64,000 nt of DNA. It comes from Octopus vulgaris. Lineage: Eukaryota. The translations under genes were made by a program, and so were the position numbers. Each line of letters starts with the position of its first letter. Position 1 is the first letter of the stretch. Below the pieces are notes generated by a model. That model was not told the origin of the DNA, ran no database searches, and worked only from the letters and a program-made list of their open reading frames with translations. Location: contig OX597820.1 in the NCBI GenBank assembly GCA_951406725.2, positions 121,458,001-121,522,000 on the forward strand. Direction: 5' to 3'. Shown here one piece after another: positions 1 through 64,000 of the stretch.

Positions 1-2
1 CC

Positions 3-941
3 TTAGATCTTAATAATAATATTTATAAGCCTTATAGGAAGCCCAATGATAGACTAAGTTATATTAATGTAGGTTCATGCCATCCCCTATAGTATTCAAA
101 AATTTAGTTAAAAATATTAGTAAGAGGATTTCTAGCCTCTCATCTAATGAGGACATCTTCAATAGCGTTGCCCCAGTTTATAATAAAGCTTTAAAAGATA
201 GTGGTTTTAGCGAAAAATAAAATATACACCTATCACCAGCCCAACAATAAGGAAAAGGAATAATAGAAACAGGAAGGTCATCTGGTTTACGCCCCTTACT
301 CACCCGAGGTGGCCTTCAATATAGGTAAATATTTCCTAGCACTGATAGATAGACATTTTCCAGTTAACCATGCTTATAGGAAACTCTTCAATAGACACAA
401 TTTAAAAATTAGTTTTAGTTCAACTACCAATTTTAAAAACATAATCAATCATAACATACAAAAAACACAAGAAGAAAACAGCTGTTCATGCAGGAATAAA
501 GAATTGTGCCCGCTAAATGGAGCTTGCATGTCCAAGACCATCATATATGAAGCTACCGTAAACTCTATAACCACTAAAGACACCATTTCGACGAAGAAAT
601 ACGTGGGCCTGACAGAGGGTAATTTCAAGGCCAGGTTCAATAACCACACTTTGAGCTTTAGGCACTGGAACAAAAGAAAAGCGACACAATTATCCAATCA
701 TATTTGGTCTTTAAGAGATAAAGGTGTCGATTATAACATACAATGGAAGATTTTGGCCAGATGTAAGCCCTATACTAACGGCAGCGGAAGGTGCGGTTTA
801 TGCGACATGGAGAGATGGCTTATCTGGAAAAGCAGCTTAGACCCTACCACATGTCTAAATACAAGGACAGAGCTTTTCGGATCATGCCCACATGTGACTA
901 AATTTCTGTTACGTTTTTGGTCCCCTAAAGAAAACGGATAG
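3..941 (+). pseudogene. Penelope-like ORF C-terminus (RT thumb + GIY-YIG endonuclease) with three single-base frameshifts
   Basis: Adding one base in each of three homopolymers (C4 at ~84-87, A5 at ~213-217, C4 at ~292-295) gives one continuous frame from nt 3 into ORF 309-941. Confidence 0.85.
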
Positions 942-1130
942 AACATGCTTTCTGTGTTATGTCCCAAGAAGATTTTATATATTTTTATATATTTTTATAT
1001 ATTTTTATGTATTTTTATATAATTTTTATGACGAAAAATGCGAGCGATGTATAAGTACGCAGGCAAAGCAGAGTTATAACAGAGTAATTTCCCTTCATTT
1101 TTAACGGTATTTTTTCATAACGTTTTCAAA

Positions 1131-1204
1131 TAGCCAGATAACCGAAGAGATGGTGTTGTGGATTTCCACTTCGGCATCTGAAACTCAGAGTTTTATCTTG
1201 ACTA
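1131..1204 (+). ncRNA. Type I hammerhead ribozyme-like motif (variant core) in the Penelope 3' repeat
   Basis: Stem I AGATAA/TTATCT; core CCGAAGA (1142-1148; canonical CUGANGA); stem II GATG..GTGG-ATTT-CCAC..CATC; GAAA 1180-1183; palindromic stem III ACTC-A-GAGT; GUU cleavage triplet. Deviations are U4>C and an extra U before GAAA. Confidence 0.6.
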
Positions 1205-1321
1205 CCGAGTAATGTAACATATCGTATAGATAAATTTCCTCTATTTACATAATATTGAGGTCTCTTTCTTTCTTTTGTTATCTTACCGTTTTATCAATAT
1301 ATATATATATATATATATGTA

Positions 1322-1732
1322 TACTCCTTACTCTTTACTCTTTTACTTGTTTCAGTCATTTTGACTGCGCCATGCTGGAGCACCGCCTTTAGTCGAGCAA
1401 ATCGATCCCTGTACTTATTCTTCGTAAGCCCAGTACTTATTCTATCGGTCTCTTTTGCCGAACCGCTAAGTGACGGGGACGTAAACACACCAGCATCGGT
1501 TGTCAAGCAATGCTTGAGGGACAAGCACAGACACACAAACATATAGACACACATACATATATACATATATACGACAGGCTTCTTTCAGTTTCCGTCTACC
1601 AAATCCACTCACAAGGCATTGGTCGGCCCGAGGCTATAGCAGAAGACACTTGCCCAAGATGCCACATACTGGGACTGAACCCGGAACCATGGGGTTGGTT
1701 AGCAAGCTACTTACCACACAGCTACTCCTGCG

Positions 1733-1735
<3 letters not shown>
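1322..1735 (-). mobile_element. tRNA-derived SINE, family A, full length
   Basis: Minus-strand head AGGCGCAGGAGTAGCTGTGTGGTAAG...GGTTCAGTCCC (A/B boxes), internal (CA)/(TA) microsatellite, (AGAGTAA)-type tail; near-identical copies at 10112, 18961, 35287, 38525. Confidence 0.9.
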
Positions 1736-1779
<44 letters not shown>

Positions 1780-2220
1780 TAATGTATATATATATATATG
1801 TATTAATGTATGTATATATATATATATTCATTTACTTCTTTATATATATATATACTTACATACATACATGCATACAATCATACATACATACATACACACA
1901 CACACACATTTATTTAAGTATTTAAAATCACTTTGGCGACGGATACCGTAACTTGAAACCTAAAGTGTTTGTGGTCTCTATCCATTTGGCCTATATTTCA
2001 TTGTTTCTAGTGCAAGACACTTGTGTTGGAGAACAACACTTCATATATAAAATTCCATATGCCTGTTGTAGCAACATTTTTTTCTAGCGGAAGTAAAGAC
2101 TCCATGTTTATTAACTACAAACAGACGGCAGACTTTTCACCAAGGAACCACACATGTTTGAGACAATGAAATGCTGTCACTTCCGTATTTTCCCTGTTCG
2201 TGAGGGCACAAAACTGTACT

Positions 2221-2239
2221 ATATCTATCTATCTCTCCG

Positions 2240-2316
<77 letters not shown>

Positions 2317-2398
2317 TTATCTATTCTGTGTTTATGTGCGTACGCCCATATGTGCTCAAACATGCATATATAGACGCATATATTATAATATGTATGTA

Positions 2399-2471
<73 letters not shown>

Positions 2472-2481
2472 GTGTATATGT

Positions 2482-2516
<35 letters not shown>

Positions 2517-2534
2517 TATATATGCATATATACA

Positions 2535-2608
<74 letters not shown>

Positions 2609-2616
2609 TGTATGTA
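2221..2616. repeat. Compound microsatellite (TATC)n/(TA)n/(TATG)n
   Basis: Directly visible. Confidence 0.95.
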
Positions 2617-2777
2617 TAAGCGTTCAGCCATAATAGAACAAGTTTGCGTTAGGCTGTTGACTCTTACATTTTAGAATATATGTGAGAGAATTTTTTTCTC
2701 TTTTTTTTCTTCCTCTGGTTTATCTGGAACACATTTTACGCAGCAGATTTGGTGCTGTTATCGGTTTAGACACCGAC

Positions 2778-2821
2778 CTGGCTCTCATGGCTCAGCGAAT
2801 CATGTTCTCGGTTCTTAGATT
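2778..2821 (-). CDS. Candidate 44-nt internal exon, (E)SKNREHDSLSHESQ
   Basis: Minus strand: tgtttcAG | 44 nt | CAG/GTCGGT. Only the phase-1 frame is open. No homology recognised. Confidence 0.25.
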
Positions 2822-2840
2822 CTGAAACATACTCTCCCCT

Positions 2841-2880
<40 letters not shown>

Positions 2881-3142
2881 ACACACACGCACAGGCTCAC
2901 GCATGGACGCGAGTGCGCGCTGACAATCGCATGCGCACAAACTTTGCACATCACGCATGCGCTCACGCATAGTTGTTCATGTTGTAGTTATTGTTGCTAT
3001 TGTTGTTGCTGTCCCTATTATTCATAGTGTGCCCGAATCTGTTATTTTCGGAATCCATGTCCTCAACACAAGGTCACAGCCACTTTCCTCAGATATCGAG
3101 GACCTACTTTACAATCCTTACTGTTCCCATTAGAGAATGCTG

Positions 3143-3479
3143 AGACCCACTTCGGTGATGAATGACCATGGGATTGCACCTAGAAAGTTACCCTCCCAGG
3201 CACACATCCGTGAAAATTTGTTTCTGGAAGACCTACAGTCGCCCGTCCATACCACCCTCCCCTCTCCATACCATTGATGTTATCCAAGGGAAAAGCAAAG
3301 GGGCTGATACAGCTTGGCACCAGTGGTGTCGCAATTCATTTCTACAGCAGAGTGAACTGGAGCAACGTGAAATAAAGTGTCTTGCTCAAGAACACAACGC
3401 GCAGCCCGCTCCGTGATTCAAACTCACAACCTCACGATCGTAAACTCAACGCTTTAACCACTGAGCCATGCACCTTCAC
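3143..3479 (-). mobile_element. tRNA-derived SINE with CORE-like central domain
   Basis: Minus-strand head TGGCTCAGTGGTTAAAGCG...GAGTTTGAATC followed by GTGTTCTTGAGCAAGACACTTTATTTCACGTTGCTCCAG, also present in the copy at 19538-19825. Confidence 0.8.
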
Positions 3480-3799
3480 ATCCACTAGTGTAGATTTCTA
3501 AATTAATGCAACTCTCGTAGTTGCACCAATCTCAATCAGAGATCTGTTAAGTTTGTCGGAAACCTTCCCTGGGCTACCTTGAAATTCCCGCTAACGCAGT
3601 CTTAAGGCCAGAACCAATACAACTCCGTCTGTTTATAAAATAAATCCCATTCGTTGATGTAGCTGTGGGCCCTTGCTTCAGCGTTTCTTCGTTGGTTTGC
3701 CTTCGGTTTTATCGCCTCGGTTTTCCTGTTTCTTCTATTGGTTGGCGAGTGGGCGGGGTTTTAATCTAATTTTGTTGCTTTATATTTATTCTTGTTTTT

Positions 3800-3989
3800 T
3801 TCTTTTACTTGTTTCAGTCATTTGACTGCGGCAATGCTGGAGCACCGCCTTTAGTCGAGCAAATCGACCCCGGGACATATTATTTGTAAGCCTAGTACCT
3901 ATTCTATCGGTCTCTTTTGCCGAACCGCTAAGTTACGGTGACGTAAATGCACCATCATCGGCAGCCAAGCGATGTTGGAGGAGGGACAA

Positions 3990-4069
<80 letters not shown>

Positions 4070-4221
4070 ATATATATATACAACGAACTCCTTTCAGTTT
4101 CTGTATACCAAATCCACTCACATGGCTGTGGTAGGCCCGAGGCTATAGTAGAAGACACTCGCCCAAGGTGATGTGCAGTGGGACTGAACCCGGAACCATG
4201 AGGTTGGGAAGCAAGCTACTT
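3800..4221 (-). mobile_element. SINE family A, body; head interrupted by a LINE insertion (remainder at 8116-8153)
   Basis: Matches family A up to ...GCAAGCTACTT, then resumes at 8116. Confidence 0.9.
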
Positions 4222-4474
4222 TATTTCGTAAATATTTGCCACGAAGGCATTACAAAGAGGGGACGAACAAGGACAGACAAACATAAAAGGGTGAACTAGC
4301 TGTAGCGATTAAATATTTACAATTTAAAAATACCATACTTTAATAAATATGTTCATAACTTTTGACTTAAGCGTTGCTCATTACAAATGAAATTTGTAAT
4401 GGCTTCCTCTGAAGGATAGGCATCCGACCACCAGGGTAGACCCCTGCTTTTTCTTCCCAGTTTTTGGCTTCCAC

Positions 4475-6473
4475 TTACCTGGTGCCAAACACTCCCAGCT
4501 TCCTGGCTACAGGCTTCCATCTTCTCATGAATCTGCCTCGTGACAGGTACCTTTTCTCCAGTCTGATCTTATTACTGAGGTGGTAACTAATAAAGTTAAC
4601 AACCCCTGGCCGGATATAAAGGTACCCGACACTATGCCTCTCACACGCGTCTTCCATATTGTTTCCTTCAGTATGGCTACTACGAAGAAAAAGCAAGCCT
4701 TCCTTTCCCTGTTAAGGGCAGGAGGCGGCACAATCTCGATGATAGATTCAGCTGATAGCTGTACTCTTCCCATCGATGACGACAGTTTGCTCTGCGAAAA
4801 CTATCAGTCTCGTTAATTCCGGACACTCCACAAATGCGTGCAAGACGGTTTCCCTGTCCTGCCCGCACCTCGGACATGTCGGCGAAACGGCAGTTCCATG
4901 CCTTGACAGTTTATCACGAACAGGTAACGCCGGACGGAAGCACTGCCGAGCCAGGGATTTCTGGTAATTTTCCAGATACCCCGACCCGAAATTTCTCCGG
5001 AACAGGTTGATTAACTGATTTTCATCGTAGCCCAGGGTCCCCCCAAGGAGTCTTCGGAATTAACCGCCACTAACCCACTATAGAAATCCGCGGTGGAACT
5101 CTTGTTGCCGGCATTGCCTGCCCGAGAGAGTAGCTGAAGTGCCTGGCGGCACTCCAACTGCCGGTCCCCGACCCTATGTTTCTGATTGATCCAATTACCA
5201 TCTCTGCACCCCTCATGTTTGGCTTTTAGGTGACGGTCCAAGGCCGTTCTCGCTGCCAAAATGTGAGATGCAGAGCCCAACCTCAACGCCTCCTCTTGGT
5301 CCTTAACTAGTTGCCCTTCTATTCTGGCCTTATCTAGTTTTAACTGACGGCTAAACCTAATAGACTCAAAACGAATGGCTCTCTTCAAGGCGAACCACCA
5401 TCTGTTATTAACCACCGTGCCGATTAACGCCCTCTGTGCTAAATACTGAATCCGGCTACGGTATGCCACGCAAGTCAAAATAGACTTGTTCAGCTTCCAG
5501 TAGCCGAACCCTCTCTTAACTGTACTATCTATGTCCAGTCTACACTTAACCATTCTATGGTCAGTGTATGCTACTTGGACAAGCTGTGGACAGCTAAAAC
5601 TAGACTTATCTCCAGTTCTTATCACTATCCTATCTAAATAGAACTTGAACCTTCCGTCGCCACTCATCCCGGTCCAATCTGGGACGTTCGGATGGCCAAG
5701 TCTGTAATGATCTGCCAGCTGAAACCGCTTGAGCAGATCCCCGAGACGTGAGTTTACTTTCCTATAGACCGAGCCAACGCTATCGATGCGCACATCAACA
5801 ATAGCGTATAGTCACCTAACACCACTAATGTCTTCGACGTCATGAGAAAGTTCTCTAGGCGTCGATAAAAATCAGTTTGAAATCCTCTAGCAGAAGGTGC
5901 ATAGATCCCCATCAACCTGAAGGCCTTACTGCTGTATGTCACATCAAGGACGACCAGCCCACCTTTTGGGTCTACATAGACTGTACTTGTCTGCAGAGCC
6001 AAGCCTTTTCGAACCTATTTCTTTATTACCCACATGGGGCTAAACACAGTGAGGACAAACAAGGATAGACATAGGTATTAAGTCGATTACATCGACCCCA
6101 GTGCGTAACTGGTACTTAATTTATCGACCCCGAAAGGATGAAAGGCAAAGTCGACCTCGGCGGAATTTGAACTCACAACGTAACGCAGACGAAATACCGC
6201 TAAGCATTTCGCCCGGCGTGCTAACGTTTCTGCCAGCTCGCCGCCTTTTCGAACCGGTACTACTACACCCGCTCGCCCTCCGGTCCGGCTTGGAGATATG
6301 ATTTTCTCATAGTCATTGAGGAGGGGCGAGAAGGCTCGTAGACTGTCCAGCTTGGTCTCTGTAGCAACCATCACACGCATATCGTGTGATCTGAGGTCGT
6401 CGAAGAAACAAGCTTGCTTCCACTTCGGGCTCAGACCACGCACATTCAAACACCCAAGTTTAAGTGCAGTCAT
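4475..6473 (-). pseudogene. LINE ORF2 relic (APE endonuclease joined to C-terminal region; no RT)
   Basis: ORF pieces 6087-6473, 5754-6002, 5011-5793, 4475-4877. After ..AKHEGC (~5205) the translation jumps to C-terminal-type sequence with no RT motifs. Confidence 0.8.
6016..6242 (-). mobile_element. tRNA-derived SINE, family B, inserted in LINE ORF2
   Basis: Perfect 13-bp TSD GGTTCGAAAAGGC (6003-6015 and 6243-6255). Removing it restores ..VPVRKG-LALQTS... Has B-box GAGTTCAAATTCC and central GTCGACTTTGCCTTTCATCCTTTCGGGGTCGATAAA. Confidence 0.9.
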
Positions 6474-7474
6474 TTAAAGCAAAAGAAAAGCAAAGGTTCT
6501 GCTTACTCTTTGACTTTTTCCTTTATTGGTGATGCTGGGACTTTCCTCTCCTCCTGCTCCTTCAAAAACTCCTTCAAATACCGCGGAAGGTCCGGGATGT
6601 TCGTGATGGTCCTCGGATGCCTACCCTGCATTTCATTATACAAGTTTTCGTATATCCAGGCACATCTTTCTTCCGTGCATTCGGGCTGCTGCAACAGCTC
6701 CACGGTGTGGTGCTTTTTTAAAATGTCCGTAATATATTTATCCCTGGTATCAAACTTTACCAGGGTTTTTGTTCCATCTTTGTTCTTTTTTATTTTCTCT
6801 TCTGGGACAGTCGAGCGGGATTTTTTTCTCTGTGGTATGATGTTTTTCTTCTTTTTTTCTTTGTGGGGGACATGGATGGGGAAGGTGCATGTGTTCTCTT
6901 TTTTCTGGGTATCTAGAACTCCCGCTCGGTCACCTCCATGGTGTCTTCCAGAGGAGTTGTTATTTCAGAGGGGGTGGGTGCATTTGTCTCTGTCGTGACC
7001 GGTGTGTACATGGCTTGGGGTTTTTGGGTGTTTTGTTTGGGAGCGGGTGCCACAGATGGTGGGGTAGGAGTATTTATTTCTGTGGGGGCTAATTTGTGTG
7101 CGGGTTTGGGGTCTTTTCTGTAGTTTAAGGGCCTGATGTCTGCGCACTTCTTTTCTTTTTTTTTTTTTTTTTCAATATTTCACATTCTACGCGAATGTGG
7201 CCTTATTTGCCACATTCGAAACACGTGGGCTTTTTCTAAACGACTGTCCTTCTCTTCATATTTTCAGCACTAGGGGAGAGTGAGATCTTTATACCCCCAC
7301 ACTCCTCTTTCATTCTCTCAAAAAGCTCAGAGAGCTTCTCCGTTTCTATTATAATATTTTCAGAAGTTACAGCGGCTACAGCCGCGAACTTTTTTACTGG
7401 CTCATGCAGCTGGTTCGTTTCTTGGATCATTTTGACCGACATATTCGTTCGAAATAAATGATACACAATTTAAT

Positions 7475-7890
7475 CCCAGAAAAAGGGAAACCTATAATTT
7501 TAAACATTTTTTTTCTCTTAACGAGGACAACAGTTCAAATCCCTCCCCTGCTGAGGGGCGAGACGTAGCAACAAAGTCTACAACGTTCGAAATTAATTTT
7601 TGTTCCACCCAATAATAAAATATAGAATCCAAACATACGGGAAGCCTATAATATTTTTTCTTTTTTCCTCACAACGAGGACAACAGTTCAAATCTCGCCC
7701 ACGCTATTGGCGGATGCCACAATAGACCCTACAACGGCTAAAATTTAGTTTTTCTCGCAATAATAAATTGCTTATCCCAAAAAACGGGAAACCTATAATA
7801 TTTTTTCTTCTTAATGAGGATAACAGTTCAAATGCCACCCCCATTGGGTGGGTGGGGGGAACGACAAGAAAGCCTACAACGGCTTTAATA
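7475..7890 (-). repeat. Three diverged ~150-bp tandem units in the LINE 5' UTR
   Basis: Units start at ~7475, ~7629 and ~7776, each with GGGAA(A/G)CCTATAAT..AA(C/T)GAGGA(C/T)AACAGTTCAAAT..CTACAACG. Confidence 0.8.
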
Positions 7891-8115
7891 AGTTCAATAT
7901 TAATAATATTAATAAGTTCAATATTGATAATTTCAGTGTTTCAACAATTACTTTCTTCCGTCACCGGGAAAAAGCACAAAAACTTTCAAAGTTCAACAAT
8001 GTTTAACATTTTGAAAATATTCAACAATAGCCAACAATTCCAATCGAAAAAATTATCCAACGTTCAACAAAACGTTTGACTCACCGCCGAAAAATACACG
8101 TTTTTCCACGACAGA

Positions 8116-8153
8116 GGTAAGCGAGCAACTTACCACACAGCCATTCCTGCTCC
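8116..8153 (-). mobile_element. 5' tip of the split family A SINE (includes the TSD copy)
   Basis: GGTAAGCGAGCAACTTACCACACAGCCATTCCTGCTCCT matches the SINE-A 5' end. Confidence 0.85.
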
Positions 8154-9041
8154 TATATTTGTATAATTACTTAATTTCTCTGATAATGTAATGAAAGCTA
8201 TTTGTTTATTTTGTTGAAATTTATTTTAAGATGCATCCTATTTTGTTTGTCGATATTTATTGTTTAGTGGGATGGATTCGTGGGCGAGAATTCTGCCATA
8301 TAAGTGTTTTTGTACATGGGAATACATGTTTTCCATGAGTTTATGAATCTGTATGCCAACTCGTAGGTCTGTATATTTATTTAGTTGTGGAGGCTGATAC
8401 TTAAGTGTTTCGGGTGTTACACTAAAGATTGTAAAACTATAGTTTCAGTTCCTGGACTCGTTGAGTGATTGTGTTCTTGAAAAAAACATTTCATTGCATC
8501 CCGTTTCTGTCCATTTAACAGGCCAAAATGAGTTAATCCGACGAGGGTCCGGCGTCTCGACCATTTAGGTGGAATATAAACACCACAGAATCCGAAAAAG
8601 TAGCGGGCTTGCGAGCCCGTCTCGGGAAGGACCTGTGATCCTGTTCGTTTGCATCTGTATACATATAGACTCATATATTTTATATCTATGCTTATTCACA
8701 TACGAAGTGGGGCATGTTTGAATATTTATGCTTATATACATCGGTGTGTGCGTGAGACCGTATATTTTTGAAGATTTCTGGGAGAAGTCAATCTTAAGAA
8801 TTCATCCAAAACATTTATTAAGAGACCTTGCTGTTTTTTTTTCTTTTCATTCGCCACGTTTCATTCCTAAATATAGAGGTAAAAGTACGAAACATCGAAG
8901 CATCATCTTATAACAGTAATTACAGCAGGATGCACACAGCTGATTGCAGTCGGACTCAAACTTGGCTCTTTGAATCAATTTTCACTTTCGCTTTGGTGGC
9001 TTATTCGATTAAATGCGTAAATACACACACACACACGCACG

Positions 9042-9115
<74 letters not shown>

Positions 9116-9453
9116 TACCCACGCACGCACACTATACAAATATATATAATTTTGTTTCACGCACCTTAGCATCTAATTTGAAGACTTTATGGAGAGATAT
9201 GAACGGATACGTCTGCAAGGTAGAAAACATGACATCAACATGCATACAAAGTCACAAACATCTAGACGCTCTTCAGTACAAAAACAAAACCCTCACCACC
9301 ACCATCACCACCACCAATACTATGAACATCACCAACATCCTCACCATTACCATTATCATCACCATCAACTCCACCACCATCACAACTACCACCACCGCAA
9401 CCATCGGCTCCTCTTTTAACCAACAAAAAGCTTTAACAACCAACCCAACTTAC

Positions 9454-9584
9454 AGCTGTCTCTTAGGAAATAGCATCTCACTGGTTGCCATTGCCAGAGA
9501 TTGGAGGGTTCGCTCTAATTCCCGTCGGCAGCGGGGGTTGGGCGGACACACAGAGGAGGGTCCTCCTGCCTCCTCACACAACAT
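9454..9584 (-). CDS. Candidate first coding exon: MLCEEAGGPSSVCPPNPRCRRELERTLQSLAMATSEMLFPKRQ(L)
   Basis: GC-rich unique island; ATG at 9584 preceded by an in-frame TAA; only this frame is open; ends at a consensus donor GTAAGT (9453-9448), phase 2. Protein not recognised. Confidence 0.4.
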
Positions 9585-10111
9585 GATAATATCTTACAAC
9601 GTCATGGCTCCACACACATATATATTTATCTGTCATCAATGTTTCACTATACAACTGCTTATCATTTATCTCCATGACATGTGCATTATACGCCTCTACA
9701 TGCACGCCAGTGCGTGAGTACGTGTGAGTCTGTGCGTGTGTGTGTGAAGTGAGAGAGAAGTGTGTGTGTGTGTGTGTCTGTATGTATTTATGAAGACATG
9801 CTTAAAAACAGCAGAGTGAGCCGGTGTGAAGGTGGAGCGCGGTTTAAACCGTGACAATTCAAACAAACAAAGAAAAACATCTTCTTTCGTATGACAGGAC
9901 GTGGTATACGTTTAGATACAATGAGTGCGTGTGTATGCGAGGCTTATCTTAATGTATATGTTCATATGCGCTTGTTAATGCGTGTATGTGTGTGTACGTT
10001 GTGTGTGAGCACGTGCGCGCTTAAATAGACATCCTTATATGCAAAACTATACATGATTGTGTGTGTGTGTGTGCGTATATTTTATCACTGCGTTGGATTA
10101 ATGTGTATATA

Positions 10112-10534
10112 TACTCTTTTACTCTCTCTTTTACTCTTTTACTAGTTTCAGTCATTTGACTGCGGCCATGGGGGAGCACCGCCTTTAATCGAGCAACTCG
10201 ACCCCGGGACTTATTCTTTTGTAAGCCTAGTACTTATTCTATCAGTCTCTTTTGCCAAACCGCTAAGTAACGTGGACATAAACACACCAGCATCGGTTGT
10301 CAAGCAATGCTAGGGGGACAAACACAGACACACAAACACACACACGCATATATATATATATACATACATACGACGGGCTTCTTTCAGTTTCCGTCTACCA
10401 AATCCACTCACAAGGCTTAGGTCAGCTCGAGGCTATAGTAGAAGAAACTTGCCCAAGATGCCACGCAGTGGGACTGAACCCGGAACCATGTGGTTGGTAA
10501 GCAAGCTACTTACCACACAGCCATTCCTGCGCCT
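10112..10534 (-). mobile_element. SINE family A, full length
   Basis: Colinear with 1322-1735. Confidence 0.9.
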
Positions 10535-11205
10535 ATGTATCTCTGCATTTATTAACACCTACGCTGCGGAGTGCGCTCATCCGCATGTATGTGTGCCTGT
10601 ATATGTGTGTGTGTATATGTGGGTGTGCTAGGTTTTTATGTCAATGAATAAATATTTTGCGACCTTATTTGATATAGCATATATGGAGGTACATATGGAG
10701 GTACATATGGATGCATATGTAAATATATATAAACATAAGAAATGTTGTTTAATGTACATTTCAATGTGTTAAATGCGAGTGCGCCGATATGGTTGTACTT
10801 ATATTTCGATGTTGTGCTTTGCTCTGCGTGTGGCATATTCTTGTGTGTGTGTGTGTGTTGGTGTGTATAATTATTATAAAATCCACGAACCTTGTGGAAT
10901 ACAGCTAACCATGATGTCTTGGTCGTAATATTAATTTATGTCACCATGTATCAAGTTGTTAGAGGCAACCAGACGGCTTCTAAACTGGGTTTGATGCAGT
11001 TGACGTTTGAAAGAGAATGCGCATTTAGAAAAAGACAGAGAGAAAAACACGGGGCAGATAATCAACACTACAGAAAACACAGCTAATGTCTTACGGATAT
11101 CAAAATTACAAGGACCAGAGTGGAACGGCTTATGATGGGCCCAGTATTCTATCTTTAATTGCCGCTAAGAAGCATTTTTCAAAATGCAAACATAAAGAAA
11201 AGAGC

Positions 11206-11635
11206 GGGATCTTTTCGGTTTGAACGGCAGTTTTTAACATAATTTCTAGGTAACTAAAAAAATTTAAATTTCGTATACTGGTAGAATGTGTTTATAAAAC
11301 ATCTTTTTCTCTTGGCTTTATTGAGAAAATTCTATAGTTTGTAGGATATTTGTTGTTCTTTTTCTTCAATTTCTGCAATTTCAACCAATCAATGACGTCC
11401 ATTTGGGGTGAAAACATTCTGTGCCGTATGAATATGTCCCTCGTTTAAGAAACAGATTGAGTTTATTTACATTTGTAAAGAAAAAAAGATACTTTTTTCC
11501 CCTACTCCTAACCCTAACTAACCCTAACCCTAAAGAGATTGAAAGGCAATAGATCGATTCTAGGGTCATAATTATGGGTGACAATTTCATATGACACTAC
11601 TAGAAAAAAACTGCCGTTCAAACCGAAAAGATGCA
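11206..11635. mobile_element. MITE (~430 bp) with ~30-bp TIRs and internal telomere-like repeats
   Basis: GGGATCTTTTCGGTTTGAACGGCAGTTTTT ... AAAAACTGCCGTTCAAACCGAAAAGATGCA; possible 8-bp TSD AAAAGAGC/AAGAGAGC; (CCCTAA)-like run at ~11505-11533; second copy at 14949. Confidence 0.85.
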
Positions 11636-11866
11636 AAGAGAGCGTTCCTGGAATTTGCAGTCACAGTTTTCGAGGTGATGTATCAGACATTTTATTGACC
11701 CGCAAATATAGAGTTACGTCCATTATTTACATTGTTTACATTTGACGGATTTTTGTCCTTATCTTCTTTGTTGTTAACAATGAAAATAATGTACATAATT
11801 CCTCATCTCTTAAATATAGAGCTGTACTGAATTGGGTCATAGAAAAACACTTAGTCTGATGACGCA

Positions 11867-12030
11867 CGAAATGTGGAGTAGATAAACAGTTGACAACTGA
11901 TGAAGGGTCGTTCTTTATGTTACTTATCTTGTTTACCATTTGCTTCACTCGTTGTTCGCATACAAAAGTTTGTCTTCGTATTTCATGTTGTATACGTTTT
12001 GTGACGCCCTGTACCCATATATGCATATAT

Positions 12031-12086
<56 letters not shown>

Positions 12087-12742
12087 TATGTAATTATGTA
12101 CATATGTATGTATATATCCCTATATACCTATATTTTATTTATGTTATATTATTGAACACCACACATCCATTTCCAAGTAAGTTTATCGTAATTATTTTGA
12201 TGCGACTCTGCCCTGTACTATTCTCCCTCTCTCTCCCCTTCAACGTTTTCTATCTGTCCCCCTCTCTCTCTCACCTTTTCCTCCTTTAATCTCTCATTGC
12301 TCACATGTGACCATCGTCCAACATTCTTTTTTCCTTGCCTGTTCATATTTCTTTTCTTTCAGGTCTATCGCACAGACCAGACGCATGCTTGTCTGTCTCC
12401 TCTCCTATCTTTTCTCTTTCAAAGAATGTTCCTCCAGCGGTCGCCACCTTACCCCGTCTGGCTTAGAAGCCCTCACTATTTGTTTCATTGTCCTGTTTTT
12501 GTTACCAATTTGACCCTCCGCAAATCCCAAACTTTATTTTGGTTTGCACGGGAGCAACTATTTTCTCGAAGGCACATATTGTCGTGAATTGCTCGAAATG
12601 TGGAGTAGATATACAGTTGACAACTGATGAAGGGTCGATCTTTATGTTACTTGTCTTGTTTACCATTTCTTTCACTCGTTGTTCGCATACAAAAGTTTGT
12701 CTTCGTATTTCATGTTGTTTACGTTTAGTGGCGTCCTGTACC
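11867..12742 (+). repeat. Two copies of a ~150-bp element end (11867-12016 and 12595-12742), each followed by (TA)n; probable Penelope-like pLTR remnants
   Basis: Both read CGAAATGTGGAGTAGATA.ACAGTTGACAACTGATGAAGGGTCG...CCTGTACC. Family assignment is inferred from the CTGATGA/GAAA fragments. Confidence 0.6.
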
Positions 12743-12748
12743 AATATA

Positions 12749-12805
<57 letters not shown>

Positions 12806-13080
12806 TGGCATGAAGGTGTTTTATGAACAAGAGTACCAAGTTTCGTTCGTGGGTAGCGTACCTGTGCACTTAAAGTGTGTACGGACACTCATACATTTAA
12901 TAAATTAAATACAGATTTGTCATTCAAGTTACGCATTCCATATACACAATGGGTGTTATACGCCAAGGTACACATGTGTATACTCCGACAAGCAGTCCAC
13001 GCTCCATTGCAGACACAAGACCTAAAGTAGGGAAGGTTCCAAGTGTGGTGTTAAAAAAAAGAACCTCAGTACGTCTGTGT

Positions 13081-13112
<32 letters not shown>

Positions 13113-13353
13113 GATTGAGGGGACAAACGAAAGAAGCGCATTCAACAAATTTTATTGGAGTTTACATGTATGGATCAAAACAGTTTGATTCAAATTCGCT
13201 GGTACTCTTGAGTTTCAAGCATGATGCTACTCGTTAGCTATTTTGAATTATACATACATGAATATATACATATATATTCGCCTATGCCTTGTATATACGT
13301 ACCCAGATAAAAAAGCATATGTTTTGCAACATTTAGAATTCAATAAGTTGGGC

Positions 13354-13431
<78 letters not shown>

Positions 13432-13435
<4 letters not shown>

Positions 13436-13953
13436 TAGTTTTATTTTTATAGCGTGCTTTCACTTCACTACCGAGCGCAGCTCTGTGTGCCTTGGGTATG
13501 TGCTGTGATTTGTTGTGATGCTCTGATGGTTATTGTATGGAAAGTGTTCTGCGTAGGATGTGTGCAGTGCCTAGTAGTGCAATTTTCTGTATGTTATATG
13601 TGTTTGCAAGTCCTGGTGTTTTTGTTATGTATTTGTCTGAATATTTTTTTGTCATGCCTAATGCACCTACTATGATAGAAATTGTTTCTGTTTTCAGATT
13701 CCACATTCTAGTTACCTCTATTTCCAGGTCTTTGTATTTTAAGAGTTTCTCCATTTCTTTTAGAGACACGTTGTCATCTGCCGGTATTGATACATCAATT
13801 AGAAAGCATTTTTTTCTTCATGATCTCTGACAACTATATCTGGTCTGTTGGCCTTAATTTCTCTATCTGTGTGTATCGGCATATCCCAGAGTATGGTTGC
13901 TTTCTCGTTTTCTGTGACCTTTTCTGGTGTGTGCCTATACCATCTTTTTTCTG

Positions 13954-13957
<4 letters not shown>
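13432..13957 (-). mobile_element. R4/Dong-clade non-LTR retrotransposon, family 1, 5'-truncated, in (TAA)n
   Basis: ILWDMPIHTDREIKANRPDIVV..LIDVSIP..KEMEKLLKYKDL..IVGALG (PD..D..K restriction-like endonuclease) plus 3' UTR; (TTA)n on both sides. Confidence 0.9.
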
Positions 13958-14508
<551 letters not shown>

Positions 14509-14603
14509 GAACTGTAATAAATAGCAATTAACAACTTCCGCTTTCTGTTCATGTGAGAAACACCTGGACTCCACAGCAAAACCTGTCGGCCATCTGACAC
14601 GAA

Positions 14604-14654
<51 letters not shown>

Positions 14655-14948
14655 AAAACTTGATTGCATTGTTTTTTATCCCCTCGACTTCCATTAGTGA
14701 GCAAGATTGAAATGCTTTTACTGTTGTTTGTCAGAACAGAAGCGATTCTAACTTCTAAATAACTTCATAACACAAACGAATGTATATTTTTACCGATAGA
14801 AAATATAATGCAGTTTATTCTCTCTAAATGCGTAATTCTATAAATTGCAGACATGGCTAAGTGGTCCAGAGAACTGCTTGGTTTCGGCTTCATTTCTCCA
14901 GCGCAGCACATTTGGCGATAGTCTTCCTCTACGTCCTATTAAATGTTT

Positions 14949-15365
14949 GGGATCTTTTCGGTTTGAACGGCAGTTTTTTCTAGCGGTGTCATATGAAATT
15001 GTCACCCATAATTATGACCCTACTATCGATCTATTGCATTTAAATCTCTTTTAGGGTTAGGGTTAGTGTTAGGGTTGGGGGGGGGGAAGGATATCTTTTT
15101 TCTTCACTAATGTAAATAAGCCCAATCTGTTTCTTAAACGAGGGACATATTCATACGGCACAGAATGTTTTCAGCCCAAGTGGACGTCATTGATTGGTTG
15201 AAATTGCAGAAATTGAAGAAAAAAACAACAAATATCTTACAAACTATAGGATTTTCTCAATAAAGCCAAGAGAAAAATATGTTTTATAAACACATTCTAC
15301 CAGTATACGAAGTTTAAAATTTTTTAGTTACCTAGAAATTATGTTAAAAACTGCCGTTCAAACCG
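14949..15365. mobile_element. Second MITE copy, inverted relative to 11206-11635, right TIR clipped
   Basis: Same TIR; internal sequence is the reverse complement; TTAGGGTTAGGGTTAGTGTTAGGG at 15051-15074. Confidence 0.85.
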
Positions 15366-15394
15366 TGTGTGTGGGGGTGGGGTGCGTGTGTCTG

Positions 15395-15595
15395 TCACCT
15401 CTTCACTGTTTCACAACCGGTACTCGTTTGTTTATGTCCTCACAAGTTAGTGGTTTAGCAAAACAAAGTGATGGAATAAGTACTAGATTAACGAAGAATA
15501 TATAAGTGCTGCGCTCGATTCTTTCGTCTAGAAATTCTTAAAGACGGTGCCCCAGCATGGTCGCAATTCAATAACTGAAACAAGTAAAAGACAAA
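15395..15595 (-). mobile_element. Diverged 3' half of a family A-related SINE; partly ambiguous
   Basis: Contains ACGGTGCCCCAGCATGGTCGCAATTCAATAACTGAAACAAGTAAAAGA, the reverse complement of the plus-strand motif in the other A copies. It therefore lies opposite to them and its SINE sense is on +; strand given with low weight. Confidence 0.5.
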
Positions 15596-15714
15596 GCGCA
15601 CATCGTAATTGCAAAACAATGGCACCGTTGTTTCAATCTTTCAAATGACCCGACAACCTTCAGCTTGTGGTTCGCAAAGGCCAAAGCGGCTGCGGTGCCA
15701 ATTTTTCACTCACT

Positions 15715-15940
15715 CCTTATTTCATGTTGTTGCAGTCCACTCAGATGGCCAAAATGTGTAATACCTGTAATTCAAAAGGTCCAGCCTCGTCACACTCTGT
15801 CTCACTGAATCTCCCTCAGAACTACGATAACTTAACGCGGGTCTGTGGAGTAATCAGCCACTTGTTTGTTAATTACATCAGCAAGCTCTTCTGCTGATTG
15901 CAGCAACATGAACGCTCATCGCCGTAACCGACGGAGAGCC
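15715..15940 (+). mobile_element. Diverged 3' half of SINE family C
   Basis: Matches 43960-44155 (TTCAAA.GG.CC.GCCT.GTCAC...CTCATCG.CGTAACCGACGGAG). Confidence 0.75.
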
Positions 15941-16306
15941 AGTTGTAGTTTATACTCACCGGCGTGCAAAATTATTCCAGGCATTAAAGCTAATTGTTAA
16001 TTTGATTTAAGCTAGCTCTAAGTTCACTTCGTGGGAAAAGGTAGGGTCTGAATATTTGTCTTCTGCGGGCGATCAATGAACAGTTAATCGTATCAAGACA
16101 ATTTGTAGTTTTGTACGTCTGTAGAGAATAACAAACCGTATTCACATTTGTTTAAAATGCCACTGAGAGATATACAGAAACTGTAGTTGAACTACCATAA
16201 ATTTATCTTGGGTTTTCCAAGACACACTGCGTTATTCATAGATATTTCTCTGTTATTTGACTACCTCAAGAACAAACCCACGGTTAGCAATATACGTACG
16301 TTATAT

Positions 16307-16378
<72 letters not shown>

Positions 16379-16583
16379 ATCAATATAAGGGTAACAAAAA
16401 ATTCAATAAAAATTTTTCGTCACCAGCGGTCAAGTGAGAAAATAGAAATAGTCACAGTTTGAAGGGGATAAATGTTTTTTATTTTCCTCTAGTTTCAGAA
16501 TTACTACTACTTTTGCGGTTTTGAGCTTAGCTGCTCTTTTCAAGTGAGTCGAACGACCTTCTCAGGGTTATTCCTTAATATTT

Positions 16584-16618
<35 letters not shown>

Positions 16619-16845
16619 TAACAATAAGGATTTGCAACAAGTTGCATGACCACACACCGAAAATTTTAGAAATAGCAGCCAAAGGACTACTATTACCTTT
16701 TTCTACAAAAACATGTCTCCACAGACAGCAATATTTATAATATTTTTCCATACCGAATATGGTCCTTTTCCATACCGAAATACTACTAGGTAAAATTTGT
16801 TGATTTTATCAAATTAATTATCTTTCACCCTATATCTGTAATGAG

Positions 16846-16904
<59 letters not shown>

Positions 16905-17931
16905 TTATGTATGTATTTCTCTTTCGAGTTGCATATGTGCTTGCGTGTGTGCGCATGTACGTAATGATGTGTGTATATATATATATATATATACATATAT
17001 ATATACATACGTCCATGTATGTTTATATATATATGTGCGTGTGTACATACATACTATATACTACATACAAACTACACACACATACATACTAAATACCTTC
17101 ATGCATACATACATATTTACGGCCATTTCAATACAATAATGAATTTTGCAAACAGGAAATACGTTCAGCAAATAAAGAACCAGTTGTCGCCAGAAACCCC
17201 AGAATGTAGCGACCATGATGAAGATGTTTGGAAGGGCTCATGCCAACATGATTCGGGTTCCCTCACAGTTCCTCCATGACACAAGAGAGGCAGAAATAAG
17301 CGACAGAAACCAGACATTTGCTTTCTGTGAGTATCAATATAATTTATGTTTTGATGAGTGTGTTGCGGTTTTACTTCCCCCAACAACTTATTGAATGGGT
17401 TAGCAACAAAATCTTAAGGAATATTCTCAAATTAATTCCGAATTGAAACCGCATCACTGCCTCAACTCAATGGATGTCGGTGATTGTAGGTGGTGGTGGT
17501 GGTGGTTTGTGACGCTGTTGTCCTGGTTGTTTGTGTGTGATGGGTGTTGGCAGCATCGGTGAACATCGACAAATCTTTGTCTACACCAGTCGCCATTGCC
17601 ATTCAGAGATACTATTACGTACATTATGAACATATTTATTAGTTTATAGCTTTAACAATACAATCTCTGATCCTTCTGCCCTCCCAGCTATGTTACATTA
17701 GGTTCGGCCAATCCTTTTGCACATTGGCCTAAACGAAACGCTGAAATTAATGTCGTAGCACGAAGAATGATTGCAATATATGAAAAATTAGCAAACACTT
17801 CATATTTTATTGAAAGGAATAAATGAAAGCAAATTGAATATGCAAGCCAAGACAACAATGGAACAATACAATAGAGCTTACAGAACAAAGTAACTCCTGC
17901 ATATATGTATGTACGCATATATTTATATACA

Positions 17932-18330
<399 letters not shown>

Positions 18331-18960
18331 CGTACTCACACACACAAACACAAACCAATAAACGGATCTGCAATCTTGAGCCTCATTGTGTTCTTTCGCT
18401 GTATTGTAGTTGTGCGCCTGTACTTTCCTTGAGGCAAATGATAAACCTACTACTACTACTACAACTACTACAACTTCTACTACTACTACTACCACCACCA
18501 CCACCAAATCATCACCACCACAATCATCATGATACGTTGCCGCGGACGTGTAAGTTCACCGTTTTACTCGACGTTATCGTTGCTGCACCAAGATTTACAG
18601 ACTGCAAAGTATTCAGACAATTGGTTTCAATAAATACCGTTTCGTGTTGTAATCTTCCCAGTTCTGAGTTCATATTTCACGAAGACCCATTTTTCTCTTC
18701 TGCTATTCCGTGGTAAATAAAACAGAGCGTTTCCCTGTCGAATGCTTGGGACAATAAAATCGATTTCATACGACTCTTTCCCTAAAACATCGAGTTTTAT
18801 ACATTTGCTCAACATCATTAATGACAGTATTAAAGCGTCATGAATTGAGGACAAAACTGTGAAATGATATTTGCAATATTATCAACCGTTATACGATGGC
18901 TGATAAATTTTCTAATAATGCTATAATGATAGCTGGAATATTTGTTAATGACTGAGTAAT

Positions 18961-19381
18961 TACTCTTTTACCCTTTTTACTCTTTTACTTGTTTCAGTCA
19001 TTTGACTGCGGCCATGCTGGAGCACCACCTTTAATCGAGCAACTCGACCCCAGGACTTATTCTTTTTGTAAGCCCAGTACTTATTCTATCGGTCTTTTTT
19101 GCCGAACCGCTAAGTAACGAGGACATAAACACACCAGCATTGGTTGTCAAGCAATGCTAGGGGGACAAACACAGACACACAAACACACACACATACATAT
19201 ACATATATACATATATACGACAGGCTTCTTTCAGCTTCCGTCTACCAAGACCACTTACAAGGCTTTGGTCGGCCTAGGGCTATAGCAGTAGACACTTGCC
19301 CAAGATGCCACGCAGTGGGACTGAACCGGGAACCATGTGGTTGGTTAGCAAGCTACTTACCACACAGCCACTCCTGCGCCT
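18961..19381 (-). mobile_element. SINE family A, full length
   Basis: Colinear with the other A copies. Confidence 0.9.
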
Positions 19382-19537
19382 TTATTTCCTTTTAATTATA
19401 TATTTAGAGAAATTGTAATCAAAGATAAGCAAGCGTAAACATTCACTTATAATAAAGATGACATAGCCATCGAGGAAAAGAGACGGAGTAAAAAAAACAA
19501 AGAATAAGGATTTTGAACGATTATAACTAAAGTGGAA

Positions 19538-19825
19538 CTCAGTCGGTTACGACGATGAGTGTTCCAGTCGATCTGATCAAAAGAGCAAGCTGCTCTTGAA
19601 ATTAAGGAGAACGTGACTGAGTACTCAACATATACACTCAGTAAAGTACTCAGGGAGACTCAGTGTTACACGGAATGTGATAAGGCTGGCCCTTTGGATT
19701 ACAGGTAGGACGAATTTTTGCCAGCTGAGTGGACTGGTGCAACGTGAAATAAAGTGTCTTGCTCAAGGACACAATACGTCACCGGGAATTGAACTCATGA
19801 ATTTACCATCGTGAACCAAATATCC
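19538..19825 (-). mobile_element. Diverged SINE with CORE-like centre and family C tail
   Basis: GTCGGTTACGACGATGAG (complement of the C tail) plus GTGAAATAAAGTGTCTTGCTCAAGGACAC (complement of the CORE-like domain). Confidence 0.75.
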
Positions 19826-20679
19826 AAATCAATAAGCCATGCGCTTTTACTACATACATATATACCTATATACATACGTACATACATACATATATATATA
19901 CGTACATTCAGTCATATATACTTGCATACGAACATACATAATACATGCATACATACGTGTGTGTGTGTGTGTGTGTTTATATACGATGAATGAACAAAAA
20001 ATCGGGAATAGACAACAAATGGAATAAGGACTGAAAATGGTGTTTTAGATACTTGAACGGACAAATGAAAAAGGGAAAAGTATTTTTGACGATTCGGACG
20101 TAGAGTTCTTCATCAGAAAAAAAAAACAGAAACATAAACGAGGACGGTGGTGAAAAGGAAGGAAGAGGAAAAGGTAGAAGCTATTTGAGAATACACTTCC
20201 ATGGGGGTGAGTTGAAGAGAAAGGATGAGACAGGGATTTGCATGCATATAAAGAAGGGTGTCTGTTGAAGGAGATGTGTATAGGGGGAGTGAGTGGTTTG
20301 GGGTTCAGGCGGCGGGGTTGAGATCAGCAGATCTGAGTAATGGAAATGGAGGAAGCAGAAAACAATGGAAGCAACAGTGGAGTAGGTGAGAGAAAATGTT
20401 ACAAAGTTGATGAGAGAGGAAAATGATGATTCGGTAGATATCCGAAAAGAAAAGTCATTTGAGCGTGAAAAAGTATGTATACAAAACAAACAGATGTATT
20501 AGTATAACGCTCAGGAATAGAAAAAGGCTTTTACATTTCGAGCCTACGCTCTTCTACAGAAAGGGATACAGAAAAAACAAGGAGAGAAACAAGGAGAGAA
20601 AAAAATGTGTGTAGTGGCTAACGATCTATCATGGCGACATACATACATACATACATACATACATACATACATACATACA

Positions 20680-20712
<33 letters not shown>

Positions 20713-20964
20713 TTTCGAACTTTAAAGTCCAGCACTTTATTTTTTCTGAGGAACAGTAATACCACAATTCGTGAAACTCACCTGTAGATAGGAAATGAAA
20801 TAGAAGGCATTGCAATATTCAAATTTATTGAAATGCAAAACTAAATTAGATAGTAATTCCTAAAAACATGCCGAACTAGAAATCCCATGATCAAAACTAT
20901 GTTCGAATAATGCTAGAAAACAGGTAAATTTTAATATATTTCAATGATATTCTTGTGATGTATA

Positions 20965-21900
20965 TCAACAATAATGTGTTTGACCACCACCTTCCTGAAT
21001 TACTTCAAAGACACGCGATTCCATGCTCCCAACCAACTTCTGCAGGAGATCACGTGGAAGCTCTTCCCAGGCCTTCTTTATTACCGTTTCAAGTCCGGCA
21101 ACAGATGAATACTGCTTGTCTTCGCTGTACGCAACGTTCATGAGATAATCCCCAGGCATTCTCTGTAGGATTAAGGTCGGGACTTCTTGTTGGCCATGGC
21201 ATGACTTCAACCCTAATATAGGAAATACAAAGTTGCCTTTATGAAAAGGAGAGTTGTCCTGCTGAAATATGAACTTATCGCCATGGAGACTTCTTCCTTC
21301 TTCGTCACTGTGAGCCCTGTCCAACATATCGATGTATTGAGCAGCATTGAAACGGCCATCAGTGATGACAAGTGGCAGCTTCTCATTGGCAGATCTTGCT
21401 CTCCACACCATAAGACCTTCTCCGCAGTTCTGTCACTTGGAATAAGTAGAATTTTGCACGCATTTATCTGCCCAATAATACTTATAACCGTCGGGCCATC
21501 CAAATTCCATTTTTCCTCATCAGGAAACAGAACCCAGGTCCGTTCACCATCCCACGCCAGATGCAGCCGAACAAACTCCCATCTAACACCTTTGTGGGAA
21601 AAGAATAATAACGGTCATCCTAGCCACTTCTTCAGGTGGAAACCATGGTTCAGAATAACTCGTCTTTCGGTGGTCCCCTGCTGATGCCTAACAGAAGAGC
21701 AGTGTGACTTCTTCGCAACTCTGACAATAGCCCTTTCATCCCATTCTGATGTAGCCTTGGGTTGTCTGCCAGCATGAACCCTGTTTGTTATCCAGTGGCG
21801 GTCTGCTTCACCGAACCTTCCTGGCAATCATCCAGTTACTCATGCCTTCCGCTTTCAGTACAAGAATCTTCCTTTACTTAATTTCGGAAAACTTTGTAGC
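20965..21900 (-). pseudogene. Tc1/Tc3-like DD34E transposase relic
   Basis: Frame-shifted pieces: GRQPKATSEWDERAIVR, PDEEKWNLDGP, MVW..GRFNAAQYIDML, FIFQQDNSPFH, RSPDLNPTENAWG, KKAWEELP..LVGSMESRVFEVIQEGGGQTHY. TIRs not confidently found. Confidence 0.85.
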
Positions 21901-22777
21901 TTTAGCTATACTGGAAATGTAATATGGAACATGGTAAATACGATTGGGTCGAATATTTTTCGAAACGATCTAGAAACAAATGAAATTATATTTGTGGTTT
22001 TATAATTCTGAAGTGTTGATATTCTAGTAAAAATTGGAAAATCGGGTGTCGTACCGTGATAATAAAAATATCAGATTTATATTTCAAAGGATTCACGAAA
22101 ACCCATTTACAATATATTATGCCCCTTAGTCCACTTAAATACAAAGCAAAATTTCTGAGATGCAGCACGGATTTTTGTCAGTGAACAGGTCGTTGTCTTA
22201 AAGCGACGAAAATATTTTGACAAATTAAACTCAAACGTTGAAGTGAATCGAACGGATTTTGTGTGTTTCTTAAATGGCTTACAAACACCTTCCACGCTGC
22301 AATTGTTTTCGTTTCAGCACACGATCTCAAATCAAATCACTTGCTATGAAAGTACATCTCCAAAATTTCTGAATAACTGAAGAAACACGTGACTTTATAG
22401 TTTTGAATTGTTGTTTAGATATAAAAGTCTATGACACTTGACTGCGAACACAATCGCACCTTGGACCAGTTTCTCCACCCTCAAGTTGACTCAATAACAA
22501 CATGGCTCAGGTGTGTTATAATGTCGACGTTGATATAGGTTTTTACAGATATACATTTTGGTACCAGTTGATTACAATCGTTATAGGCACTGAGCTTTTT
22601 TCTTCTTTGCTACACAGGTAACTATCTATAGCGATATATTTCTTAATGCACATACATTTATATATACGTGTGAATCTGGGTGCGTTTATGTATAGAAGTA
22701 CATATATATTTGCATATATGTGTATACTTGAATATATTTTAACATAAGTACATATATATTCACGCCGACACTCACCA

Positions 22778-22849
<72 letters not shown>

Positions 22850-23196
22850 CATACAACCACAAATACACGTATATGTACAATAATACAACCATACGTGCAT
22901 AGATATTTGCAGAAATATATGGTTGTCTAAACATATATACATCTTTAACAATTTATTTCTTGCCTTGTTCAAAAGATTTTTGGATTAGTATAATTCCTAG
23001 AGAGAATCTACTACGTTCTGACAGCCAAATAATCGCCATTTCCACCTAGCAGCGTTTCATCCGTCTCCATTTCACTCCCAACTACGCACATCCTTTCAAT
23101 CTGATTGCGTAGATATCAGTCAATATCAAGATTAAATCATCCGATTACAAGTCCATCATCTGCTTTAGGAATAAATACCACCCTCACTGCTCCATT

Positions 23197-23244
<48 letters not shown>

Positions 23245-23372
23245 GTATCTACATATATACACACGCATACACATTCATGCACTCATATCAATATGTATAT
23301 ATATATGTATAGAAATATGTATATATATATAAAGATGTGCGTATATGGTTGTATGTAGTAGTAGTAGTAGTG

Positions 23373-23403
<31 letters not shown>

Positions 23404-23409
23404 CAGCAA

Positions 23410-23495
<86 letters not shown>

Positions 23496-26199
23496 TTTTC
23501 TGTTGTACAAAAATACTCAACTGCTAAACACATTTTTTGAGAAGTGAGTCGAGTTTAATATATGTTAATTTATTTGAGATAAACATGGAAGACACAGCCT
23601 CGTTTTGCTTCTCTTCGATCGAATGGCTTTACACAGAAGTGGTTTGGAAAGTCACATGATGTCTTCGTGCGCAGTGAACGGTTGTCACTTTTTAGATTGT
23701 CGCTTATTGTCAATCAGTATGAGACAGGTCTAAGAATTTAGGTGTTGCAGTAAATAAAATTTTATTTATTTTATTCTTTTTTCTTTTAGACTAGAGTAAT
23801 GTCGTGTTGTGTGGACCTACTCCATATATTATGGAGTTCATATGACGTCCATCCGTTCTAAAATGCGTGTAACTCATTTAAACATTCCATGAGACGATGA
23901 TGAACGCCTTTAACTCTCCTTTTCTTGAAACTCAATGATGTTTCGAAATATGGTGGAATTGTTGAGCAAGTTACTCTGAAAGGATTGTGCTGGAAACACA
24001 GCTTCGTTTATGGCTGCATTGCTGGTGGAGACATCCACGAAGTGTACAATGCTTTCTCTAAACTTTTTCTCAGCATGGAGCCAATCTCTGTGCATGAGAA
24101 ATTGCCTGTTGACATTATTCGTCAAGTGGAGATTAGAGTCAAGAGGCTCAAAATGGTCGGAGTATTTTTACACTGTGTCACATGACGTTTAGACATAGTC
24201 TTCATTTGATAAAAAGAATATCATAGCAAAGCTAGCCCGTGGCGAGTGTCGAGTGTCCAGCAAGTTTGTAGTCAATGGTTTCATCAAACCAACAGTCAAT
24301 GCAGCATTCCGCCTTGACATTCTGCTTCAGAATATAATTTTCAACAATGTGTAGTTGGAATACATTGGACTTCGGGTTAAGAATTTGGCCATATTCCCCA
24401 TTATTAAACTCAGTATTTGCGTAGCAAATCTTACAGTTGTCTCTGTTACCGCTTTCATCGTAGATGTGGGTTTTCGTGAGTATTTACGGACTTCATGTTT
24501 ACAGTCAAATAGTGATCCCACATCTCCCCTCACTCCCCAAACGTAATCTCACGCATTTCTGTGATTGATTTCAACTTTTGCTAGAATTCCATGACTTTCG
24601 TTCTTACGAAAGGCACCGCACGTTTCATGAGTTTCTCCATTGATTACAAACAGATGCAAATGTTTAGTCTTGGTACGTGAATCTGCGGAATTGGTATCAG
24701 AGAGAGTGAACACAACAATGAGATTTATATTAGTGTTAGGTGCTTTACATGACTTTTGCTGTATATTTGCGTTTTGCTGCTGCATAAGCGTGGATGAGAT
24801 CAGATTCATCAGAACTATTTTTCCTGATATCCCATATCTCTGGCTACCTAAGGACCAAATGCACATTCCGACATGCAGTGTTTATTTGCATAGGAGAACA
24901 TGGAGACCTGAAATGTATATTTTCCACGGTACAGTCCATTCTTGTGAGTGTGTAATTTACTGGTAGATAAGACAGGGTCGGAGATAGAATATCTTCGCCT
25001 GTAAAAGAAAAGAAGAGGGATTGATAACCTCTTGTGTTCACCATGGAATTAAAAGATAACTAAACCTAGATTAGTTCTGTCTGTTGGTCGTTATTTACTC
25101 CAACACAAGAAAAATTTCGTGACTGGCCCTCTTCCATGCGTGTCTGAGTTGCCACCCAGAGTTCATTTCTCATCAACATTTGCTTTGTAACAGAACATTC
25201 TTCGTTATCCTCACCTTCACTTTCAAACTATAGAAAAAGCTGACGATGTTTCAAATGGATAGAAAGAGTTATCTGTCAAAAGAGTTTGTCTAAAACGCTT
25301 TCCTTCGTCACGACCGACAGCCTCTGTTACCAAAGCCGTCAGAGTGAGTAAAATCGCCGGTCCCCTACACGTCACAAGAGAATATTTAGAAGATTCAGAG
25401 TTAAACGAGGAGAATATTTAGAATTAAATGAGTACGGAGAACTAGATCGTCTTCCATTCGTGTAATAGAACTCCACAATTCAGCAATATTTAGATACTCA
25501 ACAAGAGAAAGGAACAAACGATTTCACGATTCTTCGTGGATTTCGAACAGGAATTACAAATGGCACTTCAACGGTCTGAAGAGCTTTTAATGATCCTAAC
25601 AAGAGAAAGAATTTCTGAAAGTTACTGGAAGATCTCTGGGACATTGCAACACTATTCCTCATTGATGCCAAGCATCTCCTAAGAGTGCCGTCACTCTCCT
25701 ATACTCTCTAACCCTCTGCAGAATACTAGCATAGCCGTTCCGCCGACAGCATTACCCGACTGATAATGGTATGTGACCGGCTGGCACTTTGTCAGACTTC
25801 AAACTTGATCGTCATCCTGTTGGCTTTTGAAGCAACACTCCCTACAAGACAAGCCTATGAGGTGTTTCAGTTTAGTTACTAACGACCTGGCCATTAACTA
25901 GTTGCACTGCATTCCATACTACCAGTAACATTCACACTATATTATCGCTCTGAAGTGATAATATATTAAAGAGGCAATGTAAACGTCTTTGCTAAGGCTA
26001 CGTACATTCAGGTAATCTATCGTAGATCAAATTATTTTTGCAAGCAAAAGAGAAAGGCCAACTTTACAAATACCAGTCATATGAACGGGACTTATATGTG
26101 GTTTGTGCACTGAATATATCGACTAGTTAAATATCACTTCCCAGCCTATGGTGGCCTTTAATTGATAAATTCTCCTTCAAACATCCAGCAACGGTTTGT

Positions 26200-32350
<6,151 letters not shown>

Positions 32351-32471
32351 CATGGCCGACCTTCACGATGACAACTTCCACTCACTGTCACAATCTTCCT
32401 TCACTTAACTTGCTTTGCGACCTGTCTGGATATATACATACATATACATACATAAACACATACGTACATAC

Positions 32472-32536
<65 letters not shown>

Positions 32537-32647
32537 TATATGTATGTATATACATACATATATATATACATATATACACACATATATATACACACACACA
32601 TGCATATACATGTACACACCCACTTATACTCACTTAATACATACCTG

Positions 32648-32703
<56 letters not shown>

Positions 32704-33541
32704 CATATATCTATATATACATATATCTATATATATCTATATATATGTGTGTATATATAGTAGATGGGGTGGGGGTTAGCCACACCTTTATTTCTTTCAT
32801 AAAATTTGGCTTTTTTGCTTTGTTTTTTTTCTTTGTTGTTTCCCCTTTGCTGTCTTTGACTGTTCCTTTTATTAAATGGAATCTCTTGCTTTCTGATTTG
32901 CGTTCATTGTTTTTTGTTTTGGTTTGTTTTGTTTTTTCGTAAATCTTTTTTAAAATAATCTTTTTACATTCTTGTACATTCTCCGAAATTCTTTAACATT
33001 CTTCCACATTTTTCCATATGTCTCCATTGAAAATTTCTTTCAATAGTTTTTCTTTGAAAAAGTTTTCCTGTCTTTGCTTCTTCCTCTTCACTTCAAGAAT
33101 ACTATTTCCTTTTTTTTTGTTTTAACTTTTATTTTTATCTGATTCTACAATATAATATTTCTACCAATATTAATTTTAAAAAAAAACTTTTTCATACTTT
33201 TCTGGTTTTTATTGATTTTCTTTATATTCTTATCTTATTCTTTGTATTAGGATTTTTTTTCATTAACTATAAATGTATCTTCTATCTAATGGAAAGTAAA
33301 AAAGAGAAATTTTAAATTTTTATACTAATTTTATCTACTAACTTTAGCGTAATTTTATAATCAATGTTTTTAGTAAAACTTCATTTTTCCAATAATTAAA
33401 TAGTTTTTGTTTTAAATATTTTTTATTACGTTTAAATATGTCTACTCACTTCCAATATTCTGCTTGTGCTCAGTGTTTATCACGCGAAATATATTTTGTC
33501 AAATTCAGAATTGTTTCCACCAAAATAACACACACACACAT

Positions 33542-33576
<35 letters not shown>

Positions 33577-34294
33577 CAATCAGACACACGAACGTACATA
33601 CATCTCTACACATATGTAGTACTCATCACCCCCAAGACCTTACTTATATCAGAGCCAACATTAGCATCAAATAAGACAACCAATTACAACACAGCAAAGC
33701 TGAATAGGGGTCAAAGAGTGGAGCCTATACGTAAACACTAATACTGTAATAAAAATAGCAGTTAATTCACTCTCAAAACATAGACTTTGGTTTTAGTAAA
33801 AAAAGAAATAAGAAAAAATAAAGTTGATCAATTCTACTTGTAAATAAAACGGAAGTGAAATGATGGTCACTGATGGAACGGATCCATTGGATCATGTGTC
33901 ACCGGAAATTAAGCAACAAAATAGCTAATAAGGGACACATTTAGTAAGGAGTCAGCTTCCTGTTGACTTGCTAGAAATAGAAACCAAATCATCCTGAAAC
34001 ACTGCACTATTATCTCTGAGATAATGTTCCACAAGGAATATCATGTCCTACAAAAGAATGGTTGGAACCTGTTTGTGTAAAAAAACCCAAATCGGGACCA
34101 AACAGCAATAACAACAACAACAACAACAACAGTCTCATTTACTATCAAAACAATAATCTCCATAAACAGATGCTGAATTAAAAACATCCTGGTGCCAATC
34201 AAACAGAACTGGTAAATAAACAATTTAACATGGTTCTTTTCAGCAACCTTGACATCGTTGTTACAAGGTAGCACCCTACTACGGATGTACACAA

Positions 34295-34325
<31 letters not shown>

Positions 34326-34349
34326 TACACACACACACACACATACACG

Positions 34350-34393
<44 letters not shown>

Positions 34394-34523
34394 CAGACAC
34401 ACACATACTTACAAACACAAACATACACATGCACACACATGCACACTCACACATGTTTGATCAAAACATGGTAGCGATTATTTGTTTTCCAATTGGGCTT
34501 AATTCAGTTCGAATTACGAATTA

Positions 34524-34569
<46 letters not shown>

Positions 34570-34940
34570 CTCTCCTCGCCTCTCTCTCTCTCTCTCTCTT
34601 ATTAATTGCTTCTTTAGTCTTTCATTTCGTCCTTTTACACATCTCCATCGTCACCATCCCGATTATCATCCCTCTCATCTCCGATTCTCAATATTAGCAC
34701 CTTCACCACAATAACAACAACTACAACACCAACATCACCGTCAGCCCTACCAACAGCAGTTCTCATAAATATTCACCTACACACACACACACACATACAC
34801 ACACTCACCATATATATAACTTCTTTCTTTCTTTTATCATTCCCCCCCCCCACTTTTTTTTTTGCTATTTGAGAAACGAGGAAAAACAGCAATTAATTAG
34901 CAAAACTTCAATCTTGCTCCTAAATTTACATATGTGGGCA

Positions 34941-34977
<37 letters not shown>

Positions 34978-35286
34978 ATTTATAGTTGAAGTTTTGTCTC
35001 GAGTCTCAAGACGGTTGGAGGTGTCCCGCGTTTCGGAGGGGTATAAGCTACTAATAGTGCAAACCAGACAGGATGCCAACTGTTTCGTAATGTCCACTCT
35101 AGCTACCACTTTGACTCGACTTGACCATTCTAGAATGAAGTGTCTTCCTCGAGGACACAACAACCACCCTGTGATCGAACTAAGAATCTTACCATTGTCA
35201 GCTTAATACTCTAACTATTTCACAAATACACACACCGTTATATGATACGGGCACACATGTACGTAAACTCATACTTACATATTACG

Positions 35287-35640
35287 TTTTCTCTCTTTTA
35301 CTTGTTTCAGTCATTTGACTGCGGCCATGCTGGAGCACCGCCTTCAGTCGAGCAAATCGACCTCGGGGACTTATTCTTTGTAAGCCTTATTCTGTCGGTC
35401 TCTTTTTGCCGAACCGCTAAGTTACGGTGACGTAAACACACCAGCATCGGTTGTCAAGCAATGCTAGGGGGACAAACACAGACACACAAACACACACACG
35501 CATACATATATGTATATACATATATACGACAGGCTTCTTTCAGTTTCCGTTTACCAAATCCACTCACAAGGCAGTGGGACTGAACCCGGAACCATGTGGT
35601 TGGTTAGCAAGCTACTTACCACACGGCCACTCCTACGCCT
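35287..35640 (-). mobile_element. SINE family A with internal deletion
   Basis: Jumps from CACTCACAAGG directly to CAGTGGGACTG. Confidence 0.9.
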
Positions 35641-35699
35641 ATGTATACATATACATACAAACATTTATATATTTACAAGCATTTATATAATATATAAAT

Positions 35700-35744
<45 letters not shown>

Positions 35745-35874
35745 TACAGAATCTATAAACGCATGGATTCCTCAGTTTTACCTCTCTCTTCTCTCATACC
35801 TGCAGACTTTTCATCGCAAAACAATACGAGATACAAACTGATTCCACGTGGGAATGTAATATAATAGGATATAT

Positions 35875-35914
<40 letters not shown>

Positions 35915-38524
35915 CATACAGTTTTCTGTGCTTTTCAACTGTTCTTCAGTTTACAATCGTTGTTTTCGAAATATATTGTAATGCAAGATCGAAGTTGTGC
36001 GTAAAAATCAATACAATATTCAATATCCGCTGATGCGACACACCACATGGTTCTGCCGTAAACTTCAACACACGCTCGCACGCACACACACACACACACA
36101 CACATGCGCGCACTCACTCGCGCACAGACACACACCTTTGTCTACATCCACCTGCCTATAATATTGATTACGATGAGCTGCCTACTGCAACAGAGCTCTG
36201 CTAAAGGAATACGTTACTTTGTAACCTAACCTGCTAAAAATAGCAGCCAAATATTCTTCAAATCACACCTTATTTTATTAAAAAGGAAAAAAAACTTTCG
36301 AGAATGTAGACTAATACCGAAAGATTATTTTTTTTTTCTTTTTGTATTAAGACTACATTTTTTTATATAAAGAAGATTGACCTTAGAAGTTAATAAAAGT
36401 TATTAACCTGCAGGAGAATTACTATTATTTTGTATTAAGGCCTTCAAATGTTCATACAGTTTAGGGAGAGCGAGAAAAACTATTTAATCAAATGGCAGTT
36501 ATATGACTTCTATTAATCTTGGGAGTATTGATTTGCGGAGAGAATACCAGGAACCTATAAATATAACTTACAATCGAAAGGGACACAATGAACACCGGAA
36601 GTAATTTTGTAGAATTTCTATAATGCTTTCTTTTATCTGCCACAATAGCACACACACGTAGACAGGTAAATACACCCCCCCCACACACACACGGAGACAG
36701 ATAAATACACCCCCACACACACACAAATGCACACACATGCACACACTTTCTCTAAAATACATACACATATAACCAAAGTAACAAACATAAAAACATCAAA
36801 ATTTTAATAACAATTAAAATAATACTGATATCTATTTGAAATCTATTTTGGAGGCAGTGTTATGTTTGATTCTTTCGCTTAAAGAACTTGAAAGTACTTG
36901 ATCGACCCCACGAATCGATGAAAAATAAAGTTGAACCAGACAGTATTTGAACTCTTTACGTAAAGTTTACAGTTCGCAGGGCCATAAAGCATTTTCTACG
37001 ATGCGCTACCAATACTATCTACACACACACACACAGGCACAATGACAAACCGAAACATGTGTGAATTTCAGGTTTTCAAGTGGGAAAACTATTTTTGATA
37101 ATCTTTAACGGAGAAAAGGTAACAGCAAGTTGGCCGACAATGGAAGAACGAGGAGATATCGTTGGTTCAACAGTGAAGAGCTCCTTTAGAAAGGAAATGT
37201 GTTACCAAAGAAAAATACCCTTATGAAGACAAATAAATGAGCCAACGAGAGCCTTTCTATTTAACTGGTCCATTTGATAGATGTTCCATCTAAAATTCCC
37301 TCAAGAAAGGGCGGCAGAAGCGTTTTATGACAGTGAAAGACGCAGTTCTAAATACACTGTTTTTTTTTTAATAAAGACACGCGCGATAGTCCCATATTGA
37401 ACTCATTAGGCGCTAGGTCTGTTCAATAAGGATATTTGACCTGTGGCTATATACAAACAACAACAACGACAGCAATGTGAAAGGAAGATTTTAAAAAGAG
37501 ATGCCCCCCACCACCTCAAAAGTGAAGGATATCGAAGGTAAGTCGATCGATTTGTAATTTTGATTTGAAATCTATCTTATTGAAAAAAATTAAATTGAAT
37601 TTTCAATTCAACGTTCTGATAAAATTATTGCTTCTTTTTAAGTTGGTGTTGATAATTATTTTACTACTATTTAGGGAGGAAAACAAAATAATTTTAAGTT
37701 CATTTACACAGCAAAACGTAGGCGCACACACAGACACACACACACATATGCACAAGACATCTTAAAAAAGAATGGAGAATTGAACATCTGAAAAAAGTTT
37801 TGAAAATGTTTGATTCTGCATTCTTCTTTATAACGTGTTGGTTCCATAATCTGTCTGCTGTATAAAATGCATTGACGCGAACTCAGGATTTGCCTGTCAA
37901 CTAAAATTCTACGTAATTGCTTATCTTAAGCAATTCTGTATGTTCCCTATTGTTCGGTATGGTTAGCCTGATCTGGATTATATCAGAGTGCTAATAAGGT
38001 ACCTGCCCAGATTCAAAATTCCTCTTCCTTTACACACACACACACAAATATGATGGCAATCAGTATGAGGATGAGAATTGCACATTAATGAGACAGAAAA
38101 GGGAGATGAAATCTTAGCTCAGCTGATGGCTAACAGCTTCTTTTACCAAAACTGTTACAACTATGTCTCCTCTCAGTTAAACGAAATACAAATCCTGTTC
38201 GTAGAAATGAGTCTTATGAGTCGACCAATCGAATAGTGACAGTCATTTCATGATTTCGAGTAGCGATGTTCTGTGATTAGATTTGGTTCCGTTGAGGTCA
38301 GCTTCAGAATAACATTCCTTTGCAAGTTAAAAACATGACGGGTTACCACAACTTGCATTTCGACTCCATGATGTTTATTGAATGCAATTGTCTTGAAAAT
38401 GCTTTGAAGCATTGACTATGTTTTCTTCTCTAAAATGTCCATTCAATTGTATTTGCCGGCAAAAATCTACATAAGTGGTTCTTCTCAACTGGGGTCCAAA
38501 CATTTGGTAAATCACAGAAGATAT

Positions 38525-38934
38525 TTTACTCTTTTACTTGTTTCAGTCATTTGACTATGGCCATGCTGGAGCACCGCCTTTAGTCGAGCAAATCGACCTC
38601 GGGACTTATTCTTTGTAAGCCTAGTACTTATTCTATCGGTCTCTTTTTGCCGAACCGCTAAGTTACGGGGACGTAAACACACCAGCAATAGTTGTCAAGC
38701 AATGTTGGGGGAACAAACACAGACGCACAAACGTATACACACACACATACATATATATGTATACATATATACGACGGGCTTCTTTCAGTTTCCGTCTACC
38801 AATCCACTCACAAGGCTTTGGTCGGCCCGAGGCTATAGTAGAAGACACTTGCCCAAGGTGCCACTAAGTAGGACTGAACCCAGAACCATGTGGTTAGTAA
38901 GCATGCTACTTACCACAGAACCACTCCTACACCT
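38525..38934 (-). mobile_element. SINE family A, full length, possibly nested in an old hAT-like MITE (~38474-39103)
   Basis: Colinear with A copies; flanks show AGTGGTTCTTCTCAACTGGGGTCC and GAGGACCACTG. Confidence 0.85.
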
Positions 38935-39255
38935 ACGAGCAATAAATGGGTTATATTTCTACAACACAATATTTTGACAATTAGTTTTAAACAATACGTA
39001 ATTATAATCGAATTATAAAATACGATAGGATGTTTCTAAACATCGAAATGTTTTGAGGATTCCGTCGAATAAAAGAGGAACCAAAAACGGATGAGGACCA
39101 CTGGTCCGCATCAGTGACTCATTTCTCAGGTGAGATTTAATCTATTTGTATTATCTTACCTTTGACTTTTTAGAGACGTCTCTTCCCTAGAACAAGATAT
39201 ATGTGAGTTAGGGAGTGCGCGCGTGCGTATTTAATTGCAGTTTGACTATGCAGTC

Positions 39256-39305
39256 CATGACTTAAAGTTTCGTGGGTGCGTAGAACACGTCCATCTCATC
39301 AGATG
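39256..39305 (-). ncRNA. Type I hammerhead ribozyme motif, minus strand
   Basis: Minus strand: CAT-CTGATGA-GATGGACGTGTTCTACGCACCCAC-GAAA-CTTTAA-GTC-ATG. Intact core, palindromic stem III, stem I only 3 bp. Confidence 0.6.
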
Positions 39306-39337
39306 CTAGGAACATCTGCTGTCGGATCAGATGCGCC

Positions 39338-39393
39338 CCGTATCTGATGAGGTGAACGTGTTCTGCGCAGCCACGAAACTTTAAGTCATGTGG
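39338..39393 (+). ncRNA. Type I hammerhead ribozyme motif, plus strand
   Basis: CCGTAT-CTGATGA(39344-50)-GGTGAACGTGTTCTGCGCAGCCAC-GAAA(39375-78)-CTTTAA-GTC(39385-87)-ATGTGG. Six-bp stem I with two G.U pairs; stem III ACTT-T-AAGT. Confidence 0.72.
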
Positions 39394-39499
39394 AAAATAG
39401 TCAGACTATTATAAAAGTATATGTAACTCTTACCAGATGTTTTGGGTACTCATTATCATCAAGTTCTCTAAATTGCTGAAGCCGGTCATTAAGGTGTCA

Positions 39500-40030
39500 T
39501 TCTAGACGCTTTTATAGTCAGTCATTGCTCTGGTCTCTGTTTTCAGTCATGCGCAACAGGGGTGAGGTATTCTGACCTGCCCGATCCTCGATATTGTCAG
39601 GACAGGATTTTCTTTGTCTGCATTTATTTCGCCCTCATTCCACTGTGTCCGGAAACATGGTTGTGGATGGGTGAGTTGTGGCGAGGTATGTGAGCATGCC
39701 GGGCAAGCTTTCGACATTTTACCTGCGGAAGGAACGGTTCCTCTCAGCCAGAGTATTTACTGACTTTGTGCTTCACAAACCTGTTCGTTTTGTGCTCCGT
39801 GTACGTGATGCGTAACAGCCTTCTGAGGCACTTCAGCTCCAGTTCTTCCTTCAATATCAACTATAAGAGTTTTCAGACCCATACAACTGGATCGAAGTCA
39901 TCAGAGACTTTTAAACTTTGAGTCTCACTGAAAAACTAATAGAGCTGCTTTTCCATATGGTGTTCAGCTTCATCAGTGCAGCAGGGACCAAAATGAGTTT
40001 TTGAGATAACTTCTTACGAGATTTGTGTCC
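39500..40030 (-). mobile_element. RTE-clade LINE 3' relic
   Basis: Minus-strand translation ELKCLRRLLRITYTEHKTNRFVK and TVE*GRNKCRQRKSCPDNIED, typical of the RTE post-RT region. Confidence 0.7.
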
Positions 40031-40066
40031 TTGGTCATAGTGCCACGTTAGATTTATATATATAGC

Positions 40067-40101
<35 letters not shown>

Positions 40102-40197
40102 GGAGAGTAAGTAAATAAGTAAATGAGTGGAAATTGTACCGGAGAGTGTGTTAAATTATAAGGCACTGAAAGAGAATGACTCTTCCCAGACACAACA

Positions 40198-40234
<37 letters not shown>

Positions 40235-40263
40235 GAGAGAGAGAGAGAGAGAGAGAAATAAAG

Positions 40264-40332
<69 letters not shown>

Positions 40333-40672
40333 CGAAAAATATTCACCAGATAAACATATACGTACAAGGATATAGAGAGACACAAATATATTCTTATATG
40401 GAGCATAAAAACACAGAATACTAATGAAAGAATGCATAGCTTTTAAGTTCGACAACTCGTTGTGGAAACCCGGAATTACGTTATAATGGTAATGTCTATA
40501 ATAAACAGATGGCATATGCGCAAACTCAGTAAATAAATATTACCTTTGCTAATTATGAACATTACTATTATTACGTAAGTCTGAGTTTCCAGAAACAGCT
40601 GGCGGATTAGAAAGCTATGCATACTCTCCTGGGCATTATGCATTTTTAAATACTCTGTGTAAATTTATTTGT

Positions 40673-40708
<36 letters not shown>

Positions 40709-41054
40709 ACAAATATATATGAAAATTATGTATTAATGGAAAACGTCTATAAATGGCTGATGATTGCTCAACATTTTAAAACTGTTGTAATACTTACAAT
40801 ATTTAATAAAATGATGTAGCGTTAAACGATCGTATCAAATTACCGGAGATATTCTTGCTGCTTATTTTGATTATAATCACCCCAGGGATTTATATGGATA
40901 ACACCATACAAAATCCTGGTGCATCTAACTTAAGAACCATATTCATTTGAATCTAAACTTTGCTGAACTTATATATATATATATATGAATATGCATATCC
41001 ATGTACATATGTATTTAATTTCTGAATATTTGTGGTTATATGTATGTATGTATG

Positions 41055-41090
<36 letters not shown>

Positions 41091-41240
41091 TTTCTTTCTC
41101 TGTTGTATATAGATATAATGGATACATCGAAACCGGTTATACTATAAATAATACTCTGTAACAAAAGAAAAAAATCCAACATTTTCTAAAATACAGTTCT
41201 ATGCCTTTTCCAATTTTTTTTTTCTTGATCATCATATATA

Positions 41241-41278
41241 CTAGCAGAAAAACCGCCCTCTGCGCGGTTTTCTGCTAG
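41241..41278. mobile_element. Helitron-like terminus (CTAG-bounded hairpin)
   Basis: A|CTAGCAGAAAAACCGCCCTCTGCGCGGTTTTCTGCTAG: GC-rich hairpin next to CTAG in an AT context. Confidence 0.45.
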
Positions 41279-42721
41279 CCCCTTGATAATATTTTCCCAT
41301 TTGATACCCATTTCTAATAATTTTATGATATTCTACGTTTAATTATTTCTTCACATAATAGTGCTGACTTGCTTAGTAAATATTGCTTTGATTATTTTAT
41401 CACAGTCACAATTTCTCTTTTTTAATCAAACATCACGGTAGTCCAAAAACAGAGGGAGTTTGTCAAGTGTTACCGTCTCCTCAAATCAAGATAGATATTT
41501 GAAATCAGCAGCTCATCTGTAAGATTTGCAGTGTATGTGTGTGTGTGTGTGTGTGAGACAGAGAGAGACAGACAGATAGACAGACAGACAGACAGAGAGA
41601 AAGTGTGGGGAGGGAACATTGCAAACAATGATTGAAATAAACATGAAATGAAAAAATCGTATAAGTAAAAAGGCATTACTAAAGATGTATATCCCACTGA
41701 CTTTGTTGCCTCATTACATCCAGAAAAATGGATACTTTTTAACAAAAGTCTTCTGCTAATACCGCTCAGATGTTGTGGTTTCAGAGTATTTAGGGATTTA
41801 TGGGAAAGGATTTTTTCTGAGGGGGTGGAGAAAAGAGTTTCAGAAAATTCACATGATCTGACTTTTTCCCCTCATTACTTTCAGGAAGATGGGTATCTTT
41901 TAATGAAAATTTATACAAATCCTTTTCAAACGGCATAGATTACGATTATAAAGAAATTTATGGGAAAATTTTTTTCACGAATTTTCCCCATTTTTTAAAC
42001 GACAGAGTTGGAAATGATTGGGCTCGGTGGGGGTCATCTTTGTATGAAAAATGTTTCGAAGACTCTTCTTTTTTAAATACCCCGCTCCCTTATCATCCCA
42101 CTCTGAACCCATTCGGGCCAATTTTTTTTGCACTTCAAAACCATGAGAAGAGCATTTTCGGTAAGTTTTTTTTTAAATTGTTAATATTTTCAGAGGGATT
42201 AGGCTGTTGTTTCTAGCACATCAAAAGACAACCCTCTTCGTTTCTTTAGCACTCTCCCATGTATTGATGTCTTTCAATATTTCTTCCCCATAAATATATT
42301 TATATACTATAAAAGAGAAAATTTGATAATTTATCTTAGTCTCTCACGAAAATAATTTGGACAGAATATTTGTGCCAGATATCAACGCATTGTATGTAAC
42401 ATTCTCAAAGTTGCTAAATTTCCAATAGTTTCTCAATTCTCTTCATTCCGTTGGTTCCGTTCTCCCTGAAACTGTAAGAGACTCTTTCATTTTGCCACGA
42501 AATTTAGATGCGTCAAATCTTTGTCAAGCTACAATAGAAGCTGTCAAAACTATTGTATTTCATGCGATCAAAGTCACCATTGTGTGCCACTACCTGAGCC
42601 AGGTGAGAAGACGTCTTCATCTCACACTTTGCAGAGATGCCATTTCGGTTCAATAAACCCTTACAAGAATTCTGTGACAAACAGTAAATTTCAAGGACGC
42701 TCTATGAAGGTCGTTCTTGGT

Positions 42722-42968
42722 CAGAGGTTCTCAACCATATTTGGCCCTTTGGACTCCTTTAACTCCTACTGTACTCTTGCTGGCCTCCATAGCCATATAA
42801 AAAGTTACTCTATATTTTTACAATCAAATATTATTATGAATTGTATAAAAATATCTTAAAATATCTTGTGTGTTATAGAAATATAACCAGTTTATTGCAG
42901 ATAAATTTTAACAACAAAATCTTGTGTGGACCCCCAAGGGCCATATAGACCCCAATTCAGGACCACTG
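42722..42968. mobile_element. Old hAT-like MITE
   Basis: Imperfect TIRs CAGAGGTTCTCAA / TTCAGGACCACTG; subterminal GGACCCC motifs; degenerate 8-bp flanks TTCTTGGT/TTCTATTT. Confidence 0.55.
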
Positions 42969-43131
42969 TTCTATTTTAAATTGGTTTTTCTCTTATGATT
43001 AACTCTGTTATTTGCACAGGCGTTGGGTCAAGAAGCTCTCTACGCACACTACGATGAGACACTTTGGCCCAGCATTTGTGGCGTAACTCATTCGACGCTC
43101 ACTTATTTGATTATTTAATGTTTCCCTCTCT

Positions 43132-43173
<42 letters not shown>

Positions 43174-43266
43174 CTCTCTGCCACTCTGTCTCTGTCTGTT
43201 TGTCTGTTTGTCTCTATGTGTGTGAGCTCCTGGTAATGCTTGTATGTATGTGCCAACTTTTCCTTC

Positions 43267-43297
<31 letters not shown>

Positions 43298-43796
43298 CTC
43301 CACTGTATATGTACGTGTCACACATACGTGTGTGTGTTTGTTTGTTTGTGTTTTCCTCCAGTATCGAAAGGCACTTGTGGTCAAAACATACTGAATGGCT
43401 AATCAACCGCGCATCAAAGTCGTCAGCGTTAACCAGACGCACCCGACCGTCTCATTCCGAGAAAAATACCGTCAACCTAAGAACTTTTAGAGAACGCAAT
43501 ACATTTATGTCAGAATTGCTTCTATCCCATGCTGCATGTCAATTTAGAATTTCAAAACAATACACGAAATTAAACACAATATAGTATTTTTTTAAATCAC
43601 TAAATTAAAATTATCAATAAACACAATCTCGGGTGAAATATCTAAAAGATTGATGGAGGTTTCTGATATGAGAAAGGTGAAACGCTTTCAGAAAGGAAGT
43701 GCAAAGTGATGAGTTGATCGCAGAAGGAGGACAAGGCGTTGATACAATCATCTTTATATATTGACCGTATAGCTCTGCTGGGTTGTTAAGATTTGT

Positions 43797-44158
43797 GGAG
43801 GCGCAATGGCTTAGTGGTTAGGGCAGCGGACTCGCGGTCATAGGATCGCGGTTTCGATTCCCAGACTGGGCGTTGTGAGTGTTTATTGAGCGAAAACACC
43901 TAAAAAGCTCCACGAGGCTCCGGCTGTACTGTTTCACCACAACTTTCTCTCACTCTTACTTCCTGTTTCTGTTGTACCTGTATTTCAAAGGGCCGGCCTT
44001 GTCACTCTCTGTGTCACGCTGAATATCCCCGAGAACTACGTTAAGGGTACACGTGTCTGTGGAGTGTTCAGCCACTTACACGTTAATTTCACGAGCAGGC
44101 TGTTCCGTTGGTCGGATCAACCGGAACCCTCATCGTCGTAACCGACGGAGTGCTTCCA
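43797..44158 (+). mobile_element. tRNA-derived SINE, family C, full length
   Basis: GGAGGCGCAATGGCTTAGTGGTTAGGGCAGCGGACTCGCGGTC..GGTTTCGATTCCC (A and B boxes); tail shared with 15715 and 19538. Confidence 0.88.
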
Positions 44159-45279
44159 AAATGTGTGTCTGTGTATGTATGTTAGTATGTATTTGTGTGT
44201 TTATATTAAGAGGGATTTGTGAAGACGTGTATCAATAGGAGTGGGAGCTGGAAATGTTAAATAGAGACAAAGTTTGTCATAACACTTCTTATGAACCAAT
44301 AACCTGTTGTAGCAGCTTTTAGTTTTCCTGCAACTCCGTTCTTGACCCGTTTGTGTTTCACCGCCACGGACCTCGGACCTTCGATGCTTTCTTTCTTTTT
44401 GTCCATACATTACTTTCGGTTTCATTTTCTAATAAATTTGCTGAAGATCGCTTGAGAATTTACGACATTGTCTGAAAACAAACAAAGAAACATCAACGTT
44501 TATAGACTTAGGAAATGTATTATGAGGGAAATAAATTAATAATGCTGATAACAATGAATATTTGATAAATACAAAGAATAAAAAAATGAAACCGATGAAA
44601 ATTGCGAATGTCTGATTTAGTAAAAATTGTTGGCCAAATTTCAACAACTGGAAATAATAAAAGGTAAAAGATATTAAATTTTGAAGCTTTTTGGCGATTT
44701 TCGATTTTCTTAGTTTTTAGAACAAAATAGTTTGAACATTTTAATGATTTTTATGCAGTAACTAGTAAAGAATTAAGTATTAAAAATGCGTATTAGATTA
44801 GAAATGAGAATGAGGGGGGAGAAAGAGAGAGAGAGAAAAGAAAAGAGCGTGGAAGAGAGAATAAGGAAGGAGAGTATTAACCGTCTGTATTAAATAGGGA
44901 GGCTTTGGGAAGGTCAGTTACAGGATAATTGGTTTGTAGGGACACATTGATGTGCGTAGGGTATCAGGATTCTCTTGTTGATTTTGACTGATGAGGGCCC
45001 ATAATCCTTAATTATTAGATTTAGTCGCATAGATGAGGTGTCTTCAGTGGTGAAGGTTTGTGTAGTAACAGCAATATATTTATTGAAAACGCTGATGGCA
45101 TAAAACTTATGCAAATATTTTCCCGAAACTTAATAAACAACATACCTTAAATCTTTTCAATGAGGTTTTCACTATCTCTCGGCTAAGTAGATTTGTCACG
45201 CGTTAGAGTCAACCCACATTGCCATGTTAAATCCGTACCTTTCTCTGCATGCAAGCACACACACACATACACACAGAGG

Positions 45280-45374
<95 letters not shown>

Positions 45375-45427
45375 GTAGATAGATAGATAGATAGGTAGGT
45401 AGATAGATAGGTAGGTAGATAGATAGA

Positions 45428-45587
45428 AACGACGGACTTCTTTCAGTTTCCGTCCACCAAACCCATTCACAAGGCCTTGCCCGGAGCGAGGTTACAGCAT
45501 AAGACACTTGTGCAAGGTGACATACAGTGGGAGTGAACTCAGAGCCATGGGTCTACGAAGCAGACTGCTTACCACGCAGCCACCACG
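45428..45587 (-). mobile_element. Diverged 5' half of SINE family A abutting (GATA)n at 45279-45426
   Basis: ACGACGGACTTCTTTCAGTTTCCGTCCACCAAA...CTTACCACGCAGCCAC. Confidence 0.8.
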
Positions 45588-46546
45588 TTCAGTCTCCATG
45601 TATCGCCCAAAGCAATATCAAGTGTACATTATATTTAAACCTGTATTAAAACTTGGCCACATTTTGTCTCGTTCGTTGCTGGTTTCCCATGCTTCAATTA
45701 TTCGTTTGCTGTAATCCTGTAAACTCAAGGATTTCATGTCGACATGGCGTTTTTGCCTCTCCGGGATTTGATTTTGTTTGTCTTCAAACTCGACCATTCA
45801 CATCAACCTTTTGTTCCTAAAAAAGGCTTATGATGCGTGATTCTGCTGTCAACCAATGACCGATTTCAGCTTTTAATTCTTGGTTTATTGTCACTTTTGA
45901 CCAGTCACGATCTGTTTTAACGTTTGGCGATAATGTGAAAATTAAAATCTGAAATATACTTTTACTGATCAAATGCAAAAATGGTGAAAAATGCGTCTCT
46001 TAAACGGAAGGAGTTCTCATTCTGGGAATGCGTTCACGTTATTTGTTGTTTTCTTCCTTTTGTATTTGTCTACATTCACAGTAATACACAAAGAACGTTC
46101 ATCACGTAATTCACCATTTATGATACACCAAGGAACTTTAATACTGAACTCTGAAATTTCTCTAAAGCCACAAAATCATTTTCCAATTATTTATCGAAGA
46201 ATTTTCCGCATTTCACTGTTATTTGAATAAATTTCTCTGACAAAATGTTTTAAAGAAATTTCTGAATGCAAGAAGCGGATTTTGCTAATCTTTTCCAGAA
46301 TTCCAATTTAATAAAACATCTTATTTCTATTGAAAAGAATTTTCCGATTCATATCTGTATTCGAATAATTTTTCGACTCTTGTATCACCTTTTTTCTCAA
46401 ACGTGTTAAATGCTTCGAAATGCTCAAAAAATATGTTTTCAAATTCCGTGACTTATTAGCTTTCGCCTGCATTATTTAGTTGGACAAAGATTACGGCTAA
46501 ATATATTTGATACAGTTCGTCATACATACATACATACATACATACA

Positions 46547-46577
<31 letters not shown>

Positions 46578-47049
46578 GTGTGTTTGTGTGTATGCATATA
46601 TACCAATGTGAGTGCATAGACACGTACACACATACGTACTCGCACAGATAGACACACAAACACACACACACATACACATATATATATTTCATTTCCTATG
46701 TACGCTTCGCTGTTGCGATTGTTGCTGTTGTTTGTAACGTCTGGATGTTCACAGGGCAAGTGTATGTCTAACCACAACGGACGATCAGGGCAAAACTTTA
46801 TTGCATTATGTTACAGAGAATAAATGCTGTCATCAGTTTTCCTGCATCTGCTCAGAATATCATAACGTGTCACACAACGAAACGTAGGAGTGATCAAAAG
46901 CACTGTACTGGGAGAAAACTGGATGATGAGAAACTACAGGGAGCTCTAAACTCAACTGTTGATATACGAACTATGTGTGTGTGTATGTACATGTGTGCGC
47001 GTGTGTGTTTGTGTGTGTGTGTGTGAATGAAGACCTTCACTATTAATCG

Positions 47050-47345
47050 AACTAGAGACGTAACGGAAATATTCTGACAACCAATGCCAAAAAGAACGGC
47101 TTGAAGAAGGCAAAGAAGGTGTTTTCAGAGCTGAGGTATCCTACTGAATCGAGGATGATGTGGTCTTTCTCAGATGAAAAGAACTTCTGCCAGGACAAGA
47201 TGGACAACAACCAGAACAATAGATGGCTTGCCTACAATTCATGTGATGTCCCACCTAACATGAAAACCTATCTTGCTCAAACTGTGAAAGTCTTAAGGTA
47301 TGTCTATTGTCAAGATGACGTCATGCTGCCCCACAACATTCAACA
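47050..47345 (+). pseudogene. maT/DD37D-like (Tc1-mariner) transposase fragment
   Basis: WSFSDEKNFCQDKMDNNQNNRWLAYNSCDVP..MKT..QTVKVL....QDDVMLPH covers the first catalytic Asp region. Confidence 0.75.
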
Positions 47346-48329
47346 TTGCATTAGATATATCTAGCTATATAATTTATCTATGCCTATATAGCTAGATTGA
47401 CCTTCATACGGGCATGAAGGGATAAAAATCCCATTGTGGTTCATCCAATGATGCAGTATCACCTGATAAAAGGAATCAATGATGATGATCAACCGGATGC
47501 CCACAGATAATACGGACTATACTGTACTAATCCCAAGGATACGGACTCTGATGTTAAAATCAAGTGATTTGTGAAAACGTACGTAGCGACGTATTAAATA
47601 TTTATAATTTCCATTCTAAAATTATGGTTATTTTTATATTTATCCTACATTATATCGGTATAACCATGGGGCAAGCCTGAAAAACTGATTTACTAGTCAA
47701 TATCATTAGACGGTAGACGGCATAATGAAAAAAGGTGCATTACTTACATAACCCTTACGTTACCATAAACGAATTTAAAAGTCATACATACACACACACA
47801 TATATATTTGTCTGACACCAAGTATATGAATTTCCTGCCGCTGTAATGTCATTCGCTTTCTTACTCTCTTTACATTTTACCACGTCTTAAACATGCTAAA
47901 TCTTAAAGTAGTTTTCCAGAAACACGCTTATATTTCTACGCTATTTTGAAATTTGGTTCCTACATCTGGAACTGAAACATCTTTTAACTGTTGCTACAGA
48001 TGTCATTCTGTATCTTATATTTTTTTAAAATTATTTTTATTACTTTGCTGTTGCTGTTTTTCCTTTCTTGTTACTAGCATATATTTACGTGATTATGATA
48101 TATCAATTAGAATGACATGATTATTTTTTTAATTGAAAACTGTTGTATATATAAACATTCAGAATGTTAATGTATGCAGTCGGTTTCACTTTTAATTGTA
48201 ATGTCCCGCGGAAAACTTTTGTCATAAAGATTTCATAGCACTTATTTATTCTAGTATATTTATAATGTTATGTTTTTTTGCATGTTTCTTTCCTTGAACT
48301 ACGATTGCATGCATTGTGTGTACGCGCGT

Positions 48330-48620
48330 ATGTGTGTATGTATGTATGTATATATGTGTGTATGTATGTATGTATGTATGTATGTATGTATGTATGTATG
48401 TATGTATGTATGTATGTATGTATGTGTATGTATGTATGTATGTATCTATGTATGTATGAATGTATGTATGTATGTATGTATGTATGCACCTATGTATGTA
48501 TGCATGCATGTATGTATGTATGTATGTATGTGTGTATGTATGTATGTATGTATGTATGTATGTATGTATGTATGTATGTATGTATGTATGTATGGAAGCA
48601 TGCATTTACGTATGTATGTG
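48330..48620. repeat. (TATG)n microsatellite
   Basis: Directly visible; a complementary (CATA)n tract lies at 48755-48818. Confidence 0.95.
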
Positions 48621-48789
48621 TTTAAGGTTTTACTTTGCAGACAACAAGCCTGTCGCTAACAAAGTGACAAGACTCTTTTGTTGAAGTTTTGTCATTATTG
48701 AAACGCTTGGGTTTTGTGAATCGGTGAATTGATTGGTTGTATTTGTTCGATTTCACATACATACATACATACATACATACATACATACA

Positions 48790-48822
<33 letters not shown>

Positions 48823-50472
48823 GTGTGTGTATGTTTCTTCCTTTTTAGTTTGTCGATCAATAGATTTGGTACAGTGTATAATGTGACTTATTACAGTGCG
48901 TATCTCGGAATATTTCTGTTCTCAACTCAAATCCGCTTAGTATTATTGCCTCCTTGTGGTAAGAGACTCTGCCTTCGAGACTGCATTTAAGTCGCTGTGT
49001 TTCTAAAACCAGAAAGCTGCATCGATTGGAACAACCTCACGCACATATTTATATTAATAAAAGATACCTGATCTCAACCTTGAAGGGAAGTAAAGTCAAG
49101 GATGGGAAACTTTCCCTGAAGTCGATTTACTCACTTCTAACTCTTCCTCTATATGTAAATATGAATCTATATTCAGAAAGCCTTATCTTCTCTATCAGAA
49201 CCCTGTTGCGAATAAAACATTAGAAAACCTGTTTCAATCGCATATTACACAATATATAATTTGGCGACGAAGAACGTTGCCGAAAAGCCGTAGTTTCTCC
49301 TGCAAGAAAAAGCGACGAAAATTCTCGTAAAAAATATCCTTCCGTCTTCAAAGAAACGAAACAATACATAGTATTTTCATAGATACTCATAAAAAACAGA
49401 AGGCTGTCTCCCTCTCACTTGACCAATAAATGCAGAGTTACAGTTAAGTAACAAAGAATACAACACCGAAACACGCTGGCCAATTGTTTGAATCTACATC
49501 TTGATGGTTCAGGATGTTTTTCTTTTTTTAAAGACATAGAGAATACAGTGAAAGACAGAAAAGGTACCAGTGATGTACTGGGATCAATAGAAGGGGCATC
49601 TGTATCGAACTTGACGATGAGCTACGACTGCTGGAATGCAGGAAAGGAAGTGGGGAAAAAGGAAGGCGTGAAGAAAGAAAAAAGCGAAGGAAGAAGACGA
49701 CGATAATGGAGGAACGATATTACCAAATTAATTTCTCGTAAATATTTTTTAATGAATCAGCCAATACGTTGAGAATATAATAGGAGAGGACAAGAATGAA
49801 TGTGTGAGGGAGGGAGGGAGAAGGAGGGAGAGAGATGGGGAGAAAGTGTAAGGGAAATATTGAGAATGGGAGAGGCTGATTGAAAGGGAGAAGGAAAAAG
49901 AAGAAACAATAAAGAATACACAGGTAGAAAGAGAAAGAGAGATGGAAGAGTATGTTTTAGAAGAGAGAAAGGAGAAACCCGGGAGTACATATCGGTATAA
50001 GAGGGAAATATATATAGAGAGAGAGCGGGAGAGGGAGAACGAGGGGAGGAGGTAAAAATTGAATTTTAAACTAAAACTTACACTTCGCCTCATTTCGAAA
50101 AAGACAGAAAGTAAATAACTGTGAATATAAGTGAGAGGAAATTGTGATGATTGTAATGTCTAAATTTAGAATGCTGATTTTTGTTTTATCGCAATAAATG
50201 GAGGAATTAAGAAGTGCTCCAAGGCGAACACATTTAATCTGCTTCTCAGACGTTTAATCTCTTGCTCAAATTATCGAAATATAAAAGAAATTAAATGAAA
50301 AGCCCAAAAAAAAAAAAGCAAAACACAAAATGCAACAAAAGATTTAAAATATATAAAATAAAAACTAGAAAATGATCAACAGAATAAAACATTTCATAAA
50401 CGTGTGTATATGGGTGGGAGGGGAGGGGTAAAATAAGAAAACTGAATAAAGAGGTAAATAGACAGGTATTAG

Positions 50473-50483
50473 GAGAAGAAGAA

Positions 50484-50518
<35 letters not shown>

Positions 50519-50610
50519 AGAAGAAGAAGAAGAAGAAGAAGAAGAAGAAGAAGAAGAAGAAGAAGAAGAAGAAGAAGAAGAAGAAGAAGAAGAAGAAGAA
50601 GAAGAAGAAG
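50473..50610. repeat. (GAA)n microsatellite
   Basis: Directly visible. Confidence 0.97.
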
Positions 50611-50962
50611 ACGAAATAAATGATGAGAAGATAGACATTGATTAAATATGCATATATCTATGTGTGTGTATGTATGTGAATATACGTATAATTTATACAC
50701 TTGTATATAAAACATATGTGTGTGTGTATATATGTATATATATATATTTGCAGCATATGTTACTCATAACACTTACAAATGCAAACACAAATAAAATACA
50801 TCACAAAATAATAACACAAATCATAATAATAATAATAATTGCTGTTGCTGCTGTTATAATCATTGCTGCTTTGTTGATTATTATTATTATTATCATCATT
50901 ATTATTATAATTATTATTGTTATTATTATTATTATTATTATTAAAATTATTATTATTATTGC

Positions 50963-51002
<40 letters not shown>

Positions 51003-51654
51003 GTTATTATTATTATTATTGTTATTATTATTATTATTATTATTGTTGTTGTTGTTGTTGTTATTATTATTATCATTATGGTAATAATAAAAGAACTGTA
51101 ATTTTAATCAAATACAATAACATTCAGAACCGAAAGAATGGCTGACTGGCTGAAGACTTGTGTCTTATGGTCAAATTGATAGAAATAGAAAAGGAAATTG
51201 ATAAAGATTAAAAAAATAAATATATAAATGAAAGCAGACAAACACATAAACAAACTTCTGTTATCGAAATTGAAAGTAAAGTATTAAAAACTACATTTAC
51301 CGGATAATTTGAAAGCTTTTGACATTTTCATAAAAACTTTAAAAACCAACGAAAAAGAAGCGGTCTTTGATTACTGTTGGTTCTGTTGGTGTTTATTATT
51401 TCTCTCGAAGACTATTTTTGTCTTCTGCAGAGTTTTTCGTTGTTTTTTTTTTTTTAAGTTTTATTTTTTTATTTCATATTTTAGTATTTTTGCGAAAATA
51501 AATTTAAAATCAAAAATCGGAAGAAAAATAAATGCAAAAAAAAACAAGAACATAAAAAAGAAAACAGTTCTGGTGTTTTTTTTTTTTTTGTATTTTAAGG
51601 AATAGTTTGATTGGTTTTATTGCAGGTGAAAGTCAGAAGAAAAAAGTAAAAGGC

Positions 51655-52225
51655 AAATACACACACACACACATACACACACACAAACACACACACACGC
51701 GCGCACATACATACATATATACTCACACGCACGCACGCACATACATACTCATACACACACGTGTACATACATACATACTCATACACAGACACGCACATAC
51801 ATACATACATACATACATACATACATACATACATACATACTCATACACACACACACACATACATACATACATACTCATACACACACACGCACATACATAT
51901 ATACTCATACACACACACGCACATACATACATACTCATACGCACGCACGCACATGCATACATACTCATACACACACGCACATACTTACATACTTACATAC
52001 ATACTCATACGCACACACGCAGATACATATTCATACACACACACGCACATACATACATACATACATACTCATACACACACACGCACATACATACATACAT
52101 ACATACATCACACACACACACGCACATACATATATACTCATACACACACGCGCACATACATACATACATACATACATACTCATACACACACACATAGGCC
52201 CAGAAATACATACACACACACACAC
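51655..52225. repeat. Microsatellite-derived minisatellite, ~28-36-bp unit ACACACACGCACATACATACATACTCAT
   Basis: ATACTCATAC marker recurs more than ten times at semi-regular spacing. Confidence 0.8.
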
Positions 52226-54757
52226 AGAGTATTGTAACAAATGAGGGAATAACAAGAAGAACAATAATAACGATTGTAAGAAAAGCTAATGCCATTTGTG
52301 TGTAGGAAGTGGAAAGAAAGAAATTATTTTAAATCATTCTCTCGTTCTGCTGTGACAGATTTGATGGCTGCATTAACTAATCTCCTCCTTCAAATTGGAA
52401 TTACTTTCGCCACTTGAACAGCGAAAGTATCTGCTGCTTGTTCTTCTTGTTGCTGCTGCTGTTGTTCGTTTTCTATCTTCTTGTTGATTCTTCTTATCTG
52501 CCTTGTTGCTAGGTAACTGAAGCCATAGAAGGGAAAGCGAGCAGGCGGATAGGGAGGTGTTTTCCTTTCTCATCCAGACTACATCGAGTATTACTACAAA
52601 CGATCGGTTGATGATGATTTTGTGTCGAATGTTGGTCAACAAGCTGATGCAATCATCGGATCGTTGCTCCAAACAAATGTCAGTGACACTTCTCACTGTC
52701 TTCTTCGGAAAACTCTCTTCACTTTGCTAGAAACTGGTGCCACTGGTGAGGAACTCTTCTCTCATTCAATGCAAGCACAGTTCTCAGACATTGGTTTATG
52801 TTTCATCGGACCGGTGGAGTATTTTTTCAAATTAAACAGAATTGGACTCTGATAACTTAGAATGTTGTTTTGAATTTGGCATGTAGCACATACATTCCTA
52901 GGATTTGAACTTACACCATCTATATTTATGGTTAAATCTGGTTACGATTAGCATTACCGTATTTGGTAAAGATAACCAATTGAACTTTATCATAGTGCCT
53001 AATGACACTTTCCAGCCAATCGTGTTTGATGTTAGCTTTGATAAGCATTCAGACACACACACGCACATTCATATACACAAAAACAGACTCACACACACAC
53101 ACACACAAACACAAACACACACACACACACATTTTTTGGCGCCTCACTGTGAAAAGGGACATTCTCGAGGTTTGTAAGAAGCCTATATAAAATATGAATT
53201 TTCGGTTTTCTTTAACGATTTCCTTAATTGCAGTCGTGTGATTTGCTATTTGGCCCACGTCAATAGAATGCCTCTTAACCGTTAGCTCACTCGTTATACT
53301 AAACAATCTTGTACTTTACTCCGCAGACAGCTCCTTCCAAAATTACACATCAAAGACCAAAATCTATAGGCGTTACTACTATCAGAGCTGGAACTATTTC
53401 CTTTACACTAAATAAGCATTATATCTTCATCATCTTTTAATCCCATAAAGTTACTGAAAGTGTAATATACAGAATTAGATTTTTCAGTAATGTGTCTGGG
53501 ACTAAATTTGCTTGTTTCTTAGATACATCAATATACAACGTGATGAGAGATTACGTTTTATTTTTCATGCAGTAGAAGATTCAGCTGGTATTAAGGTAAT
53601 TCTGTTTAAGTGTTGGTGACATCGTATGTTATACTGGATTGCTGGTCAAATCACTAATTATTTTACTGCCATGTAATATCTCACTGCAATCTAGTATTTT
53701 TTTTCTGTCTGCTCATATGGGAGCATTTGAACAAAACACCTCAGATCAATGAAACCTTTATCAGCATTAATGCTTATATTTTCCGACCTTTTGACTGATT
53801 AAACTTAAATAATCTGAGTAGCTGGAGATTGTTGGGGATTAAATGACTTTGTTAATGACATCGTTCTGATATGAATTGAGATATTGCGGTTACTTGAACT
53901 GCTAGAACCTGCAGCCAAATCTCCTTCAAATCACATTGCATCGTCTTACAAAAGAGATTCAACACAAGTGTAACGGCCTGGAGTATATTCAGAGTGTAAA
54001 TGTGTATTTGTTGTGAGGTCAATGGAATTTGAAATGTCTAACATTCGTTTTAAGGACGCAAATCCAGTGACGTGTGTGTTTGTATGTGTGTGTATGTTGG
54101 TGTGTATACACACATACCTATATATGTATGTCGAAGTGGGCATGTATATATTTGAGAATATTTATTTGTGTATACATACACACACATACGCGCATGCGTG
54201 TGTGAATGAAAAACTGGTGAAGGGTTCAAATCTCGCCAAGGTCAAATTATTTTTATGTTTTGGGGTTGATAAAAAAAGTTTAAAGATTTTACGTAACATT
54301 ATATCGCCATTTGAAATTAAAAGAACAGTTTTTCGCTGCAAGGAAATATGGATAAATTCTAAACAGATGGCGACATTTTCATGTAATCTTTCGCCCATCT
54401 TTACTTTCTGAATTCGACTTCTGCTGGAGTCGACTTTGCTTTTCACTCTTTCAAGGTCGTTAAAGTAAAAGTTAAGCAGTCCGGTCGATATAATTGACTT
54501 ACCTCCTCCCCCGAGGTTGCTGGCTAACTTTGTGTTATGCTTTTGATATGATAAACAAGTCAAATTTATAATATTCACGTGATGCAGAATAATTTGTATG
54601 AGGCATACGTAGTCTTCTTCCGATGCACAAAAAAAAAAAATGACAGATGAGGACAAAGTAGTCGGACTAAGAATTTCACTTTCAAATCACGTGGTGTCTG
54701 ATTTGATACCGATTTGCATGACTTTGGGTTTCTCCAACTAAATCCGTCTTCGGTTAA

Positions 54758-54812
<55 letters not shown>

Positions 54813-54962
54813 TGTCTGTCTGTCTGCCTGTCTGTGTTTAACTGAGGATCAATAACAAGAGATGCACGCAGTGGCAATGATGCACGCCGACTCATTCACT
54901 CTACTCAAAAATACTGAGTACATTTTACAGGGAATTGAAGAATTCACACCAGCGTCAACTGG

Positions 54963-54995
<33 letters not shown>

Positions 54996-55079
54996 TTAAA
55001 TATAAATATGTGTGTTTGTATAGCTGTATGTATGTGGGTATCTATCTATATGTATGTATATATACATATATGTATGCAT

Positions 55080-55111
<32 letters not shown>

Positions 55112-55144
55112 GTGTGTGTGTATATGTATGTATATATGTATGTA

Positions 55145-55176
<32 letters not shown>

Positions 55177-55185
55177 GAACATACA

Positions 55186-55237
<52 letters not shown>

Positions 55238-55561
55238 TAGAAATTCAGGGTGAGTACTTGATAATTGTAAGCACTTGTATATACCGTTTGGCGGTGTAGA
55301 ATTCTACATTGAGAGAAGGACGAGATAGACGCTTCATTTTTATGCTGTTGCCGCATTATGTCGTACGTGAATGAGAGGATTTGCATCCCTAACGTAGAAT
55401 TTTTGATGTAATACATGTCCTTGAGGTAGTAGTTGTGCGCGGCTGAAGAAGGCCATATACACACATTATGCATTGTTATAAATCCGTCTAATAAAGGCCC
55501 GAAACATATGTACCGCTGAATCCTTGGCATCATGTTTTTATTTTGATTAATATATACATAT

Positions 55562-55608
<47 letters not shown>

Positions 55609-56394
55609 TCGTTGTACCCGTTGCGTATACTCACAAATGTGTGTATGTGGTTGTGTGTGTGTGTGTGAGGGAGATAATGCGTGAAAGAAGTGAAGAGAGA
55701 GAGAGAGAGAGAAGGGGAGAGAGAGAGAGAAGGAAAGCGCGATTATAAAAAAGAAGGTAGAATAAATATGCTAATAATTAGATTTTCATGAGAGATGCAT
55801 GAAGCGAGAATCACCTGCGAGATCGTCTCCATTGCGTTTCAGGCTCGCACACGCCAACACACACCGAGATCTACGAGAATAGTACAAATAACGACGGCCG
55901 GCAGAGAAGAGAGTAATAGAGCCCAGCATGTTGTCTGAAATGCTTTGGAAGACAACAGCGGATTTCATTGATGAATAGAGAAAGGAAAGCATGAGAAAGA
56001 GATTACGACCAATGGAAATGGTTTCGGTGCGACAAGTGCTTCGTAGGAACATGACGTGTTTCTCATCTAATTAGAACATTCTAGTAACTATAATAAGTAT
56101 TATCATTATCATCATCATCATTATTATTATTATTATTGTCATTGTTGTTGTTGTTGTTGTTGTTGTCGTCGTTGTTGTTATTATTGTTATCATTATTATT
56201 GGACAAGGTTCCCGACCTAATCGAGCTGTTGCCCAACGGAGCACAACTCCAAGTCGTGTTGGAAGGCAGAAGAGAGCGAAGGTGCTACATTTGGGGGTCT
56301 AACATACCTTCGAAGGCCCTCTGCCCGCAACAACAGCGAAATGGAGCTTGAGGAACGGCGGCTCTGCTCCCACCACCACCACCACCACCACCAC

Positions 56395-57981
56395 AATCAT
56401 TTATCGCCTGACCGTTGTGCCTTGTTCCGGTTACTGCTTGACCAAGCTGGAGCGTTTTTCATTTAAATTCTGGTGGAAGGGACGCGTTCAAACGGTCAAG
56501 CATCCTTTGAGTACTAGATTAGGTATCGTGTGGCTCCTAATTTGCGGAAACGCTCTTAGGTTACGCCACCTGCAATTATAGTGGAGGCACATGGCCGAGT
56601 GGTTAGAGCAGCGGACTCGCGGTCGAGGGATCGCGGGTGCGAATCTCAGAACGGGCGATGTGTGTGTTTATGAGCGAAAACACCTAAGCTCCACGCGGCT
56701 CCGGCAGAAGGTAATGGCGAAACTTCTGCTGACTCTTTCGCCACAACTTTCACTCTTTCCTCCTGCATCTTGCAGCTCACTTGCGATGGACCGGCGTCCC
56801 GTCCAGGTAGGGAACCTATTCGCCAAGTAACCAGGCATGGCTCTAGAAGGAACAAACAAAAAAACAACCTGCAATTATATCCGGACGATAAGTGTGTGTG
56901 GCTCGGTTTGTGAGGCTCGTTTTCCGCAGCTCATCCCCTTGTCGGAGCTGCAGTCCTGGGTGAAGAAAAGCCCGAGACTTGGTGCCTGGCACCTAAAATG
57001 TCGTCAGGCGCCCACAGCCCTCTACCAGTCGAGCAATGAGATCGGTGTAAGAAAATCATAGAGGATTAGTGGCGGAGATGTGCGACGATGTTCTCGAATA
57101 GACTCTGGGCGCCGACGAGAACGAACTGGCTTCTCTGCTTCGGACAACTTTCCGGTCGGGAAATATCATGGATAATTTCCAGATGTCCTCGGCCTGGAAG
57201 TGTTACCGGGGGGAGGGCACTACCGATTCGAAATAAACTCTACAGGCAAGGATGTGCTGTTAGACTAACTTGGCTAAGGTGTGCGCAGAGTGACGAAACA
57301 GTTTTGAACGCCCTCGTTCAGGGTCCAGGCATTGCTTACTTGAGAGGTTATGTAAAACAGTTGATATTAGTTGTGGGACGGATTTGTCTGTCAATCGAAT
57401 CTGTAGTGATGAGTGCCTACCACCCTCCTTCAATTGGGCAAACAACGCAGTTCTCCTTTGTCTGGCGGCTCTAACGAAACAGGTTGTTTGATGGACAAAT
57501 TTGAAAGACATGAGGACAGATACATTCCTCTTCGGTAGAGCTCTCATTGACTTCAAGTTTCATTTAAAAAGAAAAATGAGAGTGGAGAGAGTAGTGCTGT
57601 CCTCGAGTGAATTTATTGAAAAGTGGGTGAAAGTTGCGAAAATGGCAAAAGTGGATGGTCTCACTGTAAGAGTAGAACTGTGAGTCGGAGAGAAGGAATT
57701 GGAGAGAGCACATTTGGGGTTTCAGGGAAATATTGGGCAGTGGGGTTCCTCCATTATCCCTAGAGGCTTTCTTGTATCAAGAGTTCCCCATCTCTATCAT
57801 CTTCCCCGCCACTTTTTTAAAACTTTGTATGCTATACATACGTCCCTTCTTTTTCAGTGTATACCGTGTATACATTATTTCTTTCATTTTTTTCTATCAT
57901 TTCATTATATGTAAGCCCCCACACACTATGTCTGCCTTTGCATTGTCCCCCTCATCTAGCACCCTTGTAAAAATAAATGAA
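56395..57981 (+). mobile_element. Second Tx1/L1-clade LINE, 5'-truncated and degenerate, ending in an (ATC)/(ATT) tract
   Basis: IYRLTVVPC..LTKLERFSFKFWWKG..ALRLRHL (post-RT), RALPIRNKL..RCAQSDETVLNALVQ (decayed zinc knuckle), FKFHLKRKMRVER..WVKVAKM, pyrimidine-rich 3' UTR. Confidence 0.8.
56581..56866 (+). mobile_element. tRNA-derived SINE (family C head, different tail) inserted in the LINE
   Basis: Perfect 13-bp TSD ACCTGCAATTATA (56568-56580, 56867-56879); head matches 43797; tail has CTTGCGATGGACCGGCGTCCCGTCCAGG. Confidence 0.9.
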
Positions 57982-58004
57982 ATCATCATAATCATCATCA
58001 TAAT

Positions 58005-58047
<43 letters not shown>

Positions 58048-58065
58048 GTCATCATCATCGTCATA

Positions 58066-58121
<56 letters not shown>

Positions 58122-58125
<4 letters not shown>

Positions 58126-59421
58126 TAGTTTTATTTTTATTTTTATAGCGTGCTTTCACTTCACTACCGAGCGCAGCTCTGTGTGCCTTGGGTATGTGCT
58201 GTGATTTGTTGTGATGCTCTGATGGTTATTGTATGGAAAGTGTTCTGCGTAGGATGTGTGCAGTGCCTAGTAGTGCAATTTTCTGTATGTTATATGTGTT
58301 TGTAAGTCCTGGTGTTTTTGTTATGTATTTGTCTGAATATTTTTTTATCATGCCTAATGCACCTACTATGATAGGAATTGTTTCTGTTTTCAGGTTCCAC
58401 ATTCTAGTTACCTCTATTTCCAGGTCTTTGTATTTTGAGAGTTTCTCCATTTCTTTTAGAGACACGTTGTCATCTGCCGGTACTGATACATCAATTAGAA
58501 AGCATTTTTTTCTTCATGGTCTCTGACAACTATATCTGGTCTGTTGGCCTTAATTTCTCTATCTGTGTGTATCGGCATATCCCAGAGTATGGTTGCTTTC
58601 TCGTTTTCTGTGACCTTTTCTGGTGTGTGCCTATACCATCTTTTTTCTGTTGTTATTCCATAATGTTGGCATAGCTTCCAATGTATGTAAGTTCCAACTC
58701 TGTCATGTCTGTGAATATATTCCTTCTTAGCCAGGACTGGGCAGCTAGAGATAATATGATTTATTGTTTCTTGTCCATCTCCACATATTCTGCAGTTACT
58801 TGTAATATTTCTTTTCATTACATGTTTTTGGTAATTTCTGGTGGGGAGGCTTTGGTCTTGCGCTGCAATTAAAAATCCCTCTGTTTCTGCTTTGAGTCCT
58901 GAGCTTCTCAACCATTGCTGGGATTTTTCTTTGTCTATTTCTTTTGCGTTTAGTTTAGTCCAGTATTTACCATGAAGGGGCTTTTCTTGCCATCGTTTTA
59001 TCATGGTTCGTTGCTGTTCTATTTTTAGTTTGGATTTCATTTTTTTATAGCTTTTGTTGTTTCTTCATCTTCTTCTTCTTCTTCTTCATGTTTATTAGGT
59101 GGTATGATTTCTTGTTTGTATTTGTCAGCTTCCTTAAATACTGAGAACAGTTTTTTGTTTTGCTCGTGTTTTGCCGCTATCTGGATCAGTTTTCCTTCCT
59201 TCTGAAGTAGATATTTTTGCAGTCCTATGGTGGTTATTTTATAGTAGTTTTCCAGCTGTATAAGGCCTCTACCACCTTCTATACGTTGTATATATAGTCT
59301 TTCTATGTCAGATTTTGGGTGATGCATCCTAGATCCTATCATTATTTTTCTTGTTTTCCTGTCTATTTTGGTCAGTTCATTTCGTGTCCAGTTAAGGATA
59401 TTGTAGCTGTAACTGGGACAG
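58122..59421 (-). mobile_element. R4/Dong-clade element, family 1, 1.3-kb 5'-truncated copy in (TAA)n
   Basis: HHPKSDIERLY..R..GGRGL, WQEKPLHG, ETEGFLIAAQDQ, CRICG..ETINHIISSC (CCHC), RHD, RPD..D..K; two single-base frameshifts. Confidence 0.93.
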
Positions 59422-59506
<85 letters not shown>

Positions 59507-59507
<1 letters not shown>

Positions 59508-60188
59508 GTAGTTTTATTTTTATAGCGTGCTTTCACTTCACTACCGAGCGCAGCTCTGTGTGCCTTGGGTATGTGCTGTGATTTGTTGTGATGCTCTGAT
59601 GGTTATTGTATGGAAAGTGTTCTGCGTAGGATGTGTGCAGTGCCTAGTAGTGCAATTTTCTGTATGTTATATGTGTTTGTAAGTCCTGGTGTTTTTGTTA
59701 TGTATTTGTCTGAATATTTTTTTATCATGCCTAATGCACCTACTATGATAGGAATTGTTTCTGTTTTCAGGTTCCACATTCTAGTTACCTCTATTTCCAG
59801 GTCTTTGTATTTTAAGAGTTTCTCCATTTCTTTTAGAGACACGTTGTCATCTGCCGGTATTGATACATCAATTAGAAAGCATTTTTTTCTTCATGATCTC
59901 TGACAACTATATCTGGTCTGTTGGCCTTAATTTCTCTATCTGTGTGTATCGGCATATCCCAGAGTATGGTTGCTTTCTCGTTTTCTGTGACCTTTTCTGG
60001 TGTGTGCCTATACCATCTTTTTTCTGTTGTTATTCCATAATGTTGGCAAAGCTTCCAATGTATGTAGGTTCCAACTCTGTCATGTCTGTGAATATATTCC
60101 TTCTTAGCCAGGACTGGGCAGCTAGAGATAATATGATTTATTGTTTCTTGTCCATCTCCACATATTCTGCAGTTACTTGTAATATTTC

Positions 60189-60192
<4 letters not shown>
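59507..60192 (-). mobile_element. R4/Dong-clade element, family 1, 0.7-kb copy in (TAA)n
   Basis: Near-identical to 58122-58815. Confidence 0.93.
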
Positions 60193-60286
<94 letters not shown>

Positions 60287-60563
60287 GAGTGAGAGAGCAT
60301 TCCATGTCACCAAAGTGACACTGGGTTAAAAGATACGAAAACCCAGTATACCTATCGTGACTACCCGTTTGATAAGGGTGCGGCAGGCATCACAACCATA
60401 TGTGCGCGACATGATGATCTCATATCAAGATAAACAGCGCATGACCTTGCAGGTGGGGGCTCAGTTAGAGTTTTATTCGTGTTGAGTCGCCATGTTCCCA
60501 AAGATAAGTTATCCAAACCCTAAAAAATTCTTCTTTGATGCTCCCCGGCTACTTCTGCTCGCG

Positions 60564-61087
60564 ATCAGAGATGCACATATCGTCAGCTATTAAGGGACAT
60601 GCTCAACTGGTTATGGTCAAACAACTGACAAGCAAATATGTGTTATTGAGCAGAATATTTGCTGTAGCCCATCTTTTATCATTATTATTATTATTGTTGT
60701 TGTTGTTGTTGATGTTGCTTTCCTTCTTCAAATTTTCTTCCGTTTCTCGCCGGGTGTTTTCCATACACCTAGGGCAGAGAAGCTCATTGTATGCATTCCC
60801 AGGTTACACACGCAAATTCACAGGTAAAATACGTATTTAAAAAATTAGTAAATAAATAGATTCATGAATGGATGTTGTTTTCACAGCGATAATGTTCTTC
60901 TCAGTATATGAAAACAAGATCCATTCATGAATTTATTTATTTATTTATTTATTTTTTTAAATACATATTTTACCTGTGATTTGCCTGTGTAATATGGGAA
61001 TGCATACAAAGAGCTTCACTCCCCTAAGTGTACGGAAAACACTCGGCGAGAAACGGAAGAAAATTTGAAGAAAGAAGAAAAAAAAGA

Positions 61088-61152
<65 letters not shown>

Positions 61153-61271
61153 TAATAATAAAAGATGGGCTACAACAAATATGCTGCTCAATACCACATA
61201 TTTGCTTGTCAGTTGTTGGACATTGACCAATTGAGCATGTCCCTTAAGAGCTGACAATATGCGCATCTCTG

Positions 61272-61273
<2 letters not shown>
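60564..61273. repeat. ~710-bp imperfect palindrome of Dong-related 3' ends
   Basis: Arms 60564-60883 and 60909-61273 are reverse complements (roughly 85-90% by eye); 25-nt loop. Confidence 0.9.
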
Positions 61274-61336
<63 letters not shown>

Positions 61337-61347
61337 CATCATCATCA

Positions 61348-61413
<66 letters not shown>

Positions 61414-61415
<2 letters not shown>

Positions 61416-62811
61416 TGTTTGACTTTTGCTTTACATTTGTACAAGTTGGCTCCAAGTCTCACCCAGAGACCTCAAGAGACAACAAGTTGGAAGTTCATGT
61501 TGTTGTTATGCCTATGTTGCCATATATTTAGTTTTGTACTTAGTGTTGTACTAGTGAATGCCTAAAGAACCATACGAAAATTATGTTTGTTTTAAAACTT
61601 GAGATTACATAGAAAGTATTTTGCGCAGGATATGAGCAGTTCCCATGAGCACTATCTTTTGAATTTCTGCCATTTTGGAGTTTCCTGGTATCTGAGTTAA
61701 GTAGCAATCAGCCCCTTTTGCTATCATTCCCTATGACAACAGGTATTGTTTTAGTCTTCAGGTTCCACATTTTGCTAATTTCTATTTCAAGATCTTTATA
61801 CTTGCTCAGTTTTTGGTAGGTCTTGACAGATACGTTTATATCGATTGGGACAGTCATATCAATGAGGAGGCATGTTCTTTGTCTGAAGTCTTTCAATATG
61901 ATGTCTGGCCTATTTCCACCTATCTTTCTATCAGTTTGTATGGTAAAGCTCCAGAGGAGTGAGATGTGGTCATTTTCAAGCACTGGAGGTGGTTTGTGTT
62001 CCCACCAGGTTTTTTTCATGGGGCATTTCCAGGTTTTTTGCAAATTACCTAGTGAATATATTCTGCAGCTCTATCATGCCTGTTGAGATACTCTGTAGGC
62101 GTAAGAAAACTGCACTTGGAGACAACATGATCAATGGTTTCATTTTGTTGTTGACATACACGACATGTTGGGCTACTACCGTTCTTTAATATGTTGGCCT
62201 GGTAGTTCCTTATAGGTAAGCATTGATCTTGAGCTGTTATGATAAACCCTTTTGTTTAAGATTTTAAGCCAGAGGCCATTAGCCATTGATGGATCAGGGC
62301 TTTGTCAACATCTGCATTATTCGCTCTCTTTGGATATTTGCCATTGAGAGGTTTTTCTTGCCATTTATCATTCAGAATATCTAAGGCAGCAGTTTTAGCA
62401 CGGGTTTTCATGCGCCTAGCTTTTTCTATGCTTGTTTCTTGTATGTCTAAATCCGAAATTTGTTGTATTCGGAATTCACTTAGATATTCCTTAACCTGTT
62501 TTGTTACTGAGTATGATGCTTTCTTGTTTTCACGTTTTGAGACAAGTTTTAACATCCAGTCCTCAGAGTTTTTCAGGTAGGTGTCTAGGCCAATTGTAGC
62601 AATCTTCATTGTTATTGCCAGTTGTAACAGTCCACGGCCTCCCTCTTTTCTTGGCAGATAGAGTCGTTCTATATCTGCCTTAGGGTGGTGCATTCTATGC
62701 ATTGTCAACAGTTTTCGTATTTTTCTGTCAAGATTACATATTTCAGTAATTGACCAGTTAACGATATTGAGGCTGTAAGTCACGACTGGTATGGCTAAAG
62801 CATTGATCGCT
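61414..62811 (-). mobile_element. R4/Dong-clade element, family 2, 5'-truncated, in (TAA)n
   Basis: AINALAIPVVTYS..HHPKADIERLYLPRKEGGRGL..WQEKPLNG; RPDIIL..LIDMTVP..KLSKYKDL. Distinct 3' UTR and clearly diverged from family 1. Confidence 0.92.
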
Positions 62812-62813
62812 TA

Positions 62814-62926
<113 letters not shown>

Positions 62927-63084
62927 ATTATTATTATTATTCCTGTCGAGGTCGATTTTGCTTTTATCATTTCAGGGTCGATTAGATAAGTACTTCCCTT
63001 AAATATTTAGGCCTTGTGCCCATCGTAGAAAAGATTATTTTGAGTATATCAAAACTACGTTACTCATTGTATTAATGTACTCAG

Positions 63085-63101
63085 AAGTAGCAGCAACAGC
63101 T

Positions 63102-63176
<75 letters not shown>

Positions 63177-63194
63177 ATGGTAGTGGTGGTGGTT

Positions 63195-63226
<32 letters not shown>

Positions 63227-63245
63227 GGTGGTGGTTGTGGTGGTG

Positions 63246-63293
<48 letters not shown>

Positions 63294-63365
63294 ATGGTGG
63301 TGGTGGTGGTTGTAGTAGTAGTGGTGGTGGTGGTGGTGGTGGTGGTGGTTGTGGTGGTGGTAGCG

Positions 63366-63418
<53 letters not shown>
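63085..63418. repeat. Compound (CAG)/(TAG)/(TGG) tract
   Basis: Directly visible. Confidence 0.95.
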
Positions 63419-63589
63419 TAAGTAGAGAAGTGACAAATTTGTTGTAATGTTTGTTCTGTTGGTATTAGTATTGTTGTTATTGCTAATCGGTCTCTTCCTA
63501 CAGCTGAGGAGGAATTGTGATCTCGTTTTCACTCCATATTAGTATATCCTGTTCTCAAATATCTAATGTGCCTTACAATGGGACGTTGA

Positions 63590-63745
63590 AGGCGGCGCTG
63601 CTGATAGAAACGTTGGCGGCATTTTTTCCGACTTTACGTTCTGGGTTCATATTCCGCCGAGGTCAACTTTACTTTGCAGCCTTTAGAGATTGATAAAACA
63701 AGTACCAGTTGAGTACTGAGGTCGATATTATCAACTCACCTCACT
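63590..63745 (+). mobile_element. Diverged SINE family B-related copy
   Basis: GGCGGCG..GATAGAAACGTT..GGGTTCATATTCCGCCGAGGTCAACTTT..GATAAAACAAGTACCAG; further fragments near 36890, 54410, 62940. Confidence 0.75.
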
Positions 63746-64000
63746 GACCATTTGCCAAAATTGGAAACCATTATCAAGGGAGGTTTGTCTATCATTTTTA
63801 GCTTCTCGTGTGTCTACTTAGAATTTCATTTGTTAGCTTCATGCTGATGAGGTTGATGATGATGATGATGAGAGTGGTAGGTGTTTTGGGGAAATGGTAA
63901 CAGTACGGGTAGGGTTTGTAATAGTTATAGAGATAGTGGTGGAGCTTCTTATTTCTTAGTACACGGAAAAAATACGAAATATAATCTTTGAGAAGCAAAA

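Follow-up and report, generated by a model that had tools for sequence, protein, structure and literature searches.

The locus at 39256-39393 of the window (the whole 64,000-nt stretch of Octopus vulgaris DNA that was analysed) is very probably composed of two head-to-head, 5'-truncated 3' ends of a Hydra-clade Penelope-like element (PLE), each with the hammerhead ribozyme of the element's pLTR; they likely stem from one old insertion and are likely inert. The locus itself matters little, but it adds a Hydra-clade family that is apparently uncatalogued (Repbase or Dfam may already hold it). It also carries a warning: Penelope insertions in animal DNA routinely create paired hammerheads on both strands, a feature that is used as a sign of viroid-like RNAs.

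Both arms were placed on a family model by nhmmer, with a profile from 16 family copies. In model coordinates, 0 is C3 of CUGAUGA and the cut follows +43. The features of the locus are:

39228..39314, minus strand: left arm, 5'-truncated PLE 3' end, model -13 to +73 (nhmmer E 4e-21); it starts some 13 nt upstream of the core and stops at the short 3' end of the family.
39244..39255: small palindrome-like patch (GACT...AGTC) that in the left arm takes the place of the 3' strand of the family's stem I (sequence against family alignment).
39259..39302, minus strand: left hammerhead (direct reading, constrained fold), cut predicted after 39259; CUGAUGA 39302-39296, stem II region 39295-39272, GAAA 39271-39268, palindromic stem III 39268-39260.
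39312..39340: junction filler, in which the element's own stem I/core start is partly copied twice more (39312-39320 on plus, 39326-39334 on minus).
39344..39387, plus strand: right hammerhead (direct reading, constrained fold), cut predicted after 39387; CUGAUGA 39344-39350, stem II region 39351-39374, GAAA 39375-39378, stem III 39378-39386.
39341..39450, plus strand: right arm, 5'-truncated PLE 3' end running into the "tail" extension, model -4 to +104 (nhmmer E 2e-22).

Through direct reading, we confirmed that 45 of 49 positions are reverse-complementary between the two arms (39256-39304 and 39342-39390), which enclose a 37-nt spacer holding CATCTG (39313-39318) and CAGATG (39328-39333), as an earlier note on this DNA had described. 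Read outward, both arms give CUGAUGA, a 24-nt stem II region, GAAA, ACUUUAAGU and GUC, and the CUGANGA and GAAA boxes, the NUH site and the G10.1-C11.1 pair are present in each. The hammerhead motifs are confirmed, a type I core on each strand, as had been claimed; stem I, which the note did not list, is short in the constrained fold (3 bp in the left arm, 6 bp including two G-U pairs in the right). The cut positions expected earlier, after 39387 on the plus strand and after 39259 on the minus strand, are correctly placed as predictions. The four differences between the arms (39276/39370, 39281/39365, 39291/39355 and 39294/39352) do all fall within the stem II region, as the note said, but this region makes up 24 of the 49 arm positions, so their clustering is only a 0.05 event. 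Beyond the arms the two sides are again complementary (78% over 89 nt), and the true inverted repeat is therefore longer than had been stated. The two cores are 42 nt apart and the junction measures 41 nt.

Constrained three-helix folds form in both arms at 7-9 kcal/mol above the lowest fold, and the family majority behaves likewise. The covariance-model check proposed earlier was run as an Rfam scan of 37000-42000 at E ≤ 1, in which 23 matches included no hammerhead; our call of the motif is based on the direct reading and on the published description of minimal hammerheads. In folding, the filler copies form an inner hairpin that can mask the CUGA of each arm. The patch at 39244..39255 probably arose by a template switch.

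The arms belong to a dispersed repeat family. In the genome (2.8 Gb, 227 contigs), a search with 39230-39420 scored 40 of 116 candidates and yielded 68 matches, almost all of them to a single arm; no junction was shared, and among these matches the inverted pair did not recur as the unit with defined ends that the earlier note had envisaged. The tight pattern of the family core matched exactly at 45 places in the genome, its reversed control at 0, so the motif is not a chance one, and the window pair is the sole adjacent pair among these strict matches. Copies extend upstream of the core by variable lengths; downstream they end near +72 to +82 or near +130, often with a microsatellite next to them. 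Among arms chosen regardless of core, the strict core was intact in 2 of 31 and in 5 of 22, 45 of the 53 being broken, and CpG decay at C11.1-G12 is common across the family. Core columns showed 43 changes in 290 against 382 in 1594 for their neighbours, and 23 in 200 against 136 in 529 in a second set; for A residues, the conservation of core and neighbours was not different. The better-kept core positions fit selection in the source elements, which does not thereby disprove later selection. Among the papers retrieved on octopus and the hammerhead ribozyme, only Craig et al. 2021 (PMC8557442) was relevant, and a text search of its supplement, weak because it was combined with a second missing term, did not find the family's stem III motif.

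Upstream walking from the copies reached remnants of endonuclease- and RT-type reading frames. With a better-kept sister copy as query, 309 relatives were found at E ≤ 0.001 among 678 candidates, many of about 700 aa; the best relative carries Pfam GIY-YIG, and in the Atlas set this domain occurs in 11% of members, which we take as a lead. By tblastn, 32 relatives of about 700 aa matched upstream of the hammerhead and on its strand at hammerhead-bearing loci (L046/L059, L048, L050, L061 and L066). An RT followed by a C-terminal GIY-YIG-type endonuclease was found on the hammerhead's strand in L087, L108, L066 and L050, and in L087 the RT and endonuclease remnants (E 1.5e-36) are flanked by two outward-facing hammerhead 3' ends. 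L108 (G000:C10:34037000-34043500, 4707-1935, minus strand) is a near full-length but broken copy of a related subfamily, with a repeat-ORF-repeat (pLTR-ORF-pLTR) layout of about 2.8 kb and a hammerhead region in both repeats. Its 5' repeat holds a hammerhead with intact core and the tail, the ORF follows with a probable start about 190 nt downstream of the hammerhead, and the 3' repeat ends near the short end; profile matches around the ORF cover model -145..+136 and -327..+95. The window fragments do not themselves reach the ORF, and their link to it is the shared 3'-end sequence.

Against the Penelope-like reading, Pfam recognised none of 16 genomic ORF fragments, giving GIY-YIG only on full-length relatives, and the eleven top endonuclease matches come from a sister family whose 3' end is different; these were left out of the window family. 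A protein search with the L066 endonuclease fragment scored 0 of 110 candidates. Elements of the Hydra clade are described as having a CxCX5C linker and an N-terminal RWK, as lacking CCHH, and as carrying CxxC and CxH around E and N and DKT instead of DKG (PMC8557442). The CxCX5C linker and CxH are readable in L087, and CxxC in L074 and sister copies, where no cysteine pair was seen before the YIG-like motif. L104 has a readable DKT, which is decayed in L108, and RWK is readable in no genomic copy examined. All 32 full-length relatives contain a loose version of the CxCX5C/CxxC/CxH motifs as well as DK[TS], and 23 of the 32 contain RWK. Judged by motifs and element layout, the family features match the Hydra clade.

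This clade, including Hydra-1_Obim (Craig et al. 2021, PMC8557442), shares with our family a short (<3 kb) single-ORF element with C-terminal endonuclease, the CxCX5C linker, a terminal-repeat hammerhead, inverted truncated copies and a one-sided tail. The hammerhead of Hydra-1_oBim (PMC8557442 File S2), in contrast, has another core, stem II and stem III, so the window family is a different one; its tail is about 60 nt, against 30-40 in the clade (PMC8557442), all window-family copies seen being broken. The metazoan PLE minimal hammerheads (Cervera and de la Pena 2014, PMC4209133) resemble ours in the type I core, the long stem II bulged near its 5' end, the short stem I, the palindromic stem III and the many single decayed copies. 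The window family was not among the families met in PMC4209133.

Head-to-head (divergent) pairs were found at 38 of 96 family loci and tail-to-tail (convergent) pairs at none (binomial P 7e-12). By set, they occurred at 17 of 29 hammerhead-selected, 7 of 24 upstream-selected, 4 of 14 endonuclease-selected and 10 of 29 tail-selected loci, that is at 21 of 67 in the sets selected without the hammerhead; 8 duplicate loci were dropped from the count, the sister-family loci L076-L086 were excluded, and L088 had been hand-picked as a visible pair. Core-to-core distances run continuously from about 2 to about 1,900 nt, and the junctions differ at every pair. In 14 of 18 pairs the tail extension is present on one arm only, with one arm ending at or before +82 and the other reaching at least +129 (the family model stops at about +147); the window fits this asymmetry, its left arm ending at +73 and its right arm reaching at least +104. 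An inverted 5'-truncated copy with a one-sided tail is standard in Penelope-like elements (PMC8557442), and dual minimal hammerheads lying close together on opposite strands have been published, although at 100-700 bp rather than the 42 nt from core to core in the window (PMC4209133). The inverted arrangement is a regular product of the family, of a kind already described. The earlier reading of the locus as an inverted Penelope pLTR junction was borne out in this, but the pair is not a single chance remnant.

A younger and different hammerhead family provides a near-perfect head-to-head pair at L091 (G000:C2:4106336-4106450), whose arms differ at 3 of 47 positions and form a hairpin of more than 100 bp that continues into TA/CA repeats; it is a better twin-hammerhead assay case than the window. 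At L023, short hammerhead fragments (1492-1555 and 1812-1875) form a direct pair about 320 nt apart.

A Penelope-type enzyme is reported to nick and extend both DNA strands, with two internal RT start sites bounding the tail and uncleaved RNA as the main template (PMC11167929). We infer a stepwise model in which the element's enzyme would nick both DNA strands, and each nick would prime one cDNA at either internal start site on uncleaved element RNA, usually one cDNA from each site. Both cDNAs would stop early, and their truncated ends would be joined with some template jumping, giving the filler; the extra copies of the stem I/core start in the junction suggest such jumps. Two nicks, early stops and end joining would explain why the pairs face one way only, why their tails are asymmetric and why their junctions vary. 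In the window both cDNAs may have stopped just beyond the hammerhead, which would place the cores 42 nt apart.

Hammerhead-cut RNA was rejected as the template, because the 29 tail-selected loci showed no peak of 5' ends at +44 (the nearest were at +39 and +49). In 14 of these 29 copies (L113-L141), the 5' ends lie between -22 and +17, around the hammerhead start, which may reflect an RT pause site or an effect of the profile boundary. The strict head-to-head pairs, the one-arm tail and the absence of an end pile-up at the cleavage site fit priming on both strands with uncleaved RNA, and the family data are modestly useful for the Penelope mechanism. Poseidon PAc of Anolis (Frangieh et al. 2024, PMC11167929) is alike in its two alternative 3' ends (tail), in a pLTR hammerhead just before the ORF and in the lack of a copy-end pile-up at the cleavage site; unlike our family, it belongs to another clade, and its ORF starts inside the hammerhead, whereas the probable start in L108 is about 190 nt downstream of it.

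The arms of the window are unusually alike. Their hammerhead columns differ at 4 of 47, whereas 17 other pairs differ at 205 of 726 (28%; P 9e-4, after a further pair was dropped for sharing fewer than 20 columns). In the outer flanks of the window pair, 11 of 26 positions differ (Fisher P 0.002 against the hammerhead). Likeness restricted to the hammerhead, together with two intact cores, speaks for a pair of the same origin that selection has preserved as a host element, self-cleaving in both directions or forming dsRNA, a reading we regard as improbable. The locus is present in three related DNA-like runs of about 3% divergence, in two of them in one piece. These runs lend the host element some further weight, as the arms contain only 1 of 40 variable sites where 3.6 would be expected, and all three carry the family's C at 39341, strengthening the right-arm stem I. 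The trend is, however, not significant (P 0.11), the left stem I is damaged, and the inner hairpin is broken at 39332 in run X2, by one of 5 variable sites in the spacer (1.4 expected, P 0.011). Moreover, hairpins formed by the filler mask CUGA even when a transcript contains a single arm and the 22 nt upstream of it (penalties of 10.5 and 16.5 kcal/mol), and no host exon is evident among the window ORFs of at least 150 aa.

Under assumed pair numbers, one pair this alike has a probability of 0.24 among 300 pairs and 0.60 among 1,000, which also counts against a host element; the genome holds 502 tail candidates. Only a well-kept pair could have been noticed, and ascertainment among many pairs could be the source of the extreme likeness. 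Local gene conversion or selection is possible as well, and four of the left-flank differences, which form one palindrome-like patch, may be a single event. We rejected a general homogenisation of arms by short spacers, since the 17 pairs showed no trend of likeness with spacing (rho -0.04). A more specific domestication, with both cores selected across related species as a two-way self-cleaving terminator that is turned off via the read-through hairpin, is slightly less probable again; if true, a domesticated pair would be a rare host-adopted ribozyme switch.

For the preferred reading as a pair of truncated Penelope ends, little present activity would be expected. For the read-through RNA, the predicted hairpin is 67-72 kcal/mol lower than the hammerhead fold; the self-masking described in the earlier note is real in folding, but it follows from any inverted duplication. 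The dimeric hammerhead was not the lowest fold of the cofolded pair of arms, and thermodynamic folding cannot decide activity. Metazoan minimal hammerheads are described as showing no cleavage as monomers and low cleavage as dimers (PMC4209133). The ribozyme would have been selected in the source element, in which the palindromic stem III would let copies in direct repeat pair with each other; in the inverted pair the ribozyme would be without a same-strand partner and locked in the hairpin. With one hammerhead per strand, no same-strand dimer could form and no unit-length monomer would be released. The note's alternative of a small ambisense ribozyme element with a conformational switch is not supported for this reason, and also because the junctions differ everywhere and most cores are broken.

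The note had further proposed A39355 as an ADAR site, an idea that is weak. An A-C mismatch does exist there, with A39355 facing C39291, but the family has G at this position, so the A is a later change. Moreover, the A is preceded by a 5' G, which is found at only 6,922 of 87,574 squid editing sites (PMC4384741), and the bias against 5' G is also stated in PMC11334849. From one presumed-RNA run, a single 32-nt paralogous piece was recovered.

A non-autonomous fold-back or ambisense element moving as a 135-nt unit is very unlikely. Five loci, the window and four others, match the twin-core pattern with a junction of at most 60 nt, as such a unit would lead one to expect. The junctions of the four are nevertheless 17, 23 and 25 nt in the window family and 45 nt in another, younger family, and differ mutually and from the 41 nt of the window. 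No match outside the window covers its junction with both arms (the alignment of one other pair does span it, at 66%), and core spacing in the family is continuous up to about 1.9 kb.

Hammerheads of opposite polarity that face each other are a viroid-like geometry. Non-LTR retrozymes, avsunviroids and viroid-like RNAs share it with the window, as well as the type I hammerhead and the palindromic stem III; unlike them, the window shows no tandem monomers, no defined unit and no evidence of a circle. Least probable of all is a DNA copy of a viroid-like circular RNA or an animal retrozyme, since the locus, for all its facing hammerheads on both polarities, contains two inverted fragments and no head-to-tail units, retrozymes are tandem repeats by definition (10.64898/2026.07.22.740005), and in other copies the arms adjoin a Penelope-type 3' UTR and ORF without a break.

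The window contains several other repeats. Another Hydra-type element, with RT end and endonuclease, was found at 3-941 on the plus strand (tblastn E 4e-54; 224-aa open frame 267-941), followed at 1143-1192 (plus) by a decayed hammerhead resembling the L091 family. At 13099-13250 on the minus strand there is a sister-family 3' end (as in L079, L081 and L085), which has a tail of the same kind and a hammerhead-like motif in decay; its part 13099-13197, considered as a fragment starting at the cleavage site, was rejected when it turned out to be of this sister family. Two copies of a common dispersed repeat, 87-94% alike and presumably SINE-like, are located at 35288-35641 and 38524-38935. The open frames at 5011-5811, 20965-21432, 58495-59513, 59785-60288 and 62256-62810 may be other transposon remnants (endonuclease, transposase and non-LTR RT end). 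A second inverted repeat was found at 40406-40517 and 40537-40648, with arms of 112 nt that are 72% complementary around a 19-nt loop.
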